Below, piece after piece: positions 1 through 64,000 of a stretch of 64,000 nucleotides of DNA. The position numbers and the translations under genes were made by a program. Every line of letters begins with the position of its first letter. Positions within the stretch are counted from its first letter, which is position 1. The notes beneath the pieces are model-generated. The model did not search any database. It had not been told where the DNA came from and saw nothing but the letters and a program-made list of their open reading frames with translations. The stretch is from a virus. Taxonomy: Duplodnaviria > Caudoviricetes. Where the stretch lies: the IMG/VR virus record IMGVR_UViG_3300037692_000137, positions 170,229 to 234,228 of that record; one strand, written 5' to 3'.

Positions 1-1786
1 TAGAATCCAATTGCTGTAAAAAAGTATTGTACTCTTCTTCTGATAAATCTTTTACTATGTATTCTAGCGTGTTCAACGATGCTTCTGACTTAGGTGTTTT
101 TGCAGGTTTTTTAGTTAATTTCTGTGGGTCTGTTTCTTTTTTATTAGTTGGTGATGTGACTTTACCAGATGGTCTACCATTGGAGGGTGTTCCAATAGGA
201 GCACCTTGCACATCTTGTGTTTTAGCTTGCTGCCATGGGCTACCAACAATACCAAATATACCATCCTGCACTAATTGAAATTCGTTTGTCATGTTACTGA
301 GCTCATTAGGATAATCAAAACCTAATAACTCAAGAGCTGTTTGGTAGCTAAGCATTCTTCTGTCCACTAATTGAGAAATGGTACTCATGTACAGAATTAT
401 GTCTTTTAATATACTATTATCCCATCTAACTTTTGGGAATCTTTCAAATCCCATAGCCTCTGCTATCTGTCTAAACTCTTTATACAGCCAGCGACTAACT
501 TGTCTACGGGCATACTCAATTTCTTCTAGTATGCCTTTAATAGCCATGTTCACACTATCGGAACTAAATTCCCCTACACCGTCTATAAGTGCTCTAGTCA
601 TACCAAGACCGCCAGTAATATCCTCATTAACTTGTTCATACTTGGCTTTTCCTAAAATAGAGCTAATTTCGGGACTAACTATCTTCTCTACCTTCAGAGT
701 GTGATTCCATACAACATCAAAAGACTTACTTGGGGTATTAAATAAGTCAGCTACAGCCTCTAACTCTGCCTGAGATGTTACAGGAAATTCATCATTACCA
801 ATAGTTATTTTTAGTATGTAATTAGATATACCATCTAATGTACTTAAGTCAGCCTCACGTAATGCTTTCTTGTAGTTTAATGAGTCAAATATTCTGGTAA
901 GTTTAGGTCTTGCATAGCGCTCATAAGGTTGTTTTCTATACGTAATTGTACTAACTAACCTAGAGTCTAGTTGTAGTTCTTTACCACTTTCAGCAGCAGC
1001 CCTTAAGTCACTTGGTAATGATTTAACTAACACTTTTTCTTCTTCTGTCATAGTGCTAGATGGCTTCTTAAGTAGATCTTTTAACTCTGTGGGGGCAGTT
1101 AATTTTACAGAAACACTGTCAAACAGTAAGTTGCCATCTATAGTCACTAAGGCTGGATTTAGAACTGTGTAGGCTATAGGAAGATGCCCTTTGGACCATA
1201 TCTTTTTAGCAGCACCAGTTTCAAGATTGGCTGTCTTTTTTAGAGCTTTGCCGGGAGCTGGAGATAATGTGGATACCCTAGGCTCATACTTTGCTATGAC
1301 TTTGTAGGTGGTTACCTGACCTACCTTAAAGAAGTCTAAAAATATCCATTCTAAGACCTCATCCATGGCTATGTCAAATACCCAAGTGTCATAAAAGTTT
1401 TTTATGTTCTCATCATCAATGTCTAATTCAAAACCTTTTACTGCCAAAGAAGCAAGTAGGTTAGTAGTAGTGCCTACAATAGGATCAGTGTAGTAGTACC
1501 TGATGGCCTTCTTATAAGCATCTTGTGGTGCTTCGTCGTAAGGATCTTTAGACAGCCCTATATCTAGTAAGGACCTACTTATAGCATCTCTTGTTATAGT
1601 AGAGGCCTGTGACTTATGTACCCTTGGTGTTATAGCTGTCCCTGGTTGCTCTAAAAAAGCTAAGGACTTTTTAGTAGGTTGTAGATAAAAAGTTGATTTA
1701 CCACTTACCTCATCCAGCTCTATACTTCTTATGCCTACATCAGGATACTTCTCTTGTAGCTCACTTGTTATTTTATTTAAATCCAT
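1..1786 (-). CDS. Portal protein (runs off the left edge; absent from the ORF track)
   Basis: Manual translation from ATG at 1786 (AGGGTG SD): MDLNKITSELQEKYP...AIRYYYTDPIVGTTTNLLASL...RPKLTRIFDSL..., open for 595 codons; lies downstream of terL in the head-packaging module. Confidence 0.75.
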   Translation of the reverse strand, partial: MDLNKITSELQEKYPDVGIRSIELDEVSGKSTFYLQPTKKSLAFLEQPGTAITPRVHKSQASTITRDAISRSLLDIGLSKDPYDEAPQDAYKKAIRYYYTDPIVGTTTNLLASLAVKGFELDIDDENIKNFYDTWVFDIAMDEVLEWIFLDFFKVGQVTTYKVIAKYEPRVSTLSPAPGKALKKTANLETGAAKKIWSKGHLPIAYTVLNPALVTIDGNLLFDSVSVKLTAPTELKDLLKKPSSTMTEEEKVLVKSLPSDLRAAAESGKELQLDSRLVSTITYRKQPYERYARPKLTRIFDSLNYKKALREADLSTLDGISNYILKITIGNDEFPVTSQAELEAVADLFNTPSKSFDVVWNHTLKVEKIVSPEISSILGKAKYEQVNEDITGGLGMTRALIDGVGEFSSDSVNMAIKGILEEIEYARRQVSRWLYKEFRQIAEAMGFERFPKVRWDNSILKDIILYMSTISQLVDRRMLSYQTALELLGFDYPNELSNMTNEFQLVQDGIFGIVGSPWQQAKTQDVQGAPIGTPSNGRPSGKVTSPTNKKETDPQKLTKKPAKTPKSEASLNTLEYIVKDLSEEEYNTFLQQLDS

Positions 1787-1804
1787 AGCTTAGTCACCCT
1801 AATA

Positions 1805-2173
1805 TTAATATCTTGTAGATCTTTCATAAACTCTTACTTCGGAATCCTCACCAGTACTGATTATATACAAGGGCGCACTTGTTGTATCCTCCCACTCACC
1901 ACCTGAACCAGCCACTAGTAGTCCGGAGGCGGCCAGTGTACCTGAAGTATACATTATTGCTACGTCAAAAGAACCGGTGTTTATAACCTTTATATAAGTG
2001 CGGTTAAGTAGTGGGTTTGTAGGCAGTAGCGTAGCGGTGCCGCTAGTAACAGTCATGCTGGAAGTGACTACCTTACTGTAGTTATCTCTACGTCCTATCA
2101 TATCATCTATCTCATACGGTGGTGGAACACCTATCGCTCTTGATCTTGTGTAATCGTCTGTCCATGAAGGCAT
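1805..2173 (-). CDS. Hypothetical protein, possibly virion-associated (122 aa)
   Basis: AGGAG SD; beta-rich; directly upstream of portal. Confidence 0.5.
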   Translation of the reverse strand: MPSWTDDYTRSRAIGVPPPYEIDDMIGRRDNYSKVVTSSMTVTSGTATLLPTNPLLNRTYIKVINTGSFDVAIMYTSGTLAASGLLVAGSGGEWEDTTSAPLYIISTGEDSEVRVYERSTRY

Positions 2174-2186
2174 AATATGTATCTCC

Positions 2187-3149
2187 TTAAAATAAAGTGC
2201 TTATAGATACACCAGCACTATAGTTAGAATCTTTATCTAAATAAACTGTTGGGCCAATAAATAAGTTTTCCATTAGAGGTAATAGTTTTCCTATATTATA
2301 TTTAACTGGGGTAAAGTACATCAACTCAGTATCTGATGCTTTTGCGGCGCCGAATGCTATAAACTGCCAGTCGCTGTCCGCCCTTGTCTTACCGTAACTG
2401 AATATACCTAAGTCTAAACCTACAGCAGTATCTGTACCAAATATACCAGAAAAGCCTATTCTTGGGCTATACCAAAACTTCTTTTCTTTCTCGACCCTTT
2501 TAGCCCAGTTGTCTATTGTTAGGTCTATTGGAAACTTTTTATATGTACCATCCTCATTTTTACCTAATGATGACCAATGGTTTTCTACCCATGCCTCAGC
2601 GTACCTTTTAGGGTTACCATCGTCATCTGTTGTTTCTACTATGTCAGTTTTTACTTCAAGTTTGTGTGGCTCTACCGACCAACGTTCTGCACCTTGTATG
2701 TTTGGGCTTAGCCTTACTACTGCTACAGGATATGGACTGCCTTCTGCGTCATTTAAGTTAACCGTTACTTCTTCTAAATCCCTTTTAGGGTTTTCAGGAT
2801 CTTTATATGTGGTTGCTTTTGATAGCCAGTCAACTTTTCCTGAAAGTGTAGCAGTAACTTTACCTATCTCATCGACACGCTCGTTGTTAGCCTTTATAGT
2901 TTTTAGCAACACACTATTTTGGGCCGCTAGTTGTTCTGTTAGTTTTTTGATATCAGCATTATTAGCTGCCACTGTAGCTACGGCAGCGTTAGTAGCTATG
3001 TTTTCTATTGTGGTAATATCCACAGGGTTCTTGTCGTCGCGCCCGGTAAAATTACTTACCATTTTAGGTATTTCCATAAATAGAAATACTACCAGAGCTA
3101 TTAATGCCAGCGACTTAGTTATGTCAAATATACTTGAATCTAATTTCAT
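2187..3149 (-). CDS. N-terminally membrane-anchored coiled-coil protein (spanin-like candidate)
   Basis: Hydrophobic segment SLALIALVVFLF followed by coiled coil; overlaps the stop of the holin-like gene. Confidence 0.45.
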   Translation of the reverse strand: MKLDSSIFDITKSLALIALVVFLFMEIPKMVSNFTGRDDKNPVDITTIENIATNAAVATVAANNADIKKLTEQLAAQNSVLLKTIKANNERVDEIGKVTATLSGKVDWLSKATTYKDPENPKRDLEEVTVNLNDAEGSPYPVAVVRLSPNIQGAERWSVEPHKLEVKTDIVETTDDDGNPKRYAEAWVENHWSSLGKNEDGTYKKFPIDLTIDNWAKRVEKEKKFWYSPRIGFSGIFGTDTAVGLDLGIFSYGKTRADSDWQFIAFGAAKASDTELMYFTPVKYNIGKLLPLMENLFIGPTVYLDKDSNYSAGVSISTLF

Positions 3150-3424
3150 TTATCAGTATCCATACCGTCAGAATCTTCTGTTAGTGATGTCTTTGCTATA
3201 ATACGTGTTGTAGCTAAAGTTATAAAACCGCCTGACAAAAAACTTAGCCCTAACGTAGCGGATATCCAAGGCTCACCTTGTTTCAATCCTTCATTAAACA
3301 TACCATATACAATAGGTGCATAAATAAAAAGTAACCATTGGTATTTAACGGAGGCTACATTTCTCAAGCATTTTTGTATCCAAGCATCCCAAAACGTTCT
3401 ATTAAAAATTGTATACGTCTCCAA
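3146..3424 (-). CDS. Putative holin (92 aa, 2 TM)
   Basis: Two hydrophobic segments and a charged C-terminal tail (TEDSDGMDTDK). Confidence 0.45.
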   Translation of the reverse strand: METYTIFNRTFWDAWIQKCLRNVASVKYQWLLFIYAPIVYGMFNEGLKQGEPWISATLGLSFLSGGFITLATTRIIAKTSLTEDSDGMDTDK

Positions 3425-3484
3425 CGTGTTATTCCCCTAGATATAATATGCTATTAAATTAATAAATCTTTATTTATATAGAGG

Positions 3485-5215
3485 TTACTTTATTTTTTTC
3501 TTTAATATAGCCATAGATATATTAGGATTACCTACTGCCGCGGTAGCAGTTCTGGATATCTCTCTAAAAGAAGCATTTGGGCTTCTTTCTCTAACCATAC
3601 CACCACAACTATGTAATACAGGATCTAAAACAGTATCCACCGGCTTACTTAATTCTTTTGCTCCATACCCAGCTAAAATTAAAGAAGAGTATAAGTCTTT
3701 GTTTTGTCCTTTCTTAGGTGTGTCAAAATGTAGAACGCCACTGCCAGTTTGAGTTAATATAATACTGAGCAGTTGTTTTTTAAGTTCATATATGGCTGCG
3801 TATTGCTCATCTAATTGATCAGACCCGTCCGGCATGCGCTCTGGAAATAGTAAAAGTCTGTCTTCAAACAAGGATAATGTTGAATAGTTAGCTTCTTGTA
3901 TCCACTGTGGCGTAAAATTTATTAACTCTAATATATGCTTGCCTTTCCAATGAGAATGATCTAGATTAGTTCTATCTATAATAGGTGTTGCACCATTATA
4001 ACCTTCTTCTAACAAATCACATATAGCTTTACCACCGCCGGCCTTATCCATATATATACGAATAACATTATAGGTTTTGCAAACACTCTGTAAAGTAGTC
4101 ACCATACTTTGTGTCGTGCCATTCTTTACTTCTAACATATTTACTATTCTATTTGGTTGTCCTAATTTAACTATGGACACACCACAGCTTGCTGAGCCAC
4201 CTTGATTAGGGTCTACGCCAATGACATATTCAGCCTTACTATCTCCACTTAGTTCTAAGTAGTGCCCACTGTTACTTGTACATGCTTCTAGCATAGAAGC
4301 TTTAAAAAAGCCTTCGGAATCAGACACCATCTCTGCTTCATATTCCATACGAAATTCATGGTCAGACATTACCCGGCGGGCCTCTTCAATGTTGTTCTCG
4401 TCCAAGAAACCTTTTGGTAAAAACCAGTGAGGTATCTGATGCACCATAACATTAGACCCTTCTTCACCTTCCTGTATAATTTTATCCCAATACGCACGCA
4501 TACGCCTATACATATGATTGAATTTATAGAAACCAGAAGAAGTCATTACCATCTTATTAACCTGCTCATCATCAAAGTCCTCTTCTGTGGCTAGTCCGGA
4601 CTCAATTAGCAAACGCATCTGCTCAAGGCGTCTAACATTAGCCATAGGATCTTGCTTTGTAGCTCCCATAGGCCGGAGAACCATATCTAATATCTTATCT
4701 GGAACTTGAGCCAACTCATCAATACATATTAAATAAAAACGGGAACCACGTATTTTGGCGCCATCATTACCTAACGGTATAGCCTCAATAAAAGAACCAT
4801 TACTAGAACCAACTGATTTAAATTTAAGATAAGCGGTGTCAGATCCTCTAATTGGTTTCTTTTCTGTGGCTTCCCTGAGGATGGCTGATTTTGTATAGTG
4901 TTTTTCTACTTCGGAAAAAATCATTTTGGACTGTCTAAAGGAGGGACCTACTAAGCCAACCCTATACCCTGGGTATAGCATAGCACGTAGTGCGGCTAGT
5001 GTACCTAAAAGAAAGGACTTACCAAAACCACGGCCGGCCACGGTAATTGTATAGTCTCTAAACCACATATCTTCAAATACGATACGTTGTATAGGAGCTA
5101 AATCTACGCCAAGTAAGTCATAGGCGGCGATACAAGGATTATTTCTGTAGAATTCTATTAACATAGGACCCTGCCCCATTACAGCGTCCATCATTCTACC
5201 TTTCTTAGGAGCCAT
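3485..5215 (-). CDS. terL: Terminase large subunit
   Basis: Walker A AGRGFGKS, Walker B ICIDE, RNase H-like IGVDP and KDLYSS; upstream of portal. Confidence 0.92.
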   Translation of the reverse strand: MAPKKGRMMDAVMGQGPMLIEFYRNNPCIAAYDLLGVDLAPIQRIVFEDMWFRDYTITVAGRGFGKSFLLGTLAALRAMLYPGYRVGLVGPSFRQSKMIFSEVEKHYTKSAILREATEKKPIRGSDTAYLKFKSVGSSNGSFIEAIPLGNDGAKIRGSRFYLICIDELAQVPDKILDMVLRPMGATKQDPMANVRRLEQMRLLIESGLATEEDFDDEQVNKMVMTSSGFYKFNHMYRRMRAYWDKIIQEGEEGSNVMVHQIPHWFLPKGFLDENNIEEARRVMSDHEFRMEYEAEMVSDSEGFFKASMLEACTSNSGHYLELSGDSKAEYVIGVDPNQGGSASCGVSIVKLGQPNRIVNMLEVKNGTTQSMVTTLQSVCKTYNVIRIYMDKAGGGKAICDLLEEGYNGATPIIDRTNLDHSHWKGKHILELINFTPQWIQEANYSTLSLFEDRLLLFPERMPDGSDQLDEQYAAIYELKKQLLSIILTQTGSGVLHFDTPKKGQNKDLYSSLILAGYGAKELSKPVDTVLDPVLHSCGGMVRERSPNASFREISRTATAAVGNPNISMAILKKKIK

Positions 5216-5739
5216 TATTCGTCGTTCTCCTTTTTAACATGTCCATCGACGTCATATTTATTACCAGGATTTTCCATAATTAATTTTTTAGACATTTCGT
5301 CTTCTTCTTTAAGTTGTCTTACTTTGCTCTCTAGTGTGCCACGTTTGGTTTGGTCATATGCAAAAGCTAGGTCTACTATGGAAAAGCCTTTATGCTCATT
5401 AGGGTTAATTCTATCTTTTCTTCTGGAAGATAAGCTCTCTTTAATTTTTTCTGTTTGTTTACGTAGTTTTTCTATACTTGCTGTTATGTCTAGTTGGCGA
5501 TTAGCATCCCCTTTACTGGTGCGTAGTAATCTTATTTCTAAAACCTTATTAGTGGCCAAGGTCATTACGTCATCTAAGTCACTTGCTGACAAGTCCTCAT
5601 CATCGAAGTCTTTTATGTAGATATCTACTAGTGATGTATAGATATTAAGCTCGTCTTCGGCGAATATTTCCCCTACAGGCATAATCTCTGTTAAAAGTTG
5701 CCTAACGCTGGGCGGGTTTTTTGGTCTTCCTGCTGCCAT
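5215..5739 (-). CDS. Putative terminase small subunit
   Basis: 174 aa helical protein starting MAAGRPK, translationally coupled to terL; positional inference. Confidence 0.5.
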   Translation of the reverse strand: MAAGRPKNPPSVRQLLTEIMPVGEIFAEDELNIYTSLVDIYIKDFDDEDLSASDLDDVMTLATNKVLEIRLLRTSKGDANRQLDITASIEKLRKQTEKIKESLSSRRKDRINPNEHKGFSIVDLAFAYDQTKRGTLESKVRQLKEEDEMSKKLIMENPGNKYDVDGHVKKENDE

Positions 5740-5740
5740 G

Positions 5741-6157
5741 TTATATATCCATATAGTCGTTTATATCAATACCTAACTCCGTGCAACGTTCTTTAAGTAG
5801 TAATATTGTTTCCGGTGTTAAATCATGACTAAAATAATCTATGTTATCCCCATAAACTAGCTCTGTTTTGCGAGTATTACGCATAGACCTATCAGTCAAT
5901 ATGTCTTCAAACTCATCTAATTCTTCTCTAATATCTGTAATCCAAGAGCATAAGCTGTCGTCGTCTGATCGACAGTATTTATTAATTAGCTCTGTGGACA
6001 AAGGGTTAAGACGCCTAAAGTAGATCATCAATGTTCTTGATATTTTATTTTTAGTTTCTTGTGTATGTAGTTGCCCTTTTTTAGACTCACTTATTGCCAT
6101 TTTACTGATATCGCTTAGTCTATACCCAGTAGGGCGACCGCGTTTTTTATTATTCAT
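5741..6157 (-). CDS. NUMOD3-motif DNA-binding protein
   Basis: KRGRPTGYRLSDISKMAISESKKGQLHTQETKNKIS; same N-terminal module as 46971..47741. Confidence 0.55.
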   Translation of the reverse strand: MNNKKRGRPTGYRLSDISKMAISESKKGQLHTQETKNKISRTLMIYFRRLNPLSTELINKYCRSDDDSLCSWITDIREELDEFEDILTDRSMRNTRKTELVYGDNIDYFSHDLTPETILLLKERCTELGIDINDYMDI

Positions 6158-6479
6158 TATCTACCTCCTGAACAGCAGCATATACTTTACAACTTGAGCA
6201 TATAATACCTACGGTAGTCTTATTAACATATTTAATGGTGCCACAGTTTGTGCATTTAACAAACTTACTTCTACTATCTTTTTTAGGCTTAGAGAACGTA
6301 AAAGGTAGATTACCATAAGTATCCATACACTTACTTTCTCTCTGTATACGCGCGTTATGCTGAGCCACACCACCATGAGGGTCATACCTACGTCCAGTAA
6401 CTCCTGGAGTTAATTCCTGTTTACCTACATCGGAGTTAATAACACCTTTAGTTAAATCTTTAATAAACTCATTATTCAT
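6150..6479 (-). CDS. Zn-ribbon protein
   Basis: CTNC...CSSC; coupled ORF. Confidence 0.55.
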   Translation of the reverse strand: MNNEFIKDLTKGVINSDVGKQELTPGVTGRRYDPHGGVAQHNARIQRESKCMDTYGNLPFTFSKPKKDSRSKFVKCTNCGTIKYVNKTTVGIICSSCKVYAAVQEVDNE

Positions 6480-7047
6480 TAACTTGCCTCTTAAAATATA
6501 CCTCTATACATTTTTTAGATGCTACGTAATCAGATAAATAAACACATAATTCCTCTGGTGTAAACTCAGACAAAGGCTTTTTCCACGCGCCTGAGGACCA
6601 AGGACCATAGTGGTGACCTACAGCATTACGTATAATAGTGAAAGATTTATCACTTAGTATTTGTGTAGCCTCCTGCACCTCTTCTACAAGCTTGGCTCCA
6701 AGTAGTGGGTGAGTTTTAGCAGTATGACCAGACTTTTCTAAACCTTGTTTTCTTAAATCATGTATTATAGCAGCTGATAAAATCTCATCTCTATTATCTT
6801 CGCAGTCCAACCCTCTGCTTAATTCATAAGCAACTGTAAACACTTTCTTTGTATGTAAAATAGTCCCATCAGGACCTAACTCAGATATTGGATGATATTT
6901 ACCAGTACTACTGGCTGGACAGTCCAAAAAAATATAATCAGGGGCCGACATGATACACAAACGTGTGAACTCTCTTATCGACGGATCAAATATTAACTCT
7001 AATTCCTGTTCAAAAACTACTACTTTATCGTCTGGTGTAATACCCAT
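6472..7047 (-). CDS. HD-domain phosphohydrolase
   Basis: PASSTGKYHP...LHTKKV...AIIHDLRK...HP...HHYGPW, typical of phage HD proteins. Confidence 0.75.
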   Translation of the reverse strand: MGITPDDKVVVFEQELELIFDPSIREFTRLCIMSAPDYIFLDCPASSTGKYHPISELGPDGTILHTKKVFTVAYELSRGLDCEDNRDEILSAAIIHDLRKQGLEKSGHTAKTHPLLGAKLVEEVQEATQILSDKSFTIIRNAVGHHYGPWSSGAWKKPLSEFTPEELCVYLSDYVASKKCIEVYFKRQVNE

Positions 7048-7056
7048 TTAAAAACC

Positions 7057-7287
7057 TCACCTTGATTTCAGAGTGTAGTCATCACTCTCTAAGTTAATTT
7101 TCTCTACTCTTGTTGATTGGTGGTGGGGGTTATAGCCAGCCTGCGGGAAAGTGCCGCCTACACCCCTATAGTTTCTTGGGTAAGTGTCAAATTTAATAAA
7201 CCTGTCTTTTTTATCAGTGCTTAGCGGATATCTTTCTTGCATTTTTATAAATGTAGGTTCTCTAAATTCACTAATGTCTATAGGCAT
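7057..7287 (-). CDS. Hypothetical protein (76 aa)
   Basis: GGAGG SD; in operon orientation. Confidence 0.5.
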   Translation of the reverse strand: MPIDISEFREPTFIKMQERYPLSTDKKDRFIKFDTYPRNYRGVGGTFPQAGYNPHHQSTRVEKINLESDDYTLKSR

Positions 7288-7314
7288 AATTAGTAACCCT
7301 CCAGGTTAAGTTTA

Positions 7315-7362
7315 TTAACAACCACCTTTCTTACCACCCTTCTTAGTGTCTTTCTTAGCCAT
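7315..7362 (-). CDS. 15-aa basic peptide MAKKDTKKGGKKGGC
   Basis: Fills the gap between two genes; AAGGGG SD about 7 nt before ATG. Confidence 0.4.
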   Translation of the reverse strand: MAKKDTKKGGKKGGC

Positions 7363-7373
7363 AGTAAAACCCC

Positions 7374-7658
7374 TTACTTATTTTTAGTAAGCTCCTCATA
7401 CTCTTCTTTGTATGAAGCCACGGCTTTATCAATAGATTCTTTGTTGGACTGAATAAACCCCATTAAATCGAAAGCAAAGTCAGGGATTGTGGTTCCCTTC
7501 CACTCATAGTTAATGGAAATGTACTCACCCTCACCTTTCTTGGCTACCGCTGAAGCGTAGTTATAACCATCTGCACTTTTTGATATACTTGTATGCATAA
7601 TTTCTTCGGGGTTAATCATAAGTGTCATTGCTTTACCTGTCATTGTTTTGCTTGCCAT
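7374..7658 (-). CDS. Hypothetical protein (94 aa)
   Basis: GGAG SD; in operon. Confidence 0.55.
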   Translation of the reverse strand: MASKTMTGKAMTLMINPEEIMHTSISKSADGYNYASAVAKKGEGEYISINYEWKGTTIPDFAFDLMGFIQSNKESIDKAVASYKEEYEELTKNK

Positions 7659-8266
7659 TTTTTTGTCTCCTTTATGTTTATAACATTTTCTACAAAGTAG
7701 TCTAGCTTCTTGTACAAATCATCTGTGCTACCATTGTTAGCAATAACGTAGTGTGTAGGAAGATTGTTATCATCTAAAGCTGTCTCAGTTTCGTGCTCTT
7801 CACCATTTATGAAGGGCCTATTATTTCTTGTAATACGGATGTGGTAACCACCCCTATCTAGTACAGCCTTAACTTCATTAGGTTGTCTTAAGTCTGTAAT
7901 AATAACATTCCCAGCAACAACGTTACGAAATAGCGCTTTGACCCAGTAATCATTATCAAAGGAACGCATAAATTGACCATATGCCTGCATCATTTCTCTT
8001 GGAGTCCAAAACCCTCCAGTTTGTTTAGGATAACGCTCGTCTTGAATTTCCTTTAAATCACCATATACCTGTGTGTAGCTTAAATTAAACTTTTCTATTA
8101 AATCTTGTTTCAATGTGTTGGCATACGCTGTTATATAAGTGTTGTAATATACAGCGCCTATTTTGTTATACAGATAAGTACCAGCGGTATCTTTACCCAC
8201 CCGCGCCTTTCCTGAAATACCTATTAAAATACTTTCTTTGTCCTTTACCGTCTCCATGTAAATCAC
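7640..8266 (-). CDS. Deoxynucleoside monophosphate kinase
   Basis: GISGKARVGKDT P-loop, TPREMMQAYG, IITDLRQPNE, HETETALD. Confidence 0.82.
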   Translation of the reverse strand: MIYMETVKDKESILIGISGKARVGKDTAGTYLYNKIGAVYYNTYITAYANTLKQDLIEKFNLSYTQVYGDLKEIQDERYPKQTGGFWTPREMMQAYGQFMRSFDNDYWVKALFRNVVAGNVIITDLRQPNEVKAVLDRGGYHIRITRNNRPFINGEEHETETALDDNNLPTHYVIANNGSTDDLYKKLDYFVENVINIKETKKWQAKQ

Positions 8267-8279
8267 CTTATATGTATTG

Positions 8280-8558
8280 CTATATTGTTAGGTAGAATGC
8301 ATTACCTTGTCTAGATACCTTACCCCATCGACTGTTGTCTTGTTGCACTGGAGTATCATAATGATATCTAGGTTTTATTACTTTGTTATTATAGCATATA
8401 CATTTGCTACTGTCAACCATATTCTTTTCAATTACTGTAGTATCTACAGTACAGTTAACTATAACTGGCATATCATTGATAAGTAATAATATTGTTTTAT
8501 ACCTAATACCTAAACATATAGCATATATTCTTTTTAAAACGCCGGATGCTAAAGTCAT
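8280..8558 (-). CDS. Hypothetical protein (92 aa)
   Basis: Coupled ORF in the minus-strand operon. Confidence 0.4.
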   Translation of the reverse strand: MTLASGVLKRIYAICLGIRYKTILLLINDMPVIVNCTVDTTVIEKNMVDSSKCICYNNKVIKPRYHYDTPVQQDNSRWGKVSRQGNAFYLTI

Positions 8559-8818
8559 ATTTTAAATCCTTTTAGTTTTTTAATGCTTTTCTTTAACTCG
8601 TTACTTTCTTTTTTTATACTAGTAAGTAGTTTACTGGCTGTATTAGTTAACTGCTTGTCTATAGCAGGTAAATCTTGTCTGTCTATTTCAATTAATTTAA
8701 CTATGTGTTCTCGACACATGTCACTATCAACACAGTGCTTATCTTTACACAAACACTTTATATTCAAACCTTCAAATTGTACCCAATACTTATCAAGCAA
8801 GTTCGGTGCTCCAATCAC
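8555..8818 (-). CDS. Hypothetical protein (87 aa)
   Basis: Coupled ORF with C-terminal coiled coil. Confidence 0.5.
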   Translation of the reverse strand: MIGAPNLLDKYWVQFEGLNIKCLCKDKHCVDSDMCREHIVKLIEIDRQDLPAIDKQLTNTASKLLTSIKKESNELKKSIKKLKGFKI

Positions 8819-9221
8819 TGGCTTTTATATGCCGTATTAATTTTAAGTAGTCCTCTAATAAAACATTCCTATCCTTCATAGTAGTTAAAACATCTATATG
8901 AGAGGCGTCACTATTTATTAAAGTGGTATACAAGTTTAGCCTACTTTCTAACGTAGCAGCTATTTCCAAAGCATCTGTAATACTAATTTTATTATCTCCT
9001 ATAACTACGGTGTTAGCGGTATTACATTTTTTTAATACAACCTTTTGACTTTGTATCTGATCGTACAAACTAAATAATTTACTAATACAATCTTTATATA
9101 CTCTAGATAAACTATCTGTATCCCCAGTCATATTTTGTAGCTTATTGATGTAGGATTCTAGCTCTCTAATTTCATCTTGTGTTTGTAATTTACGTAAAAC
9201 TAATTCAGCTACTAACATCAT
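8793..9221 (-). CDS. Helical hypothetical protein (142 aa)
   Basis: GAGG SD; MLVAELVLRKLQ start. Confidence 0.55.
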   Translation of the reverse strand: MMLVAELVLRKLQTQDEIRELESYINKLQNMTGDTDSLSRVYKDCISKLFSLYDQIQSQKVVLKKCNTANTVVIGDNKISITDALEIAATLESRLNLYTTLINSDASHIDVLTTMKDRNVLLEDYLKLIRHIKASDWSTELA

Positions 9222-9230
9222 AATACCTCA

Positions 9231-9914
9231 TTATAAGTAAGTACCACAACTACCACAATACTTTATGTAAGACTTCCAACGTTTACCACAGGATGAACAC
9301 TGTTTTTTAGTTTTAGTCATTATAGGTTTTTTAACTTCACGTTTAAAGTCATCATATCCTTGTAGTTTAAGTGTAATAACATATGACTGTGTCTCTAAAA
9401 CACCTGTATGGGTTGTTATAAAATCTTGTTTTGTTGGGGTTCCTTTTACAGTTATACCAGACGAACTATATGTATTAGAAGCACCAGCTACATCTGACCT
9501 ATAGCCTATCACGTCATAACTTGATTTAAAGCCCGACAACTCTTTAATAACATCTCTAAAAGGTATCGATGGTTTTTCAAAAGTGTACTCTACTCTAACT
9601 ATACCATCATCTAGCCTGTCTCCTCTAAAATCTGATATAGCCTTGGTCTTCTGTATAAATCTAAACTTATTATTTACCCTTAAATTGTCTAAGGCACCTT
9701 TTAATTCTACTATATCATTAGCCGGAACAACTAGCTGGTTATCATTTAGTACAGATAGACCATCAATGTCCACAGACACTACCGCTCTACGTGAATCGTA
9801 GTTTTTTAATACAATGGTGTAGTCTGAACCAAAAGGAACAGTAACTACACCATCTACTTCTCTAAGTACTTTACCATTGTGTTTTAATATAACTAAAAAA
9901 TTGTTTTTATACAT
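9231..9914 (-). CDS. Hypothetical protein with C-terminal Zn ribbon (227 aa)
   Basis: AAGGAG SD; CSSC...CGSC at the C-terminus. Confidence 0.65.
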   Translation of the reverse strand: MYKNNFLVILKHNGKVLREVDGVVTVPFGSDYTIVLKNYDSRRAVVSVDIDGLSVLNDNQLVVPANDIVELKGALDNLRVNNKFRFIQKTKAISDFRGDRLDDGIVRVEYTFEKPSIPFRDVIKELSGFKSSYDVIGYRSDVAGASNTYSSSGITVKGTPTKQDFITTHTGVLETQSYVITLKLQGYDDFKREVKKPIMTKTKKQCSSCGKRWKSYIKYCGSCGTYL

Positions 9915-9975
9915 AATGTTCTCCTTTAAAGACCTCCAACAATGGTCTTGGTTTATGCTGGATGGATAATTGTTA

Positions 9976-10143
9976 TTATAAAATCTTTACTTCTGTTGCC
10001 TGAATACCCTTCTCTGTGTTCTTTAAAATAAAACTTACTGGTTGGCCTGCTTTAAGTGTTTTATAGCCATCCATATCAATACTTGTAAAGTGGATAAAAT
10101 ACTCTGCATCGGGGTTACCATCAATTAGTACAAAACCATATCC
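9976..10143 (-). CDS. csp: Cold-shock protein, exon 2
   Basis: GYGFV (RNP1) ... EYFIHFTSI (RNP2) ... KTLKAGQPVSF ... KGIQATEV; 55 aa plus stop. Confidence 0.9.
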   Translation of the reverse strand, partial: GYGFVLIDGNPDAEYFIHFTSIDMDGYKTLKAGQPVSFILKNTEKGIQATEVKIL

Positions 10144-10407
10144 CATATATATTCGAGTAAGATCGTTAAACTTACCCCGTCTATAATTTCTAGACAGCTG
10201 CATGTTTCCATACAGATTAGACTATATCACCAACCAATCTGGTTGCTACGCGCTTCCACTCACTTGAGTGTACTTCCTTTCGGAATAGTCGTTGCAGGTT
10301 CCTCATTAATAGAGGCTTCCCTCAGGATTGTCCTCGACTTGACGTTAGGATATTCCCTGAATTCACGTAGTTTTTCAAATCACATTACTGTAAAAAGCCG
10401 CCTATGG
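10144..10407 (-). ncRNA. Group I self-splicing intron (IA2-like, 264 nt, no homing endonuclease)
   Basis: P1 CCGU/GCGG with U.G at the 5' splice site; P2 with GUAA loop; P3 CUACGUG/CGCGUAG; P4 UCAGG/CCUGA; R CCUGCAACGACUA; S GAUAUAGUC (P7 GACUA/UAGUC); P7.1 UUCC-GAAA-GGAA; P7.2 CACUC/GAGUG; P8 CAACCA/UGGUUG; P9 UGUAUG-GAAA-CAUGCA; terminal G; removal restores an in-frame Csp. Confidence 0.93.
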
Positions 10408-10455
10408 ACGGTCGTTAGAAAACCATTTTACAACACCATTAATTCTTTCTTCCAT
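10408..10455 (-). CDS. csp: Cold-shock protein, exon 1 (MEERINGVVKWFSNDR)
   Basis: AAAGGAG SD; G-VVKWF Csp N-terminal motif; joins in frame to exon 2 (71 aa product). Confidence 0.9.
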
Positions 10456-10513
10456 AACTCAAACTCCTTTAGTTTTTTATTTATATTATGATGATTGTAA
10501 GTCACCACGTAGT

Positions 10514-10957
10514 TTAACTTAGAAACAATGCTTTCTCTGATTCTCTCCTATTTACTAAACCTTGAGATACTTTACCGTTAGCTTTTCGCCACTGCCAAAA
10601 ATTATTAGCCACACCAGTATAGTCTCCAACATTAAGCCTTCTCAGTACGGTTGATTTAGCAAAGTTAGCTAAACCTATGTTGTAAGCCAGGCTGGTTAAA
10701 GCGTTAAACTGATTCTGTGTAACTTTAATTTTTACCAGCTCATTTACACTTTCAGAAAAGTCTCCGGCAGTGAACGTGAGTAATTCAGTAGCGCGTTCTT
10801 TTGTTATAGGAGGGTCACTTAGGCGTACCTTTGTGCCGTCCTCATAATAAGTAGAACCAAAACCTATTGTAGGTATACCCGATGGGCATAAGTAAGGCTT
10901 AGAACTAAAACCCTCAAACCTCTTTATTAAGTCTACTCCAGCTATATCTATTTTCAT
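10514..10957 (-). CDS. Endolysin, GH24 lysozyme
   Basis: FEGFSSKPYLCPSGIPTIGFGST catalytic E-x8-C-x5-T; QNQFNALTSLAYNIG; GLVNRRESE. Confidence 0.92.
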   Translation of the reverse strand: MKIDIAGVDLIKRFEGFSSKPYLCPSGIPTIGFGSTYYEDGTKVRLSDPPITKERATELLTFTAGDFSESVNELVKIKVTQNQFNALTSLAYNIGLANFAKSTVLRRLNVGDYTGVANNFWQWRKANGKVSQGLVNRRESEKALFLS

Positions 10958-11003
10958 TAATGTAACCTCCCTTGTACTATTTATTATAGAGGGTAGTTAA
11001 TTA

Positions 11004-11993
11004 TTATAGCTGTGCAGCCATTAAACACCCGGCAGCGACACAGGTCATAGGTGAGGTGGCTCTTCTAATTTCGCTAATAGCCATAGGAAGTACTATACCA
11101 GACAAACGGTCTTCAAACATTTTAGTAAAGCCGTCAGCCAACGTCAGTCCGCCAGAAACAATGATTGGTACAGGCTCTCTAAAGATAGGTAGTTTCTTTT
11201 CTTGCTTTTTTAACTCATATGAAATATTTTGAAGCACGTAATTAATTACTGAAGAATAGTAAACTGATATAGCCTCAGAAATTTTATCTTTGGGGTTGTA
11301 CAAATCTATACCTGCTTCTTTTTCTAACTGAACTAATGATGGTGACATATCTAAAGCAGTGCCAACTGAATGGTCAATAAAATCTCCTGATCTTGTTACA
11401 GAAAATTCTACTAAGGGGTCACCTTGATGAATTACAGCTATGTTGCACATACCAGCGCCAAAAGACAGTGTAATACCAGTTAAAGAGTCGTCTAACAACT
11501 CACTTAAAGCTATAGCAAAGGCTTCATTTATTGGCTGCCCTATAAAACCTTTTTCACGCATGAACATGTTTAGTATCTCTGTGTGGTAAACGATATCAAA
11601 ATTACCGTCTACTGGTTTTGCTGGGACACTGTATACTAAAGGCTCGTCGCCGGAGCCTTTACCAATTAAGCTACTTAGCAACAATTTAAGCATTGGAAGG
11701 CTGCTTTTTTCTTTAGGGGATATTACCCCCTTAGACATAGGGCGGCTAGATACATCATTACGTTCCATTGCTATATGTAGAGCATCTTCTCCTACTACAA
11801 TGAAGTCATTACCTTCTTCTATAAAGTTGGAGCCTCTTTTTTCTAGTGACTTTTTGATGGCTTGTTTATTAACGTCACTCTTTGGAACTATTCTATAAAA
11901 AGCATCACGCTCCATCTTAAATACGGGATTACCCTCTTTATCTATAGAACCACACACCAACATATTAGTACCAACATCAACACCTTTTGACAT
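11004..11993 (-). CDS. Actin-like ATPase (MreB/ParM superfamily)
   Basis: Phosphate-1 GVDVGT, connect-1 INEAFA, phosphate-2 SFGAG, adenosine IIVSGG, terminal AAG. Confidence 0.8.
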   Translation of the reverse strand: MSKGVDVGTNMLVCGSIDKEGNPVFKMERDAFYRIVPKSDVNKQAIKKSLEKRGSNFIEEGNDFIVVGEDALHIAMERNDVSSRPMSKGVISPKEKSSLPMLKLLLSSLIGKGSGDEPLVYSVPAKPVDGNFDIVYHTEILNMFMREKGFIGQPINEAFAIALSELLDDSLTGITLSFGAGMCNIAVIHQGDPLVEFSVTRSGDFIDHSVGTALDMSPSLVQLEKEAGIDLYNPKDKISEAISVYYSSVINYVLQNISYELKKQEKKLPIFREPVPIIVSGGLTLADGFTKMFEDRLSGIVLPMAISEIRRATSPMTCVAAGCLMAAQL

Positions 11994-12011
11994 AAATTAA
12001 TCCTCCTAGTA

Positions 12012-12977
12012 TTATTCCGGTAGAGAACCTAGTAAGTCCTTAAGTTTAGCTACCTTACTAGACATTTTTTCTTGTTCTGCTATTTTAACATCTTTAAAAT
12101 TTAAATGAGGAGCCATACTTTTTTTAGTATCGCTTGGATCTATAAATACCTGCTCCATTTTAGGGCGGGCACTCTCAGGTATAGCTGTTTTTGTAGTTTG
12201 TGAGTCAGTAATTTGTATATTAACTGGTGTACTTTTTAGGGTACTTATTGTATCATCTTTAATTTTGATAATTTCATCTTTGGATTCTAGTTTGGAGTTG
12301 GATACAGCTAAGTCAGTTTTTAATTGTGCTAATTCAACTTTTAAGACGTCTATATCAGCTACCAATTTACTACTATCACCAGAATTACTGGCAGTATTGT
12401 TTTTTAAAGATGTTAGTTGGGACTTAGTTACTTCCAGGGTTGATCTAAGCTTATCAGCCTCAAGCGCCTTAGGTTCATACAAATTAACTTGTTTTTTAAG
12501 TTCTATTACTTTATCCTCTGCTAAGTGTAGTTCTCTAGTTAACTTAGCTACACTTTCTTGTAATAGAAACAATTGGGCTTGATTCTCACTTTTAGCTTCC
12601 TCAACGGCTTTATTAACAATAAGGTTAATATCCGACTCTTTAATACCGGGTTTGATGCCAGTATCCAGCTGTCTTCGTAGTTTAAGTATTTCTTCTTGTT
12701 GTTCCTTAATACGAGCACTATATTTATTTTCCATCTCTGATGAAACCTGTAATATAACCTTGTTTAACTCATCATCAAAGTCCTCTGCCGTGTATTTTGC
12801 AACCGGCGGTCCAGCTACGGATATTTGCTTTGTTAATAGGTTTATTTGTTCTTTAAGTTCATTTACAGCATAAGAGTTTTGTACTTCTTTTTGTTTACGC
12901 TGTAAATCACGTGGCCCAGAGCCACTTTTAAAGGCCCTGGACTTATCACGTGTATCTCTTTCTTTATTGTATTCCAT
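12012..12977 (-). CDS. Long coiled-coil protein (321 aa)
   Basis: Heptad-rich; AGGAGG SD separates it from the actin-like gene. Confidence 0.65.
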   Translation of the reverse strand: MEYNKERDTRDKSRAFKSGSGPRDLQRKQKEVQNSYAVNELKEQINLLTKQISVAGPPVAKYTAEDFDDELNKVILQVSSEMENKYSARIKEQQEEILKLRRQLDTGIKPGIKESDINLIVNKAVEEAKSENQAQLFLLQESVAKLTRELHLAEDKVIELKKQVNLYEPKALEADKLRSTLEVTKSQLTSLKNNTASNSGDSSKLVADIDVLKVELAQLKTDLAVSNSKLESKDEIIKIKDDTISTLKSTPVNIQITDSQTTKTAIPESARPKMEQVFIDPSDTKKSMAPHLNFKDVKIAEQEKMSSKVAKLKDLLGSLPE

Positions 12978-12982
12978 TATAG

Positions 12983-13570
12983 TTATTTTCTTTTGTACTC
13001 TACTTGATCAATTAAACCGTAGATTTTAGCTTCTTCTGAGGACATGAAGTAGTCACGATGCATATCTACTTTAACCTTTCCAACATCCTGTCCAGTCATT
13101 ACAGAATATTGAGAAGCCATCTTATCGTACAACTTCTTGGTGTGTTCCATGGTTTGGAATATATCCCCAGCTTTGCCTTGAACACCGGTGGATAACTCAT
13201 GTATCATAATCTCACAATTTGGTAAGGCATAACGCTTGCCCTTAGTACCGGCGGTTAAAATAAATGACCCCGCACTGGCTACCTGACCGTAGCCGATGGT
13301 TACTATATCAGGTTTAATGTAGTTCATGGTGTCGTAGATGGCATACATAGCTGTAATCTGCCCACCTGGGCTGTTGATATACATGTAAATGTCCGCCCCA
13401 GAATCGTCAGTTTCTAAAAATAGAAGTTGTGCTACAACCAAATCAGCCATGTCTTGGTTAAACTCACCAGAGATAAAGATGATTCTATCTTTTAGCATTC
13501 TTGAGAATGGGTCGTAAGCTCTTTCGGATTCTTCTCGGCTTGATTTTTCAAAAATGTAGGGTGTTCTCAT
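12983..13570 (-). CDS. clpP: ATP-dependent Clp protease proteolytic subunit
   Basis: YDPFSRMLKDRIIF, MYINSPGG, catalytic Ser (VASAG), His (MIHE) and Asp (RDYFMS). Confidence 0.95.
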   Translation of the reverse strand: MRTPYIFEKSSREESERAYDPFSRMLKDRIIFISGEFNQDMADLVVAQLLFLETDDSGADIYMYINSPGGQITAMYAIYDTMNYIKPDIVTIGYGQVASAGSFILTAGTKGKRYALPNCEIMIHELSTGVQGKAGDIFQTMEHTKKLYDKMASQYSVMTGQDVGKVKVDMHRDYFMSSEEAKIYGLIDQVEYKRK

Positions 13571-13627
13571 AGTTAGGTAATTCTCCTTAGTTCTAGTTAA
13601 AATCTTAAATAACCTTATGTTCTGTAT

Positions 13628-13656
13628 ACTTTAACAATAAAAAAGACGTTTGTCAA
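13628..13656 (-). promoter_or_regulatory. Sigma70-type promoter for the clpP operon
   Basis: TTGACA-17 nt-TAAAGT on the minus strand, about 58 nt upstream of the clpP ATG. Confidence 0.65.
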
Positions 13657-13994
13657 GTTTTTTATCATTATCAAAGCTGCGGGTAAAGCCCCCAGAATAT
13701 TTTATATGTGAATGCTGCCTAGGTTGTTTGCTACAATGCCTCAGCAATGTGGTTTAAATTGACCACACGCTGATTTTGTATAACTAACCGAACTACCACT
13801 CACCCTAAACATAAAACAAGCTCTACGGAGTTTGTATTGATTTATATCATTTGCAAATGGTGTATTAAAAATCAGTTAGCTTGTTTTTCGGCTTTATATT
13901 TTTTGTAAAAAAAATTAAAAGCCTATATTTTTATTATTAAACTATATTTAAATACTAGTATACCGTTATTCTAGTATACTTGTTATTCTGGGAG

Positions 13995-14036
13995 GGCGTT
14001 CATGCCTGGTGGCCAACAGGCGTTCATGCCTGGTGG
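13995..14036. repeat. Two perfect 18-bp direct repeats (GGCGTTCATGCCTGGTGG), iteron-like
   Basis: Copies at 13995-14012 and 14019-14036, between an HTH gene and an AT-rich tract. Confidence 0.8.
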
Positions 14037-14052
14037 TACCCCTATTTAATCC

Positions 14053-14550
14053 CTACTTAATCTGCTGTTTTTCCGCACGTTCAGCTAAAGCTAACTTCAT
14101 AAAGTGTGCTTCGAAAAACAAATTTTCTTTTACCTTACCCAGAGAATCAAACTCCCAAGTGCCCAGGATATATATATTGTATGTCTTGTTATAACGTACT
14201 ACTTTTTCTACCTTGATAAATCCCTGTTCTTTTAGCTTTTTTATTTGTCTGTGTATAGATGTGACATTACAACCAGCTATCTCGGCCAGCGCTTCCTGCG
14301 ACCAACTGGTCGCTAGAACATTCTTTTTATAGTGTGTGTGATATAAATCAAACTCACCTTTGTGCGCACTAAATCCTCTAATAATATTGGCTTTAAGAAA
14401 TCTAAGTAATGCACTTTCAGGTGTTATATTAAATCTGAAGAAGGATGTACTTTTTTCTATTAATAAATGGGTAGTAACGTGTAAATTGTATAAATGCTTT
14501 TGGCTCATAGTAATACCTTTTCTTTTAAACAAACCACGGGTTAGTGTCAT
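14053..14550 (-). CDS. Winged-HTH protein, replication-initiator-like
   Basis: SWSQEALAEIAGCNVTSIHRQIKKLKEQGFIKVEK...NIY. Confidence 0.65.
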   Translation of the reverse strand: MTLTRGLFKRKGITMSQKHLYNLHVTTHLLIEKSTSFFRFNITPESALLRFLKANIIRGFSAHKGEFDLYHTHYKKNVLATSWSQEALAEIAGCNVTSIHRQIKKLKEQGFIKVEKVVRYNKTYNIYILGTWEFDSLGKVKENLFFEAHFMKLALAERAEKQQIK

Positions 14551-14836
14551 CTAACACGTGCTCATAATACTCAAATATACTCTCATCAGATACAAGGGCT
14601 ATGGCGCTGTTATATAGATCCATAGCCTCATCATGTTTTCCTTCATCAAATAGTGCAACTATGGCTTGAACTTCTTCAAACTTTTCATGTAGTAAAGCTA
14701 CGCCAGACATACGTAGTATATTACATTCAGAATTCTCCTGTTTACTGTAATTACATAAATCCCAGCCGTTCTGAGCAAGGTAGTCTATCAACTTAGTTAA
14801 GTATACTTTTTTGTCTTTTAATTTCATTTTGACCAT
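14525..14836 (-). CDS. Hypothetical protein (103 aa)
   Basis: GAGG SD; in operon. Confidence 0.5.
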   Translation of the reverse strand: MVKMKLKDKKVYLTKLIDYLAQNGWDLCNYSKQENSECNILRMSGVALLHEKFEEVQAIVALFDEGKHDEAMDLYNSAIALVSDESIFEYYEHVLDDTNPWFV

Positions 14837-14903
14837 TTATATTTACCTCTTAAAATAAAGTATTAGTAGTTAAGTACAATACTACTACTAATACATATAT
14901 TTG

Positions 14904-15155
14904 TCAATAAATATATTGACGAGGTATAAGTTCTGGTAGTTTTTTAGTAAACTTATTACACTCTAAAACATCATAACCTAAGTCCATACCTAAGATTAAA
15001 CATGTCACGTGAGCAACAGGCTCTCCGCCATTTTCATCAAAGTCATCAGGGTCTAACCCTAACATCTCCGCTGATTCAGGGGAATTGGGCATTATAACAC
15101 GTTCCATGTAGTGGTAGCAATTAGGGCACAGAAATGTTACGTCTTCCGTTTCCAT
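14904..15155 (-). CDS. Cys-containing hypothetical protein (83 aa)
   Basis: AAGGAG SD; CPNC. Confidence 0.55.
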   Translation of the reverse strand: METEDVTFLCPNCYHYMERVIMPNSPESAEMLGLDPDDFDENGGEPVAHVTCLILGMDLGYDVLECNKFTKKLPELIPRQYIY

Positions 15156-15176
15156 AGCACACTCCTTAATATTTAA

Positions 15177-15389
15177 CTACATATGTCGCTGTTTGTAGGC
15201 TCTATCTATTACTTCCTCTTTTTTACCCTCTACTATTTTACCTAAAGACTTTAATCTTTTAATTTTACAATTTATACTATCTGCCTGTCTACCAGGGATT
15301 AATTCCTCTAGTTCTTTTATAGTCATACTATCATAGTTTTCTATCAATAAACGCTCTTCTGTGTATGACCACCCACGTCTTCTTGCCAT
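15177..15389 (-). CDS. Myb/SANT-like DNA-binding protein (start re-called at MARRRGWS)
   Basis: W-S-x-x-E-E-x-x-L...GRQADSI pattern; AAGGGG SD. Confidence 0.55.
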   Translation of the reverse strand: MARRRGWSYTEERLLIENYDSMTIKELEELIPGRQADSINCKIKRLKSLGKIVEGKKEEVIDRAYKQRHM

Positions 15390-15390
15390 A

Positions 15391-15567
15391 TTAAAACCCC
15401 TTGTCCTCAAAAAATTCTTCCATAGTATTAACAACTTTGGTGTTATTAACTAGCTCTTTCATAATAGCCAGTACTTCCTTGTTTTTACTTCTTTCTAAAG
15501 CAGTGTCAATACTCTCTAACAATTCGTGCTTCTTTTCCTCCCATAAATAATCTGTTAAACTTTTCAT
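15391..15567 (-). CDS. Hypothetical protein (58 aa, MKSLTDYLWEE...)
   Basis: AGGTGAGG SD; fills the gap, below the ORF-track cutoff. Confidence 0.55.
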   Translation of the reverse strand: MKSLTDYLWEEKKHELLESIDTALERSKNKEVLAIMKELVNNTKVVNTMEEFFEDKGF

Positions 15568-15580
15568 AGCCTCACCTTAT

Positions 15581-16021
15581 CTAAGTTTGTAGTTTTAAGA
15601 CGCTCTCTATTTCTCTATCTTCCCAGCCTATGTACACTTCTTCTTGAGCATCCGTAAGAGCTAAAAAATAAATATTATTTAGTACTGTTTGTACAACTTC
15701 ATACATCAAAGTACTATTAACCATAGAATATCTATGTAGAAAACCTTCAGAGCTATTTAAAGAACTATCTATGTTGGAGAACACCTCCCCTGTTAGAAAC
15801 TCTTCACGTTCTATAATAAAGGTTAGATAATTATCATGATTAGGAGCCTCTACATATAGCTGAACACCTTTCAATTGTGGTATACCCTCAACAATAAATA
15901 AGCCCTTTGTTACAGGCATCCATAAACCGTTCTTCCGCAGGTAACTTATAGCTGAAGGACCCAAACCTTTAAATAAGTTGTCATTATCTAATGTATGTAT
16001 TACTTTTAATAAGTCAAGCAT
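15581..16021 (-). CDS. Hypothetical protein (146 aa)
   Basis: In operon orientation. Confidence 0.55.
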   Translation of the reverse strand: MLDLLKVIHTLDNDNLFKGLGPSAISYLRKNGLWMPVTKGLFIVEGIPQLKGVQLYVEAPNHDNYLTFIIEREEFLTGEVFSNIDSSLNSSEGFLHRYSMVNSTLMYEVVQTVLNNIYFLALTDAQEEVYIGWEDREIESVLKLQT

Positions 16022-16033
16022 AAAAAACCTTAT

Positions 16034-17314
16034 TTAACATAATCTTTTATCTTGTAGTAAGTCTGCAAGCTCTATTAAGCCTCCCCTATGTGAATTAGGT
16101 AACTCAACATAAGCTAAACTTTTGTGTGGTAGTATCCTAAGTAATTTTAATAAACCAGACTCTGACGGTCTTACAACATTATAAGTTTGCGCTAAGTCAC
16201 CAAGTAGTATTAGTTTACTACCTTTATTAGCTCTTGATAGTATCATGCTCATGGTATCAATATCAATTAGTTGACACTCATCACAAATCATTATGTCTGA
16301 CTCTAATATACTCATGCCCTGAATAACATTTATTGGAACAACCTCAAATTTATCCTGAAAGTATCTGTCCTTAACAATGTCATATTTAATACTACCTTGG
16401 TCTTTACTGGAACCTTGACTTCTGGTGTTAGCGTATAGGTAGTACAACGCGCTTAGTATGCCAGCAAACCATGCTTCCATTTTTGCTTGTTTGTCGCCGG
16501 GCAAGAAGCCTATGTCATATTTATGACTTATACCAATTGGGGGTCTTGTAATAAATACTTTGTTATCACTGTTGCACGATAAAGCGTAAGCTGTGCTTAG
16601 TAACGTTTTACCAGTCCCCCACTTACCTGTTATTAAAACACCATCTGCCTCAGTCATTGCATATATAGCACATATCTGGTATATATCCAAAGCCTTAAGT
16701 TTATTACCTTCTACATTGACAGTTCTATACTCAGGAACATTATCTATGCGTGATACTGTAAGGTCAATAGGGTTGGTGGCATATACATAGGCGTTATTTA
16801 ATATAATAAATTTCCAGCACTCTTTGTCTATGTCTAATTTTAGTAGTTTATTAAAATCATCTAAGCTGTAATTTTGTAGATAATTAAACTCCTCTGGTAA
16901 ATCTTTAATATCTAAATATATGTATGGTTTAAATATACCATTTGGAACAACGTCATAGAGTACTGTGGCTACTCCCTTAGTGTTAGCTATTACTGACATA
17001 GATAAGTCTTTTGTAGCTAAGTCAGCTTTATTTTTTAAAGCGGCGTCAATTATTAAGGTATCGTTAGTCTTTAACTCATTATCGTCAGCCGACAAAATTA
17101 ATCTGTCGGGGTAAGCGTCTCTAAAAGCAATTATCTCATAAATGGCTGTTCTGGCACTGTAAGATAAATCAGGATTGAATTTATGTTTATCCAATTCCTT
17201 TAACACTGTTAATGGGACTATTATTTTTTCATACTTAGTCAGGGATTTAAATAATATTTTAGGGTCGTCTAATAATATGTTGGTGTCAATTAAAATGTTT
17301 TTATTTTTTAACAT
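16034..17314 (-). CDS. phoH: PIN-PhoH family protein
   Basis: PIN LIDTNILL...VLKELD...ND...D; ATPase GKWGTGKT, RPP, GFLPGD, QGMS, ICDECQ, LLGDLAQ. Confidence 0.9.
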   Translation of the reverse strand: MLKNKNILIDTNILLDDPKILFKSLTKYEKIIVPLTVLKELDKHKFNPDLSYSARTAIYEIIAFRDAYPDRLILSADDNELKTNDTLIIDAALKNKADLATKDLSMSVIANTKGVATVLYDVVPNGIFKPYIYLDIKDLPEEFNYLQNYSLDDFNKLLKLDIDKECWKFIILNNAYVYATNPIDLTVSRIDNVPEYRTVNVEGNKLKALDIYQICAIYAMTEADGVLITGKWGTGKTLLSTAYALSCNSDNKVFITRPPIGISHKYDIGFLPGDKQAKMEAWFAGILSALYYLYANTRSQGSSKDQGSIKYDIVKDRYFQDKFEVVPINVIQGMSILESDIMICDECQLIDIDTMSMILSRANKGSKLILLGDLAQTYNVVRPSESGLLKLLRILPHKSLAYVELPNSHRGGLIELADLLQDKRLC

Positions 17315-17331
17315 ATATTGTGTATATCTCC

Positions 17332-17895
17332 TTATATATTTTTAGTTAATTCTACATAAAATACAGAAAACGTAAGTAGTTCCACTACTTTAGTGTTTAT
17401 GTCATCTAGCTCCCTGTTGATGTTATTAATAATATATGACGTATCTTTTAAATGCCATTTAACAAAGTCATATGGTGTAAGTGGGTTAATTAAACTAAGA
17501 GTTTCGTGCAGTCTATTTACCATTTTTATAGTAAACGCTTCTTGACTAATAGTGTTTAAATATTTGACTAACTGTGTTTTTTTATTTACAATATTGTCGT
17601 CTTTAAGAAGGAGGGTTAATTCCAGAACAAGATTGGTTATCTTATTACCAAATAAATTCTGTATATCTTGTACTTCTACCCCATCGTAGGTCAGTATATT
17701 TTGTAATATAGCGGCAGCTACTATATACTCATCTTCTACAAATCTAGCTAATAAACAAGCCACATATTCTGGATGCACTAATTTAGAGTTGGATGTAGTT
17801 GTTCTTTCCTGACTTACTTTTGAAAAAAGTAAATAAGCATCTCTAATTGTAGAGGATACTTCTAAATCATTTAGTTCATTCATAATTATCACCAT
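17332..17895 (-). CDS. RelA/SpoT hydrolase-like HD protein with degenerate active site
   Basis: HPEYVA...AAAILQNILTYD (canonical AALLHDxxED)...FGNKITNLVLELT...IKMVNRLHE (canonical KxADRLHN). Confidence 0.7.
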   Translation of the reverse strand: MVIIMNELNDLEVSSTIRDAYLLFSKVSQERTTTSNSKLVHPEYVACLLARFVEDEYIVAAAILQNILTYDGVEVQDIQNLFGNKITNLVLELTLLLKDDNIVNKKTQLVKYLNTISQEAFTIKMVNRLHETLSLINPLTPYDFVKWHLKDTSYIINNINRELDDINTKVVELLTFSVFYVELTKNI

Positions 17896-17957
17896 TAAAT
17901 AATGAAGTTCTTTAATACCTTGTATATCTATACAATGGTTAGATTAATATAAACAAA

Positions 17958-18362
17958 CTATTTACTTGTGTAGGCAAAATTGTTGACTATATTAGGTAGA
18001 GTTATACTTTTAACTGCTGATGGCATCTCATAGGTGGGCTCCGCAGCCCCCTCGGCATTTAATTCAATAGCCGATATGACAAAGTAAGTAATTGTTTTTA
18101 ATTCAACGTTAGGACAAATTATTGTAGTTGCATTTTTATCTACTACATTACAAGCTAGCCTTTTGTCTAACATGTCTGGATAATAGGAACAGTATAAGTT
18201 ATATCCTAGCGTACTTTCGGTATTATTATTATATGACCACGTAGCAGTTACTCCTTTTTTAATAGCGCCAGTTGGCGTAGAGTAACACATAGCAAGTGTA
18301 AATAAAAGCATGGACATTAAAATTTTCATACTATTAGCAGTCCACGTATAAGACTTTTTCAT
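17958..18362 (-). CDS. Secreted or virion fibronectin III-like protein
   Basis: Signal-like N-terminus; ATW...GYNLY...TYFVISA...E...S FN3 pattern. Confidence 0.5.
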   Translation of the reverse strand: MKKSYTWTANSMKILMSMLLFTLAMCYSTPTGAIKKGVTATWSYNNNTESTLGYNLYCSYYPDMLDKRLACNVVDKNATTIICPNVELKTITYFVISAIELNAEGAAEPTYEMPSAVKSITLPNIVNNFAYTSK

Positions 18363-18621
18363 AACCTTGTTTACCTATACTATATAAAACATGCGCATCT
18401 ATGGGTAGTAACATTCTTATATACTTTACGTGGTTATCAATGTTAACAGTCCATTCACTAACTGTGGCTTTAACTATATCTATGTTATTGTGTTCTAATA
18501 AGGTACACAGCATAGGTCCAGCTTCTTTTCTACATGCGCATGAGTCAAACACCAGGTAAAATATACTCTGTTTATCGAAAGCTATGTCTAGTATAATCGG
18601 GTATAAAGCTGATTGAGTCAT
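18334..18621 (-). CDS. Hypothetical protein (95 aa)
   Basis: In operon; 29-nt overlap with the next gene. Confidence 0.4.
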   Translation of the reverse strand: MTQSALYPIILDIAFDKQSIFYLVFDSCACRKEAGPMLCTLLEHNNIDIVKATVSEWTVNIDNHVKYIRMLLPIDAHVLYSIGKQGYEKVLYVDC

Positions 18622-18632
18622 TGTTATTGCCT

Positions 18633-19112
18633 TTATAGTACAGCGTATATTATTAACGGTTCTACAACTATGTATTTAGTAGAGTCATCATAACCAAAAG
18701 CTAGTTTACCTGATTTATCTGGGGTAGCTCTAAATTCAATGGTGGCTACACCATTTACAAACGCTACTTCTAAAGCACCGTAACCTTGTATTACCGCATA
18801 GTCCAGTACATTAACCCCAGTAAGTACATTACCAGTCATATCTTTGAGTGTAGCAGTAACAACAGCTGTATCATAACCGTCGGCTTTTATTGTGGTTTTA
18901 TCTGCAGTAACATAAAGATAAGGCTTAGTAGATACAAACACAGAACTTTCTTTAAATGTGGTTCCATCATATAACCACCCTACCTTTGGTTCTGGTATTA
19001 CTACTGCTGTTTTAGGAATTAACGCTGATTTAGCAGAGTCAAGCGTCATTATATTTACTACAATACCGTTCTCTATAATAGCATATCTGTTTATGCTCAT
19101 ATAATTCTCCAA
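18633..19112 (-). CDS. Tail-fibre-associated protein with Ig-like (invasin-type) domain
   Basis: RYAIIENGIVVNI...VGWLYDGTTF N-terminus; TADKTTIKADGYDTAVVTATLKD. Confidence 0.6.
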   Translation of the reverse strand: MENYMSINRYAIIENGIVVNIMTLDSAKSALIPKTAVVIPEPKVGWLYDGTTFKESSVFVSTKPYLYVTADKTTIKADGYDTAVVTATLKDMTGNVLTGVNVLDYAVIQGYGALEVAFVNGVATIEFRATPDKSGKLAFGYDDSTKYIVVEPLIIYAVL

Positions 19113-19132
19113 GTAGTTTGTTTATTAATATA

Positions 19133-19378
19133 TTATAAAATGGCTTCGTTAGTAATAAGTGCTTTTATATGCACCTGATTACTATTTATATCAACTACTT
19201 TTCCGAAGGCCTCACAAGCTTGGTTGTAACATGTGAATAGAACAACCATTTCATTAACTCCCCCTGCCCTAAAAAATTGACCTATAGGTTCTAAGCTGGT
19301 TTCTCCACAACACTCACAATAATGCTTGCTACTATTACACATACCTTTATTCATACAGTTCTGACAACTTAAGTTCAT
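19133..19378 (-). CDS. Cys-rich hypothetical protein (81 aa)
   Basis: AGGAGG SD; several CxxC motifs. Confidence 0.5.
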   Translation of the reverse strand: MNLSCQNCMNKGMCNSSKHYCECCGETSLEPIGQFFRAGGVNEMVVLFTCYNQACEAFGKVVDINSNQVHIKALITNEAIL

Positions 19379-19400
19379 TTATAGTCCTCCTTTAAAACAA

Positions 19401-20252
19401 TTAAAACATTACAAGCGATTTTAGTATATCTAATAATGTCATTTTTTCATTTAGTCCTATAGCTTTTAGGTAAACTTCTCCAACAATCCAGCGTTCTTTT
19501 GAATAAAGCCTATCTTTATATAGTATTTTAACAAATACAATATTATCTGGGTATATCCTTACTATGTATATATCACCGTCATTTAGTACGGTGCGCTCAA
19601 TAAATGTGGTTTTACTTACTACATCACTTTGTTTAAAGCTTTTAAATGTTTTTTCACAATAAGCTATTTTCTCTTGTTCAAATTTAAGATGTTGTTTGTA
19701 ACTAAAATATTTAGCTGTTGTATTGGTTGTTGTAGGTAATATAAGTATAAAGCTTATTATAGCTATCCAACCTTTAAAAGAAAGCCCTAAAATCCACCGT
19801 TTAATTCTATGTAAAACACGTTTATCACTAAGTTTAGCTACATTAGCAGTTGGTATAATTATGTTGTCAGGAGATATTTCACCTCTTAAATGTTTGTTGG
19901 CTATGACTATAAACGCCTTAGCATCAGGTGGCTTTACCATAACCATTTCTCTAGGTACCTTATGAAACTCTACTAACTCTTTTACTACCTCTTCTGGTAA
20001 ATTTCTAGATAATATTAGACATTTATCTGGATCAGCCCCTCCCCTACCAACAAGTTCTAAGCCACTCTCTCTATTTTCTAGTATTGTGTCAATGATATAC
20101 AAATCATAGTCATACCGCATCATACGTTCTCGGGCTTCTTTTAAACTACTAACTGAATGCACTACACAGTCGTATGGCGCCAGTAATCCTTTGTATAGTT
20201 GTATCATAGCTAAACTTTCTTCAGCTACCAGCACTGCCCTTTTATTGGCCAT
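19401..20252 (-). CDS. Receiver (REC) domain protein with a TM segment and C-terminal domain
   Basis: VLVAEES...YDLYIIDT (phospho-Asp)...LILSR...MVKP; hydrophobic GWIAIISFILILP. Confidence 0.7.
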   Translation of the reverse strand: MANKRAVLVAEESLAMIQLYKGLLAPYDCVVHSVSSLKEARERMMRYDYDLYIIDTILENRESGLELVGRGGADPDKCLILSRNLPEEVVKELVEFHKVPREMVMVKPPDAKAFIVIANKHLRGEISPDNIIIPTANVAKLSDKRVLHRIKRWILGLSFKGWIAIISFILILPTTTNTTAKYFSYKQHLKFEQEKIAYCEKTFKSFKQSDVVSKTTFIERTVLNDGDIYIVRIYPDNIVFVKILYKDRLYSKERWIVGEVYLKAIGLNEKMTLLDILKSLVMF

Positions 20253-20265
20253 AGTTATAACCCCG

Positions 20266-21342
20266 TTATTTAAATATAATATCTAAATCATAATTACAGG
20301 CTTTTATAACTGCCAAGCAAGCCTCCACCACTTTATCGTCATACAATTTTCCAGAGCCCTTAGTTATCTCCTCCATAGCCACATTAATACCTAGAGACGC
20401 CCTATAAGGTCTATGCGATGCCATAGCTTCTACTGTATCTGCTACACCTAGTATCCTAGATTCTATAGATATCTGATCCCCTCTTAAACCATTTGGATAT
20501 CCAGATCCGTCTAGTCTTTCATGATGCTGTAATACCATTCTAGCTATTGGTGCTTCAAAAGGAATGTCACTAATTATATTGTATCCTTCTATAACATGTT
20601 TTTTTAATAATTTAAACTCTGTCTCATTCAATTTGGTTGGTTTAACCAGTAGCTCTTGTGGCACATAAAACTTTCCTATGTCATGCAACATGCCAGCCAA
20701 CTTTATATTTTCTATTTGTGTTTCATCTAAACCATAATACTCAGAAATTTTTACGGCCAGGGCTGTAACACGCTTTTGATGACCGGCCGTATATGGATCT
20801 CGTATCTCCATAGTTTTTGATAAGGCCTCTACAGTTTTATATAAAATACTACTTAAGTCTTTATTGGCCACTGCTAATTTTTCATTTGTTGCTGCTAAAT
20901 TATCTGTTCTTTCTTTAACAAGCTTTTCTAGTTGTTGTTGATACATTTGGTTATCTCTAACCAAGTCATGTTTCTCTAAACACTGGGTTACAGAATGCTT
21001 TAATATTTCTAACGTTATTGGCTTAGTTATAAAGTCACAGGCACCTTTTCTCAGGGCCTCCACCACGAATTCATTACATGTATTACCTGTTATTATAATA
21101 ATCTGTGATGGAGGGTACAATGCTTTAATTTTATCCATTAAGTCTAGGCCCATAGCATCAGGAAGACCTATGTCTAATAGCACTATTGGTGGAGAGTACT
21201 TTTTAAACGCAACTATACCGTCCACCCCTTTAGTAGCATTAATTATATTATCGAACCCAATTACAGATAACATTGTACTTATAACAGATAATATAGACTG
21301 GTCGTCGTCTATTACAAGTATAGGTTCTTTTATTCTTGTCAT
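20266..21342 (-). CDS. REC-HD-GYP cyclic dinucleotide phosphodiesterase (RpfG-like)
   Basis: REC VIDDD/LLDI/IITG/TKP; RDPYTAGHQKRV, LHDIGK, HHERLDGSGYPNGL, VADTVEAM, HRPYR all intact. Confidence 0.93.
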   Translation of the reverse strand: MTRIKEPILVIDDDQSILSVISTMLSVIGFDNIINATKGVDGIVAFKKYSPPIVLLDIGLPDAMGLDLMDKIKALYPPSQIIIITGNTCNEFVVEALRKGACDFITKPITLEILKHSVTQCLEKHDLVRDNQMYQQQLEKLVKERTDNLAATNEKLAVANKDLSSILYKTVEALSKTMEIRDPYTAGHQKRVTALAVKISEYYGLDETQIENIKLAGMLHDIGKFYVPQELLVKPTKLNETEFKLLKKHVIEGYNIISDIPFEAPIARMVLQHHERLDGSGYPNGLRGDQISIESRILGVADTVEAMASHRPYRASLGINVAMEEITKGSGKLYDDKVVEACLAVIKACNYDLDIIFK

Positions 21343-21375
21343 TTAAAGTCTCCAAAAAATCTGTAGAGTGTTTAC

Positions 21376-21690
21376 TTACGGAGTAGTTAGTATAGACAAT
21401 AACGTATCAATTTGTTCTATACTTAAACCTAATTTTATAGCTAGATCTGCTTTTGCTTCTAGCTTACTATCTTCTGTTACAGTACCGACCAGTAATAACT
21501 CATATACGGTAGGTGGTGACGGCACCGGATCTAAAGCGTTATGTGCTTCTTCTTCTGTATCAAACCAATACCACCCGTCCATAGGGTAAGTATATGTTTC
21601 ATGCAAGTCCGCGCGTAGTGTAAAAGTGGGGGCATACACAAAGTTGTCTGCTACTAATAGTATTTGGCTATCCATTTTATAGAACGACAT
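21376..21690 (-). CDS. Hypothetical tail-fibre accessory protein (104 aa)
   Basis: TYPMDGWYWFDTEEEA; directly downstream of the LRR fibre gene. Confidence 0.5.
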   Translation of the reverse strand: MSFYKMDSQILLVADNFVYAPTFTLRADLHETYTYPMDGWYWFDTEEEAHNALDPVPSPPTVYELLLVGTVTEDSKLEAKADLAIKLGLSIEQIDTLLSILTTP

Positions 21691-21700
21691 AATAATCTCC

Positions 21701-24595
21701 TTATGATCCTGCTACTGTCCAACCTTTTGCAGTAGCTATAGATGGGGTATCTAAAGGTATACCGTGGTTCCCTGTTACAGTTATTGTTTGTCCGGATACG
21801 GTAGCTAAATTGGTATATAGTAAGTCTAAACTTTCGGAAGAAAGATTGCAGTTTGCTACTGTAAAAGTATATTTAAACCCAATAGCCTCTACACATGCCA
21901 GATTTGTGCAGCCAAAAAACATATTAGAATAGGCTGAGGATGATGAGGCTTTGTTAACATTAATAGCAGGAACCAAATTTAAAGTATTACAATTTTGGAA
22001 CATGGTTCCAAAAGCAGTACCATTAGCTGTATTTAATAGTGGTATAGTTTGTAGTGATGAACAATTACTAAACATACCAGTAAATGTTATACCTGCTACT
22101 GTATTTAATAAAGGTATAGTTTGCAAAGAAGAACAACCATTAAACATACTACTAAAGTTAGTACCTAATGTGGTATTTAATAAAGACATTACACGTAAAG
22201 AGCTACAATTAAAAAACATATAACTAAAGTTAGTACCTTTGGCCGTATTAATAACAGGCATTTCTTCTAAAGAATAGCAGCCATAAAACATGTAATTAAA
22301 ATTAGTGACGTTAGCGGTATCCAACAAAGGTATGGTTGGTAAAGATGGGCAGTTTTTAAACATATAACTAAAAGTGGTACAGACTGAAGTAGTAAGTGTA
22401 GGTATTTTTTGTAGGGATAAGCAGTTTTCAAACATACTATTCATGACAGTAGCTTTACTAGTATCAATTAAAGGGATTGTTTGTAACGTAGAGCAATTAA
22501 CAAACATATAACTAAAGTTAGTACCCTTAGATGTATTAAATAGAGGTATGGTTTTTAATGATAGGCAACCATAGAACATGTTATTAAAATTGGTGCAGTT
22601 TGACGTGTCTAGTAACGGAAGTTCCTGAAGAGAAACACAATCATAAAAAGTTGAGCTAAAACTAGGGCATTTAGAGGTATTAATCAAGGGTATGGTGATT
22701 AATGAGTAGCAGCTATAAAACATGTTTATAAAATTAGTGCCATTACTTGTATTAATTAAAGGTATGGTTTGTAGAGATCTACAATTAGAAAACATGTAAC
22801 TGAAGTTGGTAACTAAACTTGTATCAAGTAGTGGTACGGTAATTAATGAATAACAACTTGAAAAAGTGCTAGAAAAATTTACACAACTACTTGTATCCAA
22901 AAGAGGTATCTCTTTTAAAGAGTAGCAATATGTGAATGTATTACCAAAATTAGTTACATTAGTGGTATTAAATAAGGGTATTTCAACTAATGAGTTGCAA
23001 CCATTAAACATGTAATAAAAATTTGTTGCGTTGGCAGTGCTTAATAAAGGAACTATTTGCAAAGCAGTGCAACCAGTAAACATATAACTAAAATCAATAC
23101 CTAAAGATGTATCAAATAAAGTTATGGTTTGTAATGCCGGGCAGTCTTGAAACATGTGGCTAAAATTAGTGCAGTTATCAAAACTCATACTACCTGTAGT
23201 TAGTAGTGATCTACAGCCACTAAACATATACATACAATACGTACATGAGTTTGCTGTTATATCTGGAGCCGTCTGCAAAGAGTAGCAATATGAAAACATA
23301 TATGAGGTAGTGGTAGCAACCGGTAGTACTATATTACCTATTTCAACTAAAGATGTGCAATGATCAAACATGTATTCAAGGGTTACAGCTGCAGATAAAT
23401 CCAATTGAGGTACTGACAGTAGAGAGTAACAATTTTGAAACATTCTATCGAGAGTAACACCACTAACAAGATTTATTGCTGGAATAGCCACTAATGATGT
23501 ACAAAAGTTAAACATGTTACCAAACGCAATTCCAGTAGAAAGGTCCAATAAAGGTATGGTACCTAAACTATAGCAATTCATAAACATACTTGAAAATATA
23601 GTACCGTTTGAAGTGTCAATTAATGGTATTTCTTGTAAAGAATAGCAGTTATAGAACATAGAATTAAAATTAGTGACGTTAGCGGTATTAAATAATGGTA
23701 TAGTAATAAGAGATATACAATTATAAAACATATTCAGGCAAGTAGTGCCGTTGGTTGTGTTAAATAGGTTAACATCCTGCAATGATGTACAGGCGTAAAA
23801 CATACTACTGAAAGTAGTACACGCTGTTGTATATAAATCTACACTTCTTAAACCACTGCAACTGTAGAAGATATAACTAAGGTCTGTAATATTGTTTTGG
23901 TATAACTTTACTTGTTCTAAACGTGAAAAACCTATGTATTGATTTCCTGCAGTATAACAACCTACCAGTAGCGTAGATAAATTTGCGCCAGCAATGGCTA
24001 TATCAATAAAGCCTGAATCATACTTTTGTAGATTAGCTTTATTGTGTTTTCTATGAAGGTCTAATACAGTTAAACTTTGACCTGCTTGTGGTATAATAGT
24101 TACTATGGCCTGTTTATAGCCACGAGAACACTCAGTACCATCAAGATTAGCATTATTGTAATCATACTCATGATAGGCCACTACACTGGAAGTATAGTTT
24201 TCTACAGTACCATCACCCCAATCTACAGTATAATCACCATCAGCAGTTAGTGCGCAAAAGGACTCATATTTAGATACCGCATGTAGCCCTACGAACTTCT
24301 CATCAGCACCTGATATAGTAGGTAACTCCAACCAGTCATCAGGTCTTTCCCAAGGCGTACCGCTAGTAGTTAAATTATCGTAAGATAGGGCATAGTTTGG
24401 GAATATTACAGGGTCTTTAGGTAGGGTTATACCGCTGCCCCCACCAGTACCAGAAATGGTTATATCGTCTATTTTTCCAGCATAGGATCTAAAAGTAGTA
24501 TCTACAGGAACAGTACCTCCTTTATTAATTATAGACTGTCTAATAAGATCCTTGGTATCATTTAAGTAAGTTAGTTTTTCGGCTATAGTAGTCAT
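21701..24595 (-). CDS. Receptor-binding-type protein with BspA/DUF285-like leucine-rich repeats (964 aa)
   Basis: Roughly 28 repeats of about 23 aa (LQTIPLINTSNGTNFSYMFxNCxS); N-terminal IAEKLTYLNDTKDLIRQSI tail-fibre-type anchor. Confidence 0.75.
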   Translation of the reverse strand: MTTIAEKLTYLNDTKDLIRQSIINKGGTVPVDTTFRSYAGKIDDITISGTGGGSGITLPKDPVIFPNYALSYDNLTTSGTPWERPDDWLELPTISGADEKFVGLHAVSKYESFCALTADGDYTVDWGDGTVENYTSSVVAYHEYDYNNANLDGTECSRGYKQAIVTIIPQAGQSLTVLDLHRKHNKANLQKYDSGFIDIAIAGANLSTLLVGCYTAGNQYIGFSRLEQVKLYQNNITDLSYIFYSCSGLRSVDLYTTACTTFSSMFYACTSLQDVNLFNTTNGTTCLNMFYNCISLITIPLFNTANVTNFNSMFYNCYSLQEIPLIDTSNGTIFSSMFMNCYSLGTIPLLDLSTGIAFGNMFNFCTSLVAIPAINLVSGVTLDRMFQNCYSLLSVPQLDLSAAVTLEYMFDHCTSLVEIGNIVLPVATTTSYMFSYCYSLQTAPDITANSCTYCMYMFSGCRSLLTTGSMSFDNCTNFSHMFQDCPALQTITLFDTSLGIDFSYMFTGCTALQIVPLLSTANATNFYYMFNGCNSLVEIPLFNTTNVTNFGNTFTYCYSLKEIPLLDTSSCVNFSSTFSSCYSLITVPLLDTSLVTNFSYMFSNCRSLQTIPLINTSNGTNFINMFYSCYSLITIPLINTSKCPSFSSTFYDCVSLQELPLLDTSNCTNFNNMFYGCLSLKTIPLFNTSKGTNFSYMFVNCSTLQTIPLIDTSKATVMNSMFENCLSLQKIPTLTTSVCTTFSYMFKNCPSLPTIPLLDTANVTNFNYMFYGCYSLEEMPVINTAKGTNFSYMFFNCSSLRVMSLLNTTLGTNFSSMFNGCSSLQTIPLLNTVAGITFTGMFSNCSSLQTIPLLNTANGTAFGTMFQNCNTLNLVPAINVNKASSSSAYSNMFFGCTNLACVEAIGFKYTFTVANCNLSSESLDLLYTNLATVSGQTITVTGNHGIPLDTPSIATAKGWTVAGS

Positions 24596-24600
24596 ATTAT

Positions 24601-24849
24601 TTATTCACCATTTATGGCATCAAGTGCAGCACCAATATCGCCTATAACTGACGCACTTACACCTATCTGTGCCCAAACATTAGGGCTTATACTTTTTAGC
24701 ATCCACCTTGTATCATCGCTAAGTTGGTGCACATCTTTACCTACATCATCCGCTACTAAATCTGTTGCTGCTAACCTATCCGCCGCATCAGCGAATAGTC
24801 TAATGTATGGATCAATGCTTATGGTGTTAGAATATTTTGTAAAAGCCAT
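24601..24849 (-). CDS. Hypothetical virion protein (82 aa)
   Basis: AGGGGG SD; within the tail module. Confidence 0.55.
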   Translation of the reverse strand: MAFTKYSNTISIDPYIRLFADAADRLAATDLVADDVGKDVHQLSDDTRWMLKSISPNVWAQIGVSASVIGDIGAALDAINGE

Positions 24850-24862
24850 CTATAACCCCCTA

Positions 24863-25201
24863 TTATATTAATATGTTTACTTTTATACTATCGGTTCCAG
24901 AAGATAGTTTTATTACCTTTGTTTGTGTGTCAGAGTAATTTTGTACTGTATAGTCAGTATTATATCTTACCTCGTACAGTCCGTCTTCAGGTATAAGCTC
25001 TAAAATTTGTACTAGCCTAATCCCATCTGTATCTGACGCGTGTGTAGCGGTTACTTCTTGATTTTGACTAACCCCACTAAAGGTAGTTTGTACTACAGAG
25101 ACAGAGGAACCTCCTATAAAACTGTCTTCGCCAAAGTTATCCACAGCTATGGTGTTAATCTCTGTTATTTCATTGTTTAGTACTTGTGAATAATTTACCA
25201 T
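24863..25201 (-). CDS. Virion protein, paralogue family A (112 aa)
   Basis: MVNYS...SF...TH...ELIP..GLY...DYT...KVNIL shared with the next two genes. Confidence 0.65.
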   Translation of the reverse strand: MVNYSQVLNNEITEINTIAVDNFGEDSFIGGSSVSVVQTTFSGVSQNQEVTATHASDTDGIRLVQILELIPEDGLYEVRYNTDYTVQNYSDTQTKVIKLSSGTDSIKVNILI

Positions 25202-25214
25202 GTAGTTATCCTCG

Positions 25215-25556
25215 TTAAGCTAATAAGATATTAACTTTAATAGTAGCAGTACCAGAAGACACTTTAGTTACTGTTGTTATAGTATCAGACTTATTTGACA
25301 CAGTATAGTTAGCAACGTCTTGTAAGTGGTATAAGCCACTACCTACTTGTAGTTCATAAACCTGAGCTATTATGCCTGAAGCATTACTGCCATGTGTTAT
25401 TATGACGGTGTCATTTTGTCCTATGTTACTAAACACATTTTGTAGTGTACTAGAAGCAGTTCCTCCGTCGCCAATAAAACTGTCAGCCCCGTATTCAGTT
25501 GCCACAGTATTTATTTCTTTTATGTAGTTATTAGTTATTAATGAGTAATTAAGCAT
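25215..25556 (-). CDS. Virion protein, paralogue family A (113 aa)
   Basis: MLNYS...DSF...TH...QVYEL...GLY...NYT...KVNIL. Confidence 0.65.
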   Translation of the reverse strand: MLNYSLITNNYIKEINTVATEYGADSFIGDGGTASSTLQNVFSNIGQNDTVIITHGSNASGIIAQVYELQVGSGLYHLQDVANYTVSNKSDTITTVTKVSSGTATIKVNILLA

Positions 25557-25576
25557 AATGTATTCTCCAAAGTATA

Positions 25577-28219
25577 TTAAGGCAATATAGTATTAACTTT
25601 AACATTACTACTACCAGCACTAGTTTTTACTATTTTTGTGGTTGTACTAGATGTATTTGTTATTGTGTAGTCTGAGTTCATTTTAAGCGTATAGAACCCA
25701 TATTCATCGTAGTTTAAAGTTACTTGGTCTAAACTGGGTGTTACTGTAGAATTGCTGGTATTAAATAGAAAAGCAAAGTCCAAAAAAGGTTCTGTGGTTA
25801 CATAGTAGTTTGCTAATGCTGTCTCTAATTCAGTAGTAGTATTCCATCCAGCTGTATTAGCTATACCGGGATGAGTAACAAATGAGGAGCCATTCCAGTT
25901 TTTCCAAGTTACTCTACCATCAAAGGATACTAAGCAGCCAAGAGAGGTATCGCTGGGCTTTAAAGTGTCTATGGCTAGTGAGTTTATTTGAACTACGTGC
26001 GCTAGATTTATTTGATTATCATCAGAGGTGGTTACATATTTAGGTATAATGGTGTATCCCATATTAAGTTCTAACATTTCTACCTCTGATATTTGTAGTG
26101 TGTCGTTGGTAGTAGCATTCCGGTTACATGCAGTAATGTTCAGTCTGTACCACCTATAGGCAGTAGTATTGGAAAAAGTGTAGGCTTTTATCTGGCTATA
26201 AGAGGAGGGCTCCCCCGTTCTAGTGTCTAAGGTTATCCAAGTTCCATTTGTTATACCATCAGTTGAATCGTTAGATGCTTGAAAGGTCCAATCTTTTGGT
26301 AGCATGTCAGCATAAGTATTTGATATACCAGTTAAAGTATATCTAACTATTATTTTTTCATTTCCGGCGCCAAAGTCATATCCCAGGATAGCAGGTAGTA
26401 TGCTTTGATACCAGTACCATGAAGTACCATTGCTATGTCCCCCTCTAATATTGTCAAAAGCTTTAGCCGGAGTATTAGTACCGTATACCTCACCATTTCC
26501 AAAAGCTTTAGTGCCATCAATACATACGTCAACTGTATATAAATAAGGTATTCCCAAAAAGCCCGCAGTATAACCGTCTGGCACGCTGTAAGTAAAAGGG
26601 CTCCCCCCAAAGTTTGCAGTAAGTGTAGTTAGTGGTTTATTATCTCTACCAGAAACCGCTACAAAATAAGGGGCATTTTTTGTAAATGTAGCTGTATATT
26701 CAAAAACACCGTTTATGTAATAAGTTACTTGTTTGTTGTCCGCGTCTATAGCTAACCCCACTGTGCTACCTGTACCAAATATGGCCGTTCCGGTTTTTAC
26801 TACGGCAGCACCTACATATATAGCGCTATTTTGTGCGTCTAAACAAGTAGCACTAGTTGCCGTAACTGAACTCATCAAATTATTGTTTAAAACAGCATCA
26901 GTAGAAACAATACCAACAAAAGAGTCGTAAGTAGCTGATGCCTGATCACAATGTATTTCACAATAGTATTTACCTGTTGTTACACTTAAAAGTGTAGTTA
27001 CTATATCATTATCAGGCACATTGGCAGTAAGGTTACCATTACTTAGAACAACACTAGCACCCTTTGTTAAAGGACTAAAGGTGGTAGGCGCTATACTAGG
27101 CACCAAATTAAGTTGTGCTATTGCGTCTACAGTAGTTGAATCAGACACATATAAAATATTACTATCTGAGTTTAAAAATAAACTAGCCACAGAGCTCACA
27201 TACTTACCTACTGGTAAGGATATTAAACCATAAACGGCCGTGGTTATATCCCATGGCGTAGTTAATACACATTGATACACGTATAGGCTTAAGTTACCAC
27301 CAATAAATAATGTGGTTCCGTCATTAGATAAACAAAAGGCCACTACTCCGCCATCTATCGAGTTTGCATTAAAAGCACCTATAAAAGTTATAGTACTTAA
27401 ATCCCACGGAGTGGTTAAAGTATATTGACTTATAATATCAGTAGAAATACTTACAGAGTATAACCTTGTTCCATCAGCATTAGCCCACAGCTCAACAGAG
27501 GTTACGGCTTCTCCTTGTGTGCCCATAGTGTAGTAGGTAACTTCTGTGGTAGCTGTGCTAATATCCCATGGGGTACTTAAATTTAATCTTTTTATTCTGT
27601 CTGGTGTTGTGTTGGTGGTTGCAACCAATACTATAGTACCGTCCTCATTTATTACTATACCTTCGACATCTACTATGTCATATGACTTATTAGTATAGCT
27701 AATAGTGGTTATATCCCATGCCGTGCTCAAGGCATACTGATGTATTTTATCAGTGATTTTATCTGCTACATAAACCTTAGTTCCATCAGCACTAATACAA
27801 AAGTCACTATGTGTTGTCGCCTGTGTTATAGCCCCTTTTCCTATGCAAGTTGCGATTGGCAAGTAAATCCCGCCGGAGCCCGTTGACCGTTTTAGTTTAA
27901 CCATACCACCAACAAACTCAGTGCCGCTTACAGTGTCTTCTTGTATAAACTGATCCGCATCAATTAAGTCAAAGTCTAGTGACGTGTTAACTATATTATC
28001 TGTCGCCGGTATCAGTTCATAGACCTGTGTTATACGTTTATCTAAAGTATCCTCAGCATGCGTTACAGTTGCTATACCGCTTTGTGTAACATTATTATAA
28101 GCATTACTAATCATATTAACAGAACCACTATCGGAAGTAAAACTACTAGCTCCTTCTAGTACTGCTTTATCGTTAGCAGTCTTTATTTGGGTGTTGATTA
28201 ATTCTGAATAATTGACCAT
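25577..28219 (-). CDS. Tail fibre/receptor-binding protein (beta-propeller-like repeats, SPRY/ConA-like and F5/8-discoidin-like domains; 880 aa)
   Basis: QYxLxTPWDxxT repeats; GKYYCEI...VGLAIDADN (SPRY); PKDWTFQASND...W..LD...YRWYRLNIT (discoidin). Confidence 0.72.
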   Translation of the reverse strand: MVNYSELINTQIKTANDKAVLEGASSFTSDSGSVNMISNAYNNVTQSGIATVTHAEDTLDKRITQVYELIPATDNIVNTSLDFDLIDADQFIQEDTVSGTEFVGGMVKLKRSTGSGGIYLPIATCIGKGAITQATTHSDFCISADGTKVYVADKITDKIHQYALSTAWDITTISYTNKSYDIVDVEGIVINEDGTIVLVATTNTTPDRIKRLNLSTPWDISTATTEVTYYTMGTQGEAVTSVELWANADGTRLYSVSISTDIISQYTLTTPWDLSTITFIGAFNANSIDGGVVAFCLSNDGTTLFIGGNLSLYVYQCVLTTPWDITTAVYGLISLPVGKYVSSVASLFLNSDSNILYVSDSTTVDAIAQLNLVPSIAPTTFSPLTKGASVVLSNGNLTANVPDNDIVTTLLSVTTGKYYCEIHCDQASATYDSFVGIVSTDAVLNNNLMSSVTATSATCLDAQNSAIYVGAAVVKTGTAIFGTGSTVGLAIDADNKQVTYYINGVFEYTATFTKNAPYFVAVSGRDNKPLTTLTANFGGSPFTYSVPDGYTAGFLGIPYLYTVDVCIDGTKAFGNGEVYGTNTPAKAFDNIRGGHSNGTSWYWYQSILPAILGYDFGAGNEKIIVRYTLTGISNTYADMLPKDWTFQASNDSTDGITNGTWITLDTRTGEPSSYSQIKAYTFSNTTAYRWYRLNITACNRNATTNDTLQISEVEMLELNMGYTIIPKYVTTSDDNQINLAHVVQINSLAIDTLKPSDTSLGCLVSFDGRVTWKNWNGSSFVTHPGIANTAGWNTTTELETALANYYVTTEPFLDFAFLFNTSNSTVTPSLDQVTLNYDEYGFYTLKMNSDYTITNTSSTTTKIVKTSAGSSNVKVNTILP

Positions 28220-28326
28220 TAGTATTATCTCCTATTTAAACACACATCTTTTTATTATTGTTATTACAGATTTTTTAACACGCACCCAATTAACCACATG
28301 TACGACCACCATGTTCTAAAAGCAAG

Positions 28327-28593
28327 TCAGTGGTCGTGGTCTAAAAGCAAGTCATTAATAAACTGGAACCACTGCTCCTCCACGGACGCCAGTATGATAC
28401 CAGGCACAGGTCCAAATGCCTTAACCATCAGTTCCCTTTCTTTATTGGTGGTATGCAACAGGTTGTTTATACTGAAGTATAAATCCATCAAATCAGGTGT
28501 ATCCATACCTTTAATAATTCTAGTTAAACAGTTGTTACATATAGCCTTGTTATCAGGGTTATTAGCTTTACAATGTCTGTCTATGCACTTCAT
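28327..28593 (-). CDS. Hypothetical protein (88 aa)
   Basis: AAGGGA SD; Cys-rich N-terminus. Confidence 0.5.
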   Translation of the reverse strand: MKCIDRHCKANNPDNKAICNNCLTRIIKGMDTPDLMDLYFSINNLLHTTNKERELMVKAFGPVPGIILASVEEQWFQFINDLLLDHDH

Positions 28594-28681
28594 AATATGT
28601 CCCTTAAGTTTCTATAATATACATAGGATAGTTTATTAAAAAACAAGGCTCTTTATCATAATATATAAAACACTAATAACA

Positions 28682-28924
28682 CTACCATATAAGTAGATTA
28701 CTACTATATTTATACATGTGCATTCTCTTAAAATCTAATTCATAAGTATCCACTATATTACTTGGTAAAACGTGTAACAACTGTTTTAAAGCTAAAGTAG
28801 CATAACAGTCTGCTGACACCAGCTGTTCTAGTGTAACACAGCTATTATAAACCCGTCTAACTTTTTTTATCAAAGCCAAACTTTTTTTATACTCTAATTT
28901 ATCCTTATTTCTTACGATAAACAT
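28682..28924 (-). CDS. Hypothetical protein (80 aa)
   Basis: GGGAGGGG SD. Confidence 0.5.
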   Translation of the reverse strand: MFIVRNKDKLEYKKSLALIKKVRRVYNSCVTLEQLVSADCYATLALKQLLHVLPSNIVDTYELDFKRMHMYKYSSNLLIW

Positions 28925-28960
28925 AAACCCCTCCCCTCACAGACTACAAGTTATTTTAAT

Positions 28961-29179
28961 TTAGTGTAGTATAATATTTACTAATGTACACCTCTCTTTA
29001 GAGTAGTTAGCTTCTAAGCAATCCATTTCTAGCTTCTTACATCTACACTTGTAAACAACCTTGAACATCTTATTACTATCTACTATTTCCCATGCGTCTT
29101 GTCTACTACCATAAGGACACCTAAAGAAGTTATCCATCCTATCAACTCTTTTACTTATTAGTGTTTCATCTATTGCCAT
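28961..29179 (-). CDS. Hypothetical protein (72 aa), first gene of the left arm
   Basis: GAGGAG SD. Confidence 0.55.
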   Translation of the reverse strand: MAIDETLISKRVDRMDNFFRCPYGSRQDAWEIVDSNKMFKVVYKCRCKKLEMDCLEANYSKERCTLVNIILH

Positions 29180-29721
29180 GTGTACTCCTCTATGTTATCT
29201 TTATCATGGTCGATGGGTTTTATAGCGCCCGAAATTATTTTTTACAATAAAAAGGGCAGTGCTTTTTACACTACCCTTTCAGGCTTCCGATATTGCCTTT
29301 GTTACACACCTTTATCACAAGTTACTCCACTCCCAGCCGTTTTTATTTTAGTTTTAATTCACTCACTGCCTAATAGGTTAGTTTATAATAATATAGTATA
29401 CTATCCATAGTATCTACCATATTAAAGTAGACATGTTAAAATCGTTATATACTATTAAAATCGTTATATACTATTCGATAGATAATCTAGTAGACAACTT
29501 ATATGCTCATATATTTATACCATCGATAAATTAGTTATACTGATTATACTGGAGTTGTAGTATACCTTACTATAACTTTATACCCATTATCACACTAATC
29601 TACCTTATAACTAAGACTACACCACTATACTATAATACTACATTAATGGCAGTGCTGGCTTACTCTACTCTAGTTTACTAGTTTATTGTGTTACTAGTTT
29701 ATATAATACTCTACGGTAGGA

Positions 29722-29756
29722 CTACTCTACTCTACTCTACTCTACTCTACTCTACT
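29722..29756. repeat. (CTACT)7 perfect microsatellite in the divergent intergenic region
   Basis: Read directly from the sequence. Confidence 0.95.
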
Positions 29757-30044
29757 ATTATATTACTATACTATCATGGTCATCTATTTATAGGTCCGCA
29801 AACTATTTTATTGTATACACCTACATACAAACGCTATCGTTGTTATGTAGTTGAAATTTAAATAAAATATAGCCAAAGGGACCCATATAGTAAGTCATGT
29901 AGAAAGGTATATATTACAGACTTATAGGGCCCCCTTATGCGCATTTTTGATTTTTACCCTGAGTAATGATGGTTTGTTTTTTACCTGTATTGTGAAGGAT
30001 TACCCTTCTATTTATTAATCTTTAGTCCTGTAAGGAGATTTGTC

Positions 30045-30317
30045 ATGTCTACATCTATTATTTTAGCGCGGCCTTCAAACCTCTCAAATACTTTCTCTTC
30101 CTCCGATGGTAAAATCACTGCTATCGCTGGCCGTTGTGGTGAATTTGACAATGCCCACGTTCTGGAGGTTATCACCCCTAAGGGCACCTACCACCTTTCG
30201 GGGGACAGGCTTGGTCAGAATCTTACCCGTTACACTGGCTATGCCCCAGAACACTTCCTTATAGCAAAGTACGATAAAGGTTCTATTATCCTTAGCTGGA
30301 CACCTTATCGTAAGTAA
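30045..30317 (+). CDS. Early hypothetical protein (90 aa)
   Basis: AAGGAG SD; TPKGxYxL motif shared with 30714..30986. Confidence 0.6.
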   Translation: MSTSIILARPSNLSNTFSSSDGKITAIAGRCGEFDNAHVLEVITPKGTYHLSGDRLGQNLTRYTGYAPEHFLIAKYDKGSIILSWTPYRK

Positions 30318-30342
30318 TTATAAGGTATACGCCTTGTACTAA

Positions 30343-30410
30343 TGTCGAAACCCCGCTATGAGGGGGCCTGTTAGGACTGGACCCCCTAATACTGATGATG
30401 ATAGACCAAC
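30343..30410 (+). ncRNA. Type II hammerhead ribozyme, degenerate copy (U16.1 to C)
   Basis: UGUC-GAAA-CCCC/GGGG-C-C-UGUUAGG/CCUAAUA-CUGAUGA-U-GAUA. Confidence 0.65.
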
Positions 30411-30441
30411 TACTAACCTTTTATCCTGTAAGGAGGATGCC

Positions 30442-30678
30442 ATGAACATTCAACACATCTGTAAGTCCCAAACTAATTGTAAAGCACAGCCTGCTGCCAA
30501 TTGTGCTGGTTGTTTCTACTACGACACCGTAAAAGAAACTGCTATATGTGTATGCTGTAACCTGGCGGCTGACCAAGGCAGTGAGTACTGTGGCTTCTGT
30601 AATCCAGTCTACCAAGAGCGTTTCAGGAAAGCAGTTATCCGTGAATCCGCTGGCCTTCATAGTGAGTATGATATTTAG
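30442..30678 (+). CDS. Cys-rich early protein (78 aa; start re-called)
   Basis: AGGAGG SD before the ATG at 30442. Confidence 0.6.
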   Translation: MNIQHICKSQTNCKAQPAANCAGCFYYDTVKETAICVCCNLAADQGSEYCGFCNPVYQERFRKAVIRESAGLHSEYDI

Positions 30679-30713
30679 TCATCTCAACAACCTTTTATCC
30701 TAGGAGGATAACC

Positions 30714-30986
30714 ATGAGCAAACACGTCGCAAAACAACAGCACTCTTTCCCTTTAACAGCAGTAAAGACTGTAGGTAAACAGTCAGTTCTATTTGAGACC
30801 ACTCCTGCTGGGTTCTCAGTAGCTTGGTGCGACAGTACTCCTGATAGAGTTACCCTCACAACCCCTAAGGGTAAGTACACTCTTATCAAGCACAGAACAT
30901 TGGGCTACTACCACGGTGTTTGTGGTGGGTTTAAGGTTCAGGTATCACTTAAAGTCCAGGTGGGTGAGCTTCGAGCCTGGTATTAA
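30714..30986 (+). CDS. Early hypothetical protein (90 aa)
   Basis: AGGAGG SD. Confidence 0.6.
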   Translation: MSKHVAKQQHSFPLTAVKTVGKQSVLFETTPAGFSVAWCDSTPDRVTLTTPKGKYTLIKHRTLGYYHGVCGGFKVQVSLKVQVGELRAWY

Positions 30987-30989
30987 CCA

Positions 30990-31055
30990 CTGTCGAAACC
31001 CCTCTATGAGGGGTCTATTAGGGCCGGCCTCCTAATATTGATAATGACAGGCCAA
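30990..31055 (+). ncRNA. Type II hammerhead ribozyme (predicted cleavage after C31015)
   Basis: Stem II CUGUC/GACAG; GAAA; stem III CCCCUC/GAGGGG; GUC cleavage triplet; stem I UAUUAGG/CCUAAUA; core UUGAUAA (U3-A8 covariant of C3-G8) plus an extra U; loop I GGCC can pair with 3' GGCC. Confidence 0.85.
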
Positions 31056-31262
31056 CTAACACAACCTTTTATCCTGATGGAGGGATACCCATGAAAGAAT
31101 TACTTACAGCAGATGAGTCTTTTGAGAATGTAGCACATATACTTGAAGTATTAGCCCTGGCAGATGAGGCTGATTTTGAGTTTATTAATTAACATTTTTT
31201 TGCCAGATCTATGTGGCGTAGCATTACCCTATACAGCTGCTAAGCAGCAAAGGAGCAGTATT

Positions 31263-31463
31263 ATGTTTATTTGTGAGGTATGTGGCTGTGCTTTTGGCGG
31301 AGACTGGTCGCCGGTATGTGATAAACAAACGTGCTATGATGCCTTCATGCAGCATGCCTGCACTGATGAGGAGAACTGGGGGCCTGAGGACGGTGGATGT
31401 TGCCCTTGTAACAGCCCCAGTTGTGATGGCACTTGTGCTAAACAACAAGGAGAACTACTATGA
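31263..31463 (+). CDS. Cys-rich early protein (66 aa; start re-called)
   Basis: AAGGAG SD; MFICEVCG. Confidence 0.55.
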   Translation: MFICEVCGCAFGGDWSPVCDKQTCYDAFMQHACTDEENWGPEDGGCCPCNSPSCDGTCAKQQGELL

Positions 31464-31669
31464 ACTGTATTAAAAACTGTGTTAAATGTGTCGAGTCTGA
31501 GTGTGCTTCCCACCCACTTAAAGCACAACTTAAGAAGTGTACTCGTTGTGGAGCTATGGAGGTATTAACAATCACAGAGTATGGGGCCACAGCTTCCTGC
31601 CCTAACGATAAGCACCCCGCTCGTATCCTTAGCGCAGCCAGCAACGTATGGGCGGCTATGGGTTGCTAA
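31460..31669 (+). CDS. Cys-rich early protein (69 aa)
   Basis: AGGAG SD; coupled. Confidence 0.55.
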   Translation: MNCIKNCVKCVESECASHPLKAQLKKCTRCGAMEVLTITEYGATASCPNDKHPARILSAASNVWAAMGC

Positions 31670-31719
31670 CTACCAATGGGCCAGGACCACATGACTGACC
31701 CAAACTAAGGAGTTATAGT

Positions 31720-32007
31720 ATGAAGATAAACAACGCATTAAAAAGACTCATTGAAGAGGCCTTATCAGAGGCTAAGGCGGCCTCTACTGAGTACGTTGTA
31801 GTAAGATGCTTGTTCAGGCACGCTCTTTGTCGCAAAACACGCCTTTCTAAGGGCCAGGCTACATGGGTATGGCACAACATAGTATACGTTGACCCTAAGC
31901 ATGTATGTGGCAGGGAGCAGCGTGGTGAAATAAGTAGGTCTGACCAATGCGGGTTCAGATGTATCTCGCCTTTAGGCAACTGTCCTGACTTTAAACTTTC
32001 GCTCTAA
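31720..32007 (+). CDS. Early hypothetical protein (95 aa)
   Basis: AAGGAG SD. Confidence 0.55.
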   Translation: MKINNALKRLIEEALSEAKAASTEYVVVRCLFRHALCRKTRLSKGQATWVWHNIVYVDPKHVCGREQRGEISRSDQCGFRCISPLGNCPDFKLSL

Positions 32008-32019
32008 GGAGACATCACC

Positions 32020-32271
32020 ATGACTGCTAATACTGTCACTACTACCAATGAACATCCGCCGTTTGTAACCACTGGCAGCGGTGTTGGCCCATCATTTGTA
32101 ACCACCTATGAATGTATCATAGGATGGAAAGCTGTTTTGATTACTTGGGACGCTGAGTTTGGTTATATTCCAGATACTACTGCCTACTTCGCTCATCCAA
32201 CTGAAGACGTTGCTATCGAGGATGCTAAGCAGTGGGCGGAAGCCGAAGGAATTGAGTACCGTCCGCGCTAA
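32020..32271 (+). CDS. Early hypothetical protein (83 aa)
   Basis: AAGGAG SD. Confidence 0.6.
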   Translation: MTANTVTTTNEHPPFVTTGSGVGPSFVTTYECIIGWKAVLITWDAEFGYIPDTTAYFAHPTEDVAIEDAKQWAEAEGIEYRPR

Positions 32272-32310
32272 ATAGTTTATTTATCTCTAACCTTTTTCAG
32301 GAGAATTACC

Positions 32311-33072
32311 ATGAAATCTATTAAATCAATCGCAGTAGTAGCAATCATTGTTCTTTCACTCGTAGCCTGTAAACAAGAGGCTATGGTTAGTGCTCCTCAG
32401 CCCGCGGTAGTAGTTGGTAACGTATACACCACTGATGTTCTGCGTTATGAGGGCGACATTGTTAATAACATGCCCAATGGTAAGGGTGTTATCACCTTCA
32501 TCTGGGGTGATACTTATGCCGGAGATGTTGTCAACGCACTACCTAATGGCGGAGGTGTTATGCGTTATGTGGATGGCAGTATCTACCGCGGGCAGTGGAA
32601 GGACGGCCTGCGTGACGGGCATGGCAGGTTTGACTCATCTGATGGCAGCCGGTATAATGGTTCCTGGGTAGCAGGGAGTAAGCATGGCCAGGGAACACTT
32701 ACAGTGGATGGCCTTAGCCAGACGGGTACCTTTGAGAAAGACCAGCCCAAACGTGTTGTGGTTTTGGATACTAATACCTGTATCGAAGGTAACTGTCGCA
32801 CAGGCTATGGTATTAAACGCACAGCAGACGGTGTTTACTCTGGTGACTTCGAAAACGGTGACTTCCATGGACAAGGCACATTTAAGTATAGCAATGGTGA
32901 TACCTACAAGGGCAGCTTTCTCAAGGGACACATGTTTGGTGCTGGAAGGCTTACCAGCCCCAATAACCATTGTGTAACCATGGGTATCTGGGAAAGAGGT
33001 AAATGGGTTGAGGGTAACAGACGTTACGATGACGGTACACCTGAGTACATTCTTATGAGACACATTCTGTAA
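32311..33072 (+). CDS. MORN-repeat lipoprotein
   Basis: Signal peptide with lipobox LVA-C; repeated YxGxWxDGxRxGxG motifs. Confidence 0.85.
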   Translation: MKSIKSIAVVAIIVLSLVACKQEAMVSAPQPAVVVGNVYTTDVLRYEGDIVNNMPNGKGVITFIWGDTYAGDVVNALPNGGGVMRYVDGSIYRGQWKDGLRDGHGRFDSSDGSRYNGSWVAGSKHGQGTLTVDGLSQTGTFEKDQPKRVVVLDTNTCIEGNCRTGYGIKRTADGVYSGDFENGDFHGQGTFKYSNGDTYKGSFLKGHMFGAGRLTSPNNHCVTMGIWERGKWVEGNRRYDDGTPEYILMRHIL

Positions 33073-33083
33073 TTGTCGCTTCT

Positions 33084-33113
33084 CTCTGCTTATCTCCCGT
33101 TAGGTAAGCAGGG
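33084..33113 (+). other. Conserved hairpin, copy 1
   Basis: CTCTGCTTATC-8 nt-GGTAAGCAGGG just after a stop codon; related to 36398-36427. Confidence 0.6.
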
Positions 33114-33162
33114 GTTAGGAGACAAGAACAATAATAACCCTATCATGAAAAGGAGAAATATC

Positions 33163-33360
33163 ATGACCGCACAATTACGTTGGTTCGAGCGCATTCATCA
33201 GGCCGTTGTTGTTACACAAGATAAAGTGTGTAAATATCAAATTCACAATATGGAGGAGTTGGAAGTAGCCATTAAAGTATTAGAAAGTATGTTCAGTACT
33301 AGTGCTAAGCTGGTTAGTTCTAAGAAGCCAGATGTGTTCATATTTAACTTCAACAAATAA
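33163..33360 (+). CDS. Early hypothetical protein (65 aa; start re-called)
   Basis: AAGGAG SD. Confidence 0.55.
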   Translation: MTAQLRWFERIHQAVVVTQDKVCKYQIHNMEELEVAIKVLESMFSTSAKLVSSKKPDVFIFNFNK

Positions 33361-33434
33361 AAGGAGACACACGCCATGTCATTACGTTCAATTGTATGTA
33401 CGTGTCGCCGCACCCAGACAAGCCACACTTTCTT

Positions 33435-33502
33435 GTCGATTGGGCGACTATAAATAGGCATTAGGCCCAAAGCGCCCCTATCTATACCAGGTAGGGGGTT
33501 GC
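33435..33502 (+). ncRNA. Pistol ribozyme (predicted cleavage G33498/U33499)
   Basis: P1 GUCG/CGAC, loop AUUGGG pseudoknotting with CCCAA; UAUAAAUAG; P2 GCA/UGC; UUAGGCCCAAAGCG; P3 CCCCUAUCU/AGGUAGGGG; G-U cleavage dinucleotide. Confidence 0.88.
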
Positions 33503-33541
33503 TCTCTGTGTTAGTTTATTAACTTTATATAAGGAGATTGT

Positions 33542-33826
33542 ATGTCATATATCACACTTATTCATTGGACTATGCGCATATTTAAGAGTTCTTCTGTTCT
33601 TACTGTGCATGAAAAACAGATTATTTATGAAGTGCCTTTTTCCGGTTTATATGACGCTAAGTACATGCGTTATTTATTAATAAATAGGCTTATTCCAAAA
33701 GGAGAGTTAAGCGAATTAGATAAGTACATAAAAGAGGTACTTGTAGATGAATGGGATAAAGCATTAACAATAAGGGTGTGTGTTATTATACGCTATAACG
33801 CTGTCATAGGAGGTAGTCATGCCTAA
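33542..33826 (+). CDS. Early hypothetical protein (94 aa)
   Basis: AAGGAG SD. Confidence 0.55.
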   Translation: MSYITLIHWTMRIFKSSSVLTVHEKQIIYEVPFSGLYDAKYMRYLLINRLIPKGELSELDKYIKEVLVDEWDKALTIRVCVIIRYNAVIGGSHA

Positions 33827-34007
33827 ACAAAAAGGAGACACGTTGGTGCTTTATCAAAACATGTCAGACGGTCATTGGGTTAGGGGGTACTGCCTTTCGC
33901 CCGCATGTGCATGTAGTAACTACAGGAAAACACATTGTGACAATGGAACATGTCGTTTCTATAAAGAAGAGTTTATTTCTATTAAACAGAAAGGGGGTAG
34001 CTCATGA
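33819..34007 (+). CDS. Cys-rich early protein (62 aa)
   Basis: AGGAGG SD. Confidence 0.5.
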   Translation: MPKQKGDTLVLYQNMSDGHWVRGYCLSPACACSNYRKTHCDNGTCRFYKEEFISIKQKGGSS

Positions 34008-34172
34008 CTATAAGCACAGTAGCAAGGTGCTCTGTATGTAAACAATTAAAGAGATATTTCTATTTCTCTTTATCTGAGCAGGCTAAACTAAAACCAGCCG
34101 TGTGTAATGACTGTTTTGACTCAGTCAATGTACCTTTATTCACAATTATTGGCGTTGGGGGGGGGTAATATT

Positions 34173-34379
34173 ATGAGCACGTTCTTTATCACGATGGGTG
34201 TTGCTGCAGATGGGGGCTTTCAGCCGGTAAAAGCTGTAAAGCTGCCTAATAGCCGGATAGCTGTAGTAAACAGGAGCCCAATTACTACGCACTGTCCAGA
34301 GTTAGCAGAGGAGATAGCAGAGGCTTGGGCAAAAGAGGAAGGCTTAATCTACAACAAGAAGGAGAATGACTATGTTTAA
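34173..34379 (+). CDS. Early hypothetical protein (68 aa; start re-called)
   Basis: ATG preceded by a G9 tract that could serve as SD. Confidence 0.5.
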   Translation: MSTFFITMGVAADGGFQPVKAVKLPNSRIAVVNRSPITTHCPELAEEIAEAWAKEEGLIYNKKENDYV

Positions 34380-34602
34380 ACTCGACTCTCAGAACATACT
34401 TATTGGTGCTGTTATTGTAACAATTATCTGGTTCTTCAATTACATATTGGGTTCCATGCTGATTATTATAGCAGCAAGTGTTATCGGGTTGTTTATGTTT
34501 AACTGGCTTGGTAGTATATTCCGTAAGGATACAACAAAGCCCAAAGATAAGGCAAAAGACCCAACAGACTTGTCAGGGGCATTTAAGGAGACTAAACCAT
34601 GA
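34366..34602 (+). CDS. Small membrane protein (78 aa)
   Basis: Two hydrophobic segments; AAGGAG SD. Confidence 0.6.
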   Translation: MTMFKLDSQNILIGAVIVTIIWFFNYILGSMLIIIAASVIGLFMFNWLGSIFRKDTTKPKDKAKDPTDLSGAFKETKP

Positions 34603-34861
34603 AGATAGTAAAGGTAGTTTGCTCGTGGTGTATTGCTGAGGGGTTTCCTGTGACCCCTTTACATGAAATAGAGGTGCCTGATGATGTTGAAGGAGATTCA
34701 CACGGTATCTGCGAGTACCACGCCTCAGAGTTGGAAGAGATGCTGACGTTATACATGGAGTATGATGAGGAGTAAAGATATCAAACTTAATTACAAAGGA
34801 GACAGCAAAAATGTTCACATAACCTAAGGGAGGTGGTGCCTATGAGATAAGCGTTAGGGTT

Positions 34862-34940
34862 TAACGTGAAGGGCAAACCCGGAGCAATCCGGGGACGCAA
34901 AGCTATGGGCCCTCATTGTGAGGGCAGCCAGGTTACCAAA
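34862..34940 (+). ncRNA. c-di-GMP-I (GEMM-I) riboswitch
   Basis: AAG-GGCAAACC-CGGA-GCAA-UCCG-GGGACGCAAAGC-UAUGG-GCCCUCA/UGAGGGC-AGCCAG-GUUACC; GNRA loop; G at the position equivalent to G20. Confidence 0.9.
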
Positions 34941-34965
34941 CAAACCGAATTACAGGAGAATTACC

Positions 34966-35934
34966 ATGAAGAAATCAATCGTTATTTCCGCAATCGTTTC
35001 TCTTATTTCTATTATGTCTACCTCATCAGCACAGGGTGAACTCATTGATGGTCGTTTTACTGTTCTGGATACCACTACCAATTACGAATGGCAGAAACAC
35101 CCCTTCGTGTATACCAATTGGTATGACGGTAAGGACCAATGTGAAGACCTCGTTATGGATGGGCATGATGATTGGGTTATGCCTATGCCCGGCCATTTGA
35201 GAACAATCAAGGGCGTTATCCAGTACCTGGCATACAACTACATGTACTACCACACAATCAAAGAGTATTCAGCTACGGCGGACTACTCATACAACATTGA
35301 TACTGGTGTTGTTGGTGTTGTATCCAAATACAATCTTGGCAACGTTCGTTGTATGCGGGATGCTTCGGCTGATATGGCTGAGGTTATTACCAGCGTAACT
35401 ATCCAGAAAACCGGATATTACACGATGGCCACTTCCATTGCCAACGTAACTGGCATGGTATCAGCATTTGTTGATGGTGTTCTGGTGGCTTCTTACAATA
35501 CCGACTATATCAACACACCTGTTGGTATTGGCAATCTTACCGCCGGCCAGAATCTGGAAGTTACGGTCAATGGCGACAAGGCCGAGGGCATCAACGAAAT
35601 CGATTGGCAGAGTTGGGATATGACCTTTTCTGCCGGTGACATCGAAATCTATGTCGAAGACCCTCCGGTACCCAACAATTGTGTTGCCGCTGAGCCTACT
35701 GAAGAACTGCCCCCGCCGGTGATTGTTGAGGTGGGTATTACCAAGGCGCAAGTACTCAACAGTAAGAACAAGAGTACTTTAACGTTGGTATTGAACGTCC
35801 CTGAACAGATTACTATGGGAGACGGCCCCGCAGACTTCACGTTCTTCGTTTACAAGAATGGTTCAGATGTTGCGTATGTAGGTTCCACCGTAATGACACA
35901 CAAGGGGAATGGTAACATCATTTCCAATAAGTAG
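34966..35934 (+). CDS. Secreted DUF1566 (Lcl C-terminal-like) domain protein (322 aa; start re-called)
   Basis: CAGGAG SD; signal peptide; TVLDTTTNYEWQK...NWYDGKDQCEDL...GHDDWVMP...VRCMRD. Confidence 0.75.
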   Translation: MKKSIVISAIVSLISIMSTSSAQGELIDGRFTVLDTTTNYEWQKHPFVYTNWYDGKDQCEDLVMDGHDDWVMPMPGHLRTIKGVIQYLAYNYMYYHTIKEYSATADYSYNIDTGVVGVVSKYNLGNVRCMRDASADMAEVITSVTIQKTGYYTMATSIANVTGMVSAFVDGVLVASYNTDYINTPVGIGNLTAGQNLEVTVNGDKAEGINEIDWQSWDMTFSAGDIEIYVEDPPVPNNCVAAEPTEELPPPVIVEVGITKAQVLNSKNKSTLTLVLNVPEQITMGDGPADFTFFVYKNGSDVAYVGSTVMTHKGNGNIISNK

Positions 35935-35988
35935 TCTAACCAAAGGGGCGCCCTATCTGGGCGTCCCTACACCCAATGAGGTAATATT

Positions 35989-36390
35989 ATGACAGGGCAC
36001 TATAAACGTGGCATATACCACACAAATCAAGGCTTTGTTCACGTATATGCTCTCGAAAGTAAATGGTTGTATAAACGCGTATCCTTATCCTGTTTTACTG
36101 ATGTTGTAGAAGAAATGAATCAAGACACGTGGGATACTTGTGATGAAGTTAACGACTTGAACATATTAGCCAGATTTACACGCCCGGCTGATATTAGTGA
36201 CACATTCAGGATATGTGATGGAGCATCTACTTGCTTAAAGAACTGTTCAGCCAAGAAAGTACCTAATTCTGCTACGTGGATATCTACAGCAGTTTTAAAT
36301 AATCCTTCCGCCTGTATTCACTCAGACCACATAGATGGGGAAGAGCACGATTGTACGTACACAACTGTTTATGCCAAGTTAAAGCGTTAA
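35989..36390 (+). CDS. Early hypothetical protein (133 aa)
   Basis: GAGG SD; N-terminus resembles 38160..38405 (G.Y.G..G...V...E.KW.Y++V). Confidence 0.55.
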   Translation: MTGHYKRGIYHTNQGFVHVYALESKWLYKRVSLSCFTDVVEEMNQDTWDTCDEVNDLNILARFTRPADISDTFRICDGASTCLKNCSAKKVPNSATWISTAVLNNPSACIHSDHIDGEEHDCTYTTVYAKLKR

Positions 36391-36397
36391 CAATTCT

Positions 36398-36427
36398 TCC
36401 TGCTCATCAACTATTAGATGAGCGGGG
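36398..36427 (+). other. Conserved hairpin, copy 2 (possible pseudoknot to 36431-36437)
   Basis: TCCTGCTCATC-AACTATTA-GATGAGCGGGG; loop complementary to downstream AGTAGTT. Confidence 0.6.
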
Positions 36428-36639
36428 CTGAGTAGTTAAACCCGTACCACTTAATCTCTATACCAAGGAGGAGACCCATGAAACCAAAGTGTGGCTGTAC
36501 CGAATATGTGCTATGTGACAGATGTGCTATCATCCTGATGATGAAGATATTGTATTCATTTAGAAACGGTATTAAAAACGATACCACTACAACTACTAAT
36601 ACTGAACCTAAATAATTTATTCACTTGTGGAGGTGTACT

Positions 36640-36963
36640 ATGTTGGAAAAATGTAATGTTATCGAAAATAGTGTGTTGTGTGGTGAACCCGTACTTACAG
36701 ATGGTGCTTGTTATGACCACTGTGTTCCCTGTACTGTATGTGGTGAGCCTATTTCTAAACTTAAAGACAAACCTGTATGTGACTTGTGTGCGTACACCTC
36801 AGTACAGATGATTCCTGTCTATGTATGGCCGGATGATACGTGGATGTATGCGCATGAGTATAACGATGTTGAGGATGCCTGGCGGGGTGATGATTACACC
36901 ATCAAATACTTCTCTGGGGATTCTACGTATGAAGAAGTTGATGAGGCAGTATTGTCAAAGTAA
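36640..36963 (+). CDS. Cys-rich early protein (107 aa; start re-called)
   Basis: GGAGG SD. Confidence 0.6.
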   Translation: MLEKCNVIENSVLCGEPVLTDGACYDHCVPCTVCGEPISKLKDKPVCDLCAYTSVQMIPVYVWPDDTWMYAHEYNDVEDAWRGDDYTIKYFSGDSTYEEVDEAVLSK

Positions 36964-36983
36964 ACACTTGTGGAGGTGTGCTT

Positions 36984-37934
36984 ATGGATATTTATGAAAG
37001 AATAACTACCAGGCTTGATGGCTTCTTCAAAAAAGGTATGAAGAGGCATTCCTTTGTTGACAAACAACAACACCAGTTGGCCAGAATCAACGCCTCAAAG
37101 ATTTCAAGGGCGCTTAACTCACTGCCGATGTACTTTGTTAACATCTACGATGAATTGGTAAGTCCTACATTTAGGGAACACGCTGCTAAAATATCCGAAT
37201 ACGTAAAGAAGAATAACATTACAGTTGATGAAGTATATGCCGCGTTTAGGGCCCCTTACAATGATTTTGTTCTTTGCGATGGCGTGGACCTTTATATCGT
37301 AAATAGTCCCGCTAATCTTGTACTTAACATGTTGGTGTTTACACCATATCGTGATGAAGGGCGCCCTTATTTTGGTCTATATATTGAGGCCAATCTTAAT
37401 ACCGATATGTGGAAGGTAAAAGATATGGTGATGTTAACCCATAATGCGTTACTTCCTAAAAAGGCTGTTTCAAAAGTATCAGCTGCTGATATACGTAACA
37501 TTTGTAACAGTCTTGACATTGAGAAGCTAACAGATATGTTTACTCGTGTGGGCCGGGTCATTCATAATTTTGTAATTTGTTCTGTATTTAGTAAGTTTGA
37601 AGGCGAGTATACCGATATTAAGAAGGTTACTCCTGGTGTTAAGCCTATTAGTAGTAGGCCTAATGTATTCAGAGAAATAGATATTAACCTCAACCATACA
37701 AAGTTTATTATGAACCGCAAAGCACAACGTAAGGGGCATAAACTTCAGTATCAAAGTGCTATGCCCAGGATGTTGAAGTACATGCGGCACGAGCGGTATA
37801 GCCAGAATGGGACACTTCCTATACAGTACGACATTCAAGGTAAGCCATACTACTACACTGTTGAGGTTGATCCGTTTACCAGAGGAAAAGAACTTCCTCG
37901 GAAAGAAGACAGTATCAAATACAAAGTCGGTTAG
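36984..37934 (+). CDS. Hypothetical protein (316 aa)
   Basis: GGAGG SD; long ORF. Confidence 0.7.
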   Translation: MDIYERITTRLDGFFKKGMKRHSFVDKQQHQLARINASKISRALNSLPMYFVNIYDELVSPTFREHAAKISEYVKKNNITVDEVYAAFRAPYNDFVLCDGVDLYIVNSPANLVLNMLVFTPYRDEGRPYFGLYIEANLNTDMWKVKDMVMLTHNALLPKKAVSKVSAADIRNICNSLDIEKLTDMFTRVGRVIHNFVICSVFSKFEGEYTDIKKVTPGVKPISSRPNVFREIDINLNHTKFIMNRKAQRKGHKLQYQSAMPRMLKYMRHERYSQNGTLPIQYDIQGKPYYYTVEVDPFTRGKELPRKEDSIKYKVG

Positions 37935-37953
37935 CCCTTAAAGGAGGTGCGTT

Positions 37954-38118
37954 ATGAAGATGAAGTATACAGTAATAGTCGAGAGCTCTACGTATAGGCT
38001 GGAAATCGAAGTTAATAAACTGCTTGCCGAGGGGTGGGTACTCCAAGGAGGAGTATCTACGACTACTTTGGAGGGCGGGACTCATTGTGCTCAGGCACTC
38101 GTGCTGATTGAGAAGTAA
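37954..38118 (+). CDS. DUF1737-like small protein (54 aa)
   Basis: AAGGAGG SD; EVNKLLAEGWVLQGGV...QAL. Confidence 0.55.
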   Translation: MKMKYTVIVESSTYRLEIEVNKLLAEGWVLQGGVSTTTLEGGTHCAQALVLIEK

Positions 38119-38159
38119 TAAGTGGTGGCGTCAATTGGTTCTTTTAAAGGAGGTTAACC

Positions 38160-38405
38160 ATGAACGGACACTTTTTGACTGGTATGTATTCTGGACACCT
38201 GGGAAATATCCAGGTAGCAGTCGTTGAGGGTAAATGGATGTACAGAAAGGTTAAGACTAGGGCAGCTCCTGATAAATATCTTCCTATGACTGAGTACGTC
38301 TGGGAGCGCTGCTGGCCTATCACTGAAGTAAAGTTGTTAAGGAAGCTGTATAGGACAACGGATGTCCTCTACAAAGAGAAGAAGGCTCGTGAGGTTGGAG
38401 CATAA
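38160..38405 (+). CDS. Early hypothetical protein (81 aa)
   Basis: AAGGAGG SD. Confidence 0.6.
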   Translation: MNGHFLTGMYSGHLGNIQVAVVEGKWMYRKVKTRAAPDKYLPMTEYVWERCWPITEVKLLRKLYRTTDVLYKEKKAREVGA

Positions 38406-38417
38406 CCGTACCACAAT

Positions 38418-38455
38418 GGGGAAAGGGCACTAGCTGCCTTTTCCCCCGTTTTTTT
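38418..38455 (+). terminator. Intrinsic terminator
   Basis: GGGGAAAGGGCA/TGCCTTTTCCCC stem followed by T7. Confidence 0.85.
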
Positions 38456-38830
38456 GAGGGGTAGTGTTACGAGAGCCACACCTCTTCTATCTGCTTGAGG
38501 GTGTAGATAGTTAACCCAAAACTCTTATTAACCTTGTTCATATCAGGAGGTATGGACGTATGTCTGAAATGACAAAAGATATTTGGTATTAGGTTATGGG
38601 TAGGCTTTGCCCCCATATGGGGGCGCGCCATTGTGCGCACAAAAGACATGCCCGTAACAGCTCCTTAAATTCCACCGGTTTCCTATGGAGGCATTGCCCT
38701 TGTGGGAACCCCGAGACCTCGGAAGAAGCAACCAGGTTTGAAAGAGTCCATGGTATGGGCCGGCCCCTAATTGGTACTGCCTTGGACAGACCATTACATT
38801 CAACTCATTGGCATAAAGGAGGTGGTTCAA

Positions 38831-39205
38831 ATGCCATTCTACACTGCGCGTATTAATTATAGTGGTGCTGACAGATTAGACATCACTGCTGCTGGACAAC
38901 ACCCGATAGGTAAGATATTTGCTCCTACTTGGGAAATTGTTAAAATGTGGCAAAACGCAAAAAAGTTGACTGAAAAAACTGGAGACCCCCGTATATTAGC
39001 TAAGGCAGAAGATTATTATAGAGAACAATATAAAGAGCAGATGCGAGCCAGTATACACAACAACGGAGGTACGTGGATTCAAGTACTTTCACAACCAACA
39101 GTTACCTTTGTTTGCTACTGCCCATCAGGGACATTCTGCCATAGGTATCAACTTATGGAAATTCTAACAAAAGAGTTAGGCGCCATCTACATAGGCGAAC
39201 GCTAA
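38831..39205 (+). CDS. DUF488/YeaO-like protein (start re-called)
   Basis: AAGGAGG SD; FAPTW...Y..QY...TFVCYC....CHR. Confidence 0.65.
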   Translation: MPFYTARINYSGADRLDITAAGQHPIGKIFAPTWEIVKMWQNAKKLTEKTGDPRILAKAEDYYREQYKEQMRASIHNNGGTWIQVLSQPTVTFVCYCPSGTFCHRYQLMEILTKELGAIYIGER

Positions 39206-39387
39206 CTACTTGGCCGTTTGGCGACGCAAGCCATCCCCTTGCATCCGCTGGCCAAGTCTCTACAAATTCCATGTAATATATTCACGAAGTACTGCTGATG
39301 AAGACACAATTTTTCCCGTATTGTGGAGAGCCATTATGGTATCTACCACTTCAACTCAACTTAACCCAAGATTAAAGGAGAAACACC

Positions 39388-39600
39388 ATGCCGACATACA
39401 AAAGAAAATTGGGCAAAAGAGATTATAAAGAGTTGTTATTAACCCAGGAAGAGGCCAGTAGCGTGGACCTTATGGAGAGTATATACAACAACGTACCGAC
39501 ATGTGGCGGGCAGTGGCAACACGAGGAGGAAAGCACATGGCGGCCCTCATGCCGTAGGAAAAATGACAGGCAATTAAGTCTTGACAAACTTTTCAGGTAG
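39388..39600 (+). CDS. Hypothetical protein (70 aa)
   Basis: AAGGAG SD. Confidence 0.45.
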   Translation: MPTYKRKLGKRDYKELLLTQEEASSVDLMESIYNNVPTCGGQWQHEEESTWRPSCRRKNDRQLSLDKLFR

Positions 39601-39627
39601 TGGTAGTGGTAGTAGGTAGTAACACCG

Positions 39628-39652
39628 GTAGTGTTTTTTCCCGCTTCGCGGA
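39628..39652 (+). repeat. Dispersed 25-bp leader motif, copy 1 (GTAGTGTTTTTTCCCGCTTCGCGGA)
   Basis: Identical at 41639; one T shorter at 58401. Confidence 0.9.
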
Positions 39653-39702
39653 GGGGCTGGCGTATTGTCAGTCCCATAACCATACTCTTATAGGAGAACA
39701 AC

Positions 39703-41358
39703 ATGTTTACACTCAACGAAGATGCTGCTTTGGCTATGGAAAAAGCCGAGCAAGCACAACAAAAACGTGCGCAAGAAGAAGCCGAAGCTATTGCTGCGCA
39801 ACAGAGGAGAGCAGCTGCTGAGGCACAAGCAGCCGCCGAGGAGGCCAAGTGGGGCAAGAACCGGCTGATCATTTGTGCAGGTGAGTTAGCCATCAACGGG
39901 GTACAGCTGCTGCCGGCGAAACTGATAGGTGTTATCCAGGAAATCTGGAAAATGACCAACAAACCATTCTTGGGTAGCACATCCTTTACCAGGGATATCC
40001 TCACGGACGCTGTCTCAAACAGCAAACTTACCGGAGTCTATGACGCCACCACCAAGTCGGTTGTAATCAGCCTGCACCAACTTTGGGAAGACTGTACCAA
40101 ACCTGAATGCCTCCAACGTATGGGTATGGCAGAACAGGTGTGGGCAACCCTGCTTCAAGTGGTATCTCATGAGATTGTACACGCTGTTGAGCCAGAAGAG
40201 CGCGCCTGTGAAGTACGTGCCAAGGACATCATTACCACTTTGGCACAAAAGTTCGACCTCGAATGTCCGGCCATCGTCGACATGGGTTGGTTCGCCCCCA
40301 AACTGGATGAGTGGTATGCCAGCATCGAGAACAGTGATGAGGAACTCCACAAGCTCCAGAGGCAGATGCGTATGGAGGGTGTTCCTTATATCTTCGCCAG
40401 CGGGAAAAGGCTGAGCAGCATGAGACAGTGGTTCAGACTGTATCACGTTGAGAGGCGTGAAGAAACCGCATGGGATGAGGCAGTTAGTTCACTCATTCTT
40501 CAAGGCGCACAGCCCACACCTCCGGCCAATCCGCACGTAACCAACGCGGCAGCAACCACAATAGCAGAGGCAGCAATGACCATGGGAACCTATGAGATGC
40601 CTAAGATGCCTGGAGTGCCTGCGGCCGAAACAACAGCTGCCGGTCTTAATGACCTGAGAGCACAGATGGCTGCGCTGGGAGTTCCGTTCGGTGATGGCTG
40701 CTCGACGGTGACTGAGGAAGGTTACGATGCTTCCGCACAGATGCCCGGTGAGCTTAACTTCGGTGAAACACCCAACTATCAGCCGGCAGCACAGCAGGGA
40801 CAGCAGAAACAGTACAGTGGCCCTGCTCCCTGGGCAATGCCAAGCAGCATCCCACCTCAGCCCCTCGAAGCACCTATTGATGAGCTGAGAACGTACACTA
40901 GGGAAGTCATGATTCGTGCGTTCATGGCCATATTCGGCTACTGTGGATGGAATGGGCAGGGTGGGTACAGTGACCCTGACTTCGTGGCCAGAACCCCAAT
41001 CAATGTAACCGACATCCCACATGTCAACAACATCCTTCTGGGACTCGACACGGTGGTAGACAAGCGTAAAGTCTACGACCAGCCGACCCAAGGTATCATT
41101 CGAGGGTTTGTTGGCAAAGCAGCCAAGATGCCGCAGTATTCGTTACATATTAACCATGGGAGTAAGGTAGTTAGGTACTCCTTGATGCCGCAAAATCCGG
41201 AGCGGCCTGGACCTCGTGGGCAGGAAGCGAAAGCCGGAGCGATGTTCGGCTGGGTTACTATGCCGGGTGAAGGAGACAAGAGTGTCTACGTAGCCAAGAT
41301 ATCCTGCCCCTCTGGTGTAGTAAATCGTGCAAACATGGTCTTTGAAAAACTGGTGTAG
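39703..41358 (+). CDS. 551-aa protein with a HExxH metallopeptidase-like motif and a P/Q/A-rich linker
   Basis: AGGAG SD; VVSHEIVHA. Confidence 0.7.
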   Translation: MFTLNEDAALAMEKAEQAQQKRAQEEAEAIAAQQRRAAAEAQAAAEEAKWGKNRLIICAGELAINGVQLLPAKLIGVIQEIWKMTNKPFLGSTSFTRDILTDAVSNSKLTGVYDATTKSVVISLHQLWEDCTKPECLQRMGMAEQVWATLLQVVSHEIVHAVEPEERACEVRAKDIITTLAQKFDLECPAIVDMGWFAPKLDEWYASIENSDEELHKLQRQMRMEGVPYIFASGKRLSSMRQWFRLYHVERREETAWDEAVSSLILQGAQPTPPANPHVTNAAATTIAEAAMTMGTYEMPKMPGVPAAETTAAGLNDLRAQMAALGVPFGDGCSTVTEEGYDASAQMPGELNFGETPNYQPAAQQGQQKQYSGPAPWAMPSSIPPQPLEAPIDELRTYTREVMIRAFMAIFGYCGWNGQGGYSDPDFVARTPINVTDIPHVNNILLGLDTVVDKRKVYDQPTQGIIRGFVGKAAKMPQYSLHINHGSKVVRYSLMPQNPERPGPRGQEAKAGAMFGWVTMPGEGDKSVYVAKISCPSGVVNRANMVFEKLV

Positions 41359-41360
41359 CC

Positions 41361-41642
41361 ATGGCACCATACAGGGGTATGATTGAAGCCATTACCTCCA
41401 GTGAGTTTCGTATACAGCTCATTGGGGGTAACCCTGTAACATTCCCATATGATAACAAGTATGCGCATATGCGTAAATATGAAATCATCTGGGTATATAT
41501 CTATCACGGCGTAGTAACCGAGCTCCATACGTTAGAGTGTGTAGAACGTAAGAGCAAGGTGCGCCATAGACCACCACCAATGTCGCTGGAGATGTTGGAA
41601 GTGGAAGCAGGGGACTGTTTCGAAGAGGGTATTGTTTGGTAG
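41361..41642 (+). CDS. Hypothetical protein (93 aa)
   Basis: Coupled ORF. Confidence 0.5.
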   Translation: MAPYRGMIEAITSSEFRIQLIGGNPVTFPYDNKYAHMRKYEIIWVYIYHGVVTELHTLECVERKSKVRHRPPPMSLEMLEVEAGDCFEEGIVW

Positions 41643-41663
41643 TGTTTTTTCCCGCTTCGCGGA
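41639..41663 (+). repeat. Dispersed 25-bp leader motif, copy 2
   Basis: Exact match to 39628-39652. Confidence 0.9.
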
Positions 41664-41741
41664 TAGTGTAGTGGTAGTTAGTAGTGTGGAGGTGCATTTA
41701 GCACCAAACAATTAATAATCTTTTTATTATGAGGTATTACA

Positions 41742-42767
41742 ATGATCGGACGCAAAACAACTGACGTATTTGGCACAATCGTACCCGCAACCCTTGGTTG
41801 GAACGCTGGTCAGCCAGTGAAACACGCATTGATTGGCGGTGTTCTTACTCCGCCGTGTATGAAAAATGGAGTGCGGCAGAAAGAGCGCGTGACCTTTGAT
41901 GTACTGATCAACGACAATAGCGAGGCAGGTTATTCCATCACTCGTTGTGTAGCATGGAGTAGTGCTGAAGCTGAGTCTGGAAAAGGCTTCGCGGCGAAAC
42001 TGGCGCGGATGCTCGTACCTGGACGTTATATCTGTCTCTTCGGAGCTACCATTAGCTCAAACAAGGTGGCAGTCCTGAATAACGACGCTACCCCGGTGCT
42101 TCATAACGGCACGCAATATTTCCGTACATTTGATTCAGTGGTAGTACAGCCAGGTGGGAATATTATCATAAACCGTGATTCTCTGGAAACGCAGGCAGCT
42201 ATGGCGAGGCACTATAACAAGGCCAAAACCTTCGCCGGTAATTCCTGGGACTTCTTCCATCGTCCGCTGTCCGTCTACTGCGACCAGAATGGAGAAGTCC
42301 ATTTCATGTCCGACGCTACGAAAGCCGAGCTGGAAGCCACCAACAAATGTCGTAATAGCATTCCGTTGTTCACGGGTATGCAGACTTATGGGTTCTGTAC
42401 AGTACGCCTGCCTGAGGGTGCCCTGCCGGTATATCCGCGGAGCAATGAGTACGACGCATGGCTGGCACGGTATAAAGCTGCTGGTATTCTCGATGCTAAC
42501 GGTCTTCCGATGCTGACACCTGGACAGCAGAACGTTGCTACTCCGGCTGCTGGTCTTCAGATGCCAACCATGGGTGGGACTACCACCATGCCGCAGATGC
42601 CAGGTATGCCTGGTACGACCACCACACCGGCAAGTACGGCCAATGCAACGGCCTCAGCACTGGGAATCGATGCGAACATGCTGAAACTGCTTCAGGCTGC
42701 GCTGGCTGGTCAAGGGCATAGTACTGAGGCTAGTGCCGGCGGTGAAATGCCGACTGTTATGATTTAA
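41742..42767 (+). CDS. 341-aa protein, possibly OB-fold/SSB-like, with a low-complexity tail
   Basis: GAGG SD; RVTFDVLIND...ITRCVAW...AAKLARMLVPGRYICLFG resembles SSB strand order; M/P/G/T-rich C-terminus. Confidence 0.55.
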   Translation: MIGRKTTDVFGTIVPATLGWNAGQPVKHALIGGVLTPPCMKNGVRQKERVTFDVLINDNSEAGYSITRCVAWSSAEAESGKGFAAKLARMLVPGRYICLFGATISSNKVAVLNNDATPVLHNGTQYFRTFDSVVVQPGGNIIINRDSLETQAAMARHYNKAKTFAGNSWDFFHRPLSVYCDQNGEVHFMSDATKAELEATNKCRNSIPLFTGMQTYGFCTVRLPEGALPVYPRSNEYDAWLARYKAAGILDANGLPMLTPGQQNVATPAAGLQMPTMGGTTTMPQMPGMPGTTTTPASTANATASALGIDANMLKLLQAALAGQGHSTEASAGGEMPTVMI

Positions 42768-42814
42768 TAGTACATAAGTGTAGTACCGCAGTAAAACAGC
42801 TTTGATACGGCTGA

Positions 42815-42851
42815 GGGGGAGAGGCAATCGTGCCTCTCCCCCGTTTTTTTT
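42815..42851 (+). terminator. Intrinsic terminator
   Basis: GGGGGAGAGGCA/TGCCTCTCCCCC stem followed by T8. Confidence 0.9.
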
Positions 42852-43036
42852 CATACACATAAGGAGCTAACTTAATGCTGCTACTAATAGGTAGTAAAAT
42901 CCCGAATTTTTTTAACATAGGACATATACTATACAAGAAGTACTTTTACTGCGCTGGGGCGCTAATGGTAGTGTATGGAACGAGTAACACATTTCATACA
43001 CCGAAGTTAGTTTTACAGCCGGGGAAAGAAAGACGA

Positions 43037-43309
43037 CTATAGGACCGACTCTTCGTTCATACCTGCAGTTTTTTTCAATTCATTTTTACTGCGTGGCTTT
43101 CTTGCTAGCAGTTCATCTTTATATGCCATAGAATGTTCTACTATATTAGAAATACTTACTGTACCAAGTAGCTGATGTACAATAATGTCTACCACTCTAC
43201 CAACTCCAACTTTGTTGCCCGTTTCTTTTTCTATAAACTTACTTAACATATATAAATTAGCTAAGGTAGTGTCAAGTAACCTAAGTGTAATATCTTTTTT
43301 ATCTAACAT
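43037..43309 (-). CDS. Small ribbon-helix-helix-like DNA-binding protein (90 aa)
   Basis: AGGAG SD; ITLRL strand, helix DTTLANLYMLSKF, G, helix VGRVVDIIVHQLL; has its own promoter; the only convincing minus-strand gene in the right arm. Confidence 0.55.
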   Translation of the reverse strand: MLDKKDITLRLLDTTLANLYMLSKFIEKETGNKVGVGRVVDIIVHQLLGTVSISNIVEHSMAYKDELLARKPRSKNELKKTAGMNEESVL

Positions 43310-43326
43310 AATTCTTCTCCTGTCGT

Positions 43327-43454
43327 TAAGTTAATACATTAACTTATAGAGATAAGTTAATACATTAATTTATCTTTTATACTACACTACATTAATTTAT
43401 CTTTTATACTACACTACATTAATTTATCTTTTATACTATACTACATTAATTTAT
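43327..43454. repeat. Tandem 27-bp repeats (TACATTAATTTATCTTTTATACTACAC): three full and two partial units
   Basis: TACATTAA cores at 43335, 43361, 43388, 43415 and 43442 (spacing 26, 27, 27, 27). Confidence 0.93.
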
Positions 43455-43483
43455 AGTATACTATATCATACCCTAACTGTCAA
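43455..43483 (-). promoter_or_regulatory. Sigma70-type promoter reading into the 27-bp array and the RHH-like gene
   Basis: TTGACA-17 nt-TATACT on the minus strand. Confidence 0.8.
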
Positions 43484-43494
43484 GAGGTAATCAA

Positions 43495-43683
43495 ATGAAA
43501 AAAGAGAAAAAAGCGTCTGTCAAACTGAATGTATACCCTATTATAGGTGGTATTCTCATTATATTGTCCTGGTTAATGGTCTGGTACCTAGCCATAGCCA
43601 CTGGATTCATGGACTGGTCTATGAATGAGTACAACAAAATAGTCTCAACGCCCCCACAAGTGTCTGATTCTAAAACAAAATAG
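43495..43683 (+). CDS. Small membrane protein (62 aa)
   Basis: GAGG SD; one TM segment. Confidence 0.55.
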   Translation: MKKEKKASVKLNVYPIIGGILIILSWLMVWYLAIATGFMDWSMNEYNKIVSTPPQVSDSKTK

Positions 43684-43957
43684 AATAACTCACGTATTTA
43701 CCCGTTTCTTTTTCAACAAAATAGTAAAACAGACCTAAAAGGTCCCATATAAAGGAGCAATATAGTCTATTATGCTAGTATATTGTTTTATACTCTATAG
43801 GGGTATAAATGGCACTAAAAATATAAGTAGTTAATATGCTTATCTATTTTATTTTGGGCGGCCTATAAAAGCCTAAAAGGGTATCGTTTTTACCCCTATA
43901 AACTATAAAATATTCGGCAAACAGCCCTACAACCCAATAAAACATATGAGGAGGTAA

Positions 43958-44158
43958 ATGACCCCTGTAATATATAAAATACTATACAATAGTATACTAC
44001 TATCTACCATGGTAAGCATTATCACAGGTATATGGTGTGTATACGATATGGATTCATTAACCAGGATTCTATATAAAGAGGTATCTAAACTATTCTTCGG
44101 CATAACCATAATTTCTGGCACGGCCCTAGGATTGATAAAGCTTTTAACTTCCACATAA
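43958..44158 (+). CDS. Small membrane protein (66 aa)
   Basis: GAGGAGG SD; two hydrophobic segments. Confidence 0.55.
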   Translation: MTPVIYKILYNSILLSTMVSIITGIWCVYDMDSLTRILYKEVSKLFFGITIISGTALGLIKLLTST

Positions 44159-44171
44159 GGAGATATAAACA

Positions 44172-44459
44172 ATGAAGAAACATTTAAGAGATATCAATCA
44201 ATTAAGAGCTTTAAACGGTGAAGAGTTACTAACCTGTATACCTGTACCAGAGCCTACCATGAAAGTAATAGCTAGTTTTGGGGAGTTAGTAAGAAGGGCT
44301 GCTGTTCTTGGTAAAGCAGAACAATCAGGGGATAAAGAAGCAATTGATAAAGCAAGAATAGCTCATAATGAATATAAAGTGATATGCTTAAACGCAGATG
44401 AACTGACCACAGGGCTAACCTACGGTGAGTTGACACCGTCTGTAAAGCCACGTGAATAA
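44172..44459 (+). CDS. Hypothetical protein (95 aa)
   Basis: AAGGAG SD. Confidence 0.6.
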   Translation: MKKHLRDINQLRALNGEELLTCIPVPEPTMKVIASFGELVRRAAVLGKAEQSGDKEAIDKARIAHNEYKVICLNADELTTGLTYGELTPSVKPRE

Positions 44460-44611
44460 AGGGTTTGCTTTATGGCTAGTCTACTACAAGGCTATGTAGT
44501 ACTATGTTATAGTATACTACTCTATCGATATTTTTTAATCGATTTCATCTATCGATAATTTTTTCGATATGTTGTGAGTGAGTGTTATCGACACCCTGAG
44601 AGCGTAATAAC

Positions 44612-44832
44612 ATAGTATAATATAGTGTAGTGTAAAGATAAAATAGAGTACCTATAATATAGAGTAGTGGAAAGGGGTGTAGTATGTAGCAGAGTAGTAT
44701 AAAGATAATATAGTGTAGTATGAAGGTAACTATAAAGATAAAATAGAGTAGTGGTATGGTAAACTTGTGGTATGGTAAACTTGCAATGTAGCAGAGTAGT
44801 ATGAAGATAAAAAGATAAACTTGTGGTGCTGT
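44612..44832. repeat. Degenerate repeat cluster (AAAGATAA, TGTAGCAGAGTAGTAT x2, GTGGTATGGTAAACTT x2)
   Basis: Read directly; partly the reverse complement of the 43.3-kb 27-mer. Confidence 0.75.
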
Positions 44833-45070
44833 AGCATAGTTTAAAGGAGGTTGCTATGTGGAAAGACTTTTTGAATGGTAATTGGAAGACTAGAGTTTAT
44901 ATACTCCTTCTTATATTTACTATAGGAGTTATTTTCTCTATATTGCTTTTAATGGTGTTTTGTACTTTTTGTAATACTTTAAAGTGCCTGTAATAATGCA
45001 TGTTCTCGGCTGGCTCTTTTCTTAGCCCGCGGGCGTAAATTGTAGTATAACATAGTATAAGGAGAATAGT

Positions 45071-45850
45071 ATGAATAATAAGAAAATACACTATGAAAAA
45101 TCAACGTGTTGTTCAGACACCAGAGAGCGAAAGCTACTCTATCATTATAATCCATTTCATGTAACGTGTGAGAAGTGCAAAGACCTTTTGAGGCCATATC
45201 TCTCACTGGCTGAAGGTGATACTGTTACTAACATTTATAAAAAGACTTCACTATTTGGCAAACGTGGTATTGTAAGTATACAAAAAGAAAATTTCTGTGT
45301 GGCTGTAACTTATGATACCGGATTTACCTATGTATACAACCCAATAGAAGTACATAGACACCTTAAACAAAGTAAAAAACCCCCTGTACACTACTGTATT
45401 CCTATCGCCAAGATGCCCCTTTTTGGACGGTCGGGAGAAAATGTTGTTCTTTGTGATAAAGATAGTACTATGTTTCTAGACCGTTCGCTGGAACATACAG
45501 AAGATGTAAACAAAGTAACGTGTACACACTGTATAAAAGTAATCAATACAGCTGAATTTAAAACCCTTATGGAGGAAAACACTGTGTCAGAAAACACAGT
45601 TGCTACACCTAATTACAGTGAACTTATGCTGTGTAAAGTAGACTATACAGGCAGGTATAGCTTGGTACTTAACACCTTTGATGCTACCGCCATAGATGCA
45701 ATGGTAGAATTTATGAAGACCGCTTGTCAATTAAATGCAATAGATATTGAAGAAATTTTTTCAGGAAAAATAACAAATGGTTTTAAGCTGGTTATACTTA
45801 AACCTGTTACTATTAAAACAGTATGTACATATACTGTTGAGGAACTTTAA
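45071..45850 (+). CDS. Hypothetical protein (259 aa) with two CxxC motifs
   Basis: AAGGAG SD; VTCEKC and VTCTHC. Confidence 0.65.
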   Translation: MNNKKIHYEKSTCCSDTRERKLLYHYNPFHVTCEKCKDLLRPYLSLAEGDTVTNIYKKTSLFGKRGIVSIQKENFCVAVTYDTGFTYVYNPIEVHRHLKQSKKPPVHYCIPIAKMPLFGRSGENVVLCDKDSTMFLDRSLEHTEDVNKVTCTHCIKVINTAEFKTLMEENTVSENTVATPNYSELMLCKVDYTGRYSLVLNTFDATAIDAMVEFMKTACQLNAIDIEEIFSGKITNGFKLVILKPVTIKTVCTYTVEEL

Positions 45851-45851
45851 T

Positions 45852-46094
45852 ATGGTAATGCACTTTTTCAAATATACACTTCTTCCGGCCGCGATACAAA
45901 TTGCAGTTATGCTTACTGATATACTGATATTAGTTGCTATTACTGCTTTTACGTTACGTTGGGGTTTATCGGGTTTTATTATAGCTGTTTTACTTGCAAT
46001 GCCTGGTGTACAAGCCACTGGCGGGTTTTTCTATTCTTGGAAACCCAGTGTAATTAAATCCTTTTTTGAGAATTGGCGCATAGATATGCGTTAG
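45852..46094 (+). CDS. Membrane protein (80 aa; start re-called)
   Basis: GAGGA SD; hydrophobic. Confidence 0.5.
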   Translation: MVMHFFKYTLLPAAIQIAVMLTDILILVAITAFTLRWGLSGFIIAVLLAMPGVQATGGFFYSWKPSVIKSFFENWRIDMR

Positions 46095-46183
46095 ATGGTA
46101 CGCTTACAGATGCTGAGTTTAGGGTGTTTGTATTGTGCTGGGAATAGAACAACCATGGAAACATTTAATATTGAGGAAGAAAA

Positions 46184-46396
46184 ATGAAACCGCCCAAACG
46201 AGCAAAAGTCAATAAGGTCAAGCGTCAGGAGGAACTTCAGGCACTTAAAACAGAGTTTGAGGAATTCAAAGCAATGACAAAAGCATTGCTGCATCTTGCT
46301 GACTTGGCATCTCAACCCCCTCATAATATAATTCAACCATCCCTTAACATTGTCAAGACACATAGAGTTCTTATCAATAAATACAGCCTCTTATAA
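46184..46396 (+). CDS. Hypothetical protein (70 aa)
   Basis: GAGGA SD. Confidence 0.5.
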   Translation: MKPPKRAKVNKVKRQEELQALKTEFEEFKAMTKALLHLADLASQPPHNIIQPSLNIVKTHRVLINKYSLL

Positions 46397-46430
46397 GCCT
46401 TTTGGCCGGCGAAAAACAAGGAGAATTACT

Positions 46431-46754
46431 ATGGCAAAGTTACTTACAGATTTATCTGACTGTACAGAAAGCTTAATAGCTGAAGACCGCGTGGTTGTAA
46501 TGCTGGTGCCATCAAACCCACCAGCTTTAGGAAACTCTGACGTTACTATGTGCAGAGCAAGAAGTATGAAAGCAGTTGAATTGGCCCTTATTGCGCCGCC
46601 TTCGGCCTGGACCAAGTTGGTCATTATACTCGACAGACCTTACGAGAATTACACCTCCAGGCAACTGAAAGAGGAGATAGCAAAAGGCCCTCAAAATGAC
46701 ACACCTGTACTATCTCCGAAAGAATTGATTTTCTTATCAGCTGACCAGAGTTAA
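46431..46754 (+). CDS. Hypothetical protein (107 aa; start re-called)
   Basis: AAGGAG SD. Confidence 0.55.
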   Translation: MAKLLTDLSDCTESLIAEDRVVVMLVPSNPPALGNSDVTMCRARSMKAVELALIAPPSAWTKLVIILDRPYENYTSRQLKEEIAKGPQNDTPVLSPKELIFLSADQS

Positions 46755-46970
46755 TTCAGATTAATTCCCCGTTTATTTACAGAAATCAACAAAAAACTAC
46801 TATTAATTAAACTACTGTAATAATTGGCTTATATATTAGGTTATATTTAGTCAATGATTACACAGTGTTACATTCCATTGTTACGCTGTTACACTCCGTT
46901 ACAATTGTATGTAATATAGTATAATAATAGTAGTAATATCAATGTACTATCAATGTAATGGAGAAGTGAC

Positions 46971-47741
46971 ATGAAGGCAAAGAATAGGGGTAGGCCTTTT
47001 GGTCATAAGTTGTCAGAAGAATCGAAACGTAAGATTAGTGTGTCTAAAAAAGGGTATAAGCACACAGTTGAAACCAAAAATAAAATAACTAAATCAGTTA
47101 CTAGATATTATAGTAATGGTTATGCCGTGGAGGGCACTACAATGGGAGTCAATATTAGTCCGAATAAGATTCGAGCATACAACCTTGGTGACAATGAATT
47201 CAACATCAAGATTGTTGAGGCTGATAATCGCTATGTGTACCTTACAGCAGATTTCACCTATGAATCTTTATTAGAAGAAACAGGCATGAAGATAATAGCT
47301 GTTAAAATGAGCACCATAAACCTTGAGCGTACACCAATCAAAACGGCCGATGATGTCGGATTTGGTACTGTCTCACAAATCAAAAAGGTCAGGCTCTCCT
47401 GCCGCTTTACAAAAATAAAGAAGCCGGCTGATTTTAACAGGATATTCCTAATTATGGAATCTAACTTTCCGAATATACTTTTTAAGATAAATACACTGGT
47501 CACCAGAAAAAACGGCCATGAGTATGTCTGGAAAAGAAAACATGTCCCTGGTATGGACGGTATGCTTGTTACAAAACTAATACTTACAGAGGTTGATAAC
47601 AACCAGCCTTATGAACTGTCATCCGAAATGAAAAGACATATTTTAACTCTTGTTGAAGACTTTGTTGTTCCAAGATTCTGCAATATAGAGGTAACAGGGT
47701 CCCAAGAGGGGATTCAATGCACTGGTTATGAGAAATTGTAA
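46971..47741 (+). CDS. NUMOD3-motif protein (256 aa)
   Basis: RGRPFGHKLSEESKRKISVSKKGYKHTVETKNKIT. Confidence 0.65.
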   Translation: MKAKNRGRPFGHKLSEESKRKISVSKKGYKHTVETKNKITKSVTRYYSNGYAVEGTTMGVNISPNKIRAYNLGDNEFNIKIVEADNRYVYLTADFTYESLLEETGMKIIAVKMSTINLERTPIKTADDVGFGTVSQIKKVRLSCRFTKIKKPADFNRIFLIMESNFPNILFKINTLVTRKNGHEYVWKRKHVPGMDGMLVTKLILTEVDNNQPYELSSEMKRHILTLVEDFVVPRFCNIEVTGSQEGIQCTGYEKL

Positions 47742-47772
47742 TACACACAAACTTTAAAGGAGCACCACTAAA

Positions 47773-47958
47773 ATGGCCCGTAATTATTGTAAAACTTGTG
47801 ACTACTGCCAAGTGGTCAATGAAGAAAAAAGCCTTGGTAAATGCCGAATCAACCCACCAACTGTGATTGTTTATGACATTGACATGGCGACGGTGTTTCC
47901 AAAAGTAGACATCCACAAAGACTGGTGTGGTAGTCATACCGAAAGCACAGGCGTCTGA
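47773..47958 (+). CDS. Cys-rich small protein (61 aa)
   Basis: AAGGAG SD; CKTC...GKCRINPP...FPKV....WCG. Confidence 0.6.
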   Translation: MARNYCKTCDYCQVVNEEKSLGKCRINPPTVIVYDIDMATVFPKVDIHKDWCGSHTESTGV

Positions 47959-48003
47959 GCAACTTGCCGACTATTTTACCAGCTATCAGAGGATTTTTTA
48001 ATT

Positions 48004-48255
48004 ATGGAAACTTTTCCTTATATAGTAACCGTGACTGTTGGAGGAGTAACTTTAACTTTGCCTTTTAACACAAGGGAAGCTGCTTATGATGTATTTTCCA
48101 CAATGCTGGATAACATGCGTGCTACTAACCATATAGCAGCTGTATATAGAGACTCCCAGGAAGTACTCTTATTGCTGCCGGCCGCTGTTTTACGTAAAGC
48201 CGTGATTCAGTTGCTGCCCGCTCCTACTGCTAACTTCTACACTGGTAAACCCTAA
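48004..48255 (+). CDS. Hypothetical protein (83 aa)
   Basis: GAGGA SD. Confidence 0.55.
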   Translation: METFPYIVTVTVGGVTLTLPFNTREAAYDVFSTMLDNMRATNHIAAVYRDSQEVLLLLPAAVLRKAVIQLLPAPTANFYTGKP

Positions 48256-48320
48256 ATAAGCAGTTAAGTATTAAAATGTAGTTAAATTGAAAAATGTAAA
48301 TTGAGGAGCATAGAATTAAA

Positions 48321-49409
48321 ATGGTATCAACAACTTCATGGAAAGAGGAGTACAAGGATTTTGTAATACAGCATTTGCTGGCTGGAAATAATCTCAAGGA
48401 GGTGGAGGTTGCTTTACATGCAAATTTTCCTTCCAGTACAGATTTGACCGTTGATACACTGGCAAAAAGAGTAAATAGCATACGAAAAACAAACGAAGCC
48501 TTACAAAATGTGTTTGTGGGGGTGAGGTACAATGTTTCTCTGGCTGATTTTATAGGGTTGTACAACGACCCTACGCTCTCTACAAAGGATATTCGTGACA
48601 CATTTGGTATGAACTACTGCACTCTATCCAAGGCACTTGCATATGCAGAAGCCAGTGGTATACCAGTTATTCGAAGAAAAGTGGCAACAATAATGGTAAA
48701 GAAAAGCAAAAGCAAAGTTACCAATAAACGTGGGGCTACTCTTAACTATACTGCTAGACCAGTAAAGAGGGCGGAAGAACAAAAAGCAGTAGAAGCTATT
48801 GTTGAACATGGGGGCTTCTTTGGTCTTACTAACAGCAATGTTATTGAGCACTGGGAAATGTTTAATCATCTCCTCCGCCCGAAATCGCCATTTTTCATCG
48901 CAGAAAGGGACCCGGAAGTATACTCAGTAATAAAAGCACAAGTTGAGGCGCTCCAACAGGATGAAACACAGCCGAAGGCAAAGAATATCGTTGCTGTCCA
49001 GGGAGATCTGTTTAGTGAACTACGTCGTAAGTACGCCAACAGCACAAAAAGCCTTTTTCGCTACGGGCACCTGGATTTTTGCAACACCGCACTCACACTG
49101 GTAAGGGATGGGAACCTTATAAACGATCTGACGTGGCTCGCCAACAGTACCATTTTAAAAGACGTCTTTTATATGGATATTACATTCGTCCACAGAATGG
49201 ACCACTCCTCCCCTCCGATGTATGATACTGTCTTAAACCACTTCATACCCAGCATCTTTTCCGCTTGTGGTTGGATGGTGTCCACTTTTGAAGATAAGAA
49301 CCAAATAGAACAGGAAGCAGAGACACACGGGTTTTACAAAACATACCATGAGAATTTCAGATCTGCTAAAATGGTTCGTGGCTTCTTCAAATTTGAACGT
49401 AATTATTAA
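48321..49409 (+). CDS. 362-aa protein: N-terminal HTH-like region and C-terminal Rossmann/SAM-methyltransferase-like region
   Basis: FFIAERDPEVY, VAVQGDLF and GHLDFC resemble class I MTase motifs II-IV; no clear glycine-rich motif I. Confidence 0.45.
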   Translation: MVSTTSWKEEYKDFVIQHLLAGNNLKEVEVALHANFPSSTDLTVDTLAKRVNSIRKTNEALQNVFVGVRYNVSLADFIGLYNDPTLSTKDIRDTFGMNYCTLSKALAYAEASGIPVIRRKVATIMVKKSKSKVTNKRGATLNYTARPVKRAEEQKAVEAIVEHGGFFGLTNSNVIEHWEMFNHLLRPKSPFFIAERDPEVYSVIKAQVEALQQDETQPKAKNIVAVQGDLFSELRRKYANSTKSLFRYGHLDFCNTALTLVRDGNLINDLTWLANSTILKDVFYMDITFVHRMDHSSPPMYDTVLNHFIPSIFSACGWMVSTFEDKNQIEQEAETHGFYKTYHENFRSAKMVRGFFKFERNY

Positions 49410-49420
49410 AAGGAACCGTT

Positions 49421-49606
49421 ATGTTATTTAATAAAGAGACACGCTATTGGCAAAAAGAATACAGAGAAGGACGTCTAGATAATGTGGGCATGCTAGGAGA
49501 AACCAGGGCTTTACTTGATGGCTCGGCAGAAAAAGGATTCTGGGTCATAGTGAAAGTCATGTGCATTGTAGCGTGCCTCCTTCTCGCACTCTGTATTTGG
49601 CACTAA
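49421..49606 (+). CDS. Small membrane protein (61 aa)
   Basis: C-terminal TM segment. Confidence 0.5.
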   Translation: MLFNKETRYWQKEYREGRLDNVGMLGETRALLDGSAEKGFWVIVKVMCIVACLLLALCIWH

Positions 49607-49625
49607 TCATTAAAGGAGAGCTTCA

Positions 49626-50057
49626 ATGCTTGATAATGATATGAGTTTAAGGGACATCTCCATAGAGTATGACAAAATATACTCTGAGATGCAGGAGTTG
49701 TTAAACGAATACCAACCCTGTAGAGGGTATCATGGCGAGCCTTGTATTAGAGTAGGCTTTTGTTGTCAAGGTTGCAAGCACCTAAGCGAAACAGGTTGCA
49801 CTGTTAAGTCTATGTGGTGTAAGTTTTGGCTTTGCGCTTCCGCGACGGCTGGATTGTCAACAAAGTTTCTGACTGGGAGAGCCGCGTTACAAAAACGGTT
49901 CTACAAATTACCCTTTTCCACATGGCTTGAGGGGAGATACTCAAAAGCTCAATACATAAGGGCTCTTGTGCGTTTACGGCACCGACGTAAACGAGTAGCA
50001 GCAAGAAAATTAAGGATGAGTGAAACAAATGCCACCTGTACACATTGTTCAAGGTAA
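49626..50057 (+). CDS. Cys-rich protein (143 aa)
   Basis: AAGGAG SD; CC.GC.HL...GC......CK.WLC. Confidence 0.6.
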   Translation: MLDNDMSLRDISIEYDKIYSEMQELLNEYQPCRGYHGEPCIRVGFCCQGCKHLSETGCTVKSMWCKFWLCASATAGLSTKFLTGRAALQKRFYKLPFSTWLEGRYSKAQYIRALVRLRHRRKRVAARKLRMSETNATCTHCSR

Positions 50058-50412
50058 AGTTATATGGGTGCATGGGGTAGTTACTGGGACTATCCCTATA
50101 TACATGCGCAACTATAAATTCTCCCCAGAGAAAGTATGTAGTATACTTAACATAAAACTACCCACTCTTCGTAATTGGGTAGCTGGTGGGTTTGTTGGAA
50201 AGCCTAAGCAGCTCACCAAAGCCTGTAGTTTTGATTTCTGGGAAGTACTCAATATAAAAGTTTTCAAGGAGTTACGGGCTTTTGGACTCCGACGAGAGTT
50301 GGTGGGGAGGGTGGTAATGGGTGAGCGCTTGACCCATGGTGCCGATGTAGTTATAAATTGGCAGGAACAAGTACACTCCTTAAGAAAAATGTTGCAAGGT
50401 AACTTATCCTGA
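50020..50412 (+). CDS. MerR-like HTH DNA-binding protein (start uncertain)
   Basis: FSPEKVCSILNIKLPTLRNWVAGGF...FDFWEVLNIKVFKELRAFG. Confidence 0.65.
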   Translation: MKQMPPVHIVQGKVIWVHGVVTGTIPIYMRNYKFSPEKVCSILNIKLPTLRNWVAGGFVGKPKQLTKACSFDFWEVLNIKVFKELRAFGLRRELVGRVVMGERLTHGADVVINWQEQVHSLRKMLQGNLS

Positions 50413-50437
50413 TTTAACATCAGGTAAAATAAAACGA

Positions 50438-50470
50438 GACGCCTCCGGCCGGCGTCAGTTAATAGGCCGG
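50438..50470 (+). other. Predicted H-type RNA pseudoknot
   Basis: S1 GACGCC/GGCGTC; S2 CCGGCC/GGCCGG; loops of 1, 0 and 8 nt. Confidence 0.6.
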
Positions 50471-50949
50471 TATATTTTTCATTGAAGCGGTAGGCCAACT
50501 GCTGATGGACCTCCTTATCCCCTGTTGTCGAAGTCAAAAAGAGCTGTATGCATATCTTTTTGATAAAGTGCTAAAACAATCTTAACAAAACAAATGACTG
50601 ATGGATTACTATAAACAGGTACGAATGGCTCGGTGTAATTTAAAGTTATATTGTGCAAGCCGGCCTATTCAGGGGTAGGTTGGTGTTAAGATACCTTTTT
50701 CTATAAACATACACACTGGAGGTGTGGTAGTGAAGATAAGATTTCGTGGGCAAAAGATAACCGTCCGATTGATGACCGACGAGGAGATCATAAGAGCCAG
50801 ATGCCTTTTTAGAGAAAGATCTTGTTTTGATAGCGATTCTAGTAGTATATGGCGTGAATCTAATGCACAAGGTGATCGTGTTGGAGAACATCCACATAGA
50901 GAATATGTGGAGATAATCTCCTCATGGTTTAAATTATAAAATTATATAT

Positions 50950-51180
50950 GTGGAGAAAATAATCATGAGTTCCGCAGTAAGAAGTTCGGAAGACGACCCT
51001 ACTTCGTTTAGCCCGCTGCATACATTTGAAGAGTATGCTGGAAGCACGAAAGATGGCCGATGTAGGGATTACCTTTCCGTGGTAAGAGCAGTAACCTGCT
51101 TACACGGAAGTATGGAAGAATTTTCTAAAGAATCTGAGCAAAAAGCTCAGGAACATGGTAATAATTCGGAGGATTATTAA
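50950..51180 (+). CDS. Hypothetical protein (76 aa; start uncertain)
   Basis: In operon orientation. Confidence 0.4.
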   Translation: MEKIIMSSAVRSSEDDPTSFSPLHTFEEYAGSTKDGRCRDYLSVVRAVTCLHGSMEEFSKESEQKAQEHGNNSEDY

Positions 51181-51418
51181 CATGTTATTTACAGTGTTAA
51201 AAGTCGGTTTTATTTTCATGGCTGGTTTTGGCGCCGGGATCGCTATTGGTGTGATTAGCACCACAGAAACGTATTATACTTTAACAAGTAGGCTTTTCGA
51301 AAAAGACTGTACTACAAGCACCGTTTATCATGCTGCCCGTGAACATGAGTTTATAACCTCATTGGTGCTCATACTTCTATCTTTAATTGGTTTAATCCTT
51401 ACAACCTACTTAAAGTAG
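51155..51418 (+). CDS. Membrane protein (87 aa)
   Basis: Two hydrophobic segments. Confidence 0.5.
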   Translation: MVIIRRIINMLFTVLKVGFIFMAGFGAGIAIGVISTTETYYTLTSRLFEKDCTTSTVYHAAREHEFITSLVLILLSLIGLILTTYLK

Positions 51419-51447
51419 AAATAAATCCAAAAGCTACGAGGCAAGGC

Positions 51448-51660
51448 ATGTCGGATAAAATAAAAAAGTACACATTCTATTTCTTGGATGGAGTCCAGTC
51501 TGTTGGTGTTGGTACTTCTGTATCAAAAGCATTTGCTAACGCTGGTTACGGCGGCGGGGCAATAAACGTAGTAGATTTCTGGGAGGAGGGTGATCATATA
51601 GCGCACATCTGGAATAAGTCAAAAAAATGTTGGGAAACCAATTCCGAAGTAAGCATGTAG
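51448..51660 (+). CDS. Hypothetical protein (70 aa)
   Basis: GAGG SD. Confidence 0.55.
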   Translation: MSDKIKKYTFYFLDGVQSVGVGTSVSKAFANAGYGGGAINVVDFWEEGDHIAHIWNKSKKCWETNSEVSM

Positions 51661-51682
51661 TAAATAAACTATAATTAATTAA

Positions 51683-52510
51683 TTGTGGAGGATTCAAATG
51701 ATCAAAATGAACGATGTGGAAAAAGATTTGCGTAAGGCACTTACCATGTTTAACATTTTATTGCCTTTTACACTCTCAGATCTCAAGAAAACATACAGAG
51801 AGCTTTGTCTGCAAAACCACCCTGATCGCTTTATCGCTGGCCCCGGCCGTGAGGCAGCTAATGATTATATGGCTGAAATTAACACCGGATTCCTGCTGCT
51901 CGGTAAGTGCGCGGCGGACGACAGGTCTGAGGATGAGATGTTGCTGCTTGATAAGGAAACCCTCATTGCCCGGCTGTCCAAAGATCCCTTTGCTGTATAT
52001 GATACCTGTAGCTCGTGTGGCGGTAAGAAAGTTGTTACGCATACTTACGTAAGCGGTCATGATGACTGCTCTGCTTGTGGTGCTCATGGTTACACAGAAA
52101 AGTTGTGCAAAGACTGTTACGGTACCGGCATTTTCTTGGCCGGGGTAAAAGAGCTGTCCTGTTCCATCTGCAATGGCTCCGGTTCTTTTACCACAAGGAG
52201 TGGAAAAGTTGTTCCCTGCTTGAAATGTGACGGAACTGGTGTGTTCCATGTGAAACTCAAAAATCAGTACAAATGTCGCACTTGTGCTGGTGTTGGCACA
52301 ATTGTGACATCTTGTCCCACGTGTAACGCCATAGGCGTAGTTGCAGTCACTGGGGAAAAGAAGACTGTCTGCGCAGCCTGCCTGGGCGTTGGCGAAGTAA
52401 AGAAGGATTTATGGAATCCCGTTATCAAACCTGGCGCCATCCTGGCCATGAATATCTGCCACAAAAACCGCACGAAACATCATCGTAACACCTCCGTTGC
52501 TGCCGGCTAA
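51683..52510 (+). CDS. DnaJ-like protein (J domain plus expanded CxxCxGxG zinc-finger repeats; true start probably 51698 or 51707)
   Basis: LKKTYRELCLQNHPDRF; about eight CxxCxGxG-type motifs; no G/F-rich or C-terminal substrate domain. Confidence 0.85.
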   Translation: MWRIQMIKMNDVEKDLRKALTMFNILLPFTLSDLKKTYRELCLQNHPDRFIAGPGREAANDYMAEINTGFLLLGKCAADDRSEDEMLLLDKETLIARLSKDPFAVYDTCSSCGGKKVVTHTYVSGHDDCSACGAHGYTEKLCKDCYGTGIFLAGVKELSCSICNGSGSFTTRSGKVVPCLKCDGTGVFHVKLKNQYKCRTCAGVGTIVTSCPTCNAIGVVAVTGEKKTVCAACLGVGEVKKDLWNPVIKPGAILAMNICHKNRTKHHRNTSVAAG

Positions 52511-52526
52511 TCCACCAAAGTAACTT

Positions 52527-52556
52527 GAATGAGGGTTCCGTAAGGAGCCCTTATTC
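52527..52556. terminator. 13-bp hairpin with GTAA loop after the DnaJ-like gene (no U-tract)
   Basis: GAATGAGGGTTCC-GTAA-GGAGCCCTTATTC. Confidence 0.45.
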
Positions 52557-52568
52557 TAGGTAATATAA

Positions 52569-52778
52569 ATGATAATCACACCCGCTATTAATAAGCTACC
52601 GTTCGACCGTAAACTCCCGTTTAAGGCCATTAAGCAAGCTCGAAGTAAGAAGATGCTTGAACTTGTAAGTTGTACCAACTGCAAGCACAGAAGATCCCGT
52701 CTCAATTTATCCCCAAAGTATAACACATGTCTCATCTGCAATAACTTTGATAGGTGGGAATTCAGAATCATAGCCTGA
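52569..52778 (+). CDS. Cys-containing small protein (69 aa)
   Basis: CTNC...CLIC. Confidence 0.5.
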   Translation: MIITPAINKLPFDRKLPFKAIKQARSKKMLELVSCTNCKHRRSRLNLSPKYNTCLICNNFDRWEFRIIA

Positions 52779-52788
52779 GGTAAATACT

Positions 52789-53070
52789 ATGAGAAAAGTA
52801 GAAATACGCATATTAGAGGGGCATCCTGACGAAATGTATTTTAACATTGAGTTGCTAACGGATGATGCTTCTGCCAAGGAAGGGCCAAGTACCATGAGAA
52901 TGATAGTAACTAAACATATCTCAAGTATGCAGCCTTCTACCGGATTTAAACATCTTCCACATTTCAGTGAGAGAGAAATGCAGCATATTACAAGCCACAC
53001 ACGCTTCTGCTTTGACTTATTTTCTGCTGAAAAAGAACTGGCTGTACTATGGCTAAATAACCTTGACTAA
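52789..53070 (+). CDS. Hypothetical protein (93 aa)
   Basis: GAGG SD. Confidence 0.55.
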   Translation: MRKVEIRILEGHPDEMYFNIELLTDDASAKEGPSTMRMIVTKHISSMQPSTGFKHLPHFSEREMQHITSHTRFCFDLFSAEKELAVLWLNNLD

Positions 53071-53090
53071 ACTGAAAGGATTTCTGGATT

Positions 53091-53387
53091 ATGAAGAGCG
53101 TAATTTTAGAATGGAACCCAAAAATTGGAGATCAGTCACTTGAAGTGATAGTATCCTTTGTGGGTAAGCATATACCTTTGGCAACTATTGTTGCTACAAA
53201 GCAAACAATGTCCTGGAAACCGTTTCCAGGATTTTATGCACTTCCAGAAACAACTGAACAAGAGAGAGACCTCGTAGAAACGCATGTGCGCACTTACTAT
53301 GACGCTTTCTTTCGGTTGGTTAAAGAGACTACAATCTGGTACGATGAAACCTCTACCGTGGAGGCTAGAATACAAAAATCAATATAA
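53091..53387 (+). CDS. Hypothetical protein (98 aa)
   Basis: AAGGA SD. Confidence 0.55.
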   Translation: MKSVILEWNPKIGDQSLEVIVSFVGKHIPLATIVATKQTMSWKPFPGFYALPETTEQERDLVETHVRTYYDAFFRLVKETTIWYDETSTVEARIQKSI

Positions 53388-53397
53388 AGGAGTTACT

Positions 53398-53529
53398 ATG
53401 GCAAAAAAGAAACGCCCAAGCGAGGAATTTGGAATAAGAATTCCAGTACCCCCACCTAATCAAGCGCATAAAAACAAAAGTAAATATGTGCGCAAGCCCA
53501 AACGTCCAAAGGAGGACGCAGATGAATAA
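53398..53529 (+). CDS. 43-aa basic peptide (MAKKKRPSEEFGIRIPVPPPNQAHKNKSKYVRKPK...)
   Basis: AAGGAG SD; fills the gap. Confidence 0.55.
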   Translation: MAKKKRPSEEFGIRIPVPPPNQAHKNKSKYVRKPKRPKEDADE

Positions 53530-53851
53530 AAAGAGTAAGTATAGTTCGGTTGAAAATACGTTTGTTTACGCGTTACTTTGCTTGAAGCAGAAAGCCTTGT
53601 CTGCCTTTAAAGACAACGTGCCTTCGTGGATTTCTGCCCAAATTAAGAAAAAAGAGCTTTGCTCAGACAACTGGTCCCTTTCGGAAGAGAATCTTAATCA
53701 CGGGGCAGAGCTGGTGTTGACACTCAGTTTGGTATCGGAGGCCGGCGTTAAGAACAAAGTAGTAAAGCTTTACTACTGTTATAGCTGTGTGAAAGATTCA
53801 AATAAAATCGTCGAAGTTAGGCAATCCAATATAATCATCAACATCAATTAA
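53522..53851 (+). CDS. Hypothetical protein (109 aa; start re-called)
   Basis: AGGAGG SD. Confidence 0.55.
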   Translation: MNKKSKYSSVENTFVYALLCLKQKALSAFKDNVPSWISAQIKKKELCSDNWSLSEENLNHGAELVLTLSLVSEAGVKNKVVKLYYCYSCVKDSNKIVEVRQSNIIININ

Positions 53852-53865
53852 CAGGATCTACTACG

Positions 53866-54732
53866 ATGACAAAAGTACTTTTTGGTTTAGAACCACAAGA
53901 GCAGCGTACATATCTGGCGGTTGAGGCAGGAGAAGCAGTTTTACTTTATGGCCCCGCCGGAAGTGGAAAAACAATTCTTGCCCAGCAACTTGCTGACAAG
54001 TACGCTGAATCAGTAAAGAAGCGTACAGGTCAAGACATCCCGGTTATCTATTTACAGCTTTACCCGGAGATGACAAAAGGGACACTCATCGGAGGTGAGA
54101 CCCTGAGAAACGGCTCTATCGTAGTTGAGCCGCAAGTAATAACCAGGCTTGGTGCACAAGGAGCCGTTTTTATAATTGATGAGTGTACCCATACCACGGA
54201 GCCAGTTCTCTTGGCATTCAATTCACTCATAGAAGAACCAAACCTTACTGTAATTGGAGACAAGGTCTTCAACATGCATAAGGACACCCGCTTTATTTTC
54301 TCCGGCAACTGGCCAGATCATACAGGTAATATATCCTTACCTACATCATTTGCAAATCGTGTTTACATCGAAGAAATCAACTACCCTGATGAGGAAAGTT
54401 ACGTTAAGCTGGCTGTGCATTACACCAATGTGCATGCCGACATTGCTAAGTTCGTTGCTCTGTTGATAAACAAGGTACGCGACGACACCCTTCCCCTTTC
54501 CCCAAGAAACATGCTGGCTTGTACCAGAGCTGCAAAGCGTCTCCACAAATCAGGCTTTAAAGCGCTGCCTTCGAGTGTACGAACAACTAGCGACACAAGG
54601 AAATTCTTTCTCGTATTAAAAGAATTGGACATTGATCCAGAGATGTTTAAAGCAGTGGTTTTATCCACGCTGTCGGTCTATGTTAAAACACATTCGGCAA
54701 CACCGGATAAAATAAAAGCACTTTTATGGTGA
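53866..54732 (+). CDS. MoxR/CbbQ-type AAA+ ATPase
   Basis: GPAGSGKT, LIGG, FIIDE, FNSLIE, SFANR, SPRN. Confidence 0.88.
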   Translation: MTKVLFGLEPQEQRTYLAVEAGEAVLLYGPAGSGKTILAQQLADKYAESVKKRTGQDIPVIYLQLYPEMTKGTLIGGETLRNGSIVVEPQVITRLGAQGAVFIIDECTHTTEPVLLAFNSLIEEPNLTVIGDKVFNMHKDTRFIFSGNWPDHTGNISLPTSFANRVYIEEINYPDEESYVKLAVHYTNVHADIAKFVALLINKVRDDTLPLSPRNMLACTRAAKRLHKSGFKALPSSVRTTSDTRKFFLVLKELDIDPEMFKAVVLSTLSVYVKTHSATPDKIKALLW

Positions 54733-54733
54733 G

Positions 54734-56041
54734 ATGATGATAAAACCAACTTTCGATCCTAGGCTTACTGCCTTGGCTGAATGCCCTGTGTTAGATGTAA
54801 CAGAGGAACTGAATGAGTCGAATAAAAGAAGAAAACCTGAGGATACACATAAGCATTCAGGAAATATAGTATTTAACCCTCATCCAGTTATTCAAGCAAC
54901 ATCTGATCTTGTCTTAACCCATGAGTTATGTCATCGTTTTGCTGGAAAACAAGACTACGACGTATTTCTTACGGCCATAATAGTGCGTAAAAGAGACACG
55001 CTATTCAAATGGGTGCTCAATGCACTATATGACTGGTATCATGAGAATAAACACAGAGAAGTTTCTGTGCTAATAAGTACCAATCTCATGCTATTACGAC
55101 AAGATCATCAAATAACCAATAAAGAAAAAGATCCAGCATTAGATGTTTTGCTGCATCTTCTCAATAATGAGATAGACATTGAAGAAGGGGAGAAACTTCT
55201 TGAACACAAGGTCAGAGACGTTATTGACCTTGTTGTTATAGCAGACAAACTTTCTGCTGAAATTAAAACTCCACCTGTACACGCCTGCTGTATGCTAGCA
55301 GGCTCCAGGCCTGGTAATTGCATTACTGGTGATAATGACACAGGTGCTGGTGGTAGCAAAAAAGATAGGCCTGTGCTGTCTAATTACTATTTCACTGCTG
55401 TTAGTAAGTATTACAGCATAATAACCACATTAGCAAAAATGTGGTCGCGCAATAAGTATGGTTGGCAAAAAAGCTATTACGGTGAGATAAACTGGTGTAA
55501 CTTGCCCCTGTTACTGCTAGGAAACGAAATAGGCCTGCCTGTTTTTAGGCTTATGTCCAAAATAAACATAGATCGTAGAGTCTTCCTAGTGGTGGATAGG
55601 AGTGGCTCAACAAATGATATTAAGGACATGTTAATGGATACAACAGTCATTATCACAGAGTCTTTACGCATGCTTGGTGTGCCTATATCTGTAATGGATG
55701 TGGGTGTAACAGACTCAGTTGTTAATAAAATAAATGAGCCTGTTATACTACGATGGTTTACACCAAAAAGTTGTGGCGGTACACCGTTAGGCGAGGTAAT
55801 AAAGTTAATAGAAGGAGATGACACACAATCTCTATTAATTATCATAACAGACGGTTGTCCGGGTAGCTGGACTACGTTAAAAGAGGGTTTATACAAGTTT
55901 AAAGGGGATTATGTTTCTTTTGTTATTGGGTCTTCTTACAAAGACTACCAAAGACAGATAAAGAATGTAATCCCTGTTGAACCCAACACCATAATAAGGA
56001 GTTTGATAGGCTATCATGACAGAAATTTCTCAAATAGTTAA
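54734..56041 (+). CDS. vWA-domain protein with N-terminal HExxH (MoxR partner)
   Basis: THELCH; MIDAS DRSGS, GGTP, ITDG. Confidence 0.82.
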   Translation: MMIKPTFDPRLTALAECPVLDVTEELNESNKRRKPEDTHKHSGNIVFNPHPVIQATSDLVLTHELCHRFAGKQDYDVFLTAIIVRKRDTLFKWVLNALYDWYHENKHREVSVLISTNLMLLRQDHQITNKEKDPALDVLLHLLNNEIDIEEGEKLLEHKVRDVIDLVVIADKLSAEIKTPPVHACCMLAGSRPGNCITGDNDTGAGGSKKDRPVLSNYYFTAVSKYYSIITTLAKMWSRNKYGWQKSYYGEINWCNLPLLLLGNEIGLPVFRLMSKINIDRRVFLVVDRSGSTNDIKDMLMDTTVIITESLRMLGVPISVMDVGVTDSVVNKINEPVILRWFTPKSCGGTPLGEVIKLIEGDDTQSLLIIITDGCPGSWTTLKEGLYKFKGDYVSFVIGSSYKDYQRQIKNVIPVEPNTIIRSLIGYHDRNFSNS

Positions 56042-57059
56042 AAAAATAGTAAAAGCTGTAACTAAAAAGAAGCCTCCGGCTAAAAAGCCGGCACTTAAAG
56101 AAGATGATCTTAATGTAATTTCAAGCCAACTCCTTGGAATAAAGGGGTTATGGTCAACGGCTACTTTAGAAAAGGCCCGTGTTCTGTACCTTGAAGGAAA
56201 ACACCCTGATTTGGCGGTTATTTTACCACATCTAAGAGATAACCCTGATGAGTTTATTCAGCGCCTTATGTTAAGCAGAGCTTTACTTATTGGTGAGGCA
56301 TACGATAAAGCTGTACCTTTGACATTTGGCGCCGATCCAGAGTTTATTCTGGAAAATGAGGCAGGAGAAATTGTATTATTCTCAGCAAATATGTGTCAAG
56401 GTAATACTATAGTTATGTCAGAGGCAGCAATTGGCGCAGATTATGGCCTTATGGAATTTAGGCCCGAATATGCTCGTACAATTCCTACTTTTATAAAGAA
56501 TCTTGATGCGTTACAGAATAATTTTGTTGCAAACTTTACTAAACTACGTATTAAACGTAGTGAAGCTGAGGTGTTTGATCATAAAAAAATGCGCATATTG
56601 GAACAGCTTGAAGATGCCCTTATAGATCACGGCGTGCAAATAGCCAAAGGGTTCTTTGTAGAACAGAACATCAATCTTGATGATGAAAGTTCCTATGCCA
56701 AAATGTCTATCTCTGCTTACGATGAACCGTTGTTTGGTTCTAACAGGAAGGACATCCTGTCTGCCGGCGGGCATATTCATATTGGCGGGACTTTTATCAA
56801 GATGTTGTCACTTCCACAAATGAAAGAGTTCGTTCGTAGAATTGACACACTCGTGAAACCAATGTGTGCCGCTGTCGAAACACCTGCCGCAGCATTAAGG
56901 CAGGAGGTTTATGGGTTTCCTGGAGAGTTCCGAATTAAACCCTATGGCCTGGAATACAGATCACCAAGTAATGCCATTTTCTGGCCGGAAAACAGAAAAG
57001 TGCTAAGTGAGATTTTAACCGTAATTAAAGGAGAAGCTGAAAGTTTCTTTATTAAATAA
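56016..57059 (+). CDS. phiEco32-like COOH-NH2 ligase type 2
   Basis: TFGADPEF, GADYGLMEFRP, AGGHIHIG, YGFPGEFRIKPYGLEYRSPSN. Confidence 0.85.
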   Translation: MTEISQIVKKIVKAVTKKKPPAKKPALKEDDLNVISSQLLGIKGLWSTATLEKARVLYLEGKHPDLAVILPHLRDNPDEFIQRLMLSRALLIGEAYDKAVPLTFGADPEFILENEAGEIVLFSANMCQGNTIVMSEAAIGADYGLMEFRPEYARTIPTFIKNLDALQNNFVANFTKLRIKRSEAEVFDHKKMRILEQLEDALIDHGVQIAKGFFVEQNINLDDESSYAKMSISAYDEPLFGSNRKDILSAGGHIHIGGTFIKMLSLPQMKEFVRRIDTLVKPMCAAVETPAAALRQEVYGFPGEFRIKPYGLEYRSPSNAIFWPENRKVLSEILTVIKGEAESFFIK

Positions 57060-57069
57060 GAGGTGAAGT

Positions 57070-57354
57070 ATGAAACATGTATTAGTAGTACACAACAATT
57101 GTACAGATGACCACTGCCCAATCTGTGATGGTGGTCTATGCGTGTGTTCAGTGTGTGGTGGCGCGGATTCCTCCCTTACGACAGAGTGTTCTGGTAAAAT
57201 AATTCCGGCATGGTTAGAAACTGCCGTTAGTAATTCATATGTGGACTTTATTGGTGGCAGGTGGCTTATTACAGAGCGTGGTAAGCAGGCTGCTAACAAC
57301 TGCGCTGCTGGAGCATATAATCTGAACACGTTGGTAGCAATTCAAAGAATATAA
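57070..57354 (+). CDS. Cys-rich small protein (94 aa)
   Basis: GAGG SD; CPICDGGLCVCSVCGG...LTTECSG. Confidence 0.6.
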   Translation: MKHVLVVHNNCTDDHCPICDGGLCVCSVCGGADSSLTTECSGKIIPAWLETAVSNSYVDFIGGRWLITERGKQAANNCAAGAYNLNTLVAIQRI

Positions 57355-57366
57355 GGAGGATACCAT

Positions 57367-57576
57367 TTGCCGACATACACTGTCAATAACATTGAATATA
57401 GGCTAATGTCTATTAATGATGTGGGTTCCAAATCTGTATGGGAATGGGGAACAAAAGCAAAAGCGCTTGATTTGCAAAAAGTTGCCCAAGCTATGTTCCC
57501 TAGAGCCACATACAGCATTCAAAGTAGACCCAAAAAAGATTTAGCGGATAAAAGAGCGAGGTCTAAGCAAAGGTGA
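57367..57576 (+). CDS. Hypothetical protein (69 aa, TTG start)
   Basis: AGGAGG SD. Confidence 0.5.
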   Translation: MPTYTVNNIEYRLMSINDVGSKSVWEWGTKAKALDLQKVAQAMFPRATYSIQSRPKKDLADKRARSKQR

Positions 57577-57580
57577 GTCC

Positions 57581-57766
57581 ATGAATAACTTTGTTGCGGT
57601 ATTATTTGATATGGTTAAATGCTTTGAGTGTGGGGTGTACTTTTTCCCAGGGGATTTAAACCCCCATAAGTGTAAAAACAAAGAGCCACAGGTCGTCGAG
57701 GATTTGTCTGTAATATTAGCGCCATTAACAACTATTTTAAATAAACAACATAAAGGAACAAAATAA
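57581..57766 (+). CDS. Hypothetical protein (61 aa)
   Basis: AGGTGAG SD. Confidence 0.45.
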   Translation: MNNFVAVLFDMVKCFECGVYFFPGDLNPHKCKNKEPQVVEDLSVILAPLTTILNKQHKGTK

Positions 57767-57954
57767 TGCTTTTTAAAGACTATGTAAATACCAAAGAGTA
57801 CGAAGAGGTGGCCGCCAGAGTAAAGCAAGCGGCTATTGAACTGGACAACGCTACCAAACATATTGTTGAGACCTGTTCAGATATAGATGAAGAGGATATT
57901 TTTGTCAGTCAAGAGGGTAACATCGAGTTGATACAATGGTAGTGGAGGACCGTT

Positions 57955-58404
57955 ATGAAAATAGGCAGCGCTATGCTTATAGCAGCACAAGTACATCAAA
58001 ACCAACTTGACCTGGCTGGTAAAGCCTACATCTTTCATCCTATAAGGGTCAGTCAAAACGTAGTCATAGTGGATGATAGCCAGCGTGCGCTAGCCCTACT
58101 TCATGATACCTTGGAAGATTATGATAGAACAAAATTACCCAACCTACCAAGTATTATTGAAAAAGGACTAACGGCCATTGAATTATCAGCCTTGCATGCA
58201 CTAACTCATGGTGATAAAGTATCTTGGGATACATACATTAGCAATATTGCCGAGAATCTTTTGGCCTCACGCGTAAAAATTGCTGATTTGGAAGATAACA
58301 TGAATCTTCTTCGACTAAGACATTTGTCCAGCAAGGCTCTTGATAGGGCAAAGAAATACCATGAGTCGTGGGTATTTTTGAATAAGACAATAAAGAGGGT
58401 GTAG
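57955..58404 (+). CDS. Small alarmone hydrolase (Mesh1/SAH-type HD protein)
   Basis: AAQVHQNQLDLAGKAYIFHPIRV, ALLHDTLED, VKIADLEDN all intact. Confidence 0.85.
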   Translation: MKIGSAMLIAAQVHQNQLDLAGKAYIFHPIRVSQNVVIVDDSQRALALLHDTLEDYDRTKLPNLPSIIEKGLTAIELSALHALTHGDKVSWDTYISNIAENLLASRVKIADLEDNMNLLRLRHLSSKALDRAKKYHESWVFLNKTIKRV

Positions 58405-58424
58405 TGTTTTTCCCGCTTCGCGGA
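58401..58424 (+). repeat. Dispersed leader motif, copy 3 (T5 variant)
   Basis: GTAGTGTTTTTCCCGCTTCGCGGA. Confidence 0.9.
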
Positions 58425-58469
58425 GAGGTTAGTTGTAGTTGGTAGTATTAATCTATTATAGGAGTTACT

Positions 58470-58814
58470 ATGAAAGTCATAGAACTGAAACACATTGCAG
58501 AAGTGACATGTCCTACTTGCGGCGCGGCATGTATAACCAGTAAGCAGTCACTGCAACATTCCAGCGGCGAATGGAATGAGTATAGAACGTTTAACTGTGG
58601 TCTTACACTGAATTATTCCCCTAATTTCAGGAGGGTTGTTGTAAACAGCCCTTGCACAAGGTCAGAGGAGGCTAAACACATACGTAATAAAAGGGTGACG
58701 GCTATAGCTAGACTTGCTAAATACATCAAACTGCTGGATGTGGATGAGCAGTTTAAATCAAAAGTATATAAAACTATTACACAAGCGGAGTACACCCATG
58801 ATAAGAAACTTTGA
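58470..58814 (+). CDS. Zn-ribbon-like protein (114 aa)
   Basis: AGGAG SD; CPTC. Confidence 0.6.
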   Translation: MKVIELKHIAEVTCPTCGAACITSKQSLQHSSGEWNEYRTFNCGLTLNYSPNFRRVVVNSPCTRSEEAKHIRNKRVTAIARLAKYIKLLDVDEQFKSKVYKTITQAEYTHDKKL

Positions 58815-59247
58815 TAATAATCATGCGTTTCTGTCTAATTTTTATCCTTCTCCAATAAACCATGAGGGTGTTGTATATCCAACTGTTGAACATTTCTATC
58901 AAGCAATGAAAAGTGCTTCTGTCGTTGTAAGAAAAACAGTGGCTAATCTGCCTACCCCAGCTGCAACTAAGAAGTACGGCCGTAAAATAGCTCTAAGAGC
59001 AGATTGGGAGGAGAAGAAGGTTGAGATAATGACAGCTGCTTTACGTGCCAAGTTTAAATACCCCGAGTTGAAGGCTAAGCTATTGGCTACCGATGTCTCC
59101 CTGCTGGAAGAAGGTAACTACTGGCATGATAACTTTTGGGGAAATTGCTCCTGCCCAAAATGCTGGAATACAGTAGGCTATAATGTGTTGGGTAAGTTGT
59201 TAATGATGATTAGGGCTGAAATTCAACATGATGAGGCACGCAAATGA
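58798..59247 (+). CDS. NADAR (YbiA-like) family hydrolase (start re-called)
   Basis: FLSNFY, YPTVEHFYQAMK, KKYGR, DWEEKK, LRAKF, DNFWG, GxNxLGKLLM. Confidence 0.92.
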   Translation: MIRNFDNNHAFLSNFYPSPINHEGVVYPTVEHFYQAMKSASVVVRKTVANLPTPAATKKYGRKIALRADWEEKKVEIMTAALRAKFKYPELKAKLLATDVSLLEEGNYWHDNFWGNCSCPKCWNTVGYNVLGKLLMMIRAEIQHDEARK

Positions 59248-59960
59248 AGATAGGTATAACTGAAAGAGGTGATGCTGCTTTGAATTTTGCTGAGTGGCAT
59301 CGCAAACTCGGTACAGTGGATGGTGTTATATTAATTACAAAAAATCCAATTAAACTGTTCGAGTACCGTGAGTACATTCCACCCAAGTCCATTATACACA
59401 CAACAATCACTGGCCATGGCGGTACTGCCCTTGAACCAAACGTGCCTGTGGTCGAAGAGGCTATTGAAGCCTATAAAAAGTTGGTAGCTATCTTTGGCAG
59501 CCAGCGTGTGGTGCTTCGTGTAGACCCAATAATACCCACAGTTAATGCTGTTACTAAAGCATTACATGTTATAGGTCAAAAACAGGGTAGATTTCGCGTG
59601 TCTATGCTGGATCTATACCCACATGTAAAGGGCCGCTTATTTGGTAAAATGCCTGATTTGGCGCAGGCATTAACAGAAGAGCGGCTATATGGGCAAAATG
59701 CTGTTCATTTACAAGACAGTCTACGACTTCCTGCATTAAAGCACCTGGCAAGAATGGGCGCTGAAATTTGCGGTGAGCCGGGAATTGAATGCACTGGTTG
59801 TGTATCAATAAGAGACCTGGAAATTATGGGCATTATGCCAAAGGGTTCCGGCAAAAGTAAGCAGCGGAGCGCCTGCGCATGTGTGGCTGAAAAGACAGAG
59901 TTACTTACGAAAAGACACCCTTGTGCTCATGGCTGTCTTTATTGCTACTGGAAAAATTGA
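59244..59960 (+). CDS. DUF1848-like (spore-photoproduct-lyase/radical-SAM-related) protein
   Basis: LITKNP, TITG, LEPNVP, VLRVDPIIP, C-terminal CAHGCLYCYW. Confidence 0.78.
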   Translation: MKIGITERGDAALNFAEWHRKLGTVDGVILITKNPIKLFEYREYIPPKSIIHTTITGHGGTALEPNVPVVEEAIEAYKKLVAIFGSQRVVLRVDPIIPTVNAVTKALHVIGQKQGRFRVSMLDLYPHVKGRLFGKMPDLAQALTEERLYGQNAVHLQDSLRLPALKHLARMGAEICGEPGIECTGCVSIRDLEIMGIMPKGSGKSKQRSACACVAEKTELLTKRHPCAHGCLYCYWKN

Positions 59961-59970
59961 GGAGATTTCG

Positions 59971-60504
59971 ATGTATACAATGTGTTTTACCGGACACCGA
60001 AAATTACAAGATCAGTACTATAATGGAAATGCTAATGGTACTGGTATCTGGGCAAACGTGTATCGTGCGTTATATGCTCAAATTTTATTCGCTTATGAAA
60101 AACGAGCTGTTACAACCTTTATTGCAGGTGGTGCCATTGGTGTTGATACAGTTGCCGCTCAGGCGGTATTGGCCCTTAAAGTCGCATATCCAGAGGTAAA
60201 GCTTATTATAGCGCGCCCCTTTCCGTCGCAGGCGTGTAAGTGGTCGCGGTCTACTCAGGAGTTGGCTGCGGCTATAAATAAACACGCAGAGGTAGTAGAC
60301 GTTTCACCAGATCCGTATTCACCACAAAAAATGCAAATAAGAAATCAATGGATGATTGATCACAGCCAATGTGTGTTGGCAGTACAGCTGTCGGACAAAC
60401 CTGCCGGAGGTACTGCTAATGCCGTTCAATATGCCAAAATTAAACAAAAGCTTATTGGAATTTTGGACCCATTCACATTAAATGTGTCATGGTCAAAGGG
60501 ATAA
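59971..60504 (+). CDS. SLOG superfamily, YspA/DUF1273-like protein (start re-called)
   Basis: CFTGHR, GGAIGVD, RNQWMID, GGTANAVQYA. Confidence 0.85.
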   Translation: MYTMCFTGHRKLQDQYYNGNANGTGIWANVYRALYAQILFAYEKRAVTTFIAGGAIGVDTVAAQAVLALKVAYPEVKLIIARPFPSQACKWSRSTQELAAAINKHAEVVDVSPDPYSPQKMQIRNQWMIDHSQCVLAVQLSDKPAGGTANAVQYAKIKQKLIGILDPFTLNVSWSKG

Positions 60505-61016
60505 CTATGAGAAAAGAAATGTCTGCTGAAGAAGCAAAGAAATTGTTTGACTCTTTAGTTCAACCGAAGAGGGGTTACGAACATAAAAAGATACCCAACC
60601 CGGTAGTTGGTAGTATCATAGTAAGACCCGCTATTGGTTATAATGACGGGCGTTTTGAACCAAAGCATGTAATCTTACAGAAGACTACAAAAAAGTCATA
60701 CATGTTTAAGGCACACAGGTTGTATAGAAACACGGTAGTAAAATCCATGGTATCGCATACACCGCATTACATAGTAGGGTCGCCTACGTTGGTCGGTGAG
60801 TTGGTTTGTTTCACTGTAACAGAGGATATTCCTAAAAATTGGACATACTTTGAGGTAGTAGCTGTTGGGAAGAAGGGTAAGGTTTTATTTGTGCGCCCTC
60901 GTGTAGGCAATTTACGGATGTTCTACTGTTATCCCCTCCGCCGCCCTAAATTAGGGTCAGTAAGAAAAGTATTTGATAGAAAACTTCTTATGGAGATGTA
61001 CCATGCCCGCTTCTAA
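60489..61016 (+). CDS. Hypothetical protein (about 170 aa; start uncertain)
   Basis: In operon orientation. Confidence 0.55.
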   Translation: MVKGITMRKEMSAEEAKKLFDSLVQPKRGYEHKKIPNPVVGSIIVRPAIGYNDGRFEPKHVILQKTTKKSYMFKAHRLYRNTVVKSMVSHTPHYIVGSPTLVGELVCFTVTEDIPKNWTYFEVVAVGKKGKVLFVRPRVGNLRMFYCYPLRRPKLGSVRKVFDRKLLMEMYHARF

Positions 61017-61218
61017 CAGGAGTACCATTGACCGACGAGGTGGTGACAGGAGGGGTACCTTTAACAGAAGGGCTGCGCCAGCACTAACTTTAAACACGAT
61101 GCTGTTATGCGCTGGTGCTAACACAACAGTATCTCTTAATCAGTGTGCTATCTGCGATAAGAAGTGTGAACGCGGTATGCAACTATTGCTATTAATCAAT
61201 AAAAACTGAGGTAACAAC

Positions 61219-61491
61219 ATGGAACCGTGGCTTATATTAGGCCTTTTAGGTATACTTATTAATGAGCTAGCCAACCATATCTCTGGCAAGCCTATAAAAA
61301 TTGACGGTAAAAAACTTATTCAATATATTGTCATGCTGGCCTTAGGGCCAGCTACAGCAGTATACGCAATATACAAATTCTTTAACGCTTCTCCGATATC
61401 AATTAAGGCAGAGGAAGAAGAAAATATCAAGGCAGAGGATGTTCCTCACGTAACTCATTCATTCAGAGCAAAGAAGAAAAATGAAGGATAA
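61219..61491 (+). CDS. Membrane protein (90 aa)
   Basis: GAGG SD; hydrophobic segments. Confidence 0.55.
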   Translation: MEPWLILGLLGILINELANHISGKPIKIDGKKLIQYIVMLALGPATAVYAIYKFFNASPISIKAEEEENIKAEDVPHVTHSFRAKKKNEG

Positions 61492-61687
61492 TACCATGTC
61501 TCGTCCAAACAACAAACATGATCGCAGAGAAAAAGATAATAAAAACAACATCAACCCTGATCGACAGGACACGAAACGTGTCCTTCCATATAAACGGCCC
61601 AAATCAAACAGGCGCTCCCTCCTGTATGACCCGCTTGTAAGTGAAGAAACGGATGATGTTGATGACGAGGATATCACTGATGGGTAG
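61481..61687 (+). CDS. Small protein with basic N-terminus and acidic tail (68 aa)
   Basis: Coupled ORF. Confidence 0.45.
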   Translation: MKDNTMSRPNNKHDRREKDNKNNINPDRQDTKRVLPYKRPKSNRRSLLYDPLVSEETDDVDDEDITDG

Positions 61688-61990
61688 ATATAGTAGAATA
61701 TTTGGCCTACCCAGGCATGCGGCAGATATATCTGTCCTGCCTTCACTTAGGTTGCCCCCAATAGATCAACCAGCTAGCGCTGAAAAAACAGAAAGTACTG
61801 ACTTGCTAAGTTTAATAAACCATGCTGAGCAATCCCACGTATTGCACACGCCAGTGGTAAAGCGTGTAATAACACCAACTTTTTTTATACGAGAGTCCCC
61901 GCTCCCAACTAGAGGTGACTTAGACTTATTACGCCGTTGTTTGATTCTAAGAACCAAGTTAGTAAAAGAAAAGGAACAAAAGGGGTATAA

Positions 61991-62242
61991 ATGACATACA
62001 TACAAGAGTTGTGGGGTAACATGGCATTACTGGAGGTTATGGCAACAGTCTTAACCATAGTAGCTGTATGGTTTATATCCAAACCGAGATACATTGGACA
62101 AGTAATTATGCTTGCAGCTCAGATTTTCTGGTTGGCACATAGCCTGAATAAGGCTAGCCTAGGATTAATAATTCAGTCTGTAGTACTTCTGCTCTTTTCA
62201 ATAAGAGCTTTAATAAGTTGGCGAAAAAATAAAATCGCCTAG
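61991..62242 (+). CDS. PnuC-like half transporter (83 aa, 3 TM)
   Basis: LEVMATVLTIVAVWFISK...QIFW...GLIIQSV...ALISWRK resembles one PnuC/SWEET-type triple-helix bundle. Confidence 0.6.
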   Translation: MTYIQELWGNMALLEVMATVLTIVAVWFISKPRYIGQVIMLAAQIFWLAHSLNKASLGLIIQSVVLLLFSIRALISWRKNKIA

Positions 62243-62253
62243 GTAGAAATATC

Positions 62254-62598
62254 ATGCAAAAATTCATAGTAACAACGGACCCGATAGCATTCGGTAAGGC
62301 TGTTAATACAGCGCTTATGACCGAGAAACTTAGGATTTGTCCAGGAACTTCTTATGCTGTAACAATCTATAAAAGTTTGCCAGTATTTTGTTCCGTGGCA
62401 CTGGAAAACCATGGAGGACAAATACTGATAACAGCAACTGAGGGGGCTTCTTTCATTAATGAGGTAACAAGGTACCTATCTTATGGTTACTGGGTGGTAC
62501 CAGGAACAATTTATATAACAAACACAGAAGTAAATATGTCAACTAATCCTGATGATAGGGTGGCTATAAGACTATACACTGTGTTTGTAGGTAACTAA
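62254..62598 (+). CDS. Hypothetical protein with two internal DUF1737-like repeats (114 aa)
   Basis: AFGKAVNTAL....ICPGT and SFINEVTRYL..GYWVVPGT. Confidence 0.55.
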   Translation: MQKFIVTTDPIAFGKAVNTALMTEKLRICPGTSYAVTIYKSLPVFCSVALENHGGQILITATEGASFINEVTRYLSYGYWVVPGTIYITNTEVNMSTNPDDRVAIRLYTVFVGN

Positions 62599-62600
62599 CT

Positions 62601-63002
62601 ATGCAAATTACTTATGGGCATCCAGCCAGTGGTGGGCCAACAAGGTTTGTAATGTATGATCGTAACGAAGTAATAAAACATCTTATATTGTCATCCAATG
62701 AAGCAAAAGAGCATCAAAGACACCTTGTTGGTAGCACTAAATATCAGATAAAGATTTTTGTTGATGGTATTCTTCCGGCGGCCGTCTTTGCAGCAGCATT
62801 GCTGCGCACAAATAATGTGCCATTAAAAAGTACCTACTACGATAAAGAAGAAAAAGCACTAGTCATAGGGTATGATGAGGCCCACTATAAAAATGATTTT
62901 ACTTCTTACATCGAGGAGCTATTCAGGTATGGATCTTTGCTGGATTTAAAGCGTGATATATGGGGAAATAATTTATTCATTAACGGGGATGCTATTGTTT
63001 AA
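62601..63002 (+). CDS. Hypothetical protein (133 aa)
   Basis: Coupled ORF. Confidence 0.55.
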   Translation: MQITYGHPASGGPTRFVMYDRNEVIKHLILSSNEAKEHQRHLVGSTKYQIKIFVDGILPAAVFAAALLRTNNVPLKSTYYDKEEKALVIGYDEAHYKNDFTSYIEELFRYGSLLDLKRDIWGNNLFINGDAIV

Positions 63003-63016
63003 TAAGGAGAGTCGTT

Positions 63017-63484
63017 ATGCAGATGGTACGGAAAGACATATTGACTGTGCAATCAGGCATCATTTGTCATCAGGTTAACTGTAAAGGTGTAATGGGCGCT
63101 GGTTTAGCCGCGCAACTGAGGAAAAAATGGCCTGTTGTTTACGAGGTGTATAGAGAACAACATGAAAACAAACAGTTAAAGTTGGGCTCCATATCTTTGG
63201 CTGCCGTTCATGCTGACCTTATTGTATGCAACATGGCCGCTCAGGATACGTATGGTAGAGATGGAAATCGACACACAGATTACACTGCTTTTGCCGTTTG
63301 TCTATCCAGGTTAGGTAATTTCATTACAGCGTATAAGCCAATGTTACCTGCAACAGCTTCTACCTCTAATATACCCGTGTATTTTCCTTACAAAATAGGC
63401 TGTGGTCTGGGTGGAGGTGACTGGACCATCGTGCTTAATTTGATAGTAAACAATTTCCCAGAAGCAATAATTACAAAAGTATAG
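63017..63484 (+). CDS. Macrodomain protein (Poa1p/TARG1/DarG-like)
   Basis: IICHQVNCKGVMGAGLAAQLRKKWP, VYFPYKIGCGLGGGDW. Confidence 0.92.
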   Translation: MQMVRKDILTVQSGIICHQVNCKGVMGAGLAAQLRKKWPVVYEVYREQHENKQLKLGSISLAAVHADLIVCNMAAQDTYGRDGNRHTDYTAFAVCLSRLGNFITAYKPMLPATASTSNIPVYFPYKIGCGLGGGDWTIVLNLIVNNFPEAIITKV

Positions 63485-63489
63485 AGGGC

Positions 63490-63879
63490 ATGGACATGCA
63501 GACACAGTGCAGAGGTCTTAAATCAACGTTTAAAGTTTTATCTGTCCTATGTATTAAGTGTGGCAAGACTATTTTCCTTGAAAGAGCTTGGAGCTATACC
63601 AAAAGTGACTGTAAAACGTCTTACGTGTGTATCACATGTGCTCCTGATCGTAAAACAGCCCTCCTCACGATTTTACGGGCAGTATTCCCAAACGCTTTTA
63701 GGAAGATACTCTTTTCAGACTCTGAGGATAAGGTAAAAGAGCCCGTACTAGCTACATCGCAACCAGCACTAAAGGAGCTTAAACAAATAACAAATGACAT
63801 GTTAATCAGGGCGGGTGTACTTAGCCCAATAACAACGGAATCCAACGAGGATTCCACAACATTAAAGGAGGACTCATGA
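63490..63879 (+). CDS. Zn-finger-like hypothetical protein (129 aa)
   Basis: CIKC...CITC. Confidence 0.55.
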   Translation: MDMQTQCRGLKSTFKVLSVLCIKCGKTIFLERAWSYTKSDCKTSYVCITCAPDRKTALLTILRAVFPNAFRKILFSDSEDKVKEPVLATSQPALKELKQITNDMLIRAGVLSPITTESNEDSTTLKEDS

Positions 63880-64000
63880 AGTTTGTTTTAAAGCAGGCTC
63901 AATTTGAGCTGGCACGACTGGCTTCTAATAATAGCAGCCAGTCACACAACCTTAAGGAGGTAGTAGAATGAAGAACGTGAAGAAAGCTTTGACACGAGGG

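Follow-up and report, generated by a model that had tools for sequence, protein, structure and literature searches.

Judged by its sequence, the 70-nt element at positions 33434-33503 (+ strand) is a member of the pistol class of self-cleaving ribozymes, a novel copy of a familiar class in a familiar kind of context. It lies in the window, the 64,000-nt stretch of DNA analysed here, which belongs to an uncultured jumbo phage from a sediment metagenome (an IMG/VR record of 234 kb, 234,228 bases, about 89% complete). Class membership, conservation and placement together predict that the element is a functional self-cleaving ribozyme, and the best explanation of the locus, to which we give a probability of about 80%, is that the pistol constitutively cleaves a multi-gene transcript.

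Scanning the whole window with Rfam 15 (cmscan), we obtained a match to RF02679 (Pistol) at 33434-33503 with 65.3 bits, against a gathering score of 34.5. The match spans model positions 1-68 of 68, is not truncated and has an E-value of 1.3e-09 (64-kb window, 4227 families); a search of the whole 234-kb record with this model gave exactly one match (E 1.1e-12 per genome), and 14 control genomes gave none. A core pattern with 22 specified bases occurs once in the window, even when two mismatches are allowed, and in none of 100 dinucleotide-preserving shuffles. An initial annotation of this DNA had placed a pistol at 33435-33502, which is the RF02679 element less one base at each end, and had named a search with the pistol covariance model as the check; that search returned the full-length match of 65.3 bits, and the covariance model and three relatives agree with the assignment. 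The annotation had also listed all pistol elements in order, each of which is found in the Rfam alignment.

Pistol ribozymes have three stems, about 10 highly conserved nucleotides and a pseudoknot that joins the loop of P1 to the P2-P3 junction (Harris et al. 2015, PMC4604425). Aligned to the Rfam model, the P1 hairpin of the window (33434-33449) has four Watson-Crick pairs, 33435-33438 with 33445-33448 (G33435-C33448, U33436-A33447, C33437-G33446 and G33438-C33445). Its outermost position, U33434/U33449, is unpaired; in the three related contigs described below (L038, L039 and L040) it is paired as U-A or U.G. The 6-nt P1 loop AUUGGG (33439-33444) forms the 5' strand of the pseudoknot, with 33466-33471 as its partner: UUGGG (33440-33444) pairs with CCCAA (33466-33470) through three G-C and two U-A pairs. 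The sixth position is A33439/A33471 in the window and A-U in L038, L039 and L040. In a set of 30 distinct pistol cores, in which the window, L038 and L039 were added to 27 cores of IMG/VR viral contigs, seven have A/A at this position, and the other five positions covary; because it recurs in this way, A/A is, by comparison of sequences, a natural variant and not a lesion. A 7-nt linker, AUAAAUA (33450-33456), joins P1 to P2, matches the Rfam consensus exactly and brings two stop codons into this region, UAA at 33451-33453 and UAG at 33455-33457. The 5' strand of P2, GGCA (33457-33460), pairs with UGCU (33500-33503), all four positions being paired in all four homologues (G.U, G-C or G.U, C-G and A-U). 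P3 (33475-33497) is a hairpin of 9 bp, 33475-33483 with 33489-33497, closed by the 5-nt loop AUACC; every cell of this stem is paired over the four homologues, with C-G/U.G changes at two pairs. In a simple stem search, six other IMG/VR loci (L012, L024, L027, L032, L036 and L010) carried apparent P3 insertions of 50-110 nt. A fold of the 70-mer restricted to nested pairs recovered the pseudoknot helix and P3 (z = -1.67), a value that is uninformative for a pseudoknotted RNA. The upper-case positions of the Rfam consensus, a proxy for the 10 published conserved nucleotides, were all matched except four: U7 with A37 is a compensatory change, C42 keeps its pair and A6 is the A/A position.

The catalytic internal loop (33461-33474) consists of UUAGG (33461-33465) and GCG (33472-33474) and encloses the 3' strand of the pseudoknot together with A33471. 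Purine-32, the G33-C41 pair, G40 (the general base) and G42 make up the active site of the env25 pistol, in which the cut falls at G53-U54 (PMC6154101). We mapped Rfam-aligned positions onto the residue roles given in that review: G33464 corresponds to purine-32, G33465-C33473 to G33-C41, G33472 to G40 and G33474 to G42, so that all catalytic identities are present at the mapped positions; the loop also has A33463. The purine-32 position is G in the window and A in L040, both of which are active states (PMC6154101). The predicted scissile bond, G|U at 33498-33499, lies in the 2-nt P3-P2 junction (the ',,' positions of the Rfam alignment), exactly where the initial annotation had put it; this junction is strictly two nucleotides across the class (PMC4604425). 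The scissile dinucleotide is G-U, the usual one of the class, in the window and A-U in L038 and L040.

Positions 1-28,219 of the window carry terminase, tail and other genes on the - strand. Beyond about 30,000 follows a + strand array of mostly small ORFs without functional assignment, divergent from the terminase and tail genes, and the AT-rich gap at 29.2-30.0 kb contains many promoter-like sites. The divergence of a small-gene array from the - strand terminase and tail genes makes it plausible that the pistol lies in the early region of the phage. The local order runs from the gene for a 253-aa MORN-repeat protein (32311-33072) through a 65-aa gene (33163-33360, +), conserved in L039 and L040 and with 78% nucleotide identity to L040, and a 25-codon ORF to the pistol; this is followed by a 43-nt leader (33499-33541, +), which would belong to the 3' cleavage product and has a Shine-Dalgarno sequence AAGGAG at 33531-33536, and by a 94-aa gene (33542-33826, +) whose homologues follow pistols in the relatives. 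The initial annotation rightly set the pistol just upstream of the gene at 33542, the ATG being 43 nt past the scissile bond. The database copy of the 94-aa protein begins at residue 11 (ATG 33572), but the longer form, starting at 33542, is supported by the AAGGAG at 33531-33536 and by the 93-aa length of the L038 homologue. Searches of Pfam, PHROGs and the ESM Atlas gave no functional assignment for the 94-aa, 65-aa and neighbouring small proteins. DNA contigs from the source sample are identical over the whole stretch, and a second sample contributed two 151-nt pieces away from the pistol.

Megablast of positions 32000-36000 against 50,697 deposited phage genomes found no close DNA match, a search for IMG/VR relatives with the 94-aa and MORN-repeat proteins confirmed none, and the exact pattern of this pistol subtype had no match in JGI metagenome contigs. 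A search with the 94-aa protein returned two homologues (74% and 59% identity), which follow pistols in L038 and L039, and L040, a 15-kb Logan contig, was recovered by a search with the relatives' ~100-aa upstream gene. These three metagenomic contigs have a homologous pistol (L038 265-334, 66.1 bits; L039 508-576, 66.4 bits; L040 2854-2922, 64.7 bits) at the corresponding syntenic position, followed after 42-47 nt by the counterpart of the 94-aa gene, and the distance from cut to start stays within 42-47 nt across window and relatives. The gene order of L040 (hammerhead, MORN gene, 66-aa gene, 100-aa gene, pistol, 90-aa gene, riboswitch, Lcl_C-like gene) is common to it and the window over 12.9 kb. 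Between these two, identity is 86% in the pistol, 67-78% in the flanking genes and 60% in the leader; the excess in the pistol indicates, at the level of sequence, that purifying selection acts on the RNA itself. Standard pairs fill 98% of the base-pair cells of the four pistol copies, the only unpaired cells being U33434/U33449 and A33439/A33471 of the window, and every other stem substitution preserves pairing. The substitutions (G-C to G.U type in P1, P2, P3 and the pseudoknot, A/G at purine-32, and G-U versus A-U at the scissile site) are, by comparison with class sequences, all allowed. No double compensatory changes occur among the four homologues, because the copies are too similar, as they are for covariation statistics.

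The clearest difference between the window and its relatives lies just upstream of the ribozyme. In L038, L039 and L040, an ORF of ~100 aa extends into the pistol and has the UAG of the AAAUAG linker as its stop codon, so that P1 also codes for the C-terminal Cys-Arg-Leu-Gly-Asp of the protein. Compared with these homologues (L039:229-531; L040:2575-2877), the window lacks ~230 nt, most of the gene (alignments A1 and A3). It retains the Shine-Dalgarno and ATG of the ~100-aa gene at their ancestral spacing, plus the last ~55 nt. The remnant ATG is one base out of frame relative to the old C-terminus, giving a 25-codon ORF (33376-33453, +) with a strong Shine-Dalgarno, AAAGGAGA at 33360-33367, that ends at the linker UAA. 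L039 and L040 contain an imperfect direct repeat with the core ACTACTATGA at the start of the gene and again ~35 nt before P1, and recombination between such repeats, to go by their position, could have given rise to the deletion. Despite the loss of most of the upstream gene, the window has an intact pistol. Retention of the ribozyme after the deletion and the constant 42-47 nt to the next gene argue that selection acts on the ribozyme and its relation to the downstream gene or transcript, not on the particular upstream gene.

We then considered the placement of pistols in general, in 34 distinct loci made up of 30 IMG/VR contigs chosen by the core pattern, the three relatives and the window; in this set the pattern fixes the conserved bases, some contigs are related, ORFs are called mechanically and phage genes are tightly packed. 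A same-strand ORF of at least 50 aa ended at the first P1 base or inside the pistol in 22 of the 34 loci and 1-15 nt before P1 in another nine, leaving three in which it ended farther away; an upstream ORF end thus lay inside the pistol or at most 15 nt before it in 31/34. The next ORF could start, at the earliest, a median of 44 nt beyond the cut, with values up to about 400 nt, and the upstream gap was smaller than the downstream one in 23 of the 28 loci where both could be measured. Deposited annotations of two isolated phages show the same closeness: Psychrobacillus phage Perkons has a 63.1-bit pistol into which the upstream CDS reaches by 10 nt, and in Gordonia phage GMA7 a gap of 7 nt separates the end of the upstream CDS from a 44.1-bit pistol.

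According to the mechanism that we propose, the small + strand genes beyond the divergent region (~29-30 kb) would be transcribed as a multi-gene RNA, in which the 70-nt element would fold into P1, a pseudoknot of 5-6 bp, P2 and P3. Co-transcription of the pistol with the upstream genes is suggested by their arrangement: gene spacing is tight, and no terminator-like site was found between the upstream genes and the pistol. G33472, the equivalent of env25 G40, would activate the 2'-OH of G33498 for attack on the adjacent phosphate, cutting between G33498 and U33499. Pistols cleave by a 2'-O attack, with a 2',3'-cyclic phosphate left on the upstream product and a 5'-OH on the downstream one (Harris et al. 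2015, PMC4604425); the rate is about 10 per minute or more at physiological Mg2+ (PMC4604425). The claim of the initial annotation that cleavage leaves a 5'-OH transcript accords, by analogy, with this established chemistry (PMC4604425). Of the 70 ribozyme nucleotides, 65 would stay on the upstream RNA, whose 3' end would be compact and pseudoknotted and would bear a 2',3'-cyclic phosphate; the downstream RNA would start with 5'-OH-UUGCU, 43 nt ahead of the start codon of the 94-aa gene. The cut would physically uncouple the two parts of the message, and their decay and translation could differ. Published proposals for bacterial and phage ribozymes, still unproven, include the processing of polycistronic phage RNA and a difference in stability or translation between the two products (PMC3088659, PMC6765202); in this phage, activity in vivo and any effect on stability are predictions from the sequence. 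The separation of two genes, as a purpose, fits the relatives better than the window phage, because the cistron immediately upstream is here a 25-codon remnant.

The initial annotation suggested that the 5'-OH may stabilise the downstream message, which is possible in a host with 5'-monophosphate-sensing decay but is not a general effect. RNase J1 of Bacillus subtilis degrades the glmS ribozyme product that carries a 5'-OH. A stability effect could equally be attributed to the upstream fragment, since all but 5 nt of the ribozyme stay upstream and pistols abut the upstream stop. Taken further, the same placement leads to a broader proposal, which we consider unlikely: pistols would be 3'-end modules of the upstream cistron, with terminating ribosomes gating their folding and with the folded ribozyme and its cyclic phosphate capping the upstream mRNA, and here the module would have outlived its deleted gene by means of the 25-codon mini-ORF. 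If true, this reading would make the pistol a translation-coupled RNA-processing switch.

Two structural candidates for a regulatory role were also considered. The fold of the leader left after cleavage (z = +0.34) revealed no conserved masking of the Shine-Dalgarno, and the idea that cleavage unmasks the ribosome-binding site was dropped for want of a conserved masking structure in the leader folds. In the minimum-free-energy fold of a 216-nt context, GUCGCC (33402-33407) pairs with GGCGAC (33443-33448), which spans parts of the P1 loop and 3' strand, and the modelled fold makes GUCGCC a possible competitor of P1 and the pseudoknot. As a conserved switch this pairing was rejected, relatives being without it.

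The evidence given above bears on four other accounts of the locus. A terminating ribosome might unwind P1 and the pseudoknot, both of which are required for activity (PMC4604425), so that the RNA is cut only when the upstream ORF is untranslated, tying message processing to translation status. Such gating would explain why each of the four homologues has a stop codon within its pistol (UAG of the linker in the relatives, UAA here), why the stop falls at the first P1 base or inside the pistol in 22 of the 34 loci, and why the 25-codon remnant retains a strong Shine-Dalgarno and an ATG at the ancestral spacing. However, the conserved AUAAAUAG linker holds a stop for two of the three reading frames regardless of biology, so the embedded stops perhaps reflect just the tight packing of phage genes; moreover, nine loci of the 34 have 1-15 nt between the stop and P1 and three have a longer distance, and a pistol that cleaves at ~10 per minute or more is quick enough to act between ribosome passages (PMC4604425). 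We therefore hold this account to be improbable. The loss of the upstream gene also admits a decaying relic, of pistol descent and without a useful cleavage rate, left behind when the gene it served was deleted. The upstream gene is indeed only a remnant, and the sole two unpaired stem positions among the four homologues belong to the window copy, where, from the sequence, they could reduce the cleavage rate. Yet the catalytic nucleotides, the junction length, P2, P3 and five pseudoknot pairs are intact, the score is on par with those of the relatives (65.3 versus 64.7-66.4 bits), the A/A variant is common among viral pistols, and the window copy matches the class consensus at places where the relatives deviate, such as the linker AUAAAUA, all of which makes a relic quite improbable.

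More distant from the data are a circular or spliced RNA and a chance resemblance. For the former, the 5'-OH end left by a hammerhead and the 2',3'-cyclic phosphate left by the pistol, at either end of the intervening segment, would be ligated. A type II hammerhead-like site does lie upstream on the same strand (30343-30410), with a clear homologue in L040, and 5'-OH and 2',3'-cyclic phosphate ends are compatible with RtcB-type ligation. On the other hand, searches for RtcB and AAA_33-type kinase genes found neither in the phage record, whose sole RNA-ligase-domain gene encodes a PF09414 protein (94.5 bits; G000:C1:8318-8782 (+), on L050), and this ligase family requires 5'-P and 3'-OH ends. 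Spliced or circular products of the clustered phage hammerheads were sought, and none were detected (Perreault et al., PMC3088659). Circularization is thus a highly improbable outcome. As for a chance resemblance to the pistol consensus, the motif is short, and nothing further speaks for it; against it stand an E-value of 1.3e-09 in the window, clean controls, a single occurrence of the core pattern in the window and none in the 100 shuffles, and conservation at the same site in three syntenic relatives, which together reduce its probability to a negligible one. Constitutive cleavage of a multi-gene transcript is the reading that we retain.

Other RNA elements accompany the pistol. At gathering score, the scan of the whole 234-kb record returned no other self-cleaving ribozyme; beyond the pistol, it found tRNAs, two group I introns and a c-di-GMP-I riboswitch. 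The introns, matching RF00028 with 86 and 83.5 bits, lie at 10198-10417 (-) of the window and at about G000:C1 71842-72064 of the record (L044:12442-12664, -). The type II hammerhead-like site (30343-30410, +) falls short of its gathering score (30.7 against 37 bits), and its L040 homologue (593-661) reaches 48.1 bits and begins one base past the stop of the preceding gene (320-592). The c-di-GMP-I-GGC riboswitch aptamer (34863-34941, +), 1.4 kb downstream from the pistol, scores 66.3 bits where the cut-off is 59 and has a homologue in L040 (4987-5065, 65.3 bits). In the first hairpin stem of the aptamer, window and L040 differ by paired changes, of the type CCCGGAG/CUCCGGG versus CUUGUCG/GGCAAGG. 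Contigs from both sediment samples pile up on the aptamer core (summed depths of 833 and 582), implying that many other organisms in the sediment carry similar aptamers. A further observation concerns another IMG/VR contig (L002, IMGVR_UViG_3300030333_006551), where 81 nt at 10544-10624 (-) match the ends of the tmRNA model with 63.6 bits, its 308 interior positions being replaced by 13 nt. This element, 2.7 kb from another viral pistol, is by its sequence a mini tRNA-like or tmRNA-like element.

The pistol class is said to go back to Weinberg et al. 2015, alongside Rfam RF02679. With the class as defined by RF02679 and by env25 (5K7C, PMC6154101), the window copy shares the architecture, the order of elements, the linker AUAAAUA and the 2-nt G-U junction, as well as the catalytic nucleotides (the equivalents of purine-32, G33, G40, C41 and G42); its score is almost twice the family cut-off, and its neighbourhood of phage genes is typical. 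The differences are minor, namely U/U at the outer P1 position and A/A instead of U-A at the sixth pseudoknot position. The class has been described mainly from Firmicutes and their phages, whereas this copy belongs to an uncultured sediment phage of 234 kb. Among isolated phages, the nearest copy is that of Psychrobacillus phage Perkons (MT325768.1, about 3064-3136, 63.1 bits), with 88% identity over the 5' 40 nt and, as in the window, a next CDS ~40 nt past the predicted cleavage site. Unrelated flanking genes, another P3 and a Firmicute host show that this is not a homologous locus.

The clustered hammerheads of phages and prophages (Perreault et al. 2011, PMC3088659) likewise sit between small co-directional phage genes and have been proposed to cut long transcripts into gene-length mRNAs (PMC3088659), and both the window phage and L040 also have upstream same-strand type II hammerhead or hammerhead-like sites. 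They differ from the pistol in ribozyme class and in the placement of the cut, the pistol remaining nearly whole on the upstream fragment. As punctuation of a presumed operon, the window offers one pistol above the cut-off and one hammerhead-like site below it (30.7 versus 37 bits). In synthetic RiboJ-type insulators, placed in 5' leaders, cleavage strips off the RNA that precedes them, and the ribosome-binding site is left with a defined leader that starts with a 5'-OH. These parts are engineered and hammerhead-derived, so their likeness to the pistol here is one of analogy.

A pistol at this kind of site is otherwise an expected find, and the current view of the class is unchanged by it. The range of pistols is extended to a 234-kb sediment phage that carries a hammerhead-like site and a c-di-GMP riboswitch in the same array, and what the locus adds is a ribozyme that has outlived its upstream gene, together with a quantified placement of pistols abutting stop codons. 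To our knowledge, no pistol ribozyme has a demonstrated biological role. The four copies form a natural comparison in which three overlap the end of the ~100-aa gene and the fourth, that of the window, is without that gene and has kept the ribozyme, making the locus a clean natural setting in which the role of a pistol can be tested.

What the first reader, a model, noticed from the sequence alone, without database searches (positions are those of the whole stretch)
34862..35934. Phage-borne c-di-GMP-I riboswitch controlling a secreted DUF1566 protein
Seen in sequence: a near-canonical GEMM-I aptamer (GGCAAACC...GCAA tetraloop...GGGACGCAAAGC...GUUACC) ends about 16 nt before the CAGGAG SD of a signal-peptide DUF1566 gene, with no terminator between, suggesting translational control. 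The G20-equivalent position is G, which by established rules favours c-di-GMP over 3',3'-cGAMP (A20 in Geobacter GEMM-Ib). Established: cyclic-dinucleotide riboswitches in phages are rare (C. difficile phiCD119 is the known case). Inference: the phage reads the host's biofilm/motility state to set expression of an exported lectin-like protein.
Basis: partly seen in the sequence, partly recalled or inferred. Interest (0 to 1): 0.82.

Follow-up and report, generated by a model that had tools for sequence, protein, structure and literature searches.

The report
Jumbo-phage c-di-GMP riboswitch before secreted lectin
A 234-kb sediment phage carries a genuine, evolutionarily conserved RNA sensor for the bacterial lifestyle signal c-di-GMP in front of a gene for an exported sugar-binding-type protein; this is a real and rarely reported case, but of a known kind of switch.

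Summary
Confirmed. Window 34863-34941 (+) is a class-I c-di-GMP aptamer, scoring 75.1 bits on Rfam RF01051 (cut-off 35). cmscan prints the rarer label c-di-GMP-I-GGC (66.3 bits), but only through E-value competition. The three ligand-contact positions (34872, 34899, 34936) read G/A/C, the canonical c-di-GMP triad. They are neither G/G/C nor the A20 of cGAMP sensors.

The aptamer lies inside a 234-kb sediment phage. It ends 12 nt before the Shine-Dalgarno (SD) site of a 322-aa exported protein with two lectin-like domains: an Lcl_C/C-type-lectin fold (Z 14.2) and a LecB-like sandwich (Z 9.0). It is kept in front of orthologues down to about 30% identity, with 98% of cells paired and 10 stem pairs changed on both sides. 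Two orthologous loci lack it.

No terminator and no anti-SD element are detectable. Translational control is therefore inferred from layout only, and its direction is open (OFF slightly favoured).

The phage also encodes an intact REC-HD-GYP phosphodiesterase and a histidine kinase, but no GGDEF cyclase.

The kind is known from C. difficile prophages. This scan has already reported the same switch on other DNA, a sister 237-kb phage, and further ones in other jumbo phages. Verdict: new member of a known kind.

The parts
34827..34850 (+). Conserved extended Shine-Dalgarno (AAGGGAGGUGGUG) plus a two-codon mini-ORF (AUG AGA UAA, 34842-34850), about 10 nt 5' of the P1 strand. Its role is unexplained.
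   Evidence: The element is identical or nearly so in L040, L033, L041, L036, L043, L049 and L035, whatever the upstream ORF or frame. It occurs once in the phage genome. The 18-mer is common in IMG/VR without any aptamer.
34859..34941 (+). c-di-GMP-I (GEMM-I) aptamer. Proposed P1 is 34859-62 and 34866 pairing with 34937-41. P1a (P2) is 34873-34898 with a GCAA tetraloop at 34884-87. P1b (P3) is 34901-34934. The contact triad is G34872, A34899 and C34936. The interhelical pair is C34896-G34927.
   Evidence: RF01051 gives 75.1 bits against a cut-off of 35 and RF03167 66.3 bits. On six distinct sequences, 98.1% of cells are paired and 10 pairs change on both sides, with 0 of 500 shuffles as good; slid controls give 30-48% paired. 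P1 shows no covariation and its register is inferred.
34942..34952 (+). Linker between aptamer and SD (AAACCGAAUUA). It is A/C-rich with no terminator. The first six bases are invariant in the clade and the rest vary (L043).
34953..34970 (+). Translation-initiation block CAGGAGAAUUACCAUGAA (SD at 34954-58, AUG at 34966-68). The same 18 nt precede the MORN lipoprotein gene at 32298-32315, where there is no riboswitch.
34966..35934 (+). Gene for a 322-aa exported protein. Signal peptide is aa 1-22 (34966-35031). The Lcl_C/DUF1566 C-type-lectin-like domain is aa 24-133 (35035-35364). The LecB-like beta-sandwich is aa 139-233 (35380-35664). A low-confidence C-terminal beta domain is aa 257-312 (35734-35901).
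   Evidence: Translation. Pfam Lcl_C E 5.9e-6, below the cut-off. Homologues. AlphaFold2 model with pLDDT 76.8. 8q4e Z 14.2, 8oks Z 12.5, 1gzt Z 9.0.
35944..35970 (+). Nine-pair GC-rich hairpin just after the stop codon, with no U-tract.
   Evidence: Read from the sequence. Not called as a terminator.
20266..21342 (-). Phage REC-HD-GYP response regulator, the predicted c-di-GMP phosphodiesterase. It is the possible second half of a c-di-GMP circuit, 13.5 kb away on the other strand.
   Evidence: HD_5 E 4.6e-41 and Response_reg E 4e-21. HD and HHERLDGSGYP motifs are intact. It is the only HD_5 in the record, which has no GGDEF. A 1215-aa ORF with HATPase_c lies elsewhere in the record.

Best explanation
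The element is a functional, canonical c-di-GMP-I riboswitch carried by a 234-kb phage.

Shown:
- The aptamer has the full GEMM-I architecture, the G/A/C ligand-contact triad and the interhelical C-G pair.
- It evolves under structural constraint in front of one gene family of exported lectin-like proteins.

Inferred:
- It binds host-made c-di-GMP (about 0.85). The phage has no diguanylate cyclase.
- It controls translation initiation of the downstream cistron inside a polycistronic early-region mRNA (about 0.6).
- The most likely mode is OFF. The very stable ligand-bound fold, with P1 closed at 34937-41, would sit within the roughly 35 nt of mRNA that a 30S subunit covers upstream of AUG 34966. 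That would hinder ribosome loading (about 0.55 OFF against ON, if control is translational).
- The product is exported to the envelope, where its two lectin-type domains would bind a glycan, such as a matrix or surface polysaccharide.
- Because the phage also brings a switch-controlled HD-GYP phosphodiesterase and a kinase, the level that the riboswitch reads may be partly set by the phage itself.
For: Identity:
- RF01051 scores 75.1 bits against a cut-off of 35.
- Contact positions were read from the covariance-model alignment. They match the G20/A47/C92 rule for Vc2 (PMC4744006; PMC5888326).
- C34896 and G34927 are invariant.

Selection:
- Five diverged versions in the close clade plus L049 give 98.1% pairing. 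Ten pairs change on both sides, with 0 of 500 shuffles as good. Slid controls give 30-48%.
- An aptamer also stands before orthologues of about 28-32% identity (L049, L050) and before a protein sharing the middle domain (L052).

Layout:
- There is no terminator.
- The C92-to-SD distance is 7-20 nt and SD-to-AUG is 7 nt in six of the seven lineages. L052, the seventh, was mis-scored at an upstream AUG and has 8 nt to its called start.
- L052 has a significant anti-SD next to P1 (5 of 300 shuffles as good), which shows that the family can use translational control.

Phage origin.

Protein.

c-di-GMP toolkit.
Against: - No ligand binding or regulation was measured.
- In the window clade no anti-SD or alternative fold is detectable. 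The best duplex is matched by 86 of 200 and 271 of 300 shuffles.
- SD accessibility is unchanged when the aptamer is forced (0.55 against 0.55).
- P1 is short (1 + 4 pairs with a 1-3-nt bulge) and has no covariation.
- The initiation block is reused without a riboswitch at the MORN gene, so it is not a dedicated expression platform.
- Two orthologous loci (L035, L051) lack the aptamer, so it is dispensable.
- No promoter was found.
- The host is unknown.
Confidence: 0.6

Rival explanations
1. It is a member of the variant class c-di-GMP-I-GGC (RF03167), as cmscan prints. It would then have an altered, still unknown ligand rather than c-di-GMP.
For: cmscan reports RF03167 at 66.3 bits, above its cut-off of 59, for the window and for L026, L036, L041 and L043.
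Against: - The label follows E-value only; RF01051 scores more bits (75.1).
- At the model position where the GGC consensus has G (position 37, the A47 equivalent), the window and every relative have A.
- The RF03168 'UAU' consensus confirms that these names encode positions 20/47/92.
- L018, an unrelated viral aptamer with A47, gets the same label.
Confidence: 0.04
2. The aptamer senses c-di-GMP but acts on the transcript rather than on initiation. It could act through Rho-dependent termination in the C/A-rich, G-poor linker (34937-34952), or through RNase cleavage or stability.
For: - No anti-SD element was found.
- The linker CCAAACAAACCG is invariant in the clade while the bases after it vary.
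- The switch sits inside an operon-like row of small genes without a visible promoter.
Against: - The SD lies 7-20 nt from the aptamer in all lineages, and L052 has a clear anti-SD.
- There is very little room for Rho loading before the ribosome site.
- The linker motif is absent from L049, L050 and L052.
Confidence: 0.2
3. The aptamer gates ribosomes handed on from the conserved upstream mini-ORF. Ribosomes load at the perfect extended SD (34827-39), finish the two-codon ORF at 34850, and reach AUG 34966 only if the aptamer is not locked by ligand. Conversely, a ribosome on the mini-ORF would keep P1 (34859-62) open.
For: - The SD plus AUG plus 1-6 codons plus stop is conserved at the nucleotide level in loci whose proteins are only about 30% identical. 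It lies in different upstream frames or in intergenic DNA.
- In L041 and L036 its stop codon lies inside the P1 5' strand.
- No classical expression platform was found.
Against: - The element is kept in L035, where there is no aptamer.
- 115 nt is long for re-initiation.
- The 18-mer is a generic strong ribosome site, found 44 times in IMG/VR without an aptamer nearby.
- L052 has a promoter and no such ORF.
Confidence: 0.1
4. The aptamer is a passenger. It came with a host-derived gene cassette and is no longer used, or it is decaying.
For: - It is lost in L035 and L051 and looks degenerate in L050.
- Its P1 is weak.
Against: - Ten compensatory pairs with 98% pairing were found across phage lineages.
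- All contact and tertiary-pair bases are invariant.
- Its position relative to the SD is retained down to about 30% protein identity.
- There is no compositional anomaly.
Confidence: 0.06

Closest known systems
Vc2 c-di-GMP-I riboswitch of Vibrio cholerae (leader of VC1722/tfoY; PDB 3IRW numbering)
   Same: Same Rfam family. It shares the two-hairpin core with a GNRA loop, the G20/A47/C92 contact triad, the interhelical C-G pair, and a P1 that closes on ligand binding (PMC4744006). There is no intrinsic terminator after the aptamer.
   Different: - Vc2 is chromosomal and lies in a 5' leader after its own promoter.
- Here the aptamer is phage-borne and sits between cistrons.
- Here the tetraloop is GCAA or GUAA, P3 is compact, and P1 is very short and bulged.
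- Binding has not been measured here.
Vc1 c-di-GMP-I riboswitch of V. cholerae (gbpA leader)
   Same: A class-I aptamer controlling a secreted sugar-binding colonisation protein (PMC4744006). This is the nearest functional analogy to a riboswitch in front of an exported lectin-like protein.
   Different: - Vc1 is an ON switch with a 244-nt leader.
- The direction here is unknown, and the SD is only 12 nt from the aptamer.
- The proteins are unrelated (GbpA against Lcl_C plus a LecB-like domain).
c-di-GMP-I riboswitches in Clostridioides difficile prophages (Sudarsan et al. 2008, as cited in PMC5473149)
   Same: They are phage-borne class-I c-di-GMP aptamers. They were the only phage cases known to that 2017 survey.
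   Different: - They occur in temperate phages of a Gram-positive pathogen. I recall C. difficile class-I switches generally acting by terminators; that is not checked here.
- Here the carrier is a 234-kb uncultured sediment phage with no terminator, a secreted double-lectin gene, and its own HD-GYP enzyme and kinase.
c-di-GMP-I-GGC variant (Rfam RF03167)
   Same: Compact P3 and overall sequence, so the model scores 66.3 bits, above its cut-off.
   Different: The defining G at position 47 is A here, so this is not a member.
GEMM-Ib 3',3'-cGAMP riboswitches of Geobacter (Kellenberger et al. 2015; Nelson et al. 2015, as cited in PMC7266159)
   Same: Same fold.
   Different: Those have A at position 20 and the window has G (34872). 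Only the distant locus L050 has A there.
Legionella pneumophila Lcl C-terminal domain (PDB 8Q4E), Bdellovibrio Bd2740 fibre tip (8OKS), and Pseudomonas LecB (1GZT)
   Same: Predicted folds match. For aa 24-133: Z 14.2 (109 residues, 2.4 A) and Z 12.5. For aa 139-233: Z 9.0 (94 of 114 residues, 2.9 A).
   Different: - Sequence identity is only 9-16%.
- The sugar- and calcium-binding residues were not checked.
- Those are a cell-surface adhesin, a predator fibre and a soluble lectin, not a phage-encoded Sec-exported protein.
Sister finding of this scan: c-di-GMP riboswitch in a roughly 237-kb groundwater phage (e1-5363491)
   Same: It reports the same gene, the same aptamer position, and the same pairing with a kinase and a c-di-GMP-degrading enzyme. 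My locus L040 comes from a 236,830-bp contig with an 81%-identical protein and a covarying aptamer.
   Different: It is a different genome. P2 differs at four of six pairs and all changes keep pairing (three pairs change on both sides, one on one side). The upstream genes differ.

Membership tests
c-di-GMP-I riboswitch (GEMM-I, RF01051) | Covariance-model score above the curated cut-off | tested here: met
   75.1 bits against 35, E 5.6e-16 in the 234-kb record.
c-di-GMP-I riboswitch (GEMM-I, RF01051) | Two adjacent hairpins (P2, P3) supported by covariation, with a GNRA tetraloop on P2 | tested here: met
   98.1% of cells paired, 10 pairs changed on both sides, 0 of 500 shuffles as good, slid controls 30-48%. 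Tetraloop is GCAA in the window, GUAA in the close clade and GUGA in L049.
c-di-GMP-I riboswitch (GEMM-I, RF01051) | Ligand-contact bases G20, A47 and C92, and the interhelical C-G pair | tested here: met
   G34872, A34899 and C34936, read from the covariance-model alignment. C34896 and G34927 are invariant. The rule is taken from PMC4744006 and PMC5888326.
c-di-GMP-I riboswitch (GEMM-I, RF01051) | P1 helix formed by the 5' and 3' flanks | tested here: inconclusive
   The Rfam register gives one standard pair. My register gives G34866-C34937 plus 34859-62 with 34938-41, with a bulge of 1-3 nt. There is no covariation, and 92% of cells are paired.
c-di-GMP-I riboswitch (GEMM-I, RF01051) | Selective binding of c-di-GMP and a ligand-dependent change of gene expression | not testable with these tools
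   This needs in-line probing or ITC, and reporter assays.
c-di-GMP-I-GGC variant (RF03167) | G at the position equivalent to A47 (model position 37) | tested here: not met
   The window and all relatives have A. The score of 66.3 bits exceeds the cut-off of 59 but is lower than for RF01051.
3',3'-cGAMP riboswitch (GEMM-Ib) | A at position 20 | tested here: not met
   G at 34872 in the window, the close clade, L049 and L052. Only L050 has A.
Translational (SD-sequestering) riboswitch | An anti-SD or alternative helix that masks the ribosome site in one ligand state | tested here: not met
   The best duplex is no better than shuffles (86 of 200 and 271 of 300 as good). P(unpaired) of the SD is 0.55 both free and with the aptamer forced. 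The feature is met only in L052 (5 of 300). Control by steric hindrance remains possible.
DUF1566 / Lcl_C domain (PF07603) | Pfam model at the gathering score | tested here: not met
   27 bits against 34.9, E 5.9e-6, covering profile positions 2-117.
DUF1566 / Lcl_C domain (PF07603) | Homology to above-threshold members, and the Lcl_C fold | tested here: met
   636 hits at E <= 1e-3. The seven sampled hits that match through the N-terminal domain score 41-466 bits on PF07603. 8q4e gives Z 14.2 and Foldseek E 2.4e-5. The motifs D35, W42, C59, DW69-70, P73 and RC128-129 are kept.
Sec-exported protein | N-terminal signal peptide with a signal-peptidase-I site and no lipobox | tested here: met
   MKK, then a 14-residue hydrophobic core, then SSA|QG, conserved in P0002-P0005. 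Read by eye; no predictor was available.
HD-GYP c-di-GMP phosphodiesterase (RpfG type) | REC plus HD_5 domains with HD and HHExxDGxGYP motifs | tested here: met
   HD_5 140.8 bits and REC 75.7 bits. LHDIGK and HHERLDGSGYP are present. Activity was not tested.

The most novel reading that the evidence does not exclude
The phage runs a self-contained c-di-GMP circuit. Its own sensor kinase drives its REC-HD-GYP phosphodiesterase to lower the host's c-di-GMP after infection. The riboswitch reads that fall (or the host's starting level) as a timer or lifestyle gate for an exported double lectin. It may act through an unconventional platform, in which the ligand-locked aptamer blocks ribosomes arriving from a conserved two-codon mini-ORF rather than masking the SD.
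Probability: 0.15. Interest if true: 0.75.

Novelty: new member of a known kind. Interest (0 to 1): 0.5.

Why it matters
Riboswitch surveys have concluded that phages rarely use riboswitches (PMC5473149). A canonical c-di-GMP sensor kept by selection in a lineage of 234-237-kb environmental phages argues that some large phages read the biofilm/motility messenger directly. The aptamer sits in front of an exported lectin-type protein, next to a phage-encoded c-di-GMP phosphodiesterase and kinase.

This gives a compact test system: a 100-nt RNA, one reporter fusion and one enzyme. It can address how a virus couples gene expression to, and perhaps rewires, a host second messenger.

It also flags an annotation trap. 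Rfam's clan competition labels such compact canonical aptamers as the 'GGC' variant.

Tried and rejected
- **Phage database search.** blastn of 33000-37000 against the phage collection gave no match. A protein-pattern scan of IMG/VR with the single protein found no relative.
- **Anti-SD search.** RNAduplex of the initiation region against everything upstream, and of the 5' flank against the 3' flank in seven lineages, found nothing beyond shuffles except in L052. Constrained folding showed no change in SD accessibility.
- **A long-range 'P0' helix.** Pairing between GCCUAUG (34838-44) and the UAUAGG of the relatives is broken by the C at 34953 in the window and is absent in L043 and L049. Rejected.
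- **The upstream 16-18-nt motif as a phage promoter.** It has a single copy in the genome. Its 44 exact copies in IMG/VR carry no aptamer. It reads as a generic full-length SD.
- **More copies of the L050-type variant.** Only chance hits were found.
- **Co-occurrence of HD-GYP and riboswitch in another IMG/VR record.** The only relative is a 39-kb fragment that would not contain the riboswitch locus, so the test is inconclusive.
- **RF01051 scores for L049, L050 and L052.** Not obtainable, because those records are not held.
- **Expression.** No RNA holder is listed. Four wastewater runs guessed to be RNA hold only short contig pieces of relatives and of the conserved aptamer core. They say nothing about expression or transcript ends.
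- **First AlphaFold2 run.** With five sequences it was unusable (pLDDT 43).
- **Papers not held.** Weinberg et al. 2017 PNAS, Smith et al. 2009 and Kellenberger et al. 2015. The meaning of 'GGC' and 'UAU' was therefore deduced from the two Rfam consensus lines.
- **Literature search.** Searches for riboswitch + jumbo phage + c-di-GMP found nothing.
- **Composition.** No anomaly around the locus.
Full report
**Observation.**

Rfam covariance models match 34863-34941 on the + strand. The family scan prints c-di-GMP-I-GGC (RF03167) at 66.3 bits against a cut-off of 59. Searched alone, the parent family c-di-GMP-I (RF01051) scores 75.1 bits against a cut-off of 35, E 5.6e-16 in the whole record. 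RF03167 gives 66.3 bits and E 1.6e-16. The printed label is therefore a product of E-value competition within the clan.

The window is bases 170229-234228 of a 234,228-bp IMG/VR virus record. It has a terminase, a tail protein and PhoH to the left and PHROG-matching genes to the right of the locus. The element is therefore phage DNA and not a host flank. This is the only GEMM-I match in the record.

**Which kind of GEMM-I.**

In Vc2 the ligand is contacted by G20, A47 and C92, and an interhelical C-G pair is universal (PMC4744006; PMC5888326). The Rfam consensus lines show that the variant names encode these three positions. RF03167 has G / G / C. RF03168 'UAU' has U / A / U. In each case the positions are the base before the closing G-C pair, the base after it, and the base before the P1 3' strand. 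The window reads G34872 / A34899 / C34936, which is the canonical triad. It is therefore neither a GGC variant nor an A20 cGAMP-type aptamer. C34896 and G34927, the interhelical pair, are invariant in all relatives, while the base before G34927 varies A/C/U. An unrelated viral aptamer (L018) and all relatives, all with A47, receive the same 'GGC' label. The label tracks the compact P3, not the diagnostic base.

**Conservation.**

The downstream protein has orthologues of 81-87% identity on many contigs, including ones of 236,830, 156,468 and 102,448 bp. All carry the aptamer at the same place.

The P2 stem differs among them at five of six pairs and always stays paired (for example CCCGGA/UCCGGG against CUUGUC/GGCAAG). 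A much more distant orthologue (L049, about 30% identity) has the aptamer too, with P3 almost completely rewritten but still paired.

Counting on six distinct sequences gives 98.1% of cells paired. Ten pairs change on both sides, with 0 of 500 shuffles reaching this. Slid controls give 30-48% pairing.

A model built from these (R1) also finds aptamers in two further places:
- before P0086 (L052, 42.6 bits), a protein that shares only the middle domain;
- a weak, odd one before P0034 (L050, 32.6 bits).

It finds none before the 59%-identical orthologue L035 or before L051. The association is therefore old, selected and occasionally lost.

**Expression platform.**

No terminator-like site lies between the aptamer and AUG 34966. 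The SD (AGGAG, 34954-58) starts 12 nt after the Rfam 3' end. In six of the seven lineages, C92-to-SD is 11-20 nt and SD-to-AUG is 7 nt. L052, the seventh, has the shortest C92-to-SD distance (7 nt) and was mis-scored at an upstream AUG, with 8 nt to its called start.

I looked for an anti-SD in three ways:
- duplex search of the initiation region against all upstream sequence (best -9.1 kcal/mol, matched by 86 of 200 shuffles);
- flank-against-flank search in each lineage (271, 174, 78 and 176 of 300 shuffles as good in the window clade; 5 of 300 in L052, where UUCCUU beside P1 pairs with AAGGAG);
- partition-function folding with the aptamer helices enforced (mean unpaired probability of the SD 0.55 in both states).

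For the window, translational control is therefore inferred from geometry and from L052, and is not shown.

The 18-nt block from CAGGAG to AUGAA is reused verbatim before the MORN lipoprotein gene at 32298-32315, where there is no riboswitch. It is a generic initiation module.

P1 is weak. The Rfam register gives one standard pair. I propose G34866-C34937 plus 34859-62 with 34938-41. The bulge between them shrinks from 3 to 1 nt among relatives.

The most economical mechanism is steric. The ligand-locked aptamer lies within the mRNA stretch that a 30S subunit must occupy upstream of the start codon. The very slow ligand release from Vc2 is reported in PMC4744006. The extent of the 30S footprint is from my own knowledge.

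**An unexplained neighbour.**

About 10 nt before P1 lies a full-length SD complement followed, 8 nt later, by AUG, then 1-6 codons and a stop. In the window this is AUG AGA UAA at 34842-50.

It is conserved at nucleotide level in every related locus, including L049 and the aptamer-less L035. It lies in different frames of different upstream ORFs, or in intergenic DNA. In L041 and L036 its stop codon lies inside the P1 5' strand.

It is unique in the phage genome. The 18-mer occurs 44 times in IMG/VR without any aptamer, so by itself it is just a very strong ribosome site. A ribosome on it would cover P1. Whether this matters is open.

**The protein.**

The 322-aa product begins with MKK, a 14-residue hydrophobic core and SSA|QG, with no lipobox. 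This is conserved in the orthologues.

Direct Pfam evidence for Lcl_C/DUF1566 is below threshold (27 bits against 34.9). However, an exhaustive search finds 636 relatives at E <= 1e-3, most of which match the query through its N-terminal domain. The seven of these that were sampled, some with many repeats, score 41-466 bits on PF07603.

With a 42-row alignment the AlphaFold2 model reaches pLDDT about 90 for residues 30-135 and 143-231.
- Residues 24-133 match the Legionella Lcl C-terminal domain (Z 14.2, 109 residues, 2.4 A; Foldseek E 2.4e-5). They also match a Bdellovibrio fibre-tip domain (Z 12.5) and then C-type lectin domains (Z 8-10).
- Residues 139-233 match Pseudomonas LecB (Z 9.0, 94 of 114 residues).

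'Exported lectin-like protein' is therefore supported at fold level. Sugar binding is not shown.

**Context.**

On the other strand, 13.5 kb away, the phage encodes REC plus HD_5 with intact HD and HHERLDGSGYP motifs. This is the only HD-GYP in the record, and no GGDEF domain is present. A 1215-aa ORF with a histidine-kinase ATPase domain lies elsewhere. The messenger must come from the host, and the phage may lower it. I could not test whether the HD-GYP gene and the riboswitch co-occur in other phages.

**What is known.**

A 2017 survey states that only two c-di-GMP-I riboswitches, in C. difficile prophages, were known from phages, and that phages rarely use riboswitches (PMC5473149). Searches of the held literature found no paper linking riboswitches, jumbo phages and c-di-GMP.

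A strict two-block pattern found 23 IMG/VR stretches. Twelve of these are bona fide aptamers by Rfam, mostly next to Firmicutes-type RNA motifs, pilin/adhesin genes or solute-binding genes.

Notes of this scan report the same switch in a sister 237-kb phage, and others in further jumbo phages. Those are leads, not evidence.

**Verdict.**

This is a real, selected, canonical c-di-GMP-I riboswitch in a jumbo phage, a new member of a known kind. Its interesting features are the secreted double-lectin target, the phage's own HD-GYP enzyme and kinase, the absence of a recognisable expression platform, and the conserved mini-ORF. The regulatory mode and its direction remain to be measured.

Noticed in passing
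window 33434-33503 (+): Pistol self-cleaving ribozyme (RF02679, 65.3 bits against a cut-off of 34.5) in the same row of small + strand genes, 1.4 kb upstream of the riboswitch. The Rfam scan of the relative's equivalent region (L026) found no pistol, and the window has about 470 extra bases there.
   Followed up: partly
window 10198-10417 (-): Group I intron (RF00028, 86 bits, full-length model match).
   Followed up: no
window 34827-34850 (+): Perfect extended Shine-Dalgarno plus a two-codon mini-ORF just before the aptamer. It is conserved at nucleotide level in loci whose proteins are only about 30% identical, and in a locus without the aptamer. It resembles a phage 'minigene'. Its function is unknown.
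   Followed up: partly
L050:942-1026 (+): Aptamer-like element before a roughly 28%-identical orthologue. Its contact triad reads A/A/C, the cGAMP-type signature, but its internal loops are altered and its scores are low (33.5 bits on RF03168, 32.6 on my model). It is a single sequence. It may be a decaying copy or a sensor of another dinucleotide.
   Followed up: partly
L052:1000-1170 (+): An AT-rich contig carries a sigma-70-like promoter (TTGACA, 17 nt, TATAGT), then a canonical GEMM-I with a GAAA loop, then an anti-SD UUCCUU beside P1. It stands before a 439-aa protein that shares only the LecB-like middle domain with the window's protein.
   Followed up: partly
window 34863-34941; L018, L026, L036, L041, L043, L049: cmscan's clan competition prints 'c-di-GMP-I-GGC' for compact canonical aptamers that have A, not G, at the diagnostic position. 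This is an annotation trap.
   Followed up: yes
window 32298-32315 and 34953-34970 (+): The identical 18-nt initiation block CAGGAGAATTACCATGAA stands before both exported-protein genes, the MORN-repeat lipoprotein gene and the DUF1566 gene. Only the second has a riboswitch.
   Followed up: yes
window 20266-21342 (-); G000:C1:20106-20462 (-): The phage encodes an intact REC-HD-GYP protein and a 1215-aa ORF with a histidine-kinase ATPase domain. No GGDEF domain occurs anywhere in the 234-kb record.
   Followed up: yes
L035:2907-3000; L051:415-584: Orthologous or related loci keep the upstream SD motif, degenerate in L051, but have no aptamer. L051's upstream gene is a stand-alone receiver domain.
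   Followed up: partly
window 35944-35970 (+) and 33077-33112 (+): GC-rich hairpins without U-tracts directly after the stop codons of both exported-protein genes.
   Followed up: no
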